Shown here: positions 1-53,850 of the stretch, piece after piece
Position numbering within the stretch: position 1 is the first letter of the stretch
How the letters are laid out: every line of letters begins with the position of its first letter
NCBI GenBank assembly: GCA_964532215.1
Contig: CAZHHU010000001.1
Location: 10,971-64,820 of the forward strand
Direction: 5' to 3'
Origin: an uncultured Geminicoccaceae bacterium
GTDB taxonomy: Bacteria; Pseudomonadota; Alphaproteobacteria; Geminicoccales; Geminicoccaceae
DNA length: 53,850 nt
The notes under the pieces: model-generated
The model's input: the letters and a program-made list of their open reading frames with translations, nothing else
Told to the model about the DNA's origin: nothing
Databases searched by the model: none
Program-made: the position numbers and the translations under genes

Positions 1-1469
1 TGGCTTCGAGTCGCAACCGTCGCATCTCCTTCGGCCGCATCATCACATTCGTCTTGCTGTTCATCGGATCCGCAGCCGCGGTCGGGCTCGTGCTCCCGTT
101 TCGACTTCCTCTCCCACCATCCGGGCACGAGACGGCCGTGCCGCGACCGCCACAGGCGGGTGCGATTCCCGATGTCGGGTCCGGGGCCACGACGCCCGGC
201 AAGACCGAGGCTTCCCCGTTCGTCCCCGGGAAGGGAATCCAGTGGCGGCCCGAGAAGGGCTTCGAGATCGCCGCCCGGCTTCCCGATCCGCTGCCCACGC
301 CGCCGGCGGCCATGGAGCCGCGGAGCCTGCCCGAACGCCTCGCCCGCAAAGTCGAGGTGTCCAAGGGCGATACGCTCATCGACATTCTGCTGCGGGCCGG
401 CATCCCGCGCGCGGAGGCGCATGAGGCCCTCTCGCGCCTCAAGGAGGTGTTCGACCCGCGGCGGCTGCGCCCGGGGCAGTATCTCACCCTGGAGCTCGAA
501 CGGACGCGGAAGCAGGATCGGGCGCTCAGGCTCGCCTCGCTGTCGCTGAGCCTCGATTGGGCCCGGGATGTGCGCCTGTCACGGGATGCGCGCACGGGTG
601 ACTTCGTCGTCGGCGAGGTCGAACGGCCGCTTCTGCGCCGTACCGAGCGCATCGCGGGCGTGGTGGAGGACAGCCTCTACCGCTCGGCGCGGCGGCACGG
701 CCTGCCGCGGGAGACGCTGCACGCTCTCATCCGCATCTTCAGCTGGGATGTCGACTTTCAGCGCGACCTCCAGCCCGGCGACCGCTTCGAGGTTCTCTTC
801 GAACGCCTCTATACGGCGGACGGTCTTCGCAGCCGCGGCGGCGACGTCCTCTTCGCATCGCTCGAGCTCGCCGGTCGCCCGGTTACGGCCTATCGCTTCC
901 GGCGCGCGGACGGCACGATCGCCTATTTCGACCGCGACGGACGGTCGCTGCGCAAGTCGCTGCTGCGCACGCCCATCGACGGGGCGCGCCTCACCTCCCG
1001 CTTCGGCATGCGCCGGCATCCCATCCTCGGCTACACCCGCATGCACAGAGGCGTCGACTTCGCTGCGCCGCGGGGCACGCCCGTATATGCCGCCGGTGAT
1101 GGCACGATCGTCTTCGCCGGGCGCAAGAGAGGCTACGGCAATTTCATCCGCATCCGTCACAACGCGCAGTTCGGGACCGGCTACGCCCACCTGAGCCGGA
1201 TCGCCAGGGGCATCCGTCGGGGAAAGCGCGTCCGGCAGGGGCAGGTCATCGGCTATGTGGGCAGCACGGGACTCGCTACCGGTCCCCACCTCCACTACGA
1301 GGTCTACCGCAACGGCCGCGCCATCAATCCTCTGAAACTGCGCACGATCGCATCCGACCGGCTGCGCGGGCGGGAGCTCGAGCGCTTCCGGCAGGTTGTG
1401 GCCGAAATCGACGCCCTGCGGCGGCAGCTCGAAGGAGAGCCGCAGCTCGCCAGCTACGACCTGCCCTGA
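1..1469 (+). CDS. M23 family metallopeptidase (LytM-type murein endopeptidase); 5' end probably outside the window
   Basis: ORF 54..1469 starts at TTG, but the frame stays open back to nt 3 (RNRRISFGRIITFVLLFIGSAAAVGLVL looks like a cytoplasmic tail plus TM helix). C-terminal M23 signature: HRGVDFAAPRGTPVYAAGDG...GYGNFIRIRH...GSTGLATGPHLHYEV. Confidence 0.85.
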   Translation, partial: ASSRNRRISFGRIITFVLLFIGSAAAVGLVLPFRLPLPPSGHETAVPRPPQAGAIPDVGSGATTPGKTEASPFVPGKGIQWRPEKGFEIAARLPDPLPTPPAAMEPRSLPERLARKVEVSKGDTLIDILLRAGIPRAEAHEALSRLKEVFDPRRLRPGQYLTLELERTRKQDRALRLASLSLSLDWARDVRLSRDARTGDFVVGEVERPLLRRTERIAGVVEDSLYRSARRHGLPRETLHALIRIFSWDVDFQRDLQPGDRFEVLFERLYTADGLRSRGGDVLFASLELAGRPVTAYRFRRADGTIAYFDRDGRSLRKSLLRTPIDGARLTSRFGMRRHPILGYTRMHRGVDFAAPRGTPVYAAGDGTIVFAGRKRGYGNFIRIRHNAQFGTGYAHLSRIARGIRRGKRVRQGQVIGYVGSTGLATGPHLHYEVYRNGRAINPLKLRTIASDRLRGRELERFRQVVAEIDALRRQLEGEPQLASYDLP

Positions 1470-1552
1470 GCGATCGTCCGCACTGCTGGCGCGGGCCCCG
1501 CTTCGATGCCACAATCGGCATCGGATGGCGGGACGAGCCGGGGGAGGCTGCC

Positions 1553-2173
1553 ATGCTGCGGATCTACGGCCGCACCAATTCCATCAATGTGCAGAAGGTC
1601 ATGTGGACGGTGGGCGAGCTCGGGCTCGCCCATGAGCGGATCGATGCCGGCGGCACCTTCGGGGGACTGGACACCGAAGAGTACGGGCGCCTCAACCCCA
1701 ACCGGAAGATTCCGACGCTCGTCGACGGGGACGTCGTGGTATGGGAATCGAATGCGATCGTGCGCTACCTCGCAGCACGGTACGGGGCCGGAAGCCTGTG
1801 GCCCGCGGACCCGGCGGCACGATCGTTCGCCGACCGCTGGATGGACTGGCAGCTGGCCGAGCTGCTGCCGCTGCTGCACCCGATCTTCTGGAACCTCGTG
1901 CGGACGCCGCCGGAAAAGCGCGACATGACGGCCGTGGAGCGGGCATCGCGGGCCATCGGGCCGCTCTGGCGCATTCTCGACGAATGGCTCGCGCAGCGGC
2001 GCTTCGTCGCCGGTGAGCAGCTCACCATGGGCGACATTCCGCTCGGCTGTGCCTTCTGGCGCTACCGCAATCTCGACATCCAGAGGCCGCCGCTTCCCCA
2101 TCTCGAGCGCTGGTTCGGCGAGCTTTCGGCGAGGCCCGCCTACCGGCAGCATGTCATGCTGCCGGTGACCTGA
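1553..2173 (+). CDS. glutathione S-transferase family protein
   Basis: 206 aa. The N-terminal thioredoxin-like GST fold is recognisable (MLRIYGRTNSINVQKV...NPNRKIPTLVDGDVVVWESNAIVRYLA). ATG is preceded by GGGGGAGG. Confidence 0.85.
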   Translation: MLRIYGRTNSINVQKVMWTVGELGLAHERIDAGGTFGGLDTEEYGRLNPNRKIPTLVDGDVVVWESNAIVRYLAARYGAGSLWPADPAARSFADRWMDWQLAELLPLLHPIFWNLVRTPPEKRDMTAVERASRAIGPLWRILDEWLAQRRFVAGEQLTMGDIPLGCAFWRYRNLDIQRPPLPHLERWFGELSARPAYRQHVMLPVT

Positions 2174-2195
2174 AGCGGCTGAGTCGCCCCCGGCG

Positions 2196-2834
2196 CTAGC
2201 GGAAGAGGAACGGGTCCGGCTGGGTCCTGGAGAAGGGGACGTCCTCTTCGGTCCACTTGCGGACGACCTCGTGCACGTGGACGTCTTCGCCGGCGTGCTT
2301 TCTCAGGATCTCGAGCGCCTTCCGCTCCTGCTCCTCGTCCCTGAGCTGGACCCAGAGCAGCAGGCCGCCCGACTCGAGCTTTTCCTCGATGTCCCTGGCC
2401 CGCAGCCGGCCGATGTACTGCGCGAGCATCGCACCGATGCCGCCGCCTGCACCCCCCGCCGCCGCGGCGGCGAGAAAGGCTGCCGGAATGGTGGCGCCGG
2501 CCGCGACCACGACGCCTGCGGTGACGAGACCACCGAGCAGGGCGAGGCCCGCCGTGAGCGCGGCCTTGCCCTCGGCCACTTCATGGCGGTCCACCGGCGC
2601 CCCGGTCGGGGCCTCGGGGTCGTCCTCGAGCTCGTGAACATCCTTCACGGCGTGGCCGAGCTTGTCTTCGACGACCTCCTTCCTGGCGAGGAGGTTGATC
2701 TGGGATCGATCGAAACCGGCAAGCTCGAGATCCTCGATCGCCTCCTCGAGATCGTCGTAGCTGTGGAACACCGCGACCGCTTCACGGACCCGATATTCCG
2801 CGAAGACCTCTTCCTTCTTCGGATCCCGCGGCAT
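2196..2834 (-). CDS. hypothetical membrane protein with a Gly/Ala-rich TM hairpin flanked by acidic soluble domains
   Basis: ORF 2196..2855. I prefer the ATG at 2834 because GGAGGG lies about 8 nt upstream. Central segment: ALTAGLALLGGLVTAGVVVAAGATIPAAFLAAAAAGGAGGGIGAML. No family recognised with confidence. Confidence 0.6.
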   Translation of the reverse strand: MPRDPKKEEVFAEYRVREAVAVFHSYDDLEEAIEDLELAGFDRSQINLLARKEVVEDKLGHAVKDVHELEDDPEAPTGAPVDRHEVAEGKAALTAGLALLGGLVTAGVVVAAGATIPAAFLAAAAAGGAGGGIGAMLAQYIGRLRARDIEEKLESGGLLLWVQLRDEEQERKALEILRKHAGEDVHVHEVVRKWTEEDVPFSRTQPDPFLFR

Positions 2835-2919
2835 CTCTCTGCCCTCCCTCCGCACGACTGGCGCCCGGTCTTCCTTTCATATATGCGCCGTCGCCGGCGG
2901 CGACGCAACGCGGGACCGC

Positions 2920-4659
2920 TCACATGTCCGGCAGCAGCTCCAGCGGGAGCATCTCCGATGGCGCCTCGACCGCCGGCACGAGCGCCAGTGCCGGGGGCAG
3001 AAGCTGCTGCGTGTAGAAACGCGCGAGGCCTGCAAGAGCCTCTCCCGCCGCGTCGGCATGGGCACGTCGGGCCAGCCGGGCGAGGAGAAAGCCGCCGAGG
3101 CTCCAGCCGAAGAGCTGGAGATAGGGGGTCGCCGCCGCTTCGCGATCGTCCCGCCCCGCCTCCTGAAGCCCGCGGGTGGTGCGCTCGAGGATGCCCAGCG
3201 CCTCCTCGAGCCGCGGCAGCAGGTCGACGAGCGGCGAGTCGGCGAGGGCCGCGAGCTCCTCGCCCAGCTCGGCGAACAGCGCGAAGGGGGCGCGTCCCTC
3301 ATCGAGGGCGAGCTTGCGCTGCACGAGGTCGATCGCCTGGATGCCGTTCGTGCCCTCGTAGATGGGCGTGATGCGGACATCCCGGTAGAGCTGGGCGATG
3401 CCGGTCTCCTCGATGTAGCCGATGCCGCCGTGAACCTGCAGCGCGAGCGAGCAGATCTCGACCGCGCGATCGGTGCACCAGGCCTTGCACACCGGCGTCA
3501 GCAGGGCCACGCGCTCGGCGGCCCGCCTTCGCGCTTCGGGCTCCCTCTCCCGATAGCTGCGGTCGACCCAGGCGCAGGTGAGCTGGCAGAGCGCCCGCAT
3601 GGCGACGAGGACGGCGCGCATGGTGGTGAGCATGCGACGGACGTCCGGATGCGCGATGATCGGCACCGCTCGTCCGTCCCGGCGCCCCTGCACCCGCTCG
3701 CGCGCATAGGCGAGCGCCTTCTGGAACGCGGCCTCGGCGATGCCCAGCCCCTCGATGCCGACGGCGATGCGGGCATTGTTCATCATCGTGAACATGCACC
3801 GCATGCCGCGGTTCTCCTCGCCGAGCAGGAAGCCGACCGCACCGCCCTCATCGCCGTAGCTCATGACGCAGGTGGGGCTGCCGTGGATGCCGAGTTTCTC
3901 CTCGAGCTTGAGGCAACGCAGATCGTTCCTCGCCCCCGGCCGGCCGTCGGCATCGGGCAGGAACTTGGGCACGAGGAACAGCGAGAGGCCGCGCGTGCCT
4001 TCAGGCGCGCCGGGAAGCCGGGCGAGGACGAAATGGACGATATTCTCGGCGAGATCGTGATCACCGAAGGTGATGAAGATCTTCTGTCCGAAGATCCGGT
4101 AGCGTTCGCCGTCGCGCTCCGCCCGGGTCCGCGCCGCACCGACATCGGAGCCCGCCTGCGGCTCGGTCAGGCACATCGCCGCGGTCCAGCGGCCGGACAC
4201 CAGAGGTGGCAGGTAGACCCGCTTCTGCTCCGGGCTTCCGTGGGCGAGCAGGGCCTCGACTCCGGCCTGGGTGAGCAGCGGGCAGAGCTCGAAGGTCATG
4301 CTGGCGGCGTTCCAGATCTCGGCGACCGCGCCGCCGAGAAGCCAGGGCAGCCCCTGGCCGCCCCACTGCTGCGGAAACACCAGCCCGTTCCATCCCCCTT
4401 CGCTGAAGCGGCGGTAGGCCTCGCGCACCGCTTGCGGCATGCGGACCTCGCCTTCGACGAGCCGGGGCGGCTCGCGGTCGAGCAGCCGTCGCAGCGGGAG
4501 GAGCACCCCGGCTGCGAATTTTCCCGCCTCTTCGAGGATTGCCCGCACCGTCTCGAGATCCGCCGCCTCCAGCCCCTCGAGGCGGGCGATCGCCTCGATG
4601 TCGCCGATATGACGAAGGTGGAGCAGGATCTCCTCGACCGGCGCCCGGTATTCGCTCAC
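2920..4659 (-). CDS. acyl-CoA dehydrogenase, long form with C-terminal extension
   Basis: ORF 2920..4800. Start moved to GTG 4659, which is preceded by GGAGAGGGA. The longer start would run into the tRNA promoter region. ACAD motifs: MCLTEPQAGSDVG, GQKIFITFGDHD, QVHGGIGYIEETGIAQLYRDVRITPIYEGTNGIQAIDL. Confidence 0.9.
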   Translation of the reverse strand: MSEYRAPVEEILLHLRHIGDIEAIARLEGLEAADLETVRAILEEAGKFAAGVLLPLRRLLDREPPRLVEGEVRMPQAVREAYRRFSEGGWNGLVFPQQWGGQGLPWLLGGAVAEIWNAASMTFELCPLLTQAGVEALLAHGSPEQKRVYLPPLVSGRWTAAMCLTEPQAGSDVGAARTRAERDGERYRIFGQKIFITFGDHDLAENIVHFVLARLPGAPEGTRGLSLFLVPKFLPDADGRPGARNDLRCLKLEEKLGIHGSPTCVMSYGDEGGAVGFLLGEENRGMRCMFTMMNNARIAVGIEGLGIAEAAFQKALAYARERVQGRRDGRAVPIIAHPDVRRMLTTMRAVLVAMRALCQLTCAWVDRSYREREPEARRRAAERVALLTPVCKAWCTDRAVEICSLALQVHGGIGYIEETGIAQLYRDVRITPIYEGTNGIQAIDLVQRKLALDEGRAPFALFAELGEELAALADSPLVDLLPRLEEALGILERTTRGLQEAGRDDREAAATPYLQLFGWSLGGFLLARLARRAHADAAGEALAGLARFYTQQLLPPALALVPAVEAPSEMLPLELLPDM

Positions 4660-4778
4660 CGTCCCTCTCCGCTCGCATCGCCGACGCGCTCTATGACCCA
4701 GGGCTCCGGCCCCGGCAAGAAGCCTGCCGCGCAGATCGCGCGAGGCGGCATGCGTCGGCGCCCCCTCGCCCCGGCCGC

Positions 4779-4807
4779 TTGACATCGGCAGGCGGCCCAC
4801 CCATACC
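4779..4807 (+). promoter_or_regulatory. candidate sigma70-type promoter of tRNA-Ala
   Basis: TTGACA (4779..4784), 17-nt spacer, CATACC (4802..4807). It ends about 12 nt upstream of the mature tRNA 5' end. Confidence 0.4.
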
Positions 4808-4819
4808 GAAGTCCGCGGT

Positions 4820-4895
4820 GGGGCCGTAGCTCAGTTGGGAGAGCGCCAGAATCGCACTCTGGAGGTCGGGGGTTCAAGTCCCCTCGGCTCCACCA
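4820..4895 (+). tRNA. tRNA-Ala (anticodon CGC)
   Basis: 76 nt folded by hand into a cloverleaf: acceptor GGGGCCG/CGGCTCC with the G3:U70 alanine identity pair, anticodon loop AUCGCAC (U33, CGC, A37), T-loop TTCAAGT, encoded CCA. Confidence 0.95.
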
Positions 4896-4954
4896 GAACC
4901 CAGCCGATCCAGAGCCATCCGGGTCCTCGCTGCGGCGTGTCGCCAGGCCTGCGA

Positions 4955-4982
4955 TTGACCGCGGGTCCATGGTTGCTAGTTT
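4955..4982 (+). promoter_or_regulatory. candidate promoter of the yceD-plsX-fabH operon
   Basis: TTGACC (4955..4960), 16-nt spacer, TAGTTT (4977..4982). It lies inside the 5' part of track ORF 4969..5583, which argues for the later start at 5056. Confidence 0.3.
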
Positions 4983-5055
4983 AGATCCGTGCTCATCGCG
5001 CTCTGGGCGCCGCAGGCATATTCCCGCGACGCGGCATTTCCCGGAGGGTTCTTCC

Positions 5056-5583
5056 TTGCGCAGCACCACCGAATTCTCCCGCCCCTTCGAGATCGCCGAG
5101 CTCGCCAAGGCGGCGTTGCCCTTCGAGATCGAGGCGACGCCCGATGAGCGGGCCGCGGTCGCCCGCCGACTGGAGCTCCTGGAGTTGCCGGAGCTTCGCG
5201 CCCAGGGGCGGGTCGAGGCGGCAGGCGGCGGTGTCGTCCGCGTGCGCGGTCGCGTCGTGGCGCAGCTCGTGCAGCGCTGCGTGGTCACGCTCGAGCCGGT
5301 GGAGAACCGGGTCGAGGCCGATTTCGAGCGCCTGTTCCTGCGCAGTGGCGGCGCGGCCTCCACCTTGGTCGAAGTCGCCGCCGAGGAGGTGGACATCGAG
5401 CCGCTCCTCGGCGATATCCTCGACCTCGGCGAGATCGTGACCGAGGAACTCGCGCTCGTCATGGATCCCTATCCCCGTGCGCCCCACGCCTCGGAGTATC
5501 TCGAGGCCTACACCCGGGAACAGGACCGCGAGCCTCCCGCGAGCCCGCTTGCGGCCCTGCTCGGGCGGCGGCACGGGGACTGA
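5056..5583 (+). CDS. yceD: YceD/DUF177 family protein (ribosome maturation / 23S rRNA accumulation factor)
   Basis: ORF 4969..5583. TTG at 5056 has GGAGGG 8 nt upstream. The acidic C-terminal part (DIEPLLGDILDLGEIVTEELALVMDPYPRAP) and the position directly upstream of plsX are typical of the family. Confidence 0.8.
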   Translation: MRSTTEFSRPFEIAELAKAALPFEIEATPDERAAVARRLELLELPELRAQGRVEAAGGGVVRVRGRVVAQLVQRCVVTLEPVENRVEADFERLFLRSGGAASTLVEVAAEEVDIEPLLGDILDLGEIVTEELALVMDPYPRAPHASEYLEAYTREQDREPPASPLAALLGRRHGD

Positions 5584-5657
5584 GGGACGCCCCGGGTGCG
5601 GACTTCCCCGTCACGCTCCGTTTCGCCGACCCGGATTCCCATCTTCGAGGTCGATGG

Positions 5658-6698
5658 ATGTCACGGGTGATCGCGCTCGACGCCATGGGCGGAGACGACG
5701 CCCCTGCCGTCGTCGTACAGGGCGCACGGCGGGCGCTTGAAGAGCGTCCCGGGCTGCGCTTTCTCCTCTTCGGCGACCGCCGCAAGCTCGAGCCTCTGCT
5801 CGCTTCCGGCCCCAGCGAAGCCTTCACCGTGCGCCACACCGAAGAGTTCGTACCGAACGACGCAAGGCCGTCGCTGGCCCTGCGTCAGGGGCGCAACAGC
5901 AGCATGCGTCTCGCCATCGAGGCGGTGAAGAGCGGTGAAGCCGATGCCGCGGTTTCGGCCGGAAATACCGGTGCCCTCATGGCGATGGCGAAGTTCGTGC
6001 TGCGGACGCTGCCCGGCATCGACCGCCCGGCGATCGTGACCACCCTTCCCGGCCGCAACGGGCCCTATGTCATGCTCGATCTCGGCGCGAACGTGGACTG
6101 CGACGCCGAGCATCTGCTCCAGTTCGCCGTCATGGGTGAGGCCTACGCGCGGGCGGTACTGGGCAAGGATCGCCCCCGGCTGGCCCTGCTCAACATCGGC
6201 ACCGAGGAGATCAAGGGAGAGGGCATCGTCCGCAAGGCGGCCACGGCGATCCGCGAACGGCTGCCCCAGATCGCCTATGTCGGCTTCGTCGAGGGCGACG
6301 ACGTGATGCGCGGCGAGGTGGATGTGGTCGTGACCGACGGGTTCACCGGCAATGTCGCCCTCAAGATCGCCGAAGGCGCCTCCCGCCTGTATTCGAGCAG
6401 CCTCGCCGAGGCCTTCCGCTCGAGCGTCTCGGCCCGGCTCGGCTATCTCCTCGCCCGGCGCGCGCTCGAGCGCGTGCGCGGCCGTCTCGATCCCCGCCGG
6501 TACAACGGCGCCATGTTCGTGGGCCTCAACGGCGTCGTCGTGAAGAGCCACGGCGGCACCGATGCCTTCGGCTTCGCCTGCGCCATCACCGCCGCCGCGC
6601 GCCTCGTCGAGAGCCGCACCAACGAGCGCATCATCGCCGAGATGCGTGGCCTCGGCGGTAGCGACGAGGCCGTCGCGGCGCGGGTGACCGCCCCGTGA
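5658..6698 (+). CDS. plsX: phosphate acyltransferase PlsX
   Basis: [16 protein letters not shown]...[10 protein letters not shown]...[13 protein letters not shown]...GVVVKSHG. Synteny with fabH. Confidence 0.95.
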
Positions 6699-7675
6699 GA
6701 TCCCGTCTGCGGGCCCGGGCGCTGGCGGTCGGGGGCCATCTGCCCGCGCAGGTGGTCACCAACGACGAGCTCGCGAGCCGCATCGACACGTCGGACGCCT
6801 GGATCAGGGAGCGCACGGGCATCCGTGCCCGTCACATCGCCGCCCAGGGCGAACTCACCTCCGATCTCGCCGCCGCCGCCGCCCGCGCCGCGCTCGCCCG
6901 CGCCGGGCGGCGTCCCGAAGACGTCGATCTCGTCCTCGTCGCCACCTCGACCCCCGACAACACCTTTCCCGCCACCGCCACCGCCGTGCAGCGCAAGCTC
7001 GGCGTCGGACCGTCGCTCGCCTTCGACCTGCAGGCGGTCTGTGCCGGCTTCGCCTACGCCCTCGCGGTGGCCAACGACCTCATCCTGGCGGGAACCGCAA
7101 GGCGTGCGCTCGTGATCGGGGCCGAAACCTTCTCGCGCCTTCTCGACTGGGAGGACCGCGCCACCTGCGTGCTCTTCGGCGACGGGGCCGGGGCGCTGCT
7201 GCTGGAAGCCGAGGAGCAGACCGGCACGATCCTCGATCGCGGCGTGCTCGCCCACGATCTCCATGCGGACGGTCGCTACTACGAACAGCTCTACGTCGAC
7301 GGCGGCCCCTCCTCGACCGGCACCGTCGGCCACCTCCGCATGAACGGCCGCGAGGTCTTCCGCTTCGCGGTGCTCGCACTTGCCGACAGTGCGCGGCGCG
7401 TGTGCCGGCGGGCGGGCATCGCTCCGAGCGATGTGGACTGGTTCGTGCCCCATCAGGCGAACCTGCGCATCATCGACGCGGTCGCAAAGCGCCTCGAACT
7501 TCCCCGGGAGCGGGTCGCCGTCACCGTGGACCGGCATGCGAACACCTCGGCCGCCTCGATCCCGCTCGCCCTCGATCGGCTCTCCACCGAGGGCCGCCTG
7601 CAGCCCGGCCAGCTCGTTCTCCTGAGCGCGATCGGCGGCGGCTTCGCTTGGGGTTCGGTGCTCATGCGCTGGTAG
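6695..7675 (+). CDS. fabH: 3-oxoacyl-ACP synthase III (FabH)
   Basis: GTGA overlap with the plsX stop. Motifs: [15 protein letters not shown] (active-site Cys), [31 protein letters not shown]. Confidence 0.95.
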
Positions 7676-7755
7676 CGGGCGGCGCCGGTCCCTCGACCGC
7701 AGGGACGGGCAATCTAGATTGGAGCGCGAAGCCGGGGCGCAACGGAGGGCTGCCC

Positions 7756-8820
7756 ATGGCGGAGGTCGCGAGCTTCACCATCGAACACGTGGCCTTTCTC
7801 GCCCCCGACGGTCGCCCGCTGGGGGAACTGCCGGCATGGGCCGGGGACCGCGAACTCCTCGTCGCCCTGTACCGCGGCATGGTCCTGACCCGGACCTTCG
7901 ATGCCAAGGCGGTCGCCCTGCAGCGCACGGGACGCCTCGGCACCGTGGCCTCGAGCCTGGGGCAGGAGGCCGTGGCCGTCGGGGTGGCGGCCGCCATGCG
8001 GGCGGAGGACGTGTTCCTGCCCTCCTTCCGCGAACAGGGCGCCATGCTGTGGCGGGGCGTCACCCTCGAGGAACTGTTCACCTACTGGGGGGGCGACGAG
8101 CGGGGATCGAACTGGAAGGGGCCCCGCGAGGACTTTCCGATCTGCGTTCCGGTCGGCACCCATGCGCCGCACGCGGTCGGCGTGGCGCTCGCCTTCCGGC
8201 TGCGCCGGGAGCCGCGCGTTGCGGTATGCGTCTTCGGCGATGGCGCCACCTCCCGCGGCGACGTCTACGAGTCCCTGAACGCCGCCGGTGTCTGGCGACT
8301 CCCCTGCGTCTTCGTGATCAACAACAACCAGTGGGCGATCTCCGTGCCGCGCAGCCGCCAGACCGCCGCCCGGACCCTCGCCCAGAAGGCCATCGCCTGC
8401 GGCATCCCCGGCCTCCAGGTGGACGGCAACGACATCATCGCGGTGCGCGAGATCGTGAGCCAGGCGGTCGAGCGGGCGCGTGCCGGCGAAGGGCCCACGC
8501 TCGTCGAGGCGGTGACCTACCGGCTGTCCGATCACACCACCGCCGACGACGCCAGCCGCTACCGCGACGACGCGGAGGTGAGCGAACAGTGGAAGCTTGA
8601 GCCGGTTGCGCGGCTGCGCGCCTTCATGGTCGCGCGGGGTATGTGGAGCAAGGAGGACGAGGAAGCGCTGCAGCGGGCGTGCCGCGAGCTCGTGGATGCG
8701 GCCGCGGAAGCCTATCTCGGCCTCGAGCCGGAGCCCCCTACGGCGATGTTCGATCATCTCCATGCGACCCTGCCCGCCGCCTATGAGGCGCAGTACGACG
8801 AGCTGCGCGCGGAGAGCTGA
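7756..8820 (+). CDS. TPP-dependent 2-oxoacid dehydrogenase E1 component, alpha subunit (Bacillus PdhA/BkdA/AcoA-like)
   Basis: Track ORF 7402..8820. ATG at 7756 has GGAGGG upstream. TPP motif: GDGATSRGDVYESLNAAGVWRLPCVFVINNNQWAIS. Also GPTLVEAVTYRLSDHTTADD. Confidence 0.9.
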   Translation: MAEVASFTIEHVAFLAPDGRPLGELPAWAGDRELLVALYRGMVLTRTFDAKAVALQRTGRLGTVASSLGQEAVAVGVAAAMRAEDVFLPSFREQGAMLWRGVTLEELFTYWGGDERGSNWKGPREDFPICVPVGTHAPHAVGVALAFRLRREPRVAVCVFGDGATSRGDVYESLNAAGVWRLPCVFVINNNQWAISVPRSRQTAARTLAQKAIACGIPGLQVDGNDIIAVREIVSQAVERARAGEGPTLVEAVTYRLSDHTTADDASRYRDDAEVSEQWKLEPVARLRAFMVARGMWSKEDEEALQRACRELVDAAAEAYLGLEPEPPTAMFDHLHATLPAAYEAQYDELRAES

Positions 8821-8823
8821 GCC

Positions 8824-9804
8824 GTGGCCGAACTCACCCTCGTCGAGGCGGTACGCGCCGCGCTGTCGCGGGCGATGGAGGAAGACGAACGGGTCGTCCT
8901 GCTGGGGGAGGATATCGGCCGTGACGGGGGCGTGTTCCGCGCCACCGAGGGCCTGCTCGAGCGGTTCGGCGAGGAGCGGGTGCTCGATACGCCGCTTTCC
9001 GAGTCCCTGTTCGCGGGTCTCGCCGTCGGGCTCGCCGCCCAGGGCTTCCGACCGGTGGTCGAGTATCAGTTCATGGGCTTCATCTACCCGGCCATCGACC
9101 AGCTCGTGAGCCATGCCGGGCGACTGCGCAACCGCACCCGCGGGCGGCTTTCCTGCCCGCTCGTCGTGCGGGCGCCCTATGGCGGCGGCATCCGGGCACC
9201 GGAGCACCATTCGGAAAGCACCGAGGCGATGTTCGCCCACATCCCGGGCATCCGCGTCGTCATTCCCTCCTCCCCTTCCCGAGCCTACGGACTGCTCCTC
9301 GCCGCCATCCGCGACCCGGATCCGGTGGTGTTTCTCGAGCCCAAGCGGATCTACCGGGCGTTCCGCGAGGAGGTGGCGGACGACGGCCGGGCGCTGCCGC
9401 TCGATCGCGCCTTCGTTCTGCGTCCGGGAAGCGATGTCACCCTCGTCACCTGGGGGGCGATGATCGTCGAAGCGACCCGGGCCGCAGAGCGCGCGGCCGA
9501 GGACGGGATCTCGGTGGAGATCGTCGATCTGGCCACGCTCAAGCCCTATGACGCCGCGACCGTTCTCGATTCCGTCACGAAGACCGGGCGCTGCGTCATC
9601 CTGCACGAGGCCGCACGGACCGCGGGCTTCGGCGCCGAGGTGGCGGCGGCGGTCGCGGAGGGCGCGCTGTTCTCGCTCGTGGCGCCGGTGGTGCGGGTCA
9701 CCGGTTATGATACGGTGATGCCGCTGCCGAAGCTCGAGGAGCACTACCTGCCCGGCGTGCCCCGGGTGCTCGAGGCGATCCGCAAGGTGATGAGCTATCG
9801 ATGA
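8824..9804 (+). CDS. 2-oxoacid dehydrogenase E1 component, beta subunit
   Basis: 326 aa with a GTG start 3 nt after the E1alpha stop. Transketolase-like pyrimidine-binding and C-terminal domains (VVLLGEDIG..GGVFRATEGL, DTPLSE, VVRAPYGGG, PWGAM-type VTWGAM). Confidence 0.92.
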   Translation: MAELTLVEAVRAALSRAMEEDERVVLLGEDIGRDGGVFRATEGLLERFGEERVLDTPLSESLFAGLAVGLAAQGFRPVVEYQFMGFIYPAIDQLVSHAGRLRNRTRGRLSCPLVVRAPYGGGIRAPEHHSESTEAMFAHIPGIRVVIPSSPSRAYGLLLAAIRDPDPVVFLEPKRIYRAFREEVADDGRALPLDRAFVLRPGSDVTLVTWGAMIVEATRAAERAAEDGISVEIVDLATLKPYDAATVLDSVTKTGRCVILHEAARTAGFGAEVAAAVAEGALFSLVAPVVRVTGYDTVMPLPKLEEHYLPGVPRVLEAIRKVMSYR

Positions 9805-10883
9805 GCCGCGTCTTTTCCCTGCCCGACCTCGGCGAAGGCCTCACGGAGGCGGAAATCGTCACCTGGCACGTCGCCGAGGGCGACCATGTGGTCGCCGACC
9901 AGCCGCTCGTTTCCGTGGAGACGGACAAGGCGGTGGTGGAGGTGCCCTCGCCCCGCTCGGGGCGGATCGCGCGGCTGCTCGTGCGCGAGGGCGAGATCGT
10001 CGCCGTGGGCCAGCCACTCGTCGAGTTCGAGGCGGAGGCTGCGGAGGCGGGCGATGCGGGCACGGTGGTCGGCGAGCTGCCCGCGCGCGAGGAGAGCGCT
10101 GCTCCGGCCGGGCCGCGGGCGGCACCGGCGGTGCGCCGTCTCGCCCAGGAGCTCGGGGTCGAGCTCGCCACCCTGGTCGGCACCGGCCCCGGCGGCGTCA
10201 TCACCCGCGAGGACGTCGAGCGGGCGGCCCGCGAGCGCAGCCGGGCGCCCCGCGGCGAACCGATGCGGGGAGTCCGCCGCACCATGGCCCGCAACATGGA
10301 GCGCGCGCACCGGGAGGTGGTGCCGGCCACGGTCTCGGATGATGCCGACATCTCCGCCTGGCGGCAGGGCGAGGACGTGACGATCCGCCTCGTCAGGGCG
10401 ATCGCTGCCGGATGCCGGGCGGAGCCCGCGCTCAACGCCCACTATCTGCGCGAGCGGGACGAGCGCATCCTGTTCGAACACATCGACCTCGGCATCGCGG
10501 TCGATACGCCGGACGGACTGTTCGTGCCGGTGCTGCGGGACGTCGGCAACCGCGATGCCGAAGATCTCCGCCGCGGCCTCGAGAACATGAAAAGGGACGT
10601 GCGCGCGCGGGCGATCCCGCCTCAGGAGCTCAAGGGACAGACGATCACCCTCTCGAACTTCGGCATGTTCGCGGGCCGCTATGCCCAGCTCGTGATCCTG
10701 CCGCCGCAGGTCGCGATTCTCGGTGCCGGCCGCATCCGCGAGGAGCTGCGGCCGGTGGAAGGCAGGCCCGAGGTCCGCCGCATCCTGCCGCTGTCGCTCA
10801 CCTTCGACCACCGCGCGGTCATGGGCGGCGAAGCCGCGCGCTTCCTGCGCGCGGTCATCGAGGATCTCGAGAAGCCGGCGTAA
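9801..10883 (+). CDS. dihydrolipoamide acyltransferase (E2) with a single lipoyl domain
   Basis: ATGA overlap with E1beta. Lipoyl-lysine motif VETDKAVVEVPSP, E3/E1-binding domain APAVRRLAQELGVELATLVGTGPGGVITREDV, catalytic LSLTFDHRAVMGGEAARFL. Confidence 0.9.
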   Translation: MSRVFSLPDLGEGLTEAEIVTWHVAEGDHVVADQPLVSVETDKAVVEVPSPRSGRIARLLVREGEIVAVGQPLVEFEAEAAEAGDAGTVVGELPAREESAAPAGPRAAPAVRRLAQELGVELATLVGTGPGGVITREDVERAARERSRAPRGEPMRGVRRTMARNMERAHREVVPATVSDDADISAWRQGEDVTIRLVRAIAAGCRAEPALNAHYLRERDERILFEHIDLGIAVDTPDGLFVPVLRDVGNRDAEDLRRGLENMKRDVRARAIPPQELKGQTITLSNFGMFAGRYAQLVILPPQVAILGAGRIREELRPVEGRPEVRRILPLSLTFDHRAVMGGEAARFLRAVIEDLEKPA

Positions 10884-11028
10884 CCGCCGTCGATCAGGCC
10901 GCAGCCGGGAGCCCGGAAGGCATGACTTGCGGGCTGACAGATGGTCCCGGCGCGCGCTATGGAGAACCATCCGAAGCCACGAGGCCGCGACCATCCGCGG
11001 CGACAGAAAAGAGGGGGAGGTCACGACC

Positions 11029-12723
11029 ATGCAGGCGTCGTTGCAGCATCGCGCGATGCGGCTCGGGATCGTCGCAACGGCCCTACTCGCCACGAGCGGA
11101 ACCCTGGCCGCCGGTGCCGACTGGCCGATCTACGGCGGCAACCCCGCGAACTGGCATTACAGCGAACTCGACCAGATCAATCGCGACAACGTCGCCGGGC
11201 TCGATCTCGCCTGGGCCTGGTCGCTGGGCACGCTGTTCTCCCAGGAGTCGACGCCGGTCGTCGTCGATGGCGTGCTCTACGTCACGAGCGCCCTGGGGCC
11301 CCGTCACGTCTACGCTCTCGATGCGGCGAGCGGCGAGAGGATCTGGCAGGTCGAGTTCGAAATGCCGGAAGGTGTACAGCAGTATGGCTGCTGCGGGCAG
11401 GTCAACCGCGGCCCGGCCTATGCCGATGGCGTGGTCTATGTCGGTCGTCTCGACGGCAAGCTCACCGCGCTCGACGCCGAGACCGGCAAGGAGCTCTGGA
11501 CCGCCGATGTCGTGGACTACACCGAGGGAGCCGTCATCACCTCGCCCCCGATCGTGGTGAAGGACAAGGTGATCGTCGGTTTCGGCGGTGGCGAGTATGG
11601 CGTGCGCGGCTACATCTCCGCGTTCGACCGACAGACCGGAAAGAGGATCTGGAAGACCTACACGATTCCCGGCCCCGGCGAGCCCGGAAACGAGAGCTGG
11701 AAGGGCGACTCCTGGAAGCACGGCGGCGGTGCCGCCTGGCTGGTCGCGTCGTACGACCCGGAACTCGACCTCGTCTATTACGGCACGAGCAATCCTTCGC
11801 CCTGGAACGCGGCCGTTCGCGGCCCGAATACGTCCGATTACGGGCCGTTCACGAACAAGTGGACTGCCGCCACCATTGCTCTCGACCCGGATACGGGTGA
11901 GATCGTGTGGGGCTTCCAGGGGACGCCGCACGACGCCTGGGACTATGACGGCGTGAACGAACTGCTGCTCGTGGACCTCGATCTCAATGGCGATGGCGAG
12001 ACGGAGAAGCTGGGTCTCAAGGCCGACCGCAACGGCTTCTTCTTCGTCCTCGACCGCAGCACAGGGCGTGCGCTGAGCGCCGAGCCCTTCGTCGCGGTGA
12101 ACTGGGCGAAAGCCTATGATCTCAAAGCGCAGCGGCCCGTCGAGGTTCCCGACAAGCGCCCCGCAATCGGCAAGCGGGCTGCGGACATCTGCCCCAATCT
12201 TCTCGGCGGCAAGAACTGGATGCCCATGGCCTACAGTCCGGACACGGGGCTCGTCTACATTCCGGCCAACAACCTCTGCATGGACATGGAGGACACCGAG
12301 GTCGAATACCGCCGCGGCATGTTCTACCTCGGCAAGGAATTCCCGACGAAGCCGGGACCCGGCGGCCATCTCGGCGAGCTCATCGCCTGGGATCCGGTCA
12401 AGCAGGAGAAGGTCTGGAGCATAAAGGAAAAGTACCCGTTCAACGGTGGCGTGCTGACGACCAAAGGCGGCCTCGTCTTTGCGGGCAACTACGAGGGATG
12501 GTTCCGCGCCGTCGACGCCAGAACCGGGGAAGTCCTGTGGCGGAAACGGCTCGGCTCCGGCATTCATGCCGCGCCCGTTACCTACATGGTGAACGGGAAG
12601 CAGTACGTCGCCGTCACCGTCGGCCGCTCACAGACGATCCCGGGCTTCCTCGGTGACGTCGGCCGCAGGATGTATGCCGCCGTCCCGCAGGCGGGCATGC
12701 TGTTCGTCTTCGCACTCGACTGA
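11029..12723 (+). CDS. PQQ-dependent alcohol dehydrogenase, methanol/ethanol family (periplasmic; predicted lanthanide-dependent type)
   Basis: Track ORF 10723..12723. ATG at 11029 is preceded by GAGGGGGAGG. Signal peptide MRLGIVATALLATSGTLAAGA. Vicinal Cys-Cys (YGCCGQVNRG, 11389..11394), WDYDGVN (11938..11958), repeated beta-propeller W motifs. Confidence 0.92.
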   Translation: MQASLQHRAMRLGIVATALLATSGTLAAGADWPIYGGNPANWHYSELDQINRDNVAGLDLAWAWSLGTLFSQESTPVVVDGVLYVTSALGPRHVYALDAASGERIWQVEFEMPEGVQQYGCCGQVNRGPAYADGVVYVGRLDGKLTALDAETGKELWTADVVDYTEGAVITSPPIVVKDKVIVGFGGGEYGVRGYISAFDRQTGKRIWKTYTIPGPGEPGNESWKGDSWKHGGGAAWLVASYDPELDLVYYGTSNPSPWNAAVRGPNTSDYGPFTNKWTAATIALDPDTGEIVWGFQGTPHDAWDYDGVNELLLVDLDLNGDGETEKLGLKADRNGFFFVLDRSTGRALSAEPFVAVNWAKAYDLKAQRPVEVPDKRPAIGKRAADICPNLLGGKNWMPMAYSPDTGLVYIPANNLCMDMEDTEVEYRRGMFYLGKEFPTKPGPGGHLGELIAWDPVKQEKVWSIKEKYPFNGGVLTTKGGLVFAGNYEGWFRAVDARTGEVLWRKRLGSGIHAAPVTYMVNGKQYVAVTVGRSQTIPGFLGDVGRRMYAAVPQAGMLFVFALD

Positions 12724-12731
12724 AAGCCCAC

Positions 12732-12759
12732 GGCACGCGGTCCTCAGGGGCCGCGTGCC
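12732..12759 (+). promoter_or_regulatory. intercistronic GC stem-loop between the ADH and the binding-protein/cytochrome gene
   Basis: GGCACGCGG (12732..12740), 10-nt loop, CCGCGTGCC (12751..12759): a perfect 9-bp stem with no U-tract after it. Confidence 0.35.
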
Positions 12760-12780
12760 CGACAGCGTCGGAACAGCCTC

Positions 12781-13935
12781 ATGCCCCGTCCCGGTGTGCT
12801 TGCGATCCTCCTCAGCCTCTGGGTGATGCCGGACATCGCCCGGACGGCCGAGCCCTTCCGCGTCTGCCTCGATCCCGCAAACCCGCCACTGTCCATGGCC
12901 GAGGGTGAACGTCACGGGATCTACTACGAGATCGCCGAGCGCCTCGCGGCGCGCATGGAGCGCCCGCTCGACGTCGTCTGGTGGCCGACGGACATCGGCA
13001 AGCGCGCGATCCGTCTCAAGCTCCTGTCGGGCGAATGCCGCGCGATGTTCGGCGTGCCCTTCGTGCAGGGGCTGATGGGACCGAAGCTCCAGGTCGCGGG
13101 CCCGCTCCTCGACCTCGGCTATGCGCTCGTGTTCCGCGCGGAGCGGGAGCTTGCGAGCATCGACGATCTCAGGGGACTGCGCGTCGCGGTCGTCTTCAAC
13201 ACGCCGGCGCAGAACGCCCTCGCCACGCTCGAGGGGGTCGAGAGCGTGACCGTGCGGGAGCCGGAACAGGCACTCGATCGCCTGCTCGGAGGCGAGGTCG
13301 ATGCGGCCTTCGTCTGGGACGTGGTCGCCGGATGGTACGATCGCACCCGCGCCAAGGGCCGCCTTCATGTCGTCGCCGTGGAAGGACCGCGGTTGCGCTG
13401 GCAATCGGCGATCGGCGTTCCGCGCAAAGCGGACGCGCTGCGGGAGCGGCTTCAGCTGCTGCTCGGGGAGATGCGCGACGTCATCGATTACGTCGCAAAG
13501 ACGTACGGCTACGGTCACGACGCCCGCATCGCGTGGCGCTGGTTGGAGACCGGCGCGCTGGAGGGCGAGGAGGGGCAGAAGCGCGGTCGCCGCAGTGGAA
13601 GCAGTGCCGACGGCGCGCGCAAGGCCGGGAGGGAAGAGCGGGAGGTCCTGCCCGCCATCCTCGAAGCGGAGGTGAGAGACGGACGACGGTTGTTCGATGC
13701 CGTCCTCGGCTGCGCCCACTGCCACGGACCGTCGGCGGCCGCCCCGGATCGCGCCCGCGATCTGCGGTTGATGCGCCGGCGTTACGGGGAGCGATGGAGC
13801 GACGTCTACTGGAAGACCGTCATGGAGGGCCGCACCGTGACGCGCTCCGGCCTCGTCATGCCCGCCTGGGCGGACGCCGCGAGCCGCGCACAGCTCGAGG
13901 CCATCCGCCGGTTCCTCGCAACCCTCCAGGAGTGA
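12781..13935 (+). CDS. fusion protein: MoxJ/XoxJ-like quinoprotein-dehydrogenase-associated periplasmic binding protein + C-terminal c-type cytochrome domain
   Basis: Signal peptide MPRPGVLAILLSLWVMPDIARTA. N-domain FRVCLDPANPPLSMAEG... (type-3 solute-binding fold). Charged linker EGEEGQKRGRRSGSSADGARKAGREERE. C-domain GRRLFDAVLGCAHCHG (CXXCH, 13711..13725) and a distal LVMPAW Met ligand candidate. Confidence 0.75.
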   Translation: MPRPGVLAILLSLWVMPDIARTAEPFRVCLDPANPPLSMAEGERHGIYYEIAERLAARMERPLDVVWWPTDIGKRAIRLKLLSGECRAMFGVPFVQGLMGPKLQVAGPLLDLGYALVFRAERELASIDDLRGLRVAVVFNTPAQNALATLEGVESVTVREPEQALDRLLGGEVDAAFVWDVVAGWYDRTRAKGRLHVVAVEGPRLRWQSAIGVPRKADALRERLQLLLGEMRDVIDYVAKTYGYGHDARIAWRWLETGALEGEEGQKRGRRSGSSADGARKAGREEREVLPAILEAEVRDGRRLFDAVLGCAHCHGPSAAAPDRARDLRLMRRRYGERWSDVYWKTVMEGRTVTRSGLVMPAWADAASRAQLEAIRRFLATLQE

Positions 13936-13947
13936 GCGGAAGCAGGC

Positions 13948-14160
13948 TCAGCTCTCTTCCTCGCCCTCTTCCGCCTCTTCCCGCTCACGACGGATCAGAA
14001 CCTGCCGCCCCCGGTACATGCCGGTCTTGAGGTCGATGTGATGGGGACGGCGGAATTCGCCCGTATCCCTGTCCTCGACGACCGCCGGCGGAGCGATGCG
14101 ATGATGGGTGCGGCGCTTGTCGCGACGCGACTTCGAGACCTTCTTCTTGGGAACGGCCAT
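13948..14160 (-). CDS. rpmF: 50S ribosomal protein L32, with an acidic C-terminal tail
   Basis: [22 protein letters not shown]... is the canonical L32 N-terminus. The tail [13 protein letters not shown] is an extension. Confidence 0.95.
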
Positions 14161-14246
14161 CGCGGTTCAGCCTTCTCGGGTTCGGGAAGCTTCGAATGAC
14201 GCGCCTTCGCGCGCGGCGGCCCGGTGGCCCCGGGTTCCGGGTCCCG

Positions 14247-14275
14247 CAGTTAGGCGAGGGGTCGCCCGGCGTCAA
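14247..14275 (-). promoter_or_regulatory. candidate rpmF promoter
   Basis: Minus strand: TTGACG (14275..14270), 17-nt spacer, TAACTG (14252..14247), about 90 nt upstream of the rpmF ATG. Confidence 0.35.
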
Positions 14276-14349
14276 CGGTGGAGACCCTCGGGCTGGATGG
14301 CGCTCGCGGGTGACGCTATGCGGAACGGGCCGGACGCGGAGACCGAGAG

Positions 14350-15168
14350 GTGGCGAAATCCCCGAGGACGAAATCCGACGCCGAGCGAACCGCGCGGTCG
14401 GCCCGCGCGGAGCGCACGCAAGCCCTGCGCTCACGCCTCTCGCCGGAGGAGGTCGAGCGCTTCTTCGAGGCCCTCGCACGCAGCCAGCCGCCGCCGGCGC
14501 CGGAACTCGTCTACCGCAATCCCTTCACCCTGCTCGTCGCGGTGGTGCTGTCCGCCCAGGCCACGGACCGGGGCGTGAACCGGGTGACCGCAGAGCTCTT
14601 CAAGAAGGTCTCGCGCCCGGAGGACATCCTGGCGCTCGGCGAGGAGGGACTCGTCCACCATATCCGCAGCCTCGGGCTCTACCGCAACAAGGCGCGCAAT
14701 CTCGTGGCGCTCGCACGCATCCTGGTCGAGCGCTTCGGCGGCGAGGTGCCGCGCACCCGAAGTGAGCTCGAATCCCTGCCGGGCGTCGGTCGCAAGACGG
14801 CCAATGTGGTTCTCAACACCGCCTTCGGCGAGCCCACGATCGCGGTCGACACCCATGTCTTCCGGGTCGCGAACCGTACCGGCCTCGCGCCCGGCCGCAC
14901 GCCGGCCGAGGTCGAGGCCGAGCTGGAGCGGGTCGTCCCCGAGCGTTTCAAGCACGGCGCCCATCACTGGCTCATCCGCCACGGCCGCTATGTCTGCAAG
15001 GCGCGCAGGCCCGAGTGCTGGCGCTGCCCGGTGGCCGACATCTGCCGCTATCCGGAGAAGATTCTCACGCCCGATCGAAGCGTCCCTTCGGGCCGTCGGG
15101 CGTCAGCACGACGCCGGTCAGCCGCCGCTCATTCCGGAACATCCGGAAGGAAAGGAGCCGGGCCGTAG
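14350..15168 (+). CDS. nth: endonuclease III (Nth)
   Basis: FTLLVAVVLSAQATDRGVN, HhH-GPD LPGVGRKTANVVLN, IAVDTHVFRV, and the 4Fe-4S cluster loop CKARRPECWRCPVADIC. The start is uncertain. The last ~35 codons form a non-conserved tail that overlaps the next gene. Confidence 0.92.
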   Translation: MAKSPRTKSDAERTARSARAERTQALRSRLSPEEVERFFEALARSQPPPAPELVYRNPFTLLVAVVLSAQATDRGVNRVTAELFKKVSRPEDILALGEEGLVHHIRSLGLYRNKARNLVALARILVERFGGEVPRTRSELESLPGVGRKTANVVLNTAFGEPTIAVDTHVFRVANRTGLAPGRTPAEVEAELERVVPERFKHGAHHWLIRHGRYVCKARRPECWRCPVADICRYPEKILTPDRSVPSGRRASARRRSAAAHSGTSGRKGAGP

Positions 15169-16576
15169 CCTCGAGCAGCGTTCGCCCTGCCCGGCCGCTC
15201 CGGGCCTGATTGCATTGCCAGCCCGGATCCCGGCGCAGATCGACGAGCAGCGGCTCGAGGGCGAGAAAGTGGACGAGCGCATGGCGCGGACCGTACCGTA
15301 CCATCAGCTGGCAGGCGTCGGGTTCGAGCCCGAACCATTCCTCGTAGTAACGGCCGGCGTGATCGCGGAAGTCGAACTCGTAGACCGCGGCCTCGCGCCA
15401 GTTCGCGGGTTGCTCGCCGTCGAGGAAGGGAGCGAGCGAATATCCGTCGCACTGAAGCGGCGCCTCGAGGCCGAGTCGTTCGCAGATGGTGGGAAACAGA
15501 TCCACATGCTCGGTGAAAGCCGTGACCCGCCGGCCGCGGGCCCGCGCGCGGGGATCGCGGATCACGAGCGGGACCCGGAAGGCCTCGGGATGGAAACTGT
15601 CCTTGTTCCACAGCCAGTGATCGCCCAGCAGCTCACCATGGTCGGAGGTGACGACGACGAGCGTGCGGTCGAGGAGATCGCGGCGCGCGAGCGCCTCGAA
15701 CACCCTGCCGAGATGGTGGTCGATCTCGCGCACCGCCCCCGCATAGAGGGCGCGGAGCCGCTGCTCGTCGGATCGTGAGAGCGAACCGGCCTTCCCGCTC
15801 ACACGTCCGATCCAGTTGTCCCTGCGCCGCTGCAGACAGGCCGCGAGCCAGGGATGGACCGCGGCCTCGGCCTCGACCGCAGGAGCGCGCAGGGGTTCGG
15901 GCATCTGGCCGGGCGCCACCGCCCGGTTCCAGGGCGCGGCGAGGACCCAGGGGGGATGGGGTTTGATGTAGGAGAGATGGGCGAACCAGGGCTGCCTCGG
16001 CGCGCGCTCGAGCCAGGCGAGAAAGCGATCGGTGAGAAAGGCGGTCTCGCTGTCCTCGGCGCGAAAGGGGGCCGCGGCTCCGAGCGGCACGTCGTACACC
16101 TCCTCGCGGCTGAGGCGGCCGTAGCCGCGCTCCTCGAGATGGTCGAGCCAGGCGTCGAGATTCTCGAGCAGGAGGCATTCGGGATGAAAGCCGGCTGCGA
16201 CCCCTTCGTAGGTTCGCAGCCGCGGATCGTCCGCCGGCACGATGCGGGGATCGATGGCCACGTCCGTGAAGCCGAACAGGAAAGGCTCGAAGCCCGCCCG
16301 CGCGAGCCATTCGGCAAGGGTGCGGTGGCGCGCATCGAGGGGCGTGCCGTTGCTCACGACCCGATGGTTGAAGAGATACATGCCCGTATACAGGGATGCG
16401 CGCGCCGGTGCGCAGGGCGTCGCCTGTCCGAAGTGGCACAGAAACGCCACCCCATCGGATGCGAGACGTTCGAGCACGGGGGTGCGAACGAGAGGCCGCG
16501 GCGCCCAGGAGACGCAGTCCGCACGCCACTGATCGGCAGTCACGAGCAGGAGGTTCACGGCCTTCCGCTCCTCCAC
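15065..16576 (-). CDS. sulfatase-family hydrolase (arylsulfatase / phosphonate-monoester-hydrolase-like), no signal peptide
   Basis: GTG start. NLLLVTADQWRAD metal site, formylglycine motif TPCAPARASLYTG (C-x-P-x-R at 16400..16414), VVVTSDHGELLGDH. Confidence 0.85.
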   Translation of the reverse strand: MEERKAVNLLLVTADQWRADCVSWAPRPLVRTPVLERLASDGVAFLCHFGQATPCAPARASLYTGMYLFNHRVVSNGTPLDARHRTLAEWLARAGFEPFLFGFTDVAIDPRIVPADDPRLRTYEGVAAGFHPECLLLENLDAWLDHLEERGYGRLSREEVYDVPLGAAAPFRAEDSETAFLTDRFLAWLERAPRQPWFAHLSYIKPHPPWVLAAPWNRAVAPGQMPEPLRAPAVEAEAAVHPWLAACLQRRRDNWIGRVSGKAGSLSRSDEQRLRALYAGAVREIDHHLGRVFEALARRDLLDRTLVVVTSDHGELLGDHWLWNKDSFHPEAFRVPLVIRDPRARARGRRVTAFTEHVDLFPTICERLGLEAPLQCDGYSLAPFLDGEQPANWREAAVYEFDFRDHAGRYYEEWFGLEPDACQLMVRYGPRHALVHFLALEPLLVDLRRDPGWQCNQARSGRAGRTLLEATARLLSFRMFRNERRLTGVVLTPDGPKGRFDRA

Positions 16577-16671
16577 CCACCGCGCCCCTTCTAACCGCCT
16601 GCAGGGCGCCTCGATCGCCGGCAGGCGAAGCGCAGGCGCACGGGCGCGACCTCGCGCGCGTGGCCGCGGCC

Positions 16672-16699
16672 TTTACAAGGCGCGCGCGTGCCCTATAAG
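16672..16699 (+). promoter_or_regulatory. candidate rpsD promoter
   Basis: TTTACA (16672..16677), 16-nt spacer, TATAAG (16694..16699). It is followed by a ~65-nt leader containing the hairpin 16716..16733. Confidence 0.4.
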
Positions 16700-16767
16700 C
16701 CCTTCAAGCCACGGGGCGGCCGGTCACGGCCGCTCGTTTCGGTTCGTCTCGACCGTCTCGAGGAACG

Positions 16768-17382
16768 ATGACCAAGCGCATCAGGGCCAAGACCAAGATC
16801 TGCCGCCGGCTCGGCGTCAATCTGTGGGGGCGCGAGAAGAACCCGCTCGTGCGCCGCGACTATCCGCCCGGCGAGCACGGACACAAGCGCCGCAAGCTGT
16901 CGGATTACGCCCTGCAGCTTCGCGCCAAGCAGAAGCTCAAGGGCTACTATGCGAACATGACGGAGAAGCAGTTCAAGCGCTTCTTCCAGGAAGCCGAGCG
17001 CATGCGCGGCGATACCGCCGAGAACCTCGTCGGTCTGCTCGAGCGCCGCCTCGATACCGTCGTCTTCCGCGCCAATTTCGCGCCGACCATGTTCGCCGCC
17101 CGGCAGCTCGTCAATCACGGGCACGTGCTCGTCAATGGCCGGCGGGTCAACATCCCGAGCTACCGGCTCGCGGAAGGGGACGTGGTGGAGATCCGGGAAA
17201 AGGCCAAGAACCATCTCATGGTGCTCGAGGCCGTGCAGCGCCGGGAGCGCGAAGTGCCCGACTACATCTCCGTCGATTACAAGGGACTGAAGGCCACCTT
17301 CCTGCGCGTGCCCAAGCTCGCGGATATCCCCTACCCGGTGCAGATGGAGCCCAACCTCGTCATCGAGTACTACTCCCGCTGA
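16768..17382 (+). CDS. rpsD: 30S ribosomal protein S4
   Basis: [24 protein letters not shown]...[15 protein letters not shown]...S4 RNA-binding domain [39 protein letters not shown]. Confidence 0.97.
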
Positions 17383-18601
17383 TGCCGGCCGCCTCGGCCG
17401 AAGTCGGGCGATGGAAGAAGCAGGTGGTGTTGCCGCCGGCGTATTCGTCGATCATGGGCCGGAACTCGTCCTCGAAGGACCGCAGCGCGGCGGTGAGCCG
17501 GCCGGCCTGTGGGTGGTCGGGAAAGCGGGACCAGTAGATCTCCGCCCAGGCCATGTAATGGCGACCGTGCGGCCGCGTGCGCATGAACCCGAGGTCCTGG
17601 ACGAGGTAGTTGCGGTAGGGACCCGGGGTACGGTTCTCCGCCGCATAGGGCCATACCCGCCTGGGATCTGCGATCGCGTCGAGAAGAAAGGCGATCGCGC
17701 GGTGGAGATCGCGTCCCTCTGAGCGGTACGCCCAGAGGTCGATGCCCTGCACGGCGGCGATCTCGGCGATCACGGCAAGCGAGGAGATGGCGTGGCGCTG
17801 GTACCACAGCGCCCGCGCGCCGCGCCGCGTCTCGAGCGGCAGGCTGCCATCTTCGCGCATCTCCCGGATCGCACGACGATAGGCCCGCACCCCTTCGGCG
17901 AACATGTCCTCCTCGCCGAGAAGGGCGCCCCAGGCGGTGAACACGCTTGCGGCGAGCAGGGCGTGGTTGCTGCGCGCGCGCGGCGAACGCGGGTCGAGGC
18001 TTCGCTGATAGGCCAGGGAATCGCGCACGAGCGCGTCGATCCAGCCGAAGATGCGGGCGCGGGTCTCGAAGCGCACCGTCTTTCCGTCCGAGAGCAGCAG
18101 CCAGTAGGCGACGATGGTGGGCAGGAGGGTGCGGTTGCGCGCATACATCATCGATTCGATCTCGCGCCCCTTGAACTTCGTCATCGCCCGCCCCTTGGCC
18201 CAGCGATCGAGCAGCCGCACCGCCGCAGCCGCGGCACGTTCATCGCCGGTGCCGAAGGCGTCCGCCGCGGCCAGCATGATCGTCCAGGCGAACCCCTGGG
18301 TGCGGTTGTCGACGCCGTAGCCCCGGGTGCCGCGCAGCGTCGTCACCGCCTTGTGACTGGGCCAGCGCGCGATGCCCGAATCGCAGAGCGCCCGCCGCAG
18401 CGGCTCGGGCAGTTGCGCCAGATAGGCGCGCCGATCGCGGCGCAGAAAGAGGATTTCGCCGGGGTGCGCGAGCTGCGGCGCATCGTTCGCCGCCGCGGCA
18501 GGCCTATTGACCGGAGCCAGGCCCACACCCAAGAGGAGCAGGGAGAAGATCAAGGGACGCCTCAACATGCGCCTGCCGCTCGCCCTCGTCTCAGCGTTCA
18601 T
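17360..18601 (-). CDS. alginate-lyase-family (AlgL/PL5-like) periplasmic polysaccharide lyase
   Basis: ORF 17360..18652. I prefer the ATG at 18601, which gives the signal peptide [29 protein letters not shown]. Segments resemble AlgL: [12 protein letters not shown] (NNHSYW region), [25 protein letters not shown] (compare LPNELKRRQRALAYHNY), C-terminal [10 protein letters not shown]. Confidence 0.75.
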
Positions 18602-19364
18602 GGTGGTCGCCCTTCCTCCCGTCGGCAAGCCGGCACCGGCCGCAACCGGCACGGCGGAAGACCGCTCCGCGCCGCAGTCGTGCAGGCTTCGCTACGTGAT
18701 GAGCCTGAGCGGCGTCGAGGTCGGCAAGCTCGAGCTGCGGCTCGTGATCGAAGGCGACGAGGCACGGGCGTGGATGAGCCTCGAGAACAAGGGCCTCGCC
18801 GCCCTGTTCGCCAAGATCCGCACCACGATGCAGGGGCGCGTGCAGCTCGCCGATGGTGAGCCCCGTCCCGACGAATTCCACATCCGCTACGAGAAGCCCG
18901 ACCGCTACCGGGACATCCGCCTCGAGTTCGACGAGCGCGGCGAGCTGCGCGATATCGCCTATGTCAACAACGGGCGCCCGCGGCAGAGCGAGGTCCCGGC
19001 GGAGCTGCGCGCGGGCACGGTCGATCCGATGACCGCCTTTCTGCGCCTGCAGCGCTGGCTGGCCGCCGCATCGGCTCCGGGCGAGCGCATCCGCATCCCC
19101 GTCTTCGAGGGGCGCAAACGCCTCGATGTCGAAGTGGAATATCTCGGGCCGGCGGATGGGCGCGCCGGCGCGAACGGGCGGCTGCACCGGCTGCGGGCGC
19201 GGCTCGTCGGGCTGTTCGGCTTCGAGGACGGTTACGGTTTCGTGGGCCGGCCGGACGGCGACCCCAACTGGCTCGACGTGGTGGCGAGCGAGGAGCCCTG
19301 TCCGTCCCCGCTCGAGGTGCGCGGCCGCTCCGCCCTCTACGAACCCGAGATCCGGCGCAGATAG
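18567..19364 (+). CDS. exported hypothetical protein (DUF3108-like)
   Basis: Track ORF 18507..19364. ATG at 18567 gives the signal peptide [20 protein letters not shown]. The beta-rich body (LRYVMSLSGVEVGKLELRLVIEG...) resembles DUF3108, but the family call is tentative. Confidence 0.65.
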   Translation: MRLPLALVSAFMVVALPPVGKPAPAATGTAEDRSAPQSCRLRYVMSLSGVEVGKLELRLVIEGDEARAWMSLENKGLAALFAKIRTTMQGRVQLADGEPRPDEFHIRYEKPDRYRDIRLEFDERGELRDIAYVNNGRPRQSEVPAELRAGTVDPMTAFLRLQRWLAAASAPGERIRIPVFEGRKRLDVEVEYLGPADGRAGANGRLHRLRARLVGLFGFEDGYGFVGRPDGDPNWLDVVASEEPCPSPLEVRGRSALYEPEIRRR

Positions 19365-21967
19365 TCCCTGAGCCCGCGCGGCGATGCGGTGCCCGCCGGC
19401 TGCGAGCGGCGGTACAGCCAGCCGATCGCAACGAGGGCGATGCCCAGCCCGGCGAAGGAAAGCGCCCGGTAGAGGCCTTCCGTCCGTTCGAGGTCGACGA
19501 GGAACACCTTGAGGGCGGTGACGGAGGCGACCAGCAGACCGGCGCGGCGGGTCGCCGCGTCTTCGCGCAGGCGGCCGTATACGAACAGCGCCGCCGCGAT
19601 CGCGATCCAGCTCAGGGATATGAGCAGCACCTCGAGCGGCCCTGCCGCAGCCGTCAGCACCGCGCCGCGGAGCAGGTGGCGGATCTCGAGGGCGGACCAG
19701 GTGAGCAGGAAGACGAGCGCTGCCGTACCCGCTGCCGCACCCGCGACCGGAGCGAGCTTCGCGGCGCGGCGGGCGAGGCGCGCGAGCAGGAGCGCGGGCG
19801 CGAGATAGGCCGGAGCGAGCCCGTCGAGCAGCGGCAGAAGCCCGACGTCCCAGCCGCCGAGGGCGGGATTCGCCGTATCCAGAAGAAGTTCGAGGGCTGT
19901 GGGCAGGGATGCGAATGCGAAGATCGCCCAGAGGTGACGGACGCTCGGCGGCAGAATGCCGGCATTGGCGAGCGTCGCGAAAGCCGTCGCGACAGCGATC
20001 CACACCGCGAGCGCGAGCCCCCGCTCCGAGGGCGGATGGTCGATGAGGGCGGGCCCGTAGCCGTTGACGACGAGAAGAAGGAGGGTGAAGGCGGCGAGGA
20101 GGGCAATGTCCCGCGCCGTCGCGAGCAGGAGCATGGGAACTGGGGATCCACGTCTGAGCAAGCTGCTCGCGGCGCCGCAGCACAGCCCCGGCAGCAGCGC
20201 TCCGAGGAGGACCTCCTCCATCTCCGGGCTCAGATCCTCATAGGCCGCCCGGATCACGAGCAGGGCGGCGGCGAGGCCGAACGCGGCGGCACCGCCGGCA
20301 AGGCCGGGCACGGCAAAGCGCCGGCGCAGGATGGCGGCGAGGAGCGCGATGAGCGCAAGCGCGAGGCGTAGCCAGGTCGCGGCGAAGAGAAAGGCCGCGC
20401 CGAGTGCCAGGGCCGCGAGGGCGCCGACGACATAGGCGGCGGTCGCCGCCTCGAGGCGGTCGTCGCGCGCCGTTACCCGTGCCGCTGCCGCGGCGAGCAG
20501 CGCGAGACCGAGGGCGAGATGGGGCCAGGGCAGCGGAATGCCCACGGCTTCGAGCCGCAGCCGCAGCAGTGCGAGAGCCGCGAGCGGAACAGCTGCCGAG
20601 AGGCTCGCCCACAGCCCGCCGGGGGGTCTGCGGCGTGCGGCCAGAAAGCCGAGGGCGGCGAAGCCCGAGCCGGTCGCGAGCGCGGCCAGGAGCAGCCCGC
20701 GGATGCCGCGGGGGTGGGGAAACAGCGGCGCAAGGCCGACCCCGGGCTCGAAGAGGGGATCCTGCAGCGCGGAAAGATCGATTTCCCACAGCCCGACCAC
20801 GGCGAGCGCGAGCAGCGCACCCAGAAAGGCCGGCGCGCGCATCGGCTCGTACAGCAGGCTCGCGGCCGCACCGGCGAGGGCGAGCAGGATCAGCACCGCG
20901 ACGAGGCCCGGGGTGAAGCCCGTCGCGACCGCCGCCGCGATTGCGGCCAGGCCGGCGAGGGCGTAGCTCGCGGCAAGCGCGAGCCGCATCGGCGGCCGCG
21001 GCGGAGGGACCAGATTGGCTGCGGCGAGAAGTGCGGGCAGCGGCGCGTTCGCCGCCCCGAGGGCGAGCGCGAGCAGCGCTGCCGCATCCGCCCGGCGGAT
21101 GCCGTCGCTCTCGAACAGGACGGACAGCCAGTCCGCGAACAGGGCGAGGGAGATCCAGAAGGCCGAGGCCGGCAGCACGACGAACAGGAGCAGCCACCAC
21201 CAGCTGCGCAGCAGGGCGATGAGCGAGAGGGCCGTGGCCAGCACCGCGAGATAGCCGAAGGTCACCCAGGGTTCGGCCACACCCGCATCGACCACAGCCG
21301 GCACCGCAAAGCCGCCGAGCGCCGCGAGCAGTGCATGGGGCCAGCCGAAACGCCAGCCGCAGGCGAGGCCGAGCAGACTCGTGAGCGCGAGAAGCGCGAA
21401 GGCCGGATCCGCGGCAAGCTGCGCATAGCGGGCGTGCGCGGCAAAGATGTCGGCGTAGAGGGTGACGAGGCCGCCAGCGGCGAGCGCGGCCGGAGCGGCC
21501 GGTGCTCCCGCCTTTCCAGCCCCTGACCGTGCGGATGCGAACCAGCCGCCGACGACGGCCACAAGACCCAGGAGGCCGATCGCGGCGAGCCTGAGGCGGA
21601 TGCCGACGAACCCCTGCTCGACCGCCCACAGCACGCCGAACAGACCGCCCGCGGCGAGCGCCAGTCCCCCGACCCAGACGAGGCCGCGTTCCGCGAAGCG
21701 TTGCTCGACGCTTGCGATGTCGGGTGCGGGAGCCGGAGGTGGCGGGGGCTCGGGCGGCCGCATCTCGATCGGAGCTTCGGCCTGCTCGCGGGGTGCAGGC
21801 CCGACCGGCACGGCGAGACGTCGCTCGAGGGCGGCGACGCGGCGCTCGAGCCGTCGCAGGCGGGCCGCGGTGAAGAAGGCGAGAAACGGTGAGAGGAGCA
21901 GCGCGAGCGCGATGAGACCGGCGAGCCACACGATGGGAGAGGCGATGGGAAGAAAGGGAAAGAACAT
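19337..21967 (-). CDS. DUF2339-like large polytopic membrane protein
   Basis: ORF 19337..22033, with the ATG at 21967 (MFFPFLPIASPIVWLAGLIALALLL). An N-terminal TM is followed by RLRRLERRVAALERRLA, a Pro-rich linker and more than 20 hydrophobic helices. Confidence 0.8.
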   Translation of the reverse strand: MFFPFLPIASPIVWLAGLIALALLLSPFLAFFTAARLRRLERRVAALERRLAVPVGPAPREQAEAPIEMRPPEPPPPPAPAPDIASVEQRFAERGLVWVGGLALAAGGLFGVLWAVEQGFVGIRLRLAAIGLLGLVAVVGGWFASARSGAGKAGAPAAPAALAAGGLVTLYADIFAAHARYAQLAADPAFALLALTSLLGLACGWRFGWPHALLAALGGFAVPAVVDAGVAEPWVTFGYLAVLATALSLIALLRSWWWLLLFVVLPASAFWISLALFADWLSVLFESDGIRRADAAALLALALGAANAPLPALLAAANLVPPPRPPMRLALAASYALAGLAAIAAAVATGFTPGLVAVLILLALAGAAASLLYEPMRAPAFLGALLALAVVGLWEIDLSALQDPLFEPGVGLAPLFPHPRGIRGLLLAALATGSGFAALGFLAARRRPPGGLWASLSAAVPLAALALLRLRLEAVGIPLPWPHLALGLALLAAAAARVTARDDRLEAATAAYVVGALAALALGAAFLFAATWLRLALALIALLAAILRRRFAVPGLAGGAAAFGLAAALLVIRAAYEDLSPEMEEVLLGALLPGLCCGAASSLLRRGSPVPMLLLATARDIALLAAFTLLLLVVNGYGPALIDHPPSERGLALAVWIAVATAFATLANAGILPPSVRHLWAIFAFASLPTALELLLDTANPALGGWDVGLLPLLDGLAPAYLAPALLLARLARRAAKLAPVAGAAAGTAALVFLLTWSALEIRHLLRGAVLTAAAGPLEVLLISLSWIAIAAALFVYGRLREDAATRRAGLLVASVTALKVFLVDLERTEGLYRALSFAGLGIALVAIGWLYRRSQPAGTASPRGLRDYLRRISGS

Positions 21968-22078
21968 GGAGCCGCTCGGGTCCCTCTCGCGCCTGGCGGC
22001 CGGATGCCGCGGCCGGGACGTTTGCAAGCGCAAACGGGGCCGCTAAGCAAGGGGTCGGGGACAGCGGGGAGACATCGC

Positions 22079-22957
22079 ATGAGCAAGCCGATCCGGCCCC
22101 GGCGGAGCGTGCTCTACATGCCGGGGGCCAATCCGCGCGCACAGGAGAAGGCGAAGACCCTTCCCGTGGACGGGGTGATCCTCGACCTCGAGGATGCGAC
22201 CGCGCCGGAGGCGAAGGTCGAGGCACGGGCCACGGTGCGGCGCACGCTCGAGCAGCGCGAGGCCTACGGTCGCCGCGAACTCGTGGTGCGCGTGAACGGG
22301 CTGGACACGCCCTGGGGCTATGAGGATCTCGCCGTGATGGCGCGGGCCGGTGCCGATGCCATCCTGCTGCCGAAGGTCGACGACGCGGAGATGGTACGGC
22401 GCGCGGTCGCGGTGCTCGAGGCCCACGGCGCGCCGGAGGAGCTCGCGATATGGTGCATGGTGGAGACGGCGCGCGGTGTCCTCCATGCCGAACAGATCGC
22501 GGACTCCCACCCGCGCGTGAGCTGTTTCGTCATGGGCACCTCGGATCTCGCCCGGGAGCTCAACTGCGCCCACACCCCCATGCGCCTGCCGATGCTGACC
22601 TCGCTCGGCCTCTGCCTGCTCGCCGCCCGCGCGGCCGGACTCGCGATCCTCGACGGCGTCCATCTCGACCTCCAGGACATGGAGGGTTTCGAGGCCGCCT
22701 GCCGGCAGGGGCGCGAGCTCGGCTTCGACGGCAAGACCCTGATCCACCCCAGGCAGATCGAGGCCGCGAACCGCGCCTTCGCGCCGAGCGAAGAGGAGGT
22801 GGCCAAAGCGCGGCGGATCATCGAGGCGTGGCAGGCGGCCAAGGCCGAGGGTCGGGGCGTGGTCGTGGTCGATGGACGGCTCGTCGAGAATCTCCACGTC
22901 GTCATGGCCGAGCGCACGCTCGCCCTCGCCGAGGCGATCCGGGCGATGGAAGGCTGA
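22079..22957 (+). CDS. HpcH/HpaI aldolase / citrate lyase beta (CitE) family CoA-ester lyase (malyl-CoA lyase/thioesterase-like)
   Basis: Track ORF 22004..22957, with the ATG at 22079. RRSVLYMPGANPRAQEKAKTLPVDGVILDLEDA, VRVNGLDTPWGYEDL, MVETARG, GFDGKTLIHPRQI. Confidence 0.88.
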   Translation: MSKPIRPRRSVLYMPGANPRAQEKAKTLPVDGVILDLEDATAPEAKVEARATVRRTLEQREAYGRRELVVRVNGLDTPWGYEDLAVMARAGADAILLPKVDDAEMVRRAVAVLEAHGAPEELAIWCMVETARGVLHAEQIADSHPRVSCFVMGTSDLARELNCAHTPMRLPMLTSLGLCLLAARAAGLAILDGVHLDLQDMEGFEAACRQGRELGFDGKTLIHPRQIEAANRAFAPSEEEVAKARRIIEAWQAAKAEGRGVVVVDGRLVENLHVVMAERTLALAEAIRAMEG

Positions 22958-22971
22958 ACGCCGCGCAGGAC

Positions 22972-23003
22972 AAAAAAAGGCGGCTCCCGCTCACGGGAGC
23001 CGC
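22972..23003 (-). terminator. Rho-independent terminator (minus strand)
   Basis: Minus strand: GCGGCTCCCG-TGAG-CGGGAGCCGC (perfect 10-bp stem, 23003..22980), then C and T7 (22978..22972). The plus-strand reading has no U-tail. Confidence 0.75.
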
Positions 23004-23074
23004 AACACCATCGGCCAGGGAGGGAAGGGAAACTTGCCGCAATCGACGGACGTCCTGCGCCCGCCTCTTGCTGC
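22972..23074 (-). ncRNA. candidate ~100-nt trans-acting sRNA with a C/U-rich anti-SD tract (MmgR/alpha-r8-like architecture)
   Basis: It has its own promoter (23080..23108) and intrinsic terminator (22972..23003). The GUUUCCCUUCCCUCCCUGG tract lies at 23032..23015. There is no credible ORF. The 5' end is inferred from -10 spacing only. Confidence 0.5.
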
Positions 23075-23079
23075 GCCGC

Positions 23080-23108
23080 AACATAATGGCCCGCCCGCAA
23101 AGCTGCAA
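23080..23108 (-). promoter_or_regulatory. candidate sigma70-type promoter of the sRNA
   Basis: Minus strand: TTGCAG (23108..23103), 17-nt spacer, TATGTT (23085..23080). The -10 is overlapped by the 18-nt box shared with the phasin promoter. Confidence 0.45.
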
Positions 23109-23265
23109 TGACCGCTCCGGAATGGCAGCCATGCATGCGGTGCATGGCTCTCTTGTCGGCCGTCAAGGACGTGCGCGGCCTTCGCAGCCGCGAAGGGCCC
23201 GCCGCGCCGTCGTCCATGCGTAAAGGAAGCACCGGCAGCAGGCGGATCTCCCGCCTGCGCCCGTC

Positions 23266-23910
23266 TCACCCCGCGGGGCGGGTACCGCGCCGCGCACCGA
23301 AGGGAACAAAGTCGGCGAGCCGCTCGGGCAGGCGACCGAGGGTGAGGGCGTCCTCGATCCGCCGGTCGAGGAAGGCCCAGGTGTCGCGGAAGTCCTCGGA
23401 GCTGTCCTCGAGCCAGTAGAAGAACGTAGCGACGAGGATCGCCGCGAGCAGCAGCCTGCGGCTGTAATAGCTCATGCCTTCCGCCGTGCGCTCGAAGCCG
23501 GCGGTACGCCAGATGCGATCCACGGTCCGCCACAGCGCCTGCAGGCCGCCGGGAAGGTGCTGCGGCAGCGTGCGCGCGACGGCCGCGCGCCGCAGCGATT
23601 CGCGGTAGGGCGCGAGCGCCTCGAAGCGCGCCCGGACCAGTCGCGCGATGCGGCGGCGTACGGGAAGCCTGGTGAGATCCTCGCCGGCGACCCGAGCCAG
23701 CATCCGACGGTCCGCCCAGTCCTCGAGCCATTCGAGAAGACTCTCGCCGCCCTGCGGAAACAGCCGCCGTGCGGTGGCCCGATCGACACCGGCATCGGCC
23801 GCGGCAAGCTCGAGGGTGCGTTCGCCCCAGCCGTCGAAGGCCGCATGCTGCAGAGCCGCCTCGAGAATGCGGTCCTTGAGATCCCGCCGCTGCTCGCTCG
23901 CGTCGCTCAC
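23266..23910 (-). CDS. COQ9-family protein (TetR-fold, 'rpsU-divergently transcribed protein' type)
   Basis: ORF 23266..23946. GTG at 23910 has GGAGGGG 6 nt upstream. DRILEAALQHAAFDGWGERTLELAAADAGVDRATARRLFPQG..., and a C-terminal SYYSRRLLLAAILVATFFYWLEDSSEDF typical of bacterial COQ9 homologues. Confidence 0.75.
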   Translation of the reverse strand: MSDASEQRRDLKDRILEAALQHAAFDGWGERTLELAAADAGVDRATARRLFPQGGESLLEWLEDWADRRMLARVAGEDLTRLPVRRRIARLVRARFEALAPYRESLRRAAVARTLPQHLPGGLQALWRTVDRIWRTAGFERTAEGMSYYSRRLLLAAILVATFFYWLEDSSEDFRDTWAFLDRRIEDALTLGRLPERLADFVPFGARRGTRPAG

Positions 23911-24003
23911 CCCGCCCCTCCACCGGTCGCCGCAAATCGCCGTCACCTCGCATAACGGATTCCGCGCCCGCGGTCGAGCCGCGCGCCCCGGGGCGCCTTC
24001 TTC

Positions 24004-24032
24004 TTGCGGACCCGTCGCCGGGATCTTATATT
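24004..24032 (+). promoter_or_regulatory. candidate promoter of the DUF2892 gene
   Basis: TTGCGG (24004..24009), 17-nt spacer, TATATT (24027..24032), in a locally AT-rich patch about 30 nt upstream of the ATG. Confidence 0.45.
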
Positions 24033-24063
24033 ACCGTTTGCTGATAGAAAGGGGAGCGAAGCG

Positions 24064-24267
24064 ATGAACGTCGACCGTGCCGTGCTGCTTTTCGCCGGCC
24101 TCATGATCCTGCTGAGCGTTGCCCTCACCCTGCTCCACTCGCAGTGGTGGCTGCTGCTCACCACGTTCGTCGGGCTCAACATGACCCAGGCTTCGATCAC
24201 CGGCTTCTGCCCGCTGGCGATCCTGCTGCGCAGGCTGGGGCTGCGGCCGGGCGAAGCCTTCGCCTGA
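24064..24267 (+). CDS. DUF2892 (YgaP-like) small membrane protein
   Basis: Track ORF 24004..24267. ATG at 24064 is preceded by AAGGGGAG. 67 aa with two TM helices and the family motif GLNMTQASITGFCPLAILLRRLG. Confidence 0.8.
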   Translation: MNVDRAVLLFAGLMILLSVALTLLHSQWWLLLTTFVGLNMTQASITGFCPLAILLRRLGLRPGEAFA

Positions 24268-24328
24268 GGCAGGTCGCGGCAGGCGGGCCGGGCTTGCCGA
24301 AGCGGTCGCATGCCGCCACCTTGCGCGC

Positions 24329-25108
24329 GTGGCGACCATTCGCGAAACAGCGGCATCCCGGCCCGTGCTCGAAGATCTCAAGATCGCCGCGGTCTTCCTC
24401 ACCCGCCTGCCGATCCGGCTGGAAGGCGGCGTAACCCTCAAGGCGCTCGCGGATGCGGTCTACGTCTTTCCCGTCGTCGGGGCGCTCGTGGGTGCCGCGG
24501 GCGCGGTGGTGTACGCCCTCGCTCAGGGATTCGGGCTGCCGCCGCTTGCGGGTGCGGTGCTCGCGCTCGCGACCATGACCGCGGTCACGGGGGGGCTGCA
24601 CGAGGACGGTCTCGCCGATACCGCCGATGCGCTCGGGGCCCGGGAGGACCGCGAGCGGGCGCTCGCCATCATGCGGGACAGCCGCATCGGCTCCTATGGG
24701 GCCATCGCCCTCGCCTTCGCGCTGCTCGCCCGCACCGTGGCCTATGGCAGTCTCGTCGAGGTCGGCCGTTTCGCAGCCGTGGCGATCGCCGCCTGCGCGG
24801 CCTCGCGTGCGGTCATGCCGGCGGTCATGCTGGTGCAGCCGAGCGCGCGCGCGAGCGGGCTTGCCGCCTCCGCCGGCCGGCCGCAGCCGGAGCGGGTCTA
24901 TGCCGGTCTCGGCCTCGCCGCCGCCCTCGCCTTTCTGCTCCTGCCGACAGCCGGCGCCTTCAAGGCCGTGGCCGCCACCGCCCTCGCCGCCGCCGCGCTC
25001 GCCCTCTGGCTCGGGCGGCGCTTCGGGGGCTGCACCGGCGACACCCTCGGCGCCATCCAGCAGGCCGCCGAGGTCGCCTTTCTCTTCGCCGTGCTCGGTG
25101 CCCGCTGA
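24329..25108 (+). CDS. cobS: adenosylcobinamide-GDP ribazoletransferase (cobalamin synthase CobS)
   Basis: AAVFLTRLPI, GGLHEDGLADTADALG, MRDSRIGSYGAIAL. The start is uncertain, with an alternative GTG at 24365. Confidence 0.88.
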   Translation: MATIRETAASRPVLEDLKIAAVFLTRLPIRLEGGVTLKALADAVYVFPVVGALVGAAGAVVYALAQGFGLPPLAGAVLALATMTAVTGGLHEDGLADTADALGAREDRERALAIMRDSRIGSYGAIALAFALLARTVAYGSLVEVGRFAAVAIAACAASRAVMPAVMLVQPSARASGLAASAGRPQPERVYAGLGLAAALAFLLLPTAGAFKAVAATALAAAALALWLGRRFGGCTGDTLGAIQQAAEVAFLFAVLGAR

Positions 25109-25115
25109 GAGCGGC

Positions 25116-25892
25116 ATGGCCACCGCAAGGCGCGACCCCGTACCGGGCACGGTTTATCTCGTGGGGGCGGGGCCCGGCGATCCCGAGCTTCTGACCCTGA
25201 GAGCGGTGCGGCTGCTGCGGGCGGCCGAGGTCGTGCTGTTCGACAGCCTCATCCCCGAGCGCGCGCTCGAGTACCTGCCCGCCGGGGCGCTGCGCATCTT
25301 CGTCGGCAAGCGGCGCGGGCGCCATGCGAAGACCCAGGACGAGATCGCCGCCCTGATGATCGCGCATGCCCGTGCCGGCCGCATCGTGCTCCGCCTCAAG
25401 GGCGGGGATCCCACCATCTTCGGGCGGCTCGGCGAGGAGATCGAAGCCCTCGCCCGCGCCGGCATCCCCTTCGAGATCGTGCCCGGGGTCACCGCGGCCT
25501 CGGCCTGCGCCGCCTGGGCCGGAATTCCCCTCACCCACCGCGAGCATTCGCGCATGGTCGTGCTCAGCACCGGGCACGGCAAACAGGGCGAGCCCGAACT
25601 CGACTGGGACAGCCTGTGCCGTCCCGGACGCACGCTCGTGTTCTACATGGGAGGCCACCGCCTCGCGCATCTCTGCCAGCGGCTCATCACCCACGGCCTG
25701 CCCGAGACCACGCCGGCGGTGCTGCTCGCCGGCGTCGGATTCCGGCAGCCGCGCCTCGTTGCCGGAACGCTCGCCGATCTCGCCGCGCGCGTGCGCGAGG
25801 CGCAGGTGGAGGGTCCGGCGCTCGTCATCGTCGGTGCTGTCGCGGGCCTCGCTGAGCAGGCGCCCGGCGGTCAGAGGCGCAATGGTCCGTAG
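25116..25892 (+). CDS. cobA: uroporphyrinogen-III C-methyltransferase (SUMT)
   Basis: Track ORF 24627..25892, with the ATG at 25116. VYLVGAGPGDPELLTLRAVRLLRAAEVVLFD, LKGGDPTIFGR, EIVPGVTAA, PALVIVG. Confidence 0.9.
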   Translation: MATARRDPVPGTVYLVGAGPGDPELLTLRAVRLLRAAEVVLFDSLIPERALEYLPAGALRIFVGKRRGRHAKTQDEIAALMIAHARAGRIVLRLKGGDPTIFGRLGEEIEALARAGIPFEIVPGVTAASACAAWAGIPLTHREHSRMVVLSTGHGKQGEPELDWDSLCRPGRTLVFYMGGHRLAHLCQRLITHGLPETTPAVLLAGVGFRQPRLVAGTLADLAARVREAQVEGPALVIVGAVAGLAEQAPGGQRRNGP

Positions 25893-27418
25893 GCGAGATC
25901 GGGCAGGAAGGTGGACAGCGCCGGAATGTAGGTGACGAAGGCGAGGAACAGCAGCAGGATCAGCAGCCACGGCAGCGCCGCCCGCACCACCTGCAGCACC
26001 GGCATGCCGGTGATACCCGAAGTCACGAAGAGATTGAGCCCCACGGGCGGGGTGATCATGCCGATCTCCATGTTCACGACCATGATGATGCCGAGGTGGA
26101 TCGGGTCGATGCCGAGCTCGAGCGCGATCGGGAACAGGATCGGCGCCATGATGAGCAGGATCGCCGAGGGCTCCATGAAGTTCCCCGCGATCAGGAGCAG
26201 TATGTTGACGACGATGAGATAGGACCACCAGTCGAAGCCCGCTTCCACGATCCACTGCGTGATCGTGTGCGGGATGCGCTCGGTGGTCAGCACATGGGCG
26301 AACAGCATCGCATTGGCGATGATGAACAGGAGCATGATCGTCGTCCGCCCGGCCTCGAGCATGACCCGGCGGGTGTCGCGATGGACCATGGCCCAGGGGA
26401 GATACAGCAGCAGCTCCCCCAGCGAGCGCAGGAGCGCGGCGAGCGGCCGCTGTACGCCCCGGGCCGGCGCGAGCAGCAGATAGGCGAGCAGGAAGCCGGC
26501 GGTGAGCAGGAGGCCGAAGACGGCCCGCTCGCTGCGGAAGGCGCCGCTCCAGAGGCCTCCGACAAAGGTCAGCGCGGCCACCGATGCCACGAGCGCCACG
26601 CCATGCGTCGTGGTCGCGCCGGCGCGCGCCGCGAGCGGCCCCATGTCGCGGTACACGAAGCAGGCGATGAGGAAGGCATAGACCGCGGAGACCGCGGCCG
26701 CCTCGGTGGGGGTGAAGATGCCGCCGTAGATGCCGCCCATGATGATGACGATGAGCAGAAGCCCCCAGATGCTCTCTCCGAGCCCCTCGAACCAGACCGC
26801 CCAGGAGACGCGGGGCTGGCGCGGCAGATCGAGCATGCGGGCGCGGATCGCGATCGCCGCCATGAGCATGAGACCGGCGATGATGCCGGGGACGACACCG
26901 GCGAGAAACAGCCGCCCTACCGACTGGTCGGTGGCCGCCGCGTAGACGACCATGACGATCGACGGCGGGATGAGAATGCCGAGCGTGCCCGCATTGGAGA
27001 TGACCCCGGCGGCGAATTCGAGCCGGTAGCCCGCCTGCACCATGGCGGCGATGGCGATCGAGCCGATCGCCACCACGGTAGCCGGCGAGGAGCCGGAGAC
27101 GGCGGCGAACAGCATGCAGGCGAGGACTCCGGCCATCGCCAGCCCGCCGCGATAGTGACCGACGCTCGCGATCGCGAAGTCGATGAGCCGTCGCGCCACG
27201 CCGCCGGTGGTGAGGAAGGCGGAGGCGAGGATGAAGAAGGGAATGGCCAGGAGCGTGTAATGCTCCATGGTCTCGAACAGCTTGAGCGCGATCGAGGCGA
27301 GGCTGTCCTCCGAGAACAAGAGGATCACGAGGACGCTCGAGAGACCGAGCGCGATCGCGATCGGTGTGCCGATGAGCAGGAGCAGGAACAGCGTCAGGAA
27401 GAGGGTCGCGATCGCCAC
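25871..27418 (-). CDS. dctM: TRAP transporter large permease (DctM family), unusually long (516 aa)
   Basis: ORF 25871..27517. GTG at 27418 lies 1 nt after the dctQ stop. FETMEHYTLLAIPFFILA, SGSSPATVVAIGSI, GILIPPSI, FMEPSAILLIMAPILFP, ITPPVGLNLFV. Confidence 0.9.
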   Translation of the reverse strand: MAIATLFLTLFLLLLIGTPIAIALGLSSVLVILLFSEDSLASIALKLFETMEHYTLLAIPFFILASAFLTTGGVARRLIDFAIASVGHYRGGLAMAGVLACMLFAAVSGSSPATVVAIGSIAIAAMVQAGYRLEFAAGVISNAGTLGILIPPSIVMVVYAAATDQSVGRLFLAGVVPGIIAGLMLMAAIAIRARMLDLPRQPRVSWAVWFEGLGESIWGLLLIVIIMGGIYGGIFTPTEAAAVSAVYAFLIACFVYRDMGPLAARAGATTTHGVALVASVAALTFVGGLWSGAFRSERAVFGLLLTAGFLLAYLLLAPARGVQRPLAALLRSLGELLLYLPWAMVHRDTRRVMLEAGRTTIMLLFIIANAMLFAHVLTTERIPHTITQWIVEAGFDWWSYLIVVNILLLIAGNFMEPSAILLIMAPILFPIALELGIDPIHLGIIMVVNMEIGMITPPVGLNLFVTSGITGMPVLQVVRAALPWLLILLLFLAFVTYIPALSTFLPDLAYGPLRL

Positions 27419-27419
27419 C

Positions 27420-27977
27420 TCAGTCTTCGCTCCTCTCGCCCGCGGGCGGCCGTCTTCCCAGGATCTCGCGGATCGTGTCCCGGGCCTCGTCGGCGAGCAG
27501 CGAGCTGCGCCGGCCACGCAGGATGGCGAACCCCGCCTCGAGCAGCCGCAGGATCAGAAGCAGCATGCCGATGACGAGGACGCCGTAGGGAATCCAGCGG
27601 GGTACGGGAAGGTCCACGGCAGCGATGCCGAGCCGGTAGAGCTTGGCGACATAGGTCCAGGCGCCGGCGAGCACGAGCACCGCATAGGCGAGACCGGCGA
27701 CCACGCCGAGAAGACCGAAGAGACGCTGCGCCCCGGTGGGCAGGAGCTTGACGAAGGCGTCGACGCCGAGATGTGCCGAGCGCCGCACGCCGTAGGAGAC
27801 ACCCAGCAGCACGAGCCAGGCGAAGGCGAAGGTGGTGAGCTCGAGCGCCCACACGGCGCCGGCGTTGAAGACGTAGCGGGCCACGACCTGGGAGAAGGTC
27901 ACGAGGACCATGACGGCGAACAGGAGCGTGAGGAGGATCTCCTCGAGCTCCGCGAGAAGGCGTGCGAGACGACGCAT
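27420..27977 (-). CDS. dctQ: TRAP transporter small permease (DctQ family)
   Basis: ORF 27420..28100, with the ATG at 27977 (MRRLARLLAELEEILLTLLFAVMVLVTFSQVVARYVF...). Four TM helices, located between dctP and dctM. Confidence 0.85.
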   Translation of the reverse strand: MRRLARLLAELEEILLTLLFAVMVLVTFSQVVARYVFNAGAVWALELTTFAFAWLVLLGVSYGVRRSAHLGVDAFVKLLPTGAQRLFGLLGVVAGLAYAVLVLAGAWTYVAKLYRLGIAAVDLPVPRWIPYGVLVIGMLLLILRLLEAGFAILRGRRSSLLADEARDTIREILGRRPPAGERSED

Positions 27978-28027
27978 GGTCCGGGACGGGCGGCGGGATG
28001 CTCCGGCATCCCGCCGCGGACTTCCGC

Positions 28028-29026
28028 TCAGGAACCCCGGTTGGCCGCGAGGGCCGCTTCGAGCACGTCCTCGCCGATGTCGCCCTTGAACTTCTCCCAC
28101 ACCGGCAGCATCGCCTTGCGCCAGGCCTCGCGCTGCTCGGGGGTGAGCGCGCGGACCTCGACGCCCGCCTCGATGATCTTCTGCTTCGCCTCCTCGTTCA
28201 GCCTGGCGGCGGTGGAATTCGCAAGCTCCGTGGCCTTGTCCAGACAGGCGCGAAGCTCGCCGCGGATGTCGTCGGGAAGCCCGTCCCAGAATTCCTTGCT
28301 CGTCACCACGAGGTAGGAAATGATGCCGTGGTTCGACTCCGTGATGCCGTCCTGCACCTCATAGAACTTCTTGGTGTAGATGTTCGTCCAGGTGTTCTCC
28401 TGACCGTCCACCACCCCCTGCTGCAGGGCGCCGTAAACCTCGGAGAAGGCCATCTTCTGCGGCACCGCGCCGAGGGCCTCGAACTGCGCCTGCAGCACGT
28501 CGGATTGCTGGATGCGGAACTTGAGCCCCTTGGCGTCCTCGGGCACGAGCAGCGGCCTGTTGGCGGAGATCTGCTTCATGCCGTTGATCCAGTAGTCGAG
28601 GCCGACGAGCCCCTTGTCCTCCATCGCATGCAGGAGCTCGCGTCCCTTGTCGCTCTTCATGAAGCGCAGCACCGCGTCGAGATCGTCGAACAGGAAGGGG
28701 AGATCGAACACGCGGTACTTGAGGGTGAAGCGCTCGAACTTGGACAGCGAGGGGGCGGCCATCTGCACGTCCCCGAGCAGCAGCGCCTCCAGCACCTTGT
28801 TGTCGTTGTAGAGCTGGGAGTTCGGGTAGACTTCGACCCGCACCCGGCCCTTGAGGTTCTCCTTGCCGTTCACGCAGTCGGCGAAGGCCTGGGCTGCGAG
28901 TCCCTTGGGGTGGTTCGTCGGTGAGACCACGTGGCTGAACTTGATCACGATCTCGGCCCGGGCCGCACCCGCCACCAGGGCAGCGAGGAGGGCAGCCGAT
29001 CCGAGCAATCTGGCGACCGCGGTCAT
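28028..29026 (-). CDS. dctP: TRAP transporter substrate-binding protein (DctP family)
   Basis: Signal peptide MTAVARLLGSAALLAALVAGAARA. IKFSHVVSPTNHPKG, QLYNDNKVLEALLLGDVQMAAPSLSKF, GLDYWINGMKQI. Confidence 0.92.
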   Translation of the reverse strand: MTAVARLLGSAALLAALVAGAARAEIVIKFSHVVSPTNHPKGLAAQAFADCVNGKENLKGRVRVEVYPNSQLYNDNKVLEALLLGDVQMAAPSLSKFERFTLKYRVFDLPFLFDDLDAVLRFMKSDKGRELLHAMEDKGLVGLDYWINGMKQISANRPLLVPEDAKGLKFRIQQSDVLQAQFEALGAVPQKMAFSEVYGALQQGVVDGQENTWTNIYTKKFYEVQDGITESNHGIISYLVVTSKEFWDGLPDDIRGELRACLDKATELANSTAARLNEEAKQKIIEAGVEVRALTPEQREAWRKAMLPVWEKFKGDIGEDVLEAALAANRGS

Positions 29027-29239
29027 GACGTCATCTCCCTCTCGGCTGTGATCCGGCCCAGGAGCCGCGCCTCCGGCTCTCGAGCTGATCGCTGTTTAGC
29101 AGAGGCGGATCCTTCGCGACAGCTGCGCGAAGGACGGTACCCGGCCGGAGGCCGCGTTGCGCATGCGGTTGAATTCTGTCATGCTGCGGACTAGCTCGAT
29201 GCCCCCGAGGGAGGGGTGTGCAACGCGCGAGGAGTTCCC

Positions 29240-29488
29240 ATGAGCATCGGCATCTGGCAGGTGGTCCTGATCCTGCTCATCGTCCTCATCCTCTTCGGCG
29301 CCGGCAAGCTGCCGAAGGTGATGGGCGACCTGGCCAAGGGCGTGCGCAACTTCAAGAAGGGTCTGCAGGAGGACGAGGAGGAGGAAGCGGCGAAGCCGAA
29401 GCCGATCCCCGCCGAGGAAGAGGCCGGGGCTTCGGCAGCGCCGGTCGTGGAGGCCACGGTCCACAAGGACGAGCCCGCGAAGAGCTGA
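29240..29488 (+). CDS. tatA: twin-arginine translocase subunit TatA
   Basis: Track ORF 29216..29488, with the ATG at 29240. MSIGIWQVVLILLIVLILFGAGKLPKVMGDLAKGVRNFKKG. Confidence 0.92.
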   Translation: MSIGIWQVVLILLIVLILFGAGKLPKVMGDLAKGVRNFKKGLQEDEEEEAAKPKPIPAEEEAGASAAPVVEATVHKDEPAKS

Positions 29489-29515
29489 TCCGGGCCGCGG
29501 CGCGCGGAGCCCGCG

Positions 29516-29917
29516 ATGTTCGACGTCGGCTGGTCCGAAATGTTCATCATTCTGCTGGTGGCGATCCTCGTCATCGGCCCCCGGGACCTGCCGAAAGTGG
29601 CGCGGACCGTAGGCCGCTGGATGGGCAAGGCGCGCGCCATGGCGCGCGAGTTCCAGCGCTCCCTCGACGACATGATGCGCGAAGCGGAGCTCGACGAACT
29701 CAAGAAACAGATCGAGAAGGTGGGAAGCGGAGATCTCGGCAGCGCCATCGACCGCACCGTCGATCCCGGCGGAGAGATCTCAAAGGCGCTCGACTTCTCG
29801 GATGTCGGCCGCAGCGAGAGCAAGGAGCCGCAGGCCGCGATGGAGAAGCGGCGGGAGGCCTCGGAGGGTGAGGCCGAGGCGCCGGATGCCGAACTGCCGC
29901 AGCCGGAAAAGAGCTGA
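29516..29917 (+). CDS. tatB: twin-arginine translocase subunit TatB
   Basis: MFDVGWSEMFIILLVAILVIGPRDLPKVARTVGRWMGKARAMAREFQ. Confidence 0.9.
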   Translation: MFDVGWSEMFIILLVAILVIGPRDLPKVARTVGRWMGKARAMAREFQRSLDDMMREAELDELKKQIEKVGSGDLGSAIDRTVDPGGEISKALDFSDVGRSESKEPQAAMEKRREASEGEAEAPDAELPQPEKS

Positions 29918-29923
29918 CGCCAG

Positions 29924-30763
29924 GTGCTCAAGATCAAGGACATCGACGATCGCGAGATGCCGCTGCTCGATCACCTGATCGAGCTGCGGAACCGTCTCAT
30001 GTACTCGGCGATCGCGATACTGCTCGGCTTCGTCGTATGCTACTTCTTCGCCGACGACATCTACCGCTTCCTCACCGCACCGCTTGCCGACATCTGCCTC
30101 CACAACGTGCGCGCGGACCAGAAACCGCTCTGCTCGCGCATGATCTACACCGGCCTCACCGAGGCCTTCTTCACCTACCTCAAGGTCGCCTTCTTCGCCG
30201 GCGCCTTCATCACTTTTCCCTTCGTGGCCACGCAGCTCTGGCTGTTCATTGCACCGGGGCTCTACCGGCATGAAAAGGAGGCGCTGCTGCCCTTCCTCGT
30301 CGCCACGCCGGTGCTGTTCTTCCTCGGCGGGGCGGTCGTCTACTACTTCATCTTCCCCCTCGCCTGGCGCTTCTTCCTGAGCTTCCAGACGCCGGGCAGC
30401 GAAGGCAGCCTGCCGATCGAGCTCGAGGCCCGGGTGGGCGAATACCTCGACCTCGTCATGAAGCTCATCTTCGCCTTCGGCATCTGTTTCCAGCTGCCGG
30501 TGGCGCTCACCCTCATGGGCCGGGTCGGGCTCGTCTCCTCCAAGGGGCTCGCGCGCAACCGCAAATACGCCATCGTCGCCGTGTTCGCCGTGGCGGCCGT
30601 GCTCACGCCGCCGGACGTGATCAGTCAGATCGGTCTCGCCCTTCCCATTCTCCTCCTCTACGAGGCCTCCATCTTCATGGTGCGCATGGCGGAGAAACGC
30701 CGCCGCGAGGCGGAAGAGGAGGACGAGGAGGAAGAGGAAGCGGAGAAACCGGTCTCCGGCTGA
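29924..30763 (+). CDS. tatC: twin-arginine translocase subunit TatC
   Basis: GTG start. MPLLDHLIELRNRL, six TM helices, FQLPV, LTPPDVISQ. Acidic C-terminal tail EEEDEEEEEAEK. Confidence 0.95.
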   Translation: MLKIKDIDDREMPLLDHLIELRNRLMYSAIAILLGFVVCYFFADDIYRFLTAPLADICLHNVRADQKPLCSRMIYTGLTEAFFTYLKVAFFAGAFITFPFVATQLWLFIAPGLYRHEKEALLPFLVATPVLFFLGGAVVYYFIFPLAWRFFLSFQTPGSEGSLPIELEARVGEYLDLVMKLIFAFGICFQLPVALTLMGRVGLVSSKGLARNRKYAIVAVFAVAAVLTPPDVISQIGLALPILLLYEASIFMVRMAEKRRREAEEEDEEEEEAEKPVSG

Positions 30764-30820
30764 GCGCGTCCCCTCTCTCCGTCCGTCCCTTAGTCATTCC
30801 AGACCGCGCGGGGATCCGTC

Positions 30821-32095
30821 GTGATCGACCTCAGATGGTTGCGTGAACATCCGGAAGAGTACGACCGCATTCTGGCCCGCCGCGGCCACCCGCCGGCGGC
30901 GCGGGAGGTGCTCGAGCTGGATGCGGAAAAGCGGGCGGTGGAAACCCGGCTTCAGGAAGGCCAGGCGGCGCGCAACCGCATCTCGCGCGAGATCGGCGAA
31001 CGCAAGCGTCGCGGCGAGGACGTCTCCGCGCTGCTCGCCGAGGTCGCCCGCCTCAAGGAGGGCATCCGCGTGGATGAGGAGCGCCTCAGGGAACTGACCG
31101 AGCGGCTCGAACGGCGCCTCGCGGAGCTGCCCAACCTGCTCGCCGAGGACGTCCCCGAGGGCCCGGACGAGAGCGGCAACCGGCTCGAGCGGGAGTGGGG
31201 GCGCGTGCGGGATTTCACCTTCACGCCGCGCGAGCACGACGCGCTCGGGGCGCGGCTCGGGATGGACTTCGCCTCGGCGGCGAGGCTCTCGGGAGCGCGC
31301 TTCGTCGTGCTCTGGGACCAGCTCGCGCGGCTCGAGCGGGCGCTTGCCCAGTTCATGCTCGATCTCCATCTGCGCGAGCACGGCTACCGCGAGGTATGGG
31401 TGCCCTATCTCGTGCGCGAGGCGGCGGTGTTCGGCACCGGTCAGCTGCCCAAGTTCGCGGACGACCTGTTCCGCACCACCGACGGCTACTGGCTCATCCC
31501 CACGGCCGAGGTCTCGCTCACCAACCTCGTCGCCGGGCGGATCCTCGCCGAGCGGGAGCTGCCGCTCAGACTCGTCGCCGCCACGCCCTGCTTCCGCTCC
31601 GAGGCCGGGGCGGCGGGCAAGGACACCCGGGGCATGATCCGCCAGCATCAGTTCGACAAGGTCGAGCTCGTCTCCATCACCGTTCCCGAACGCTCGCGCG
31701 AAGAGCACGAGCGGATGACGGCCTGCGCCGAGGAGGTGCTGAGACGCCTCGATCTGCCTTACCGGGTCATGACCCTCTGCTCCGGCGACACCGGCTTCGC
31801 CGCCATGAAGACGTACGACCTCGAGGTCTGGCTGCCGGGCCAGGGACGCTACCGGGAGATCTCGAGCTGCTCCAACTGCGGCGACTTCCAGGCACGGCGG
31901 ATGAACGCGCGTTATCGACCCGAGGGCGAGAAGCGTCCGCGCTTCGTCCACACCCTGAACGGCTCGGGTGTCGCCGTCGGACGCTGCCTCGTCGCGGTAC
32001 TCGAAAACTACCAGCAGGAAGACGGAAGCGTGGTCGTGCCCGAGGCGCTGCGGCCCTACATGAGCGGCATCGCGCGGATCGAACCCCATGACTGA
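30821..32095 (+). CDS. serS: serine--tRNA ligase
   Basis: [14 protein letters not shown], an N-terminal coiled-coil arm, and class II motifs [25 protein letters not shown] and [18 protein letters not shown]. Confidence 0.97.
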
Positions 32096-32882
32096 TCCGG
32101 TGCGAGCGCGGCGCATCCTCGTCACCAACGACGACGGCATCCACGCCCACGGGCTCAGGGTGCTCGAGCGGATCGCACGGCGGATCGGCGAGGAGGTGTG
32201 GGTCGTGGCGCCGGAGACGGACCAGAGCGGCGCCGGCCATTCCCTGACCCTGCGGCGGCCGCTTCGCATCCGGCGCGTCTCCCACCGCCGCTTCGCCGTC
32301 GACGGCACGCCCACGGACTGCGTGCTGCTCGGGCTCCAGCATATCCTCGACGCCCCCGCCGATCTCGTGCTCTCGGGCATCAACGCGGGGGCCAATCTCG
32401 GCGAAGACGTGACCTATTCCGGCACCGTCGCCGCCGCCATGGAGGCGACGCTTCTCGGCGTGCGGGCGGTCGCCCTGTCCCAGGCCTGCGACGATCGCAG
32501 CCGCGTCCACTGGTCGACCGCGGAGACATTCGCCTTCCCGGTGCTCGAACGGCTGCTCGCCGTTCCCTGGGAGCAAGGGGTGTTCATGAACGTCAACTTC
32601 CCCGACCGCCCCGTCGCTGCCGTGCGGGGGCTGCAGATCACCCGCCAGGGGCGGCGGAAGATCGGCGATCATCTCGTCGAACGCATCGATCCGCGCGGCG
32701 ATCCCTACATCTGGATCGGCGCGCTGCGCGGGGACGACCGCCATGCGGAGGGAACCGACCTCGCCGCGATCGCGGCGGGCTGTGTGTCCATTACGCCCGT
32801 CCAGCTCGACATGACCCACTGCGGAAGCCTCGAGCTCTTGCGCCGCACCTTCGATTCATGGCAGAGGATGGCGGCGGAGTGA
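32088..32882 (+). CDS. surE: 5'/3'-nucleotidase SurE
   Basis: [39 protein letters not shown]. 8-nt overlap with serS. Confidence 0.95.
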
Positions 32883-33012
32883 AACGCCTCCCATGAACGT
32901 TCCGAGGGCGAGCGGCACCGCACCTCGGAAGCCGGACAGAGCCCAGACGTGCCGCGGGGTGGGGGAAGGCCGTCCGACAGCAGCGAGACGGGGTTGGACG
33001 GTTCGGGTGCAG

Positions 33013-34026
33013 ATGAACAACGATCAACGGGTCCCGCAGACGGTCCGGTTCGCTGCGGTTCTCTGCCTCACCCTCGTGGTTGCTGCCTGCAGCGACTACC
33101 GCCCCCTTTCCTGGGACGAGGGGGTGAGCTGGGCGCGGGCACGACAGCTCGCCAATCTCGGCGTCGCCGAAGCCCGCCGGGGTTCCGCCGCCCGCGCGCG
33201 GCGGCATCTCGTGATGCCCGGGGACACCGTGATCGGCATCGCCAGACGTTACGGCATTCCCGTCAAGCGTCTCATTGCCCTCAACGGGCTCGAGCCTCCC
33301 TACCGCATCTACGTGGGCCAGGTGCTCCGCCTCGAGGGCGAGGTGCGGCGGCCGCGGGGCCGCTATCACGTGGTGGCGCGGGGCGAGACCCTCTCCCACA
33401 TCGCGCTTCGCTACGGCCTGCGGGTGTCGGACCTTGTCGCCGCAAATCCCGGCATCGAGCCGAGGCGGCTGTTCGTCGGCCAGCGCATCCGGCTGCCCGA
33501 AGGTGCAGAACGGTCGGCAACGCGGCGCATCGCCCGCCTCGAGCCGCGGGAGGAGGTGAAGCGGCGGGAGGCCCGAGCGCGGGTCCGCGAGGCGTCGCGC
33601 ATCACCGCGCCGCCGCTCTCCGGCCGCGGCTTTCTGTGGCCCGTCGAGGGGCCGATCCTCGCCCGTTTCGGCAAGCGCGCAAATGGCCTGCGCAATGACG
33701 GTATCAACATCGCGGCACCCGAGGGAACGCCGGTGCGGGCGGCCGAGAGCGGCGTCGTCGTCTATGCGGGCGATGCGATCCCGGCCTTCGGGCGCATGCT
33801 CATCATCCGCCACGCGGATGGCTATCTGACGGCCTATGCCCACAATGCGACGCTGCTCGTGAGCGTCGGCGACGTGGTGCGGCGGGGACAGACGATCGCC
33901 CGCGTCGGGCATACCGGCGATGTCGCGACGCCGCAGCTTCACTTCCAGCTCCGCCGCGGCAGCCGTCCCCTGGACCCCCTCGCCTATCTCGGCAAGCCCG
34001 CGCATCTCGCCGCCCGCGGCTCTTGA
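33013..34026 (+). CDS. nlpD: LysM-domain M23 peptidase lipoprotein (NlpD-like)
   Basis: Track ORF 32893..34026. ATG at 33013 gives the lipobox LTLVVAAC. Two LysM repeats ([29 protein letters not shown]; [30 protein letters not shown]). M23 domain [22 protein letters not shown]...[14 protein letters not shown]. Confidence 0.88.
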
Positions 34027-34091
34027 CCCCCCGCGGCCCGGCGCCACATGCGGAACGGCCCATCGGGCCGGCTGTGGAGGAACGCGTCATC

Positions 34092-34643
34092 ATGGCGAGA
34101 TCCGATCGCTGGCACGGCACCACGATCCTGTCGGTGCGCAAGGGCGCGGAGGTCGTCGTCGCCGGAGACGGGCAGGTCAGCCTCGAGCAGACCATCGTCA
34201 AGGGCAATGCGCGCAAGGTGCGCCGCATCGGCGACGGCAACGTGATCGTCGGCTTCGCGGGCACGACCGCCGACGCCTTCACCCTGCTCGAGCGCCTCGA
34301 ATCCAAGCTCGAGCGGCATCCGGGCCAGCTGCTGCGCGCCTGCGTGGAACTCGCCAAGGACTGGCGCACGGACCGCTATCTGCGGCGGCTCGAGGCCATG
34401 ATGGCGGTGGCCGATGCCGAGATTTCGCTGCTCCTTACCGGTGCCGGCGACGTCCTCGAGCCCGAGGACGGGCTCATCGGCATCGGCTCGGGCGGCAACT
34501 ACGCGCTTGCCGCAGCGCGGGCGCTGCTCGACATCGAAGGGCTGTCGGCGGAGCAGATCGCCCGCAGGGCGCTGTCCATCGCCGCGGACATCTGCGTCTA
34601 CACCAACCACGCGATCACGATCGAGAAGATCGAACGGCGATGA
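34092..34643 (+). CDS. hslV: ATP-dependent protease subunit HslV
   Basis: Track ORF 34023..34643, with the ATG at 34092. [67 protein letters not shown]. Confidence 0.96.
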
Positions 34644-35950
34644 CGACCCTCACCCCCCGCGAGATCGTCTCCGAACTCGACCGCTTCATCGTCGGCCAGC
34701 AGCAGGCCAAGAAGGCGGTCGCGATCGCGCTCCGCAACCGCTGGCGGCGCCAGCAGCTCGACGAGAGCCTGCGCGAGGAGGTGCTGCCCAAGAACATCCT
34801 CATGATCGGGCCCACGGGCTGCGGCAAGACGGAGATCGCGCGGCGCCTGGCCCGCCTCGCCCAGGCCCCCTTCCTGAAAGTGGAGGCGACCAAGTTCACC
34901 GAGGTGGGCTATGTGGGGCGCGACGTGGAGAGCATCGTGCGCGATCTCGTCGAGATCGCGGTCAAGATGACGCGCGATCGGCTGCGGCGTGAGGTCCGCG
35001 CTCAGGCCGAGCGCAACGCCGAGGAACGGGTGCTGGATGCCCTCGTGGGACCCGCGGCGCATCGCGAGACGCGGGAGAAGTTCCGCCGCATGCTCCGCGA
35101 GGGTGCGCTTGCGGATCGCGAGGTGGAGCTCGAACTCCTGGATACCTCCGGTGCGAGTCTCCCCACCTTCGAGATTCCGGGCATGCCGGGATCCCAGGTG
35201 GGCATGATCAACCTCGGCGACATCCTGGGCAAGGCGTTCGGCCCCCGCACCCGCAAGCGGCGCATGACCGTGGCCGAGAGCTACGACGTCCTCATCGCCG
35301 AGGAGAGCGACAAGCTCATCGACCAGGAACGGGTCGTGCGCGAGGCCATCGAGGCGACCGAGCAGAACGGCATCGTCTTTCTCGACGAGATCGACAAGAT
35401 CACCGCGCGCGAAGGGCGGATGGGCGCCGACGTGAGCCGCGAGGGAGTGCAGCGCGACCTGCTGCCGCTGATCGAAGGGACGTCGGTGGCGACCAAGTAT
35501 GGCGCGGTCAAGACGGACCACATCCTGTTCATCGCCTCCGGCGCCTTCCATCTCGCCAAGCCCTCGGACCTTCTGCCCGAGCTTCAGGGCCGCCTGCCCA
35601 TCCGGGTGGAGCTCAATCCCCTGCGCCGCGAGGATCTGCGCCGCATCCTCGTCGAGCCGGAAGCGAGCCTCGTGCGACAGTACGTGGCGCTGCTCGCGAC
35701 CGAGGGGGTGACGCTCGAGTTCAGCGAGGACGCCCTCGACGAGATCGCGAGCCTCGCGCATGACATCAACAGCAAGGTCGAGAACATCGGTGCCCGCCGG
35801 CTGCAGACGGTGATGGAGAAGCTCGTCGAGGACATCAGCTTCACCGCCTCGGACCGCAGCGGCGAACGCATCCGCATCGACCGCGCCTATGTCCAGCGTC
35901 AGCTGGGCGATCTCGTGGCCGGTGCCGATCTCTCGCGCTTCATCCTCTGA
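34640..35950 (+). CDS. hslU: ATP-dependent protease ATPase subunit HslU
   Basis: Sits in the frame of track ORF 33920..35950. ATGA overlap with the hslV stop. [34 protein letters not shown], Walker [38 protein letters not shown]. Confidence 0.97.
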
Positions 35951-35971
35951 AGCGGGACCGTCACCGAAGCA

Positions 35972-35997
35972 GAAAGGCCCCGCATCCGGGGCCTTTC
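35972..35997. terminator. bidirectional stem-loop terminator between convergent hslU and phaP
   Basis: GAAAGGCCCCG-CATC-CGGGGCCTTTC, a GC-rich stem flanked by A3/T3 so that either strand reads hairpin + UUUC. The U-tracts are short. Confidence 0.6.
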
Positions 35998-36022
35998 GCG
36001 ATCGCAGCGGAGAATGCCGCGG

Positions 36023-36400
36023 TTACGCCGCGAGCTTGCGCATCTCGTCGAGGTTGGCGGCGGCGCGCTTGACGAGCAGCTCGACGACCTGGCTCTGGGT
36101 CTTGAGCCCGAGGTCGACGGTCTCGCGGATCTGGCCCACCGCCTTCTCCAGCGCCGCCTTCGCCTCCTCGGCGTAGCTCGCGGGCTGCTTCTTGGGATCG
36201 AGGCCCTTCATGAGCTCCTCGGCGCGGGCGATCGCCTCCTCGAACAGCGCCGCCTGGCGCTTTCCGAGGGCGGTCGAGAAATCGAACAGGATCTTCTGGG
36301 CCTGGAACCAGGTCTCGAGGTTCTCCCGCTGGAGCCGGAGCAGGGCCTCGAGATCGAACTTCGGAAGAACGGGTGACACCGTCTGCGCCTTGGCGCTCAT
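36023..36400 (-). CDS. phaP: phasin family protein (PHB granule-associated)
   Basis: 125 aa, all-helical. FDLEALLRLQRENLETWFQAQKILFDFSTALGKRQAALFEEAI is typical of alphaproteobacterial phasins. SD GAGGAGG lies 6 nt before the ATG. Confidence 0.88.
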   Translation of the reverse strand: MSAKAQTVSPVLPKFDLEALLRLQRENLETWFQAQKILFDFSTALGKRQAALFEEAIARAEELMKGLDPKKQPASYAEEAKAALEKAVGQIRETVDLGLKTQSQVVELLVKRAAANLDEMRKLAA

Positions 36401-36436
36401 GGCTTACCTCCTCGCGCGTTTTGCTGCGGCGCAACA

Positions 36437-36465
36437 TAGATAGGCCGGACCGACCCCGGATGCAA
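36437..36465 (-). promoter_or_regulatory. candidate phaP promoter
   Basis: Minus strand: TTGCAT (36465..36460), 17-nt spacer, TATCTA (36442..36437). It is overlapped at -10/+1 by the 18-nt box TATGTTGCGCCGCAGCAA (36438..36421). Confidence 0.45.
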
Positions 36466-36490
36466 GGAAAAAATTGTGCATCGCACAAAA

Positions 36491-37096
36491 TCAGCCGGCG
36501 GGCGAGGGCCGCGTGGACCGTCGATCCGCGAACAGCGGCCCGAGGCCGGCGAGGCGGCGGAGGAGCCAGCTCCGCAGCCTTTCCGGATCCTGCCGCGAAT
36601 CCAGCGCCCAGCGCGCGAGTGCCCCGAGGAAGAGAGCGGTGACGGCGATCTCCTGGGCGCTGCGCCTGAGGCCTGTGGATTCGATGCGCGCGGCATCGAG
36701 CATCCAGTGCACGAGCCGCGAGAGATCGAAGACCATGGGCAGCCAGTGGTGGGGATGGAAGGGATAGAGCTTGTGGGCGATCATCTCCCGCGCCTGGTCG
36801 CGATGCGGCTCGACGGCCTCGAACCAGCGCAGCATGACGAGCAGCAGCCGGTCCCGCGCCGAAAGGCGGTGGAAACCCTCGGGAGGCTCGGCCACCACCG
36901 CATCGAGTGCCCGGTCGAAATAGGCGTTGGCGATCGCGTCGAGATCGCGGAAATGGGCGCGGAGCTCGGAGAGCGGCAGATCGAGGGCCTCTGCGATGTG
37001 GAACATGCGCAGATCGGCCCAGCCCCGCTCCGCGGCGAGGGCGAGCGCGGCATCGACGATGCGCCGCTCGAAGGCGCGGCGGCCGGCGTAGCTCAT
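36491..37096 (-). CDS. TetR-family transcriptional regulator (tentative)
   Basis: 201 aa. N-terminal TetR-type HTH: IVDAALALAAERGWADLRMFHIAEALDLPLSELRAHFRDLDAI. ATGA overlap with the upstream dehydrogenase gene. Confidence 0.7.
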   Translation of the reverse strand: MSYAGRRAFERRIVDAALALAAERGWADLRMFHIAEALDLPLSELRAHFRDLDAIANAYFDRALDAVVAEPPEGFHRLSARDRLLLVMLRWFEAVEPHRDQAREMIAHKLYPFHPHHWLPMVFDLSRLVHWMLDAARIESTGLRRSAQEIAVTALFLGALARWALDSRQDPERLRSWLLRRLAGLGPLFADRRSTRPSPAG

Positions 37097-38196
37097 GATC
37101 CGGCGGCGAGCCGTCCCACCCGCGCGAGCGCGCGCGGGGGCGCGATGCCGTAGCGTTCGAGGGCGGGGCGGAGGATGCGCGCGACCTCCTCCCGGCCGAG
37201 ATCATCCATGAGCGCGCAGGGCGGATTGCGGAACTTGAGCGCCTCCCGGGCGCCGAGGTCGAACACCTCGGGTTCCGCCACCTCCTCGTCCAGCGCCTCG
37301 AGCACGGGCAGGAAGCAGCCGAGCCGCAAGCGGTCCGCGATCGCCGCCCGGCGCGCGGGCGGAATCTCGCCCGGCTCGTCGATCGCGAACGGGTGGTCGG
37401 CCTCGCCGTGTTCGATCATCGCCGCCGCCGGCGCATAGAAGGGGCCGAGCGGCTCGAGGTTGCGGATGGCGTGGAGATTGATGCGGGGCTTGATGATGTT
37501 CATGACGAAGAAGGGCCCGGCGGCGGCGCCGAACACCTCGCGCGCCACGGCGTCGATCTCCCCCGTGCTGCCGAGGCCCTCGTCCAGTGCACGGGCCGCC
37601 TCGTTCGTGTAGGGGCAGAAGAAGCGGTTGATCGCGAAGCCGCGGGCGTCGCGGCAGCGCAGCGCGAGCTTGCCGGTGCGCGCGAGAAAGCCGAGCGCCC
37701 GCTCAAGCGCCCGCTCATCGGTGTGGGCGCCGGAGACGACCTCCACCACGGGATTGACCTGGGCCGGGCTGAAGTAGTGGAGACCCAGAAACCGCCCGGG
37801 GACGCGCACATGGCGCTGCAGGTCGGTGACCCGAAGACAGCTCGTGTTGGTGGCGATCAGCGTCTCCTCCCCGAGAAGCGGGGAGAGCCGCTCGAACAGT
37901 TCGGCCTTGAGCGCGAAATCCTCGAACACGGCCTCGATCACGAGATCGACCGCGGCCAGATCCTCGAGCCGCCGCACGGCCCGGAGCCGGGCCGCGGCCG
38001 CTTCCGCCTCGCCCCCGCTCATGCGGCCCTTTTCCGCCTGACGGGCGAGGAATCCCCGCACGAACCGGCCCGCGCGCTCGATCGCCGCGTCATCGATGTC
38101 GAACAGCCGCACTTCGATGCCGTGGGCGACCGCATTGGCGGCGATGCCGCTGCCCATCGTACCGGCGCCGACGATGCCGAGCCTTGCGATCTCCAT
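37093..38196 (-). CDS. 3-hydroxyacyl-CoA (3-hydroxybutyryl-CoA) dehydrogenase family protein
   Basis: ORF 37093..38334. ATG at 38196 is preceded by GGAGGAGG. Rossmann motif LGIVGAGTMGSGIAANAV. ATNTSCL, GLHYFSPAQVNPVVEVV, FAINRFFCPY. Confidence 0.85.
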   Translation of the reverse strand: MEIARLGIVGAGTMGSGIAANAVAHGIEVRLFDIDDAAIERAGRFVRGFLARQAEKGRMSGGEAEAAAARLRAVRRLEDLAAVDLVIEAVFEDFALKAELFERLSPLLGEETLIATNTSCLRVTDLQRHVRVPGRFLGLHYFSPAQVNPVVEVVSGAHTDERALERALGFLARTGKLALRCRDARGFAINRFFCPYTNEAARALDEGLGSTGEIDAVAREVFGAAAGPFFVMNIIKPRINLHAIRNLEPLGPFYAPAAAMIEHGEADHPFAIDEPGEIPPARRAAIADRLRLGCFLPVLEALDEEVAEPEVFDLGAREALKFRNPPCALMDDLGREEVARILRPALERYGIAPPRALARVGRLAAGS

Positions 38197-38348
38197 GCCC
38201 TCCTCCCGACTTCGCCGCGCTGCAACAGCGCACGAGGCGCGGCCCTTGTCAACCATCGCCCCGGGCGCGCTGCGCCCCTTCAAAAGCACAGGCCGCTGTG
38301 TTAGCAGGCGGCGTGTTCCCGGATTTCCCCGCAAACGGGAGGAAGCGG

Positions 38349-39101
38349 ATGCCGCTTGCGCGGCCGGTGGTGTTCGGCAACTGGAAGATGCACGGGCTCA
38401 GGCGGGACGCCCTCGCCCTCGCCGGCGCGCTTGCCGCCCGCGCGCCCAGGCTCTCGGCCACGCTCGGCATCTTCCCGCCGTTTACGGTGCTCACCGAGGT
38501 CGCACGCCGCATCGAGGACAGCGCGCTGCTGCTCGGCGGCCAGGACTGCCACGACAGGGCCGAGGGTCCGTATACCGGCTGCATCAGCGCCCCGATGCTC
38601 CGGGACGCCGGCTGCCGGGCGGTGATCGTCGGGCATTCCGAGCGCCGCCACGGCCTCGGCGAGAGCGACGACTTCATCTGCCGCAAGGCGCAGGCGGCGA
38701 TTCAGGCGGGGCTGCTCGTGGTCCTCTGCATCGGCGAGACCGAGGACGAATGGCTCGCCGGACGGCGGTTCGAGGTCCTCGCCCGCCAGCTCGACGGCTC
38801 CCTGCCCGAGGGAGCGAGCGCGGACAATCTCGTCCTCGCCTACGAGCCGGTGTGGGCGATCGGCACCGGCCGCACCCCCACGGCCGAGGACATCCGGACC
38901 ACGCACCGCTGGCTGCGGGCCGAGCTCGCCCGGCGCATCTCCGGCGGTGAAGCGCTCCGCATCCTCTACGGCGGCTCGGTCAAGGCCGCGAACGCGGGCG
39001 AGATCATGGCCCAGGATGACGTCGATGGCGTGCTCGTGGGTGGCGCCAGTCTGGATGCCGAGGAGTTCTGGCGTATCTACACCGCGGGCGGGGGCGCCTG
39101 A
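38349..39101 (+). CDS. tpiA: triose-phosphate isomerase
   Basis: Track ORF 38184..39101, with the ATG at 38349. VFGNWKMHG, VIVGHSERR, LAYEPVWAIGTG, ILYGGSV. Confidence 0.95.
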   Translation: MPLARPVVFGNWKMHGLRRDALALAGALAARAPRLSATLGIFPPFTVLTEVARRIEDSALLLGGQDCHDRAEGPYTGCISAPMLRDAGCRAVIVGHSERRHGLGESDDFICRKAQAAIQAGLLVVLCIGETEDEWLAGRRFEVLARQLDGSLPEGASADNLVLAYEPVWAIGTGRTPTAEDIRTTHRWLRAELARRISGGEALRILYGGSVKAANAGEIMAQDDVDGVLVGGASLDAEEFWRIYTAGGGA

Positions 39102-39136
39102 GCCCTTGGTCCCGGGAGCAAGCGCGGACGCCGGAC

Positions 39137-39472
39137 ATGGAAGCGGTCATCCTCGTCATACATCTGTTCATCGCCATCGCCCTCGTGGGCGTGATTCTCA
39201 TCCAGCGCAGCGAGGGCGGCGGTCTCGGCCTCGGCGGCGGCACCATGGGCGGCCTCATGACCGGCCGCGGCACCGCCAATCTGCTGACGCGCACCACCGC
39301 GATCCTGGCCACCGCCTTCATCGCCACGAGCCTGCTGCTCGCCATCCTCGCCGGGCGGGAGCGGACCGCCGAACGCATCCTCGAGGCGCCGGCGCCCGTG
39401 CCGGCGGCCCCTGAAGCGCAGGAGCCGCAACCCGCCAAGCCGGAGAAGCCCCTCGCCCCCGTCGCGGAGTGA
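39137..39472 (+). CDS. secG: preprotein translocase subunit SecG
   Basis: VILVIHLFIAIALVGVILIQRSEGGGLG...LTRTTAILATAFIATSLLLAIL, plus a Pro/Ala-rich C-terminal tail. Confidence 0.92.
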   Translation: MEAVILVIHLFIAIALVGVILIQRSEGGGLGLGGGTMGGLMTGRGTANLLTRTTAILATAFIATSLLLAILAGRERTAERILEAPAPVPAAPEAQEPQPAKPEKPLAPVAE

Positions 39473-39539
39473 AACGGGTCTCCCGCTGCCTGCCTTTTCC
39501 GCCTTGAAGCGGAGCGGCGTCCGTGAATATTGACGATTG

Positions 39540-43697
<4,158 letters not shown>

Positions 43698-43718
43698 GGC
43701 ATCGCATCGCCGCCATGC

Positions 43719-43748
43719 GGCCGTGAGGGTGGTCCGCCCGCGGCTTTT
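43719..43748 (+). terminator. possible intrinsic terminator after ftsB
   Basis: GGCCGTGAGGGTGGTCCGCCCGCGGC forms an imperfect stem (GCCG..GGG / CCC..CGGC) followed by TTTT (43745..43748). Confidence 0.4.
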
Positions 43749-43823
43749 GGTCTAGCAAACCGGAGCGAGCGTACCACTATCGGTCGCGCAGGCGCAGAGG
43801 GGCACCCATCGAGGAGAGCCGTC

Positions 43824-44858
43824 ATGTGTGCCGTAGCCCGCAAGCGGTCGCGTGCAAAGGCCCGCACCGTCGAAGCCCCTGCTGCAGCGGAACCGCTGCC
43901 GCCGGCCGAGAAGCTGTTCGCCTTCTACCGGGACATGCTGCTGATCCGCCGTTTCGAAGAGAAGGCGGGGCAGCTCTACGGCATGGGCGTGATCGGCGGC
44001 TTCTGCCACCTCTATATCGGCCAGGAAGCCGTCTGCACCGGCATCCAGCACGCCCTCGACCATCGCGATTCGGTGATCACGAGCTACCGCGATCACGGCC
44101 ACATGCTCGTATGCGGCATGGATCCGAAGCGGGTCATGGCCGAGCTCGCCGGACGGGTGACGGGATATTCCAAGGGCAAGGGCGGCTCGATGCACATGTT
44201 CGCGGTGGAGAAGAGGTTCTACGGCGGTCACGGCATCGTCGGCGCCCAGGTGCCGCTCGGCACCGGCATCGCCTTCGCCCACAAGTACCGCGGCGACGGC
44301 GGCATCTGCGCGACATACTTCGGTGAAGGTGCCGCCAACCAGGGCCAGGTCTACGAGGCCTTCAACATGGCGGCGCTGTGGAAGCTTCCCGTCCTCTACG
44401 TGATCGAGAACAACAAATACGCGATGGGCACGCCGCTCACCCGTGCCACCGCTCAGCCCGAGCTCTACCAGCGGGGCCACGCCTTCGCGATCCCCGGCGA
44501 GCCCGTCGACGGCATGAACGTCATTGCCGTCTACAACAAGGCGCGCGAGGTCGTGCCGAGGGTGCGCGAGCAGGGGCCGTACATCCTCGAGGCCCGCACC
44601 TACCGCTACCGCGGTCACTCGATGTCCGACCCGGCCAAGTACCGCACCAAGGAGGAGGTCGAGGAGGTGCGCAAGCATCACGATCCCATCGACCAGCTCC
44701 GCAAGGTCATGCTCGAGGCCGGCATCGCCGACGAGGCGCGGCTCAAGGAGATCGATCGCGAGATCCGGGCGGTCGTCAACGAGGCCGCGCGCTTTGCTCA
44801 GGAAAGTCCCGAGCCCGATCCCGAGGAGCTCTGGACCGACGTGCTCGTCGAGGACTGA
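43824..44858 (+). CDS. pdhA: pyruvate dehydrogenase E1 component subunit alpha
   Basis: YRDMLLIRRFEEKAGQLYGMGVIGGFCHLYIGQEAV, GKGGSMH, TPP motif GEGAANQGQVYEAFNMAALWKLPVLYVIENNKYAMGT, YRYRGHSMSDP. Confidence 0.95.
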   Translation: MCAVARKRSRAKARTVEAPAAAEPLPPAEKLFAFYRDMLLIRRFEEKAGQLYGMGVIGGFCHLYIGQEAVCTGIQHALDHRDSVITSYRDHGHMLVCGMDPKRVMAELAGRVTGYSKGKGGSMHMFAVEKRFYGGHGIVGAQVPLGTGIAFAHKYRGDGGICATYFGEGAANQGQVYEAFNMAALWKLPVLYVIENNKYAMGTPLTRATAQPELYQRGHAFAIPGEPVDGMNVIAVYNKAREVVPRVREQGPYILEARTYRYRGHSMSDPAKYRTKEEVEEVRKHHDPIDQLRKVMLEAGIADEARLKEIDREIRAVVNEAARFAQESPEPDPEELWTDVLVED

Positions 44859-44894
44859 ACGCCCGCCGCGGGACCGCTTCGAGGGGAACTGCCG

Positions 44895-46259
44895 ATGGCG
44901 ACCGAGATCCTCATGCCGGCGCTCTCGCCCACCATGAGGGAGGGCACGATCGTGCGCTGGCTCAAGAAGGAGGGCGACAAGGTCGAGCCCGGAGACGTGC
45001 TCGCCGAGATCGAGACCGACAAGGCGACGATGGAGATGGAAGCGGTCGATGAGGGGGTGCTTGCGAAGATTCTCGTCCCCGAGGGCCGCGAGGCCGTGAA
45101 GGTGGGCACGCCGATCGCCATCCTGGCCGAGGAGGGCGAGGAGGTGACGGCAGCAGCCGGCCCGGCCAGGGCGGCGGTGGCCGTCGCCGAGCCGCCGAAG
45201 GCTGCGGCGGTGGCGCCGCAGCTCGCCCGCCGCCGCGCGATCCTGCGCGAGCCCGAGATCCCGGCGGGGACGCCCATGGTCCGGCTCACGGTGCGGGAGG
45301 CGCTGCGGGATGCGATGGCGGAAGAGATGCGCCGCGATCCCGACGTCTTTCTCATGGGCGAGGAGGTCGGCTACTACCAGGGTGCCTACAAGGTCAGTCA
45401 GGGCCTGCTCGAGGAGTTCGGCGAAAGGCGGGTCATCGACACGCCGATCACGGAATACGGCTTCACGGGGCTTGGCGTCGGGGCGGCGTTCGCGGGTCTC
45501 CGGCCGATCGTCGAGTTCATGACCTGGAATTTCGCCATGCAGGCGATCGACCACATCATCAATTCGGCCGCCAAGACCCTCTACATGTCCGGAGGCCAGC
45601 TCCACTGTCCGATCACCTTCCGCGGCCCCAACGGCGCAGCAGCCCGGGTCGCGGCGCAGCACAGCCAGGAATACAGCTCCTGGTATGCCCACTGTCCCGG
45701 GCTCAAGGTCGTAGCCCCCTGGAGCGCGGCGGACGCCAAGGGACTGCTCAAGTCGGCGATCCGCGATCCCAACCCGGTGATCGTGCTCGAGAACGAGATC
45801 CTCTACGGCGAGAGCTTCGAGGTTCCGCAGATCGAGGACTGGCTCGTGCCCATCGGCCGCGCCAAGCTGCTCCGGGAAGGAAAGGATGTCACGATCACCG
45901 CCTTCTCCCGCTGGGTCTCGCTGGCGCTCGATGCGGCAGAGGTGCTCGCGCGGGAAGGTATCGAGGCCGAGATCATAGACCTGCGTACCCTCAGGCCGCT
46001 GGATCGCGAGACCATCGTCGCCTCGCTCAGGAAGACGAACCGCCTCGTCTCGATCGAGGAGGGATGGCCGGTCTGCGGCATCGGCGCCGAGATCGCGGCG
46101 ATCGCCATGGAGGAGGCCTTCGACTGGCTCGATGCGCCGGTGGTGCGCGTCAGCGGTGCCGATGTGCCGATGCCCTATGCGGCGAACCTCGAAGCGCTCG
46201 CGCTGCCGCGGCTGGAGCAGGTCGTGCAGGCGGCGAAGGATGTCTGTTACCGCAGCTGA
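44895..46259 (+). CDS. pdhB: pyruvate dehydrogenase E1 component subunit beta with N-terminal lipoyl domain
   Basis: N-terminal lipoyl domain ([13 protein letters not shown]), Ala/Pro linker, then E1beta ([46 protein letters not shown]). Confidence 0.95.
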
Positions 46260-46277
46260 GGGACGGGAAAGCCGCAG

Positions 46278-47555
46278 ATGCCGATCACCCTCACCATGCC
46301 GGCGCTCTCGCCCACGATGAGCGAAGGAAAGATCGCCCGCTGGCTCAAGAAGGAGGGCGAGAAGGTCGAACCGGGCGACGTCCTCGCCGAGATCGAGACC
46401 GACAAGGCGACGATGGAATTCGAGGCCGTGGACGAGGGCACCCTGGGCAGGATCCTGGTTCCGGAGGGAACCGAAGGAGTGAAGGTGGGCACGCCGATCG
46501 CCGTGCTCCTCGAGGAGGGCGAGGATCGCTCGGCGCTTGAGGGGTTCGAGCCCCGGGCCGAGGCGGCAGCCGCGGCCGTGGCCGAGGAGGCCGGCGCGCC
46601 GCCGCGGCTCGAGCCCGAGGTGACGGCAGCGGTGGCGGAAAAGCCGCCCGCCGCAGGCCGCCGCATCTTCGCAACCCCCCTCGCCCGCCGCATCGCCCGC
46701 GAGGCCGGCGTGGATCTCGCGGCGCTCCGGGGATCGGGGCCGCACGGCCGGATCGTCAAGGCGGACGTCGAACGGGCGATCGAGGAGCTGCGCAGGGCGG
46801 CGGCGCGTGCGCCCGCGGCCGCACCCGGGATCACGCCGCCACCGGCCGCCTTCGCCCCCTCGCCGGGCATGCGCTACGTCGAGATCCCCCTCTCCAACAT
46901 GCGCAAGGTCATCGCCCGGCGGCTCACCGAGGCGAAGCAGCAGATCCCGCATTTCTACCTCACCGTGGACTGCCGCCTCGACCGGCTGCTCGAGGTGCGG
47001 CGCGAGCTCAATGCGCGCCTCGGTGAAGGTCTCCGGATCTCGGTCAACGATTTCCTCATCAAGGCGGTGGCGCTCGCGATCCGCGACGTGCCCGATGTCA
47101 ACGTGAGCTTCGGCGGCGACCGCCTGTACCGTTACGAGGACATCGACATCGCGGTCGCGGTCGCGACCCCGGGCGGTCTCATCACCCCGATCCTGCGCAG
47201 GGCGGATGAAAAGGGTCTCGCCACCATCGCCAGGGAGATGAAGGATCTCGCCGCGCGGGCCCGCGAGGGCAAGCTCAGGCCGGAGGAATACCAGGGCGGC
47301 GGGTTCACGATCTCCAATCTCGGCATGTACGGCATCCGGCAGTTCGAGGCCGTCATCAACCCGCCGCAGGCCTGCATTCTCGCCGTCGGCATGGGCGAGA
47401 AGCGGCCCGTGGTGGTGGAGGATCGGGTCGAGATCGCGACCATGATGACCGTGACCCTGTCCGTCGACCACCGGGCGGTGGACGGCGCGCTGGGTGCGGA
47501 GTTCCTGAAGGCCTTCAGAGGCTACGTCGAACAGCCGCTCACGCTGCTGCTCTGA
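46278..47555 (+). CDS. pdhC: pyruvate dehydrogenase E2 (dihydrolipoyllysine-residue acetyltransferase)
   Basis: Lipoyl domain [13 protein letters not shown], subunit-binding domain [34 protein letters not shown], catalytic [17 protein letters not shown]. Confidence 0.95.
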
Positions 47556-47584
47556 ACGTTCGATCTTCCCTCGAGGAGCGGATC

Positions 47585-48982
47585 ATGGCTTCGCATCGCT
47601 TCGATCTGGTCGTCCTCGGCGGCGGCCCGGGTGGATATGTGGCCGCCATCCGCGCGGCCCAGCTCGGCATGAACACGGCGCTCGTAGAGCGCGAGCATCT
47701 GGGCGGCATCTGCCTCAACTGGGGCTGCATCCCCACCAAGGCCCTGCTGCGCTCGGCGGAAGTCCTCGAGCTCATGAGACGGGCGGAGGACTTCGGACTG
47801 CGCGTGGAAAACGCCGGCTTCGACCTCGCCCGCATCGTGCAGCGCTCGCGGCGCGTGGCGCAGCGCCTCAACCGCGGCGTCGCCCACCTGCTGAAGAAGA
47901 ACAGGGTCACCCTGTTCGAGGGAGAAGGGCGGCTCGCCGGCCGCGGCCGTCTCGCGGTGCGCAGCGCAAGCGGCGAGGAGACCCTCGAGGCGCCGCACAT
48001 CATCCTCGCCACCGGCGCTCGCCCGCGCATGCTGCCCGGTCTCGAGGCCGACGGCAGGCTCGTGTGGAGCTACCGCGAGGCCATGATCCCGAAGGAGCTG
48101 CCGCAGCGGCTGCTCGTCGTCGGCAGCGGCGCCATCGGCATGGAGTTCGCGAGCTTCTACCGCGCCCTCGGCAGCGAGGTGACGATCGTCGAGATCCTGC
48201 CCCGGGTGCTGCCGGTGGAAGATGAGGAAATCTCGGCCTTCGTCCGCAGGAGCTTCGAAAAGCGGGGTATTCGCATCCTCACCGAAACCACGGTGGCGGC
48301 GCTCGCGCCAGAGGGCGGTGCGGTGCGGGCCCGGCTCGAGGCCGGCGGCGCCGCGGTCGAGGAGACCTTCGATCGCGTCATCCTCGCGGTGGGCATCCAG
48401 GGCAATGTCGAGAACATCGGTCTCGAGGATACCGCGGTGGTGGTCGAGAAGGGGCACATCGTGACGGACGGCTTCGGGCGCACCGCGGAGCCCGGCATCT
48501 ACGCCATCGGCGATGTCGCCGGACCCCCCTGGCTCGCCCACAAGGCGAGCCACGAGGGAATCGTCTGCGTCGAGGCGATCGCCGGCATCGAGGGGGTGCA
48601 TCCCCTGGATGTCACCAGGATCCCGGCCTGCACCTACTGTCACCCCCAGGTGGCGAGCGTCGGCCTGAGCGAAGCGCAGGCGCGCGCGGAGGGTCGGGAG
48701 ATCCGGGTGGGACGCTTTCCCCTGATCGCGAACGGCAAGGCGCTCGCCTCCGGCGATACGGAGGGCTTCGTCAAGACGGTGTTCGACGCGGACAGCGGCG
48801 AGCTGCTGGGAGCGCATATGGTGGGGCCCGAGGTGACGGAGATGATCCAGGGCTTCGCTGCGGCACGTACGCTCGAAGCCACCGAGCTCGAGCTCATGCA
48901 TACCATCTTCCCCCACCCCACCGTTTCCGAGGCGATGCACGAAGCCGTGCTTGACGCCTATTCGCGCGCCATCCACATCTGA
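47585..48982 (+). CDS. lpdA: dihydrolipoyl dehydrogenase (E3)
   Basis: [23 protein letters not shown], redox-active [26 protein letters not shown]-terminal HPTVSEA. Confidence 0.95.
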
Positions 48983-49002
48983 GCCCGGAGACCGCGCGTA
49001 CC

Positions 49003-49929
49003 ATGGCCAGCGTCACCGTCCTCGACCGCCGGAGCCTTCCCCGCAAGCCGCCCTGGATACGGGTCAAGGCGCCCACTTCCCGGACCTTCGGCGAGGTCCG
49101 CCGGCTGATGCGGGCGAAGAGCCTGCACACGGTCTGCGAGGAGGCCGCCTGCCCGAACATCGGCGAGTGCTGGCAGCAGAAGCACGCCACCTTCATGATC
49201 CTGGGCGACGTCTGCACCCGGGCCTGCGCCTTCTGCAACGTGCGCACGGGACGGCCGCGCGCCGTCGATCCCCTGGAGCCCCGGCACCTCGCCGAAGCCG
49301 TGCTGGCCATGGGGCTCGAGCATGTCGTCATCACTTCGGTGGACCGGGACGATCTCGAGGACGGCGGCGCGCAGCAGTTCGTGCGTTGCATCGAGGAGAT
49401 CCGCAGGCGCGCCCCCGGGGTCACGGTCGAGGTGCTCACGCCCGACTTCCTGCGCAAGCCGGGCGCCGTGGAGCGGATCGTGGACGCGCGCCCGGATGTC
49501 TACAACCACAATCTGGAGACCGTTCCCCGGCTGTACCGCACGGTCCGCCCCGGCGCGCGCTACTTCCACTCGCTGCGCCTGCTGCAGCTCGTCAAGGAGC
49601 GCGATCCCTCGATCTTCACCAAGTCGGGGATCATGGTCGGCCTGGGTGAGGAGAAGCGCGAGATCTACCAGGTCATGGACGATCTCCGCACGGCGGAGGT
49701 CGATTTTCTCACCATCGGGCAGTATCTGCAGCCGACGCCGCGGCACCATCCGGTGATGCGCTACGTGCCGCCGGAGGAGTTCGATTCCTATGCCCGCATG
49801 GCCCGGGCCAAGGGGTTTCTGATGGTCTCGGCCTCCCCCCTCACGCGCTCCTCCTATCATGCCGGGGAGGATTTCCGCCGGCTCCGCGCAGCGCGGCAGG
49901 CGCAGCTGCGGGCATCCGGGCGGGCGTAA
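49003..49929 (+). CDS. lipA: lipoyl synthase
   Basis: [23 protein letters not shown], radical-SAM [27 protein letters not shown]. Confidence 0.97.
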
Positions 49930-49935
49930 GCGGCG

Positions 49936-50445
49936 ATGCCGACCCACGCCGAGAAGCGTTACGTCCCCTACCGACCCGATCAGATGTTCGACCTCGTCGC
50001 AGCGGTCGACAAATATCCGGAATTCCTGCCCTGGTGCAAGGCGGCCCGGATCACGAGACGCGAAGGCAACGTCTTCTATGCGGATCTCGTGGTCGCCTTC
50101 AAGATGTTCCGGGAGCGCTTCCGCTCGAAGGTCAAGCTGCTGCCCAAATACGGCATCGACGTGGAATACATCGACGGACCGTTCAAGTACCTCAACAACC
50201 ACTGGCGCTTCGAAGAGGGGCCGGACGGTGGCTGCATCATCGATTTCTATGTCGATTTCGAATTCCGCTCCAGATTCCTCCAGACCCTCATGGAGATGCT
50301 GTTCAACGAGGCCGTGCAGCGCATGGTGCGCGCCTTCGAGGCCCGCGCCCGCGAGCTCTACGGCGGGGGTGTGAAGGAGGGGACGGCGCAGACCGCGGCG
50401 GAAGACGACGGCAAGGCCGAGCCTGCACCCGCAAGCAGCGGCTGA
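49936..50445 (+). CDS. SRPBCC-fold protein (RatA / COQ10-type ubiquinone-binding family)
   Basis: RYVPYRPDQMFDLVAAVDKYPEFLPWC...FKYLNNHWRFEE... Position directly after lipA is typical of alphaproteobacteria. Confidence 0.85.
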   Translation: MPTHAEKRYVPYRPDQMFDLVAAVDKYPEFLPWCKAARITRREGNVFYADLVVAFKMFRERFRSKVKLLPKYGIDVEYIDGPFKYLNNHWRFEEGPDGGCIIDFYVDFEFRSRFLQTLMEMLFNEAVQRMVRAFEARARELYGGGVKEGTAQTAAEDDGKAEPAPASSG

Positions 50446-50447
50446 GC

Positions 50448-50951
50448 TCAGGCGCTTAGGGGCGCGCCTGCCTCCTCCTCGAGCATCGCGAGCGCGGTCC
50501 GCACCGCTTTGAGCCGGATCGCCGAACGGTCACCGGCAAACCGGTGCTCCGCGTGGCGCGTCGGCGCGCCGCGGCGGGCTACGGCGAAATGGACGAGTCC
50601 CACCGGCTTTGCGGGGGAGCCTCCGCCGGGTCCGGCGATACCCGTGATCGCGACGGCGAGATCGGCGCGCGCGCGGGTGAGCGCGCCTTCGGCCATCTCC
50701 CGGGCGACGCGTTCGCTCACCGCCCCTTCCCGCTCGAGGCTCGCGGGCCGCACCCCCAGCATGTCGATCTTGGCTGCGTTGCTGTAGGTCACGAAACCCC
50801 GGTCGACGACGTCGGACGCGCCCGCGATCTCGGTGAGAGAGGCGATCACGAGCCCGCCGGTGCAGGACTCGGCGGTGGCGATCCGCAGCCCGCGCTCGCG
50901 GCAGAGGGCGAGAAGACGCCTCGCGGCTGCACCCAGCTCGGGATCGAACAT
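50448..50951 (-). CDS. CinA-family protein (C-terminal PncC-type nicotinamide-nucleotide amidohydrolase domain)
   Basis: ORF 50448..50987, with the ATG at 50951, which avoids overlap with ispDF. IATAESCTGGL, VTYSNAAK, AITGIAGPGGG. Confidence 0.88.
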   Translation of the reverse strand: MFDPELGAAARRLLALCRERGLRIATAESCTGGLVIASLTEIAGASDVVDRGFVTYSNAAKIDMLGVRPASLEREGAVSERVAREMAEGALTRARADLAVAITGIAGPGGGSPAKPVGLVHFAVARRGAPTRHAEHRFAGDRSAIRLKAVRTALAMLEEEAGAPLSA

Positions 50952-50955
50952 GATC

Positions 50956-52125
50956 TCATTCCTCGAAGCTCGCGGTCGCCACCGCATGGGCCGCGATGCC
51001 TTCCTGCCTGCCGGTGAAGCCGAGCCCCTCGGTGGTCGTCGCCTTCACACTCACCGCCTCGCGGGGAAGCCCCAGGATCGCCGCGAGCCGCTCGCGCAGA
51101 CGTTCGCGGTGCGGGCCGATGCGGGGCCGCTCGCAGACGATGGTCACGTCGACATGCTCGAGGCGTCCGCCGCGCGCGCGCAGGAGATCGAGCGCGTGCT
51201 GGACGAAGGTCGCCGAATCGGCGTCCTTCCACCGCTCGTCCGCGGGCGGAAAGTGGCTGCCGATATCGCCGGCCGCCACCGTCGCGAGGATGGCGTCCGT
51301 GAGCGCATGGAGCGCGACATCGGCATCCGAGTGCCCGGCGAGTCCGTAGCTGTGGGCGAGCTCGACGCCGCACAGGCGCAGCCTGCGCCCGCGCGCGAAG
51401 GCGTGAACGTCGTAGCCGAAGCCGGTGCGGAATCGCCGCGCACGGCACTGCAGCCAGCGCTCGGCGCGGGCGAGATCCTCTTCGGTCGTGATCTTCATGT
51501 TCTCCTCCTCACCGGCCACGGCCACGACGGGGATCCCGGCCGCCCGCGCGACGCCCGCATCGTCGGTATGCCGGCCGCGCTCCGCCCGCCGGTGCGCCTC
51601 GAGAATGGAGCCGAAGTGAAAACCCTGCGGCGTCTGAACGCGCACGAGGCCGTCGCGCGCAACATCGGCACCGAGATGATCGTCCTCGAGGCGCCTCAGG
51701 GTATCGACGACCGGCAGCACCGGGACGGCTCCCTGTTCGCTCTGCAGCGCCGCGAGAACCCGGCCCGTGAGCCCGCGGCTCGCGAACGGCCGCGCGGCAT
51801 CGTGAATGAGCACGAGCCGCGGCGGCCGCTCGGCCTCCGCCTCGAGGCCGCGCCGCGCGCTCTCCTGCCGCGTGGCTCCACCTGCGACCGGTTCCGGCAG
51901 GCCGAGGTCGCCGACGCTCGCCTCGTAGAGCCCCCGATGCTCGGGAGCGATCACCACCCGCACGCGGTCGATCTGCGGATGCGCGAGCAGGTTTTCGACC
52001 GTGCGCCTGAGCACGGGCACGCCGGCGATGCACCGGTACTGTTTCGGTACGCCGCCGCCCATCCGGGTGCCGCATCCGGCCGCGAGTACGAGCGCGAGCC
52101 GCACGATCCCCTCCGCCTGCCCCAT
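50956..52125 (-). CDS. ispDF: bifunctional 2-C-methyl-D-erythritol 4-phosphate cytidylyltransferase / MEcPP synthase
   Basis: IspD: [26 protein letters not shown]. IspF: [33 protein letters not shown]. An alternative GTG start lies at 52104. Confidence 0.95.
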
Positions 52126-52175
52126 CCGCTGGCTATAGGGAGCCGGCCTCGCCCTGCCAAGGCCGGGGGAGCGCG

Positions 52176-53471
52176 TCAGGGGCGGATGTAGACGTCGATG
52201 TGCGATCCCTCCGCGGCGGGTTTCGCGGCCGCGGCCCGGATTTCGCCCGCCCCCGGGAAGATGATCCGATCCGGATCGATGCCGTGGCGGCGGATGAGAA
52301 CGCCCCGCACCCGCTGAACGCGGCGACGCGCGAGGTCCCGGTCATGCGGCGCGTCCGCGGCTTTGTCCTCCGGCTCCAGAATGCGCACCGAAGTCTCCGC
52401 GTGACGCTTGAGAACCGCCGCGAGCCGCGCCAGAGAGCGCAGGGATTCGGGCGTGAGCTGCCCGTCGCCCTCAGCGGCGAAACGGATCCCGTCGAGGATG
52501 CCGAACAGCCGGCCGGCCTCATCGCGGGCGAGCACGAGCTCCGGCGCCGTCGCCTCCGCACCGGCGGCCGGTTCGATGACTGCAAGCGGCAGCTCGCCGG
52601 TCGCGACGCCGTCCGCGGTCGCGGCATCTTCCGGTGCAGTCCGCGCCATGCGCGCGGATGCGGACGCAGACGGCCCGGCACCCGCTCCCGCGAGCGCCGC
52701 CTCCTCGTCCCCGACGACGGCCGCGAGCTCCTTGCGCAGACGCGCAAGCTGCGCGCCATGCCGTTCCACCCGGGCGCGGATCTCGGCGATACCGCGCGCG
52801 AGCTCCTGCCGCTCCCCGCGCATGGAAGCGAGCGTGCGAACGAGCTGTTCGTTCTCCGTCATCACGGCCGCAAGCTCGGTGGCGAAATCCTCGAGCTCGC
52901 GGAGCGCGCGCGTGACGACCGACCGCAGCTGCTCGCGCGCGCGCTCGAGCACGGCGATCCGGCTGCGCGATGCCCGAAGCTCTCTCTGGAGGGCCTCCCG
53001 CTCCCCTTTCAGGCGCTCGAGCTCGCTCTGCTGGGCATTCACCCTCGCCCGCAATGCGCCCTCCACCTTCCGCGTCCGCTCGAACTGCTGCTGGAGAGCC
53101 ATGAGGGCCTCCTCCTTGGCGTCGCGCTCCCGCCAGGCCTGCTGCAGACTGTTCGTGAGCTCCTCGATCTGGGCCGTGGCATCCTCCAGCCGCAGCCGCA
53201 GCTCGGCGCGCTCCTCCGCGAGCCGGCGCCGGAGCTTTCTGAGTTCGACGATGCGCGCCTTGGCCTGTTCGAGCTCTCCTACGAGAGCCTCGAGCCGGAC
53301 AGCCGGCTCCTTCCCGACTGCCACGCCCCCCTTTTTCCCACCTCGGGCGGAAGGCGCGGCCTCTTCGGCCCACACGGCCCCCGCGCCGACCGCAACGAGC
53401 AGCAGCGTGGCGATGCATGCCGCATTGCGGAGGCAGATCCTCGCGGACCCACCCGGACGGTGCGCTGACAT
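52176..53471 (-). CDS. exported long coiled-coil protein with OmpA-like C-terminal domain
   Basis: ORF 52176..53489. ATG at 53471 is preceded by GGGGGAGGGGG. Signal/anchor [17 protein letters not shown], then ~230 aa of heptad-like E/R/L/A repeats, an Ala/Gly linker, and an OmpA/MotB-like tail ([25 protein letters not shown]...[25 protein letters not shown]). Confidence 0.7.
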
Positions 53472-53611
53472 CACCCCCTCCCCCAACACGCATGGCGCGG
53501 CCCGTTGGTGAACATACGGATACCCGGGAGAAACCGTTGATACAAGTTCGAGGCCATACGCCGATACGTATGGTGGCGTCAGCCGGGGTCCGGCCGCAAT
53601 CCGCGCAGGCG

Positions 53612-53850
53612 TCAGTTCGCCGTGAGGACCGGCACTTCCGCCTGCGCCAGGATGTGACTCGTCGCGCCGCCGAAGATCATCTGACGCAGCCGGCTCTGGG
53701 TGTAGGCGCCCTTGACGAGAAGGTCGCCGCCGAGGCGCGCGGTCTCCTCGAGAATGGCCGCGCCCACGTTCCGCTCCCCGCGCGGCACGTGCACCGAGGT
53801 CACGGGCACGCCGTGGCGCTCGAGCGTGCGGGCGAGGGCGCTTCCCTCGG
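53612..53850 (-). CDS. universal stress protein (UspA family), C-terminal part; 5' end beyond the window
   Basis: The frame is open to the window edge (...EGSALARTLERHGVPVTSVHVPRGERNVGAAILEETARLGGDLLVKGAYTQSRLRQMIFGGATSHILAQAEVPVLTAN). Confidence 0.8.
   Translation of the reverse strand, partial: EGSALARTLERHGVPVTSVHVPRGERNVGAAILEETARLGGDLLVKGAYTQSRLRQMIFGGATSHILAQAEVPVLTAN

Follow-up and report, generated by a model that had tools for sequence, protein, structure and literature searches.

The 308-nt gap between an HpcH/CitE-like gene (ending at 22957, + strand) and a COQ9-domain gene (ending at 23266, - strand) raises the question of whether an RNA gene lies between these two converging genes and, if so, to which kind of RNA it belongs. 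The gap is part of the window, by which is meant the whole stretch of 53,850 nucleotides from an uncultured Geminicoccaceae bacterium that was analyzed. The initial annotation, whose coordinates for the gap agree with those found here, had proposed an unannotated riboregulator at this site, possibly a homologue of MmgR from S. meliloti. The proposal of a riboregulator is borne out, as the gap carries a conserved, structured RNA gene with its own promoter that recurs in varying contexts on no fewer than six further contigs from metagenomes or MAGs. Judged from its sequence, the RNA most likely belongs to the MmgR/alphaR8 kind as a variant not catalogued before, a divergent cousin that would act via a C/U-rich seed. 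To our knowledge, no riboregulators of PHB storage other than the MmgR/alphaR8 RNAs are known in the alphaproteobacteria, and neither the direct targets of these RNAs nor the whole of their transcriptional control is well defined.

Elements of the intergenic gap

The elements of the gap are collected in Table 1. The sRNA unit lies on the same strand as the COQ9-like gene and begins 190 nt past the stop codon of that gene. Direct reading of the minus strand confirmed the arrangement TTGCAG-N17-TATGTT that had been noted at 23108..23080, as well as the perfect 10-bp terminator hairpin, GCGGCTCCCG-TGAG-CGGGAGCCGC at 23003..22980, which is followed by a single C (22979) and by seven T residues (22978..22972); a terminator scan lists the same hairpin with 10 pairs, 9 of which are G-C. 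The C/U-rich tract described between these elements is also present, although its first base is 23033 and not 23032. Both ends of the sRNA are predicted, with the start placed near 23072-23076 (approximately 23073) and the 3' end within the U-run at 22972. The 5' hairpin (hairpin 1) comprises an outer stem, GC.GCAA/UUGC.GC, and an inner stem of 8 bp, giving 14 pairs in all, and partition functions leave the linker between the two hairpins mostly unpaired.

Single-sequence statistics for the window sRNA alone are weak. The fold z-score is -1.77, with 12 of 200 shuffles folding equally well, and the -35 hexamer agrees with the consensus at 3 of 6 positions only, which is why the promoter is not listed by the sigma-70 scan. 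The argument that the putative gene exceeds chance rests on comparison, namely on eight copies with compensatory stem changes, on conserved promoter elements and on the enrichment of an operator.

Table 1. Features of the sRNA locus and of the phasin gene, in window coordinates
Feature	Position	Strand	Basis or remark
-35 hexamer TTGCAG	23108..23103	-	direct reading; position kept in homologues
-10 hexamer TATGTT	23085..23080	-	17-nt spacer from -35
Predicted sRNA transcript, ~100 nt	22972..23076	-	covariance-model match spans 22971..23076
5' hairpin (hairpin 1)	23036..23074	-	minimum-free-energy folds
Single-stranded linker AAGUUUCCCUUCCCUCCCUGGCCGAUGGUGUU	23004..23035	-	C/U-rich putative seed, then CCGAUGGU
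C/U-rich tract GUUUCCCUUCCCUCCCUGG (putative seed)	23033..23015	-	direct reading
Intrinsic terminator, 10-bp G+C-rich stem, loop UGAG, C + U7	22972..23003	-	sequence and terminator scan
PhaR/AniA-type operator ATGTTGCGGCGCAGCAA	23084..23068	-	overlaps -10 hexamer and predicted start; matches W2N2YGCRNYGCRN2W2
Upstream dyad GCCATGCA-CCGCA-TGCATGGC	23128..23148	-	centre ~65 nt before predicted start
Phasin gene	36023..36400	-	Pfam Phasin_2, 35.6 bits (cut-off 24.9)
Proximal phasin-gene operator	36421..36437	-	16/17 identical to sRNA operator, same orientation
Distal phasin-gene operator, core TGCGATGCA on gene strand	36473..36489	-	strict pattern match

Homologous copies and conservation of the RNA

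The initial annotation had suggested examining the spacer for conservation and covariation in related genomes, and this comparison yields eight distinct copies in which the stems covary and the linker is near-invariant. One copy is that of the window, five are at the loci L003, L040, L048, L065 and L082, the last of these in assembly GCA_900174565.1, and two form a tandem pair at L047. All of them come from uncultured Geminicoccaceae-like alphaproteobacteria and lie in differing gene neighborhoods; a BLAST search of the locus against the PLSDB plasmids returned no homologue. The copies are 106, 104, 103, 103, 103, 101, 101 and 98 nt long, and each consists of a 5' hairpin of variable sequence and preserved pairing, a near-invariant single-stranded linker (AGUUUCCCUUCCCUCCCUGGCCGAUGGU) and an intrinsic terminator. 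The eight copies agree in the string UUUCCCUUCCCUCCCUG.CCGAUGGU at every base but one, a G-to-A change in L047 copy 1. This invariance is partly built in, because an exact 18-nt linker pattern was used to find six of the seven homologous copies and those 18 bases were thus the search pattern itself.

Because the stems vary in sequence and length, hairpin 1 was missed by MAFFT and RNAalifold, and a single-sequence covariance model with structure-guided realignment was used instead. In alignment A6, 15 of 24 pairs are changed on both sides, and 94.9% of the cells are paired versus 73.3% in shuffles. The covariation score is 0.519. Sliding the partners yields no more than 0.128, and none of 500 shuffles attains 0.519. 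Changes on both sides affect 7 of the 14 pairs of hairpin 1 (92.8% of cells paired) and 8 of the 10 pairs of the terminator stem (97.4% paired), in the latter partly from alignment register shifts. On the strength of this alignment, the compensatory changes, found in both stems, point to selection for pairing in the RNA.

Promoter elements and the link to the phasin gene

The predicted start of the sRNA is overlapped by a sequence that matches W2N2YGCRNYGCRN2W2, an operator pattern known from work on S. meliloti PhaR (bioRxiv 10.1101/2025.02.17.638283). This pattern is observed six times in the window versus 0.94 expected. Its strict TGC..GCA form is observed three times versus an expectation of 0.04, with one site at the sRNA and two ahead of the phasin gene. 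The resemblance between the two promoters extends to a 16-mer, TGTTGCGSCGCAGCAA, that is common to both in the same orientation, and the string TATGTTGCGSCGCAGCAA from the -10 region of the sRNA also precedes the phasin gene. The operator occupies the same place in seven of the eight copies, the L082 sRNA being the one without a full match. It is most likely that the sRNA gene is repressed by PhaR and is a putative regulon partner of the phasin gene; a motif search of the window for phaR and hfq genes found neither.

Farther upstream lies a dyad with the consensus GCCATGCR-N5-YGCATGGC, which contains the LysR-type pattern T-N11-A. Its centre is located 62-67 nt ahead of the start of the RNA model in the six copies measured, the model start itself preceding the predicted transcription start by approximately 3 nt, and the dyad is weakly conserved at L047 copy 2. 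Among 86 loci, the exact dyad core pattern is found only upstream of the sRNA. The dyad is not an intrinsic terminator, as no U-run follows it, and it is probably an activator site, perhaps of the LysR type as at Sphingopyxis suhB. The T-N11-A pattern possibly points to this regulator family, which is not deducible from sequence alone. NtrC was rejected as a candidate for the dyad, since TGCACC occurs in the window copy and is absent from the other copies, and since the second half-site does not fit the NtrC consensus. The hexamers themselves differ among the copies, with TTGTGT-N17-TATTTG at L003 and TTCTCC-N17-TAGTTT at L040, L048 and L065. The dyad, the -35 and -10 elements and the operator accompany the RNA in its copies, both members of the L047 tandem pair included, with the incomplete operator match at L082 noted above.

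Relation to the alphaR8 RNAs and competing explanations

The proposed homology to MmgR was tested with the Rfam covariance models and was upheld in part. Among the Rfam families, RF00519 (suhB, mmgR) matches the window best, and a PhaR/AniA-type operator is in place; however, the match reaches 19.6 bits (E 0.099) where the gathering score is 41. The same family is found below threshold at L003 (18.6 bits) and at L047 copy 1 (21 bits). At the gathering threshold, the only Rfam hit in the window is a tRNA, and 20 related loci yield none. Seven alphaR8 genes from plasmids, taken as a positive control, reach 56-75 bits with RF00519. A covariance model of the new family, R2, gives all copies 75-105 bits and true alphaR8 genes only 13-18.5 bits.

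The alphaR8 RNAs are defined by an internal single-stranded 10-mer, 5'-UUUCCUCCCU-3', according to PMC12559287, which cites Lagares 2016. The window lacks this exact 10-mer and has, at 23026..23017 inside a 16-nt C/U tract, a variant with 9 of its 10 bases, UUCCCUCCCU. Also in keeping with alphaR8, the RNA ends in a Rho-independent terminator, which in the window has a 10-bp stem and U7. The hairpin preceding the core is present and covaries in all eight copies, and with its 14 pairs it is long and stable, not weak as in alphaR8; the RF00519 alignment of the window deletes the 4-bp hairpin of the model. Since the score lies below the Rfam threshold and the exact 10-mer is lacking, the RNA is regarded as a variant and not as a catalogued RF00519 member. 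The literature statements of the initial annotation, on the motif UUUCCUCCCU, on the dependence on Hfq and on how phasins and PHB are affected, proved correct when compared with PMC12559287, PMC8401924 and PMC7143759.

Comparison with individual members of the family brings out both likenesses and differences. Like MmgR of S. meliloti, the window sRNA has a 5' hairpin, a single-stranded C/U-rich core and a Rho-independent terminator, as well as a PhaR/AniA-type dyad in its core promoter, S. meliloti mmgR being repressed by AniA and bound by PhaR. The link to the phasin/PHB regulon is also shared, and is made here through common operators. In contrast, MmgR is 77 nt in length, while the window sRNA is approximately 100 nt, and where the former has a weak 4-bp hairpin, the latter forms a stable stem in two parts with 14 pairs. 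The C/U core has grown to UUUCCCUUCCCUCCCU, behind which comes the invariant GGCCGAUGGU, a block without counterpart in MmgR, and the operator, which lies between -35 and -10 at mmgR (PMC8401924), is placed here over the -10 element and the start site. SuhB of Sphingopyxis granuli TFA uses an anti-Shine-Dalgarno seed and Hfq, represses translation at ribosome-binding sites and curbs the accumulation of PHB, phbB being a direct target; its promoter responds to a LysR-type activator via an upstream T-N11-A, a pattern that the -65 dyad of the window fits, whereas PhaR control is not described in the accessible part of that report (bioRxiv 10.64898/2025.12.09.693200). The SisA-D RNAs of Caulobacter crescentus exist in multiple adjacent or dispersed copies, as does the present RNA with its tandem pair at L047, and through a conserved C/U core that is single-stranded they pair with G/A-rich partners, among them the sponge RNA CrfA (PMC12559287). 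Unlike the copies described here, which share one promoter architecture, the Sis promoters are mutually unrelated, and the core sequence and hairpin of these RNAs differ from those of the window sRNA.

Taken together, these results make it probable that the locus is an independent gene for a trans-acting sRNA of approximately 100 nt that is related to alphaR8 (MmgR/SuhB/SisA-D) and forms a distinct subfamily. The strongest competing explanation accepts a genuine, PhaR-controlled trans-acting sRNA and denies the kinship, such that the design of hairpin, C/U-rich anti-Shine-Dalgarno seed and terminator would have been reached independently, as in CcsR, SorY and anti-hemB, and the PhaR operator would have been gained through shared physiology. 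Both covariance models do part the two groups cleanly, given the distance from the gathering score and the low scores of true alphaR8 genes with R2. Moreover, the RF00519 score is about equalled by unrelated sRNAs with a C/U seed, with SorY reaching 29.9 bits on L047 copy 1, above RF00519 there, CcsR1 approximately 18 bits and anti-hemB 17.1 bits. In addition to the missing 10-mer, the hairpin and the CCGAUGGU block are without counterpart in the RF00519 consensus. SorY (RF02651) and CcsR1-4 (RF02791) of Rhodobacter sphaeroides share a CCUCCC-type motif and a terminator with the present RNA, yet their weak matches fall far under the gathering scores of 111 and 65.3, and they have no link to PhaR. 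In the CcsR RNAs, the motifs are located in hairpin loops.

What favors common descent over convergence is found largely in the promoters. All seven true RF00519 genes have a YGCRNYGCR core within approximately 50 nt upstream, which in five takes the extended form TGCRNYGCAGCA, and this box of the window operator is also found at true RF00519 genes of Azospirillum and Roseomonas. The right half of the dyad, GCATGGCT(G/A)CCATTC, likewise recurs upstream of the Azospirillum RF00519 genes with 14 of 15 positions matching. Because of these two resemblances, the recurrence of RF00519 as top match for the window and below threshold at L003 and L047 copy 1, and the tandem arrangement known from alphaR8 (PMC12559287), independent origin is considered unlikely. 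A more far-reaching reading can be put forward only tentatively, in which the RNA represents a separate uncatalogued family whose linker would carry two functional blocks, the seed and GGCCGAUGGU, and in which the PhaR operator and the -65 dyad form an ancestral portable cassette shared with the Azospirillum alphaR8 genes. If this were true, a PhaR-sRNA-phasin feed-forward circuit would be older than the split of several alphaproteobacterial orders, and GCCATGCR-N5-YGCATGGC would pinpoint the binding site of a second regulator.

It had also been proposed that the RNA derives from the 3' UTR of the COQ9-like gene, and a cis-acting element more generally could be either a processed fragment of this kind or the leader or attenuator of a downstream gene. 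The shared strand and the distance of 190 nt from the COQ9-like stop codon would suit the former. The terminator stem is present in all eight copies, but the U-runs are weaker in L040, L048 and L065, and in L048 and L065 the weak U-run (UUUUCCUU) is followed within a few tens of nucleotides by a 2-hydroxyacid-dehydrogenase-like ORF on the same strand, where read-through and a leader role are possible. However, the 3' UTR origin is contradicted by the variation of the upstream gene, which differs in L003, L040, L047, L048, L065 and L082 while the promoter elements stay with the RNA. Among 32 loci fetched through relatives of the COQ9-like protein, 30 have no copy in the flanks examined and only L003 has an adjacent homologue, so synteny with COQ9 is not conserved; another of these loci, L005, comes from the contig that bears the L048 copy elsewhere. 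Five close CitE-like orthologues (83-87% identity) have no sRNA copy alongside, and only the window and L003 show the convergent CitE arrangement. The gene that follows the RNA points towards it in the window, L003 and L047, and therefore the RNA has nothing to lead into there. Both copies at L047, like the others, possess their own dyad, -35, -10 and operator. Consequently, a cis-acting element is judged highly improbable.

The least credible reading, that there is no functional RNA and that the conserved signals are DNA-level factor sites plus a hairpin by which the convergent CitE-like transcript would be stabilized or terminated, or a short coding ORF, could appeal to the uncalled promoter, the modest z-score and the ORFs of 76 and 79 aa that span the region, but it is opposed by the compensatory changes in both stems, by a 26-nt unpaired stretch that is near-identical although the flanking proteins are 73-85% identical and that a terminator role does not explain, by the lack of a U-run after the hairpin on the + strand, and by the ORFs themselves. 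The ORF 22902..23132 described previously on the minus strand does exist and encodes 76 aa, yet coding by it or by the opposite-strand ORF was rejected, as there is no match to a Pfam family and no reading frame is kept, copy lengths differing by non-multiples of three.

Partners of the RNA were sought within the window, and no mRNA could be named as its target. The initial annotation had proposed pairing of the C/U tract with the ribosome-binding site of phaP, which turned out to be weak (-12.6 kcal/mol) and to rank 26th among 35 translation-initiation regions, so this site was rejected as a specially good partner; with the full linker, phaP reaches -18.5 kcal/mol, about rank 10,000 of 26,906 windows. 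The best duplex in the window lies within the pyruvate dehydrogenase E2 gene (47209..47248, -37.9 kcal/mol), but 16 of 23 shuffled seeds do equally well or better, so it was not accepted as evidence.

For the alphaR8-related, trans-acting sRNA, the following mechanism is proposed. Transcription would start near 23073 from a weak sigma-70-type promoter. When PHB granules are absent, PhaR would repress the sRNA gene, and when granules form and sequester PhaR, the gene would be released and switched on together with the phasin gene, which has a near-identical core promoter and operator. The -65 dyad would probably be bound by an activator, possibly of the LysR type. Within the single-stranded stretch of approximately 30 nt, UUUCCCUUCCCUCCCU could then serve as the seed for purine-rich sites of the Shine-Dalgarno type in several mRNAs or for a sponge RNA. 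As in other alphaR8 RNAs, Hfq would probably be needed and translation would be lowered, and the outcome would be a PhaR-sRNA branch of carbon-storage control.

The proposed assignment would carry the MmgR/alphaR8 kind into an uncultured lineage, mostly thermophilic or from soil, that Rfam-based annotation leaves blank, and of the features that connect these genes across orders the PhaR operator would be the best conserved. The second conserved promoter site, near -65, offers a handle for fishing out the activator, and the long invariant linker provides a well-defined seed for target prediction with complete genomes of the MAG lineages. RF00519 misses this subfamily, all copies of which are recovered by the new model R2.

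The sRNA gene and its conserved structure

The locus is an uncatalogued MmgR-like sRNA gene as judged from its conserved structure and promoter, with transcription and Hfq dependence being predicted. The main reading of the initial annotation, an unannotated riboregulator, is right. The 308-nt gap between the CitE-like and COQ9-like genes is of the size and has the flanks described there. The promoter hexamers, terminator hairpin and C/U-rich tract are likewise all present, although the tract begins at 23033 rather than at 23032. The hairpin lies approximately 100 nt downstream of the hexamers and is listed by a terminator scan (10 pairs, 9 of them G-C). The promoter is missing from the output of a simple sigma-70 scan because its -35 hexamer fits just three of six positions. 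Without comparison the signals are modest, with a fold z-score of -1.77 for the single window sequence.

Features of the sRNA locus and of the phasin gene (window positions)
Feature	Position	Strand	Remarks
HpcH/CitE-like CoA-ester lyase gene	ends 22957	+	flank of gap
COQ9-domain protein gene	ends 23266	-	flank of gap
Dyad GCCATGCR-N5-YGCATGGC	23148..23128	-	centre 62-67 nt before RNA model start
-35 hexamer TTGCAG	23108..23103	-	read from sequence; 17-nt spacer to -10
-10 hexamer TATGTT	23085..23080	-	read from sequence
PhaR-type operator, 17-mer ATGTTGCGGCGCAGCAA	23084..23068	-	fits W2N2YGCRNYGCRN2W2; overlaps -10 and predicted start
C/U tract GUUUCCCUUCCCUCCCUGG	23033..23015	-	between promoter and terminator
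Terminator hairpin GCGGCTCCCG-TGAG-CGGGAGCCGC	23003..22980	-	then C + T7 (22978..22972)
Phasin gene	36023..36400	-	Pfam Phasin_2, 35.6 bits
PhaR-type operators of phasin gene	36421..36437 (proximal) and 36473..36489		upstream region 36401-36490

In this uncultured Geminicoccaceae-like alphaproteobacterium, the COQ9-like protein shares at most 74% identity with proteins from MAGs labelled Rhodospirillales or Geminicoccaceae, and the CitE-like protein is 83% identical to a 'bacterium HR40' protein. Only one of 32 fetched stretches with COQ9-like relatives (locus L003) contains an sRNA homologue, with an extra gene between it and COQ9. A metagenome scan using the 18-mer TTTCCCTTCCCTCCCTGG as query returned 54 loci, seven of which extend into CCGATGGT and the terminator (L040, L047, L048, L065, L082, L072 and L073). 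L072 is the window's own strain and L073 is identical to L003; neither adds to the count of distinct copies. With the window copy as its sole input, a covariance model recovers all these copies at 50-70 bits. It also detects a second, tandem copy in L047, one base away from the search pattern, bringing the distinct copies to eight.

The conservation and covariation check proposed with the initial annotation was run on these eight copies, and the stems covary around a near-invariant linker. In the structure-guided alignment, which was fitted to a covariance model, standard pairs fill 94.9% of cells versus 73.3% in shuffles, and both-side changes occur at 15 of 24 pairs, some of the terminator 'double changes' being register shifts. 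The covariation score is 0.519, compared with at most 0.128 when 3' partners are shifted by 1-3 columns, and none of 500 shuffles attains even one of the five measures. In the 5' hairpin, the inner stem pairs in every copy although its sequence is entirely different between copies (GGCGGGCG/CGUCCGUC, GGAAC/GUUCC, GGCCGG/CCGGCC, GGACGG/UCGUCC). The linker between both stems, UUUCCCUUCCCUCCCUG.CCGAUGGU, is the same in all copies except for one G-to-A in L047 copy 1, an invariance that is unbiased only for its flanks and the model-found copy, as 18 of its bases are the search pattern. Partition functions indicate that it is mostly unpaired. A protein-coding reading, for which the window offers a 76-aa ORF (22902..23132) with no family match, is excluded because the copy lengths (106, 104, 103, 103, 103, 101, 101 and 98 nt) rule out a conserved reading frame.

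Promoter architecture and independence from neighbouring genes

Three upstream elements are positionally conserved, namely a -35/-10 pair, a PhaR-type 17-mer and a dyad. The hexamers are separated by 17 nt in each copy (TTGCAG/TATGTT, TTGTGT/TATTTG or TTCTCC/TAGTTT). Among the 86 loci examined, the dyad core pattern is confined to the upstream regions of sRNA copies. No U-run follows the dyad, so it is not a terminator, and its conservation in sequence, beyond mere pairing, points to a protein-binding site. This newly found, conserved putative activator site near -65 contains T-N11-A, which at such a position is typical of LysR-type regulators, and the regulator may be of that type. Sphingopyxis suhB is activated through a T-N11-A type site (bioRxiv 10.64898/2025.12.09.693200).

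The PhaR (AniA) binding motif was defined in S. meliloti and validated by gel shifts at phaP1, phaP2, phaZ and mmgR (bioRxiv 10.1101/2025.02.17.638283). The full pattern occurs at the same position in seven of eight copies, the exception being L082. In the window it is found six times against 0.94 expected, and its strict TGC..GCA form three times against 0.04 expected. The strict sites are the one at the sRNA and two in the 90-nt region upstream of the Phasin_2 gene. TGTTGCGSCGCAGCAA is found both in the sRNA site and in the proximal site of the phasin gene, each time oriented alike with respect to the gene, which makes one core promoter nearly a copy of the other. This promoter evidence suggests that the sRNA gene is a PhaR regulon member.

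The phasin upstream region contains the promoter TTGCAT-N17-TATCTA, with almost the same core as the sRNA promoter from the -10 hexamer to +10. The next gene upstream (36491..37096, -) matches TetR_N below threshold (19.6 bits, cut-off 24), and a 3-hydroxyacyl-CoA dehydrogenase gene comes after it. Loose PhaR matches elsewhere in the window, upstream of a YceD-like gene (5021-5037) and an endonuclease III gene (14117-14133), both with CGCG-type cores, and inside a DUF2339 gene (20759-20775, TGCAGCGCG), are probably G+C-driven false positives. An extra full PhaR-type box (TTGTTGCGTCGCAGCAA) lies at L003:1975-1991 (+), within an aminotransferase coding region, and the sRNA copy follows approximately 230 nt downstream.

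The initial annotation alternatively offered a 3'-UTR-derived RNA of the COQ9-like gene, which lies on the same strand. The convergent CitE-like neighbour is found in the window and L003 only; the L040, L047, L048 and L065 copies adjoin a HAD-like hydrolase, with or without a 2-hydroxyacid-dehydrogenase-like ORF, and L082 has yet another neighbourhood. None of five CitE orthologues (83-87% identity) has an adjoining sRNA copy, and since one of these loci (L097) and L082 come from one assembly, the sRNA gene has moved within the lineage. The upstream architecture is alike in every copy, both L047 tandem copies included. These varying neighbours and shared upstream elements contradict the 3' UTR origin, and by this comparison the locus is an independent gene.

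The terminator U-run is broken in L048, L065 and L040 (UUUUCCUU or UUUCCCUU). A 2-hydroxyacid-dehydrogenase-like ORF begins on the same strand within a few tens of nt in L048 and L065, and read-through may link the sRNA to it. The N-formylglutamate amidohydrolase (FGase) gene is reported to be syntenic with mmgR in other alphaproteobacteria; in one relative such a gene (L096:4053-4841, -) lies two genes from the CitE-like orthologue, at a locus where no sRNA was found.

Relation to the alphaR8 family

The defining traits of alphaR8 sRNAs are a Rho-independent terminator and, 3' of a weak hairpin, the single-stranded internal 10-mer UUUCCUCCCU (PMC12559287). The Rfam comparison proposed earlier does give the alphaR8 model RF00519 as top match, but its 19.6 bits fall short of the gathering score (41). 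The aligned part consists of the core and the terminator, with the hairpin of the model itself deleted. RF00519 scores 18.6 bits on L003 and 21 bits on L047 copy 1, where it is outscored by SorY (29.9 bits, gathering score 111), with CcsR1 at a similar level. The exact 10-mer is absent, the closest stretch being UUCCCUCCCU (9/10 bases). As a positive control, seven plasmid- or chromid-borne alphaR8 genes from Azospirillum, Niveispirillum, Indioceanicola, Roseomonas and Methylobacterium (L087-L093) score 56-75 bits with RF00519. The family covariance model of the sRNA gives them 13-18.5 bits versus 75-105 bits for the eight copies, indicating a clear separation between the groups in the RNA itself.

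The promoters are similar. All seven control genes have a YGCRNYGCR core in the ~50 nt preceding the RNA start, and in five it takes the form TGCRNYGCAGCA, the exact extended string of the window sRNA operator. The A. oryzae and A. lipoferum copies have GCATGGCT(A/G)CCATTC in common with the window dyad region (14/15 match), and the A. brasilense copy CATGGCTGC. This similarity to true alphaR8 genes argues for kinship, and the sRNA was concluded to represent a divergent subfamily of alphaR8 kind, outside the catalogued members and missed by Rfam. The suggested MmgR homology is backed by the promoter, whereas the RF00519 score and the missing exact 10-mer set the RNA apart. PhaR control may be a general alphaR8 trait and appears to be the deepest conserved one. 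The sRNA is not surprising in kind and is moderately interesting to specialists.

The control cores are usually TGCRNYGCAGCAT, and none of the seven RNAs is annotated in its record. The tandem copies of L047, a 233-kb metagenomic contig, lie ~185 nt apart (1164-1264 and 1349-1451, +), each preceded by a separate dyad, -35/-10 pair and PhaR-type box. They resemble the tandem duplication known in the alphaR8 family (PMC12559287).

Proposed regulation and targets

The gene has a conserved architecture and an operator in common with phaP. In the proposed mechanism, PhaR would sit on the operator across the start site and block sRNA transcription until PHB granules sequester it, a model confirmed for S. 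meliloti phasin genes (bioRxiv 10.1101/2025.02.17.638283). AniA also represses mmgR in S. meliloti (PMC8401924). The sRNA would be produced alongside phasin, provided that an activator acts at the -65 dyad. Its single-stranded C/U tract would base-pair with purine-rich stretches, which could be ribosome-binding sites or a G/A-rich sponge. Such pairing is used by Sphingopyxis SuhB on thnR and phbB, with Hfq (bioRxiv 10.64898/2025.12.09.693200), and by SisA-D on CrfA (PMC12559287).

The phaP ribosome-binding site, put forward in the initial annotation as a pairing partner, finds no support in that role: with the C/U tract it reaches -12.6 kcal/mol and ranks 26th among 35 crude translation-initiation regions, and the Shine-Dalgarno sequence GAGGAGG forms ~5 contiguous pairs at most. 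With the full linker the energy is -18.5 kcal/mol, close to the window mean (-17.4, sd 4.8). The best duplex in the window (-37.9 kcal/mol) lies at 47209..47248 (+), inside the pyruvate dehydrogenase E2 gene (46260..47555), where CACCAUCG-CCAGGGAG is complementary to the invariant sRNA CUCCCUGGCCGAUGGUG (8+8 nt, one bulge); this candidate was rejected, as 16 of 23 shuffled seeds are equal or better. Comparison of duplex energies yielded no nameable target within the 54 kb. The effect on phasin may likewise be an indirect one in S. meliloti (PMC8401924).

In the relatives L007 (~3155-3260) and L001 (~3150-3260), a MaoC-like dehydratase gene fills the position after COQ9. The leader of this gene combines two cores, TGCGCTGCAGCA and TGCGCCGCG, with a hairpin whose loop is C/U-rich (UUCCUCCCCUCU in L007), suggesting that this gene could be PhaR-controlled with a cis-acting anti-Shine-Dalgarno element.

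Follow-up and report, generated by a model that had tools for sequence, protein, structure and literature searches.

Two promoters in the DNA studied here, those of a phasin gene and of a candidate small RNA (sRNA), carry nearly the same 18-nt box, which raises the question whether one repressor controls both transcripts. An earlier note had proposed that the box is a common operator of the PhaR/AniA type. In the window (the whole stretch of DNA that was analysed, 53.85 kb) and in homologous loci, this proposal was supported by matches to published consensus sequences, by conservation in relatives and by the near-uniqueness of the box in the window. We estimate the probability that the box on the phasin and sRNA promoters is an operator of the PhaR (AniA/PhbF) class at about 80%.

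A palindrome at the phasin and sRNA promoters

The features of the two promoters are as follows.

36023..36400, minus strand: phasin gene, 125 aa; Pfam Phasin_2 (PF09361), E 1.1e-8, 35.6 bits against a cut-off of 24.9
36421..36438, minus strand: proximal PhaR-type box of the phasin promoter, TATGTTGCGCCGCAGCAA; 12-mer consensus at 36433..36422
36437..36465, minus strand: putative sigma-70-type phasin promoter; TTGCAT (36465..36460), 17 nt, TATCTA (36442..36437)
36471..36491, no strand assigned: distal PhaR-type box of the phasin promoter, near-perfect palindrome ATTTTGTGCGATGCACAATTT; core TTGTGCGATGCACAA at 36488..36474
36491..37096, minus strand: TetR-like open reading frame (ORF), 201 aa; TetR_N 19.6 bits, below the cut-off of 24; weak PsrA-type match
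23068..23085, minus strand: PhaR-type box of the sRNA promoter, TATGTTGCGGCGCAGCAA; 12-mer consensus at 23080..23069
23080..23108, minus strand: putative sRNA promoter; TTGCAG (23108..23103), 17 nt, TATGTT (23085..23080), aligned among the sRNA copies

Against TIGR01841 the phasin scored 27.2, under the cut-off of 30.2.

Minus-strand reading and a pattern search of the window placed TATGTTGCGCCGCAGCAA at 36438..36421 and TATGTTGCGGCGCAGCAA at 23085..23068. The two boxes were identical at 17 of 18 positions, as claimed before, and their sole mismatch was the centre base of the N3 spacer in a TGC-N3-GCA dyad. When up to three mismatches were allowed, the 18-mer matched just these two boxes in the window (expected 0.01), and none of the 100 shuffles reached two matches. 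Direct counting on the minus strand reproduced the promoter geometry described earlier. The proximal phasin box directly follows the putative −10 element, covers the putative +1 and stops 20 nt short of the ATG at 36400, and the sRNA box overlaps the putative −10 (TATGTT) and +1. A generic scan for E. coli-consensus promoters called neither the phasin nor the sRNA promoter.

The 18-nt box has the form of an inverted repeat of 17 bp, TTGYTGC-N3-GCASMAA, in which the core TGC-N3-GCA is invariant. TTGC-N6-GCAA, the dyad given in the earlier note, does not stand as the functional dyad, and TGC-N3-GCA within the 17-bp repeat takes its place. Similarly, the statement that there is no third copy was correct for the 18-mer at up to three mismatches, but not for the motif class. 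A third site, 36491..36471, absent from the earlier note, lies just upstream of the −35 of the phasin promoter, with its centre 52 bp (about five helical turns) from that of the proximal box. Hence, the window holds three predicted operators of the PhaR class, of which two bracket the phasin promoter and the third lies over the −10/+1 region of the sRNA promoter.

Agreement with published sites, specificity and conservation

The sequence TGCRNYGCASMA is the consensus of Bradyrhizobium diazoefficiens PhaR, obtained from DNase footprints (PMC6201568). Both boxes matched it at 12 of 12 positions, and so did the distal site, on both strands (36474..36488). In the window, this 12-mer occurred at three sites, corresponding to four strand hits, all at the two promoters (expected 0.42), and four hits were reached by none of the 100 shuffles. 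Furthermore, the sRNA box TGCGGCGCAGCA is identical to the B. diazoefficiens cyoA site given in PMC6201568. The PhaR 21-mer of Sinorhizobium meliloti, WNWD2NYGCRNYGCRNH2WNW (PMC12542648), was matched without mismatches by the sRNA box and the distal phasin site and with one mismatch by the proximal phasin site; this 21-mer is degenerate and was not enriched in the window (four found, 2.5 expected). The H. seropedicae motif TG-N-TGC-N3-GCAA (PMC3206438) was searched in the relaxed form TGNTGCNNNGCAR, which matched the proximal phasin box and the sRNA box on both strands and was found five times in the window (expected 0.89). In these two boxes, a G replaces the final A of the H. seropedicae motif on the transcribed strand. 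The distal phasin site did not match the relaxed H. seropedicae pattern. The R. sphaeroides site CTGC-N3-GCAG, to which the earlier note referred, is indeed cited in PMC3206438, and it is half matched by the proximal phasin box and the sRNA box.

The bare 9-mer core TGCRNYGCA is common, with 18 occurrences in the window, mostly within genes. The specificity is therefore carried by the flanking half-site bases. A weight matrix built from the sites of the relatives alone was applied to the window. The sRNA box was the best site (28.0 bits), followed by the proximal (26.3 bits) and distal (25.8 bits) phasin boxes. The next-best site in the window had 5.5 bits, leaving a gap of about 20 bits, and the best of 30 shuffles had 16.5 bits. 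One could argue that the boxes are a chance similarity without function, given the frequency of the 9-mer and the abundance of short TGC/GCA strings in DNA with 70% GC. This explanation is effectively refuted, however, by the low expectation for the 18-mer pair, the confinement of the 12-mer to the two promoters, the 20-bit gap and the conservation of the boxes, and its remaining probability is next to nil.

In 640 kb of related GC-rich loci, strong sites beyond the phasin and sRNA promoters were found at about five distinct positions, mostly upstream of genes. This differs from the many unrelated, non-promoter copies that, according to the earlier note, would speak against an operator. A full-strength box, TTTTGTTGCGTCGCAGCAAGG (28.8 bits), was present at 1973-1993 of L016/L133, in the coding sequence of an aminotransferase, 230 nt upstream of the sRNA promoter box. 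Three more distant relatives carried PhaR-type boxes of 19-25 bits in a like position (L061, 28-48; L062, 23-43; L064, 14-34), upstream of a type-II NADH-dehydrogenase-like gene (at about 125 nt in L062). These boxes hint that the regulon may reach respiratory genes, which in B. diazoefficiens is reported for cyoABCD. Another PhaR-type box, CGATTGTGCGGTGCACAAAAA (25 bits), was located upstream of a cysD-like gene at 6481-6501 of L142, which is the one locus with a degenerate sRNA promoter box. In the window, a tRNA gene (4820-4892, 65.9 bits) is followed by the yceD-plsX-fabH region, where two candidate PhaR sites in the leader (5019..5039 and 5056..5068) were rejected on account of an improper TGC-N3-GCA core or a score of about 1-2 bits.

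Five distinct homologues of the phasin, with 60-65% identity, were present in the protein collection, one of them from 'bacterium HR40', and they showed the same 3-hydroxyacyl-CoA dehydrogenase-phasin synteny. Based on its COQ9-family neighbours, the lineage groups with Geminicoccaceae and Benzoatithermus. Each of the five homologous phasin loci (L003, L004, L006, L009 and L011) keeps both upstream boxes. Four of these loci (L003, L004, L006 and L011) also keep CTTGCR (CTTGCA/CTTGCG) at −35 and CCTAYCT at −10, while the remaining intergenic DNA diverges, and in these four loci and the window the centres of the two boxes are 51-53 bp apart. In L009, the two phasin boxes are 23 bp apart and flank the −35 in the manner of S. 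meliloti.

The TetR-like ORF of the window is wedged between the 3-hydroxyacyl-CoA dehydrogenase gene and the phasin gene, and recalls PhaD, a regulator of the TetR type that controls phasin genes in Pseudomonas. As TetR regulators bind palindromes, and as this ORF (37096..36491) abuts the distal box, with a stop codon that overlaps the 21-mer, the boxes might be bound by a local PhaD-like regulator rather than by PhaR. This is very improbable in our view. The ORF is present in L003 and L004, but it is absent from L006, L009 and L011, where both boxes persist. Moreover, the sRNA loci carry the box without a TetR-like gene nearby, and, base for base, the motif corresponds to PhaR sites in the literature. 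Binding by a repressor of the PhaR class is the reading that we retain.

The candidate sRNA and its promoter

Downstream of the sRNA box, we found no ORF with coding character. Instead, the sequence has the features of a small RNA.

22972..23074, minus strand: candidate sRNA of about 100 nt, with 5' stem-loop, C-rich block, terminator and U-run
23074..23036, minus strand: 5' stem-loop, with the GCAGCAA of the box in its outer stem
23034..23007, minus strand: unpaired C-rich anti-Shine-Dalgarno block AGUUUCCCUUCCCUCCCUGGCCGAUGGU, from the single-sequence fold
23003..22980, minus strand: stem of a strong intrinsic terminator, with the U-run at 22978..22972
23129..23147, no strand assigned: dyad CCATGC-N7-GCATGG, a cis element not of the PhaR type, centred about 65 nt upstream of the putative sRNA start

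The terminator is preceded by UUUCCCUUCCCUCCCUGG. Copies of the sRNA were sought in the metagenome collection by an 18-mer from its body, so that there was no selection for the box. Homologues were found in L100, L107 (two copies), L108, L125, L133 (the same sequence as L016) and L142; L132 was identical to the window. The box TTGTGCRNYGCAGCAAG was present at the same place in seven of the eight sRNA copies and degenerate in that of L142. In the RNA itself, the 26-nt block UUUCCCUUCCCUCCCUGGCCGAUGGU was invariant in seven aligned homologues, with a difference of one base in copy 1 of L107, and the C-rich block was invariant from UUUCCC onward. The stem-loops fold in every copy from differing sequences. 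The inner stem at the 5' end varies between lineages, and the terminator shows compensating changes (GCGGCUCCC/GGGAGCCGC versus GCGGCUUCC/GGAAGCCGC). This folding and conservation support a real transcript that would start at or just upstream of GCAGCAA, which in turn would place the sRNA box at −10/+1. An RNAalifold consensus on a MAFFT alignment of the sRNAs was discarded as meaningless, as the variable stems were misaligned, and single-sequence folds were used.

The genomic context of the sRNA differed among loci. In the window its neighbours are COQ9 on one side and an HpcH/CitE-like gene on the other. An aminotransferase gene precedes it in L016 and L100, and in the remaining loci it is found elsewhere. 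Synteny with the upstream COQ9-family gene was considered and rejected, as among 80 genome loci the sRNA was downstream of COQ9 in L016 alone. Short BLAST hits in L022, L025, L028 and other loci were also rejected as sRNA copies, because they represent the coding sequence of a convergent gene. In L107 (1090-1460), two sRNA modules are arranged in tandem, head to tail, each with the dyad, a PhaR box, the C-rich core and a terminator.

The position of the box at the start of the sRNA allows another explanation of the 17/18 identity, namely a shared promoter architecture, a duplicated promoter module or an RNA-level element at the 5' end (GCAGCAA at both 5' ends) rather than a protein operator. 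The left part of the box (TATGT) indeed coincides with or abuts the putative −10, and transcription would include the right part, GCAGCAA, whose pairing with UUGCGGC closes the 5' stem-loop of the sRNA. Yet the distal phasin site, which lies upstream of the −35 and hence is not transcribed, is a near-perfect palindrome of the same motif. Furthermore, the unit conserved across relatives is the symmetric TGC-N3-GCA dyad, whereas N3 and the flanks vary, and L009 kept both boxes despite their different position relative to the promoter. We rate an origin in promoter or RNA architecture as quite improbable.

The PhaR matrix did not detect the dyad CCATGC-N7-GCATGG, which lies about 64 nt upstream of the PhaR box of the sRNA and has no second copy in the window. 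The dyad was recognisable in all eight sRNA copies and exact in five of them; the departures concern one or two half-site bases (CCATGA in L125, GCATGC in copy 2 of L107, ACCATGC in L142). With its T-N11-A form, typical of LysR-type sites, the dyad may serve as a binding site for an activator. For mmgR of S. meliloti, AniA acts as repressor and NtrC as activator (PMC7143759, PMC8401924). The sequence TGCACCGCA (23144..23136) was considered as a second PhaR site of the sRNA promoter, but the relatives have CCATGCG-N5-CGCATGG at this position, without the N3 spacing, and the site is not scored by the matrix.

At gathering thresholds (GA), Rfam gave no match at the sRNA. A local search with RF00519 (suhB/MmgR, alpha-r8) yielded 19.6 bits against a GA of 41 (E 0.09 in a search of 401 nt), and the homologues in L107, L108, L125 and L133 gave no hit to this family at E ≤1. 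Copy 1 of L107 has a weak likeness to Rfam SorY (29.9 bits against a GA of 111). The sRNA does have the features of the MmgR type, with an unpaired CCUCCC anti-Shine-Dalgarno motif and an intrinsic terminator. As in RF00519, an unpaired CCUCCCU is followed by a GC-rich terminator, and the promoter carries a PhaR-type box. In contrast to RF00519, the score remains below the family threshold, four homologues lack a hit and one copy is weakly SorY-like. The sRNA resembles MmgR in design, yet its score does not demonstrate membership in RF00519.

We tentatively consider, at somewhat less than even odds, that the sRNA represents a separate anti-Shine-Dalgarno family of Geminicoccaceae-like, partly hot-spring alphaproteobacteria rather than an orthologue of alpha-r8/MmgR. 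It would then form a self-contained mobile cassette, composed of the CCATGC-N7-GCATGG activator dyad at about −65, the PhaR box at −10/+1 and the sRNA, that can duplicate in tandem.

A predicted PhaR circuit in a distant lineage

A search for phaR by its N-terminal NRRLY motif gave no match in the window or in the related loci examined, and the presence of the regulator in this genome is therefore assumed. In the circuit that we infer, with PhaR as the binding protein, repression from the operators over the putative transcription starts, titration by PHB and mRNA targets of the sRNA, the sequence of events would resemble that in R. eutropha, B. diazoefficiens and S. meliloti. Without PHB, free PhaR would occupy the operators and so block both promoters to RNA polymerase. 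Formation of PHB granules would titrate PhaR onto the polymer, with joint de-repression of the phasin gene and the sRNA. The sRNA would then probably damp the translation of mRNAs with a strong Shine-Dalgarno sequence. Possibly these targets include the phasin mRNA itself, which would limit overshoot in an incoherent feed-forward loop.

Such a loop had been suggested in the earlier note. Its common-operator part fits the results above, while the arm from the sRNA to the phasin mRNA found no specific support. For the duplex between the sRNA and the translation-initiation region of the phasin, RNAduplex predicted −21.7 kcal/mol, and the background averaged −21.9 kcal/mol (rank 18 of 35; the gene starts used for comparison are approximate). 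The sRNA and the phasin mRNA shared only the generic 5-6 bp match between Shine-Dalgarno and anti-Shine-Dalgarno sequences (GGAGG/CCUCC). In S. meliloti, the effect of MmgR on phasin is described as direct or indirect (PMC8401924). We regard the complete feed-forward loop as rather doubtful.

The closest parallel is found in S. meliloti, where gel-shift assays showed binding of PhaR to the promoters of phaP1, phaP2 and mmgR, which was lost on mutation of the palindromes, and each phaP promoter has two PhaR sites (PMC12542648). Repression of mmgR by AniA, mentioned in the earlier note, is borne out by the same paper, in which PhaR represses mmgR and shifts its promoter. For this regulon, PMC12542648 also cites Ceizel Borella 2018. 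Both systems share a palindrome of the TGC-N3-GCA class on phasin and sRNA promoters and two sites per phasin promoter. The half-sites are nearly the same (TTGTGCACCGCAGCA in S. meliloti mmgR, TGTTGCGGCGCAGCA here), and both sRNAs have a C-rich anti-Shine-Dalgarno motif and a terminator. There are also differences. The sRNA box in the window lies at −10/+1, whereas the mmgR box of S. meliloti lies between −35 and −10 (PMC8401924). The phasin sites are 52 bp apart here and 18-28 bp apart in S. meliloti (from the coordinates in PMC12542648). The sRNA measures about 100 nt, versus 77 nt in S. meliloti, and scores under the Rfam threshold for mmgR. Finally, the lineage studied here is an uncultured relative of Geminicoccaceae and 'bacterium HR40', whose circuit is predicted from its sequence.

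All three sites of the window match the PhaR operator of B. diazoefficiens at 12 of 12 positions. No sRNA target is described for that system (PMC6201568), and here each site is part of a longer palindrome, of 17 bp, with arms rich in T. As summarised in PMC3206438, PhaR of R. eutropha has two binding sites at phaP, one at the start site and the other upstream of the −35. The phasin promoter of the window similarly has two operators, one over the putative transcription start and one upstream of the −35. The R. eutropha sites are described in PMC3206438, however, as repeats of 12 bp that bear no relation to the TGC-rich site of P. denitrificans. Taken by analogy, the set of boxes looks like an instance, in a new lineage, of the circuit known by experiment in S. 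meliloti.

The co-control of phasins and a small RNA by PhaR, a repressor that responds to granules of the storage polymer PHB, has been shown by experiment in one rhizobium and would thereby extend to a distant, uncultured alphaproteobacterial lineage. Three precisely placed predicted operators, a 17-bp consensus in refined form and another conserved dyad emerge from the analysis. All are directly testable, and they can be used to annotate PhaR regulons and an sRNA family not recognised by Rfam in metagenome-assembled genomes. If the sRNA does form a separate family, PhaR control of an sRNA that mimics ribosome-binding sites, beside that of phasins, would have evolved on more than one occasion, or else go back to an ancestor of a large share of the Alphaproteobacteria. 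The extension suggests that the coupling of granule-coat synthesis to an sRNA may be a general design of PHB homeostasis.
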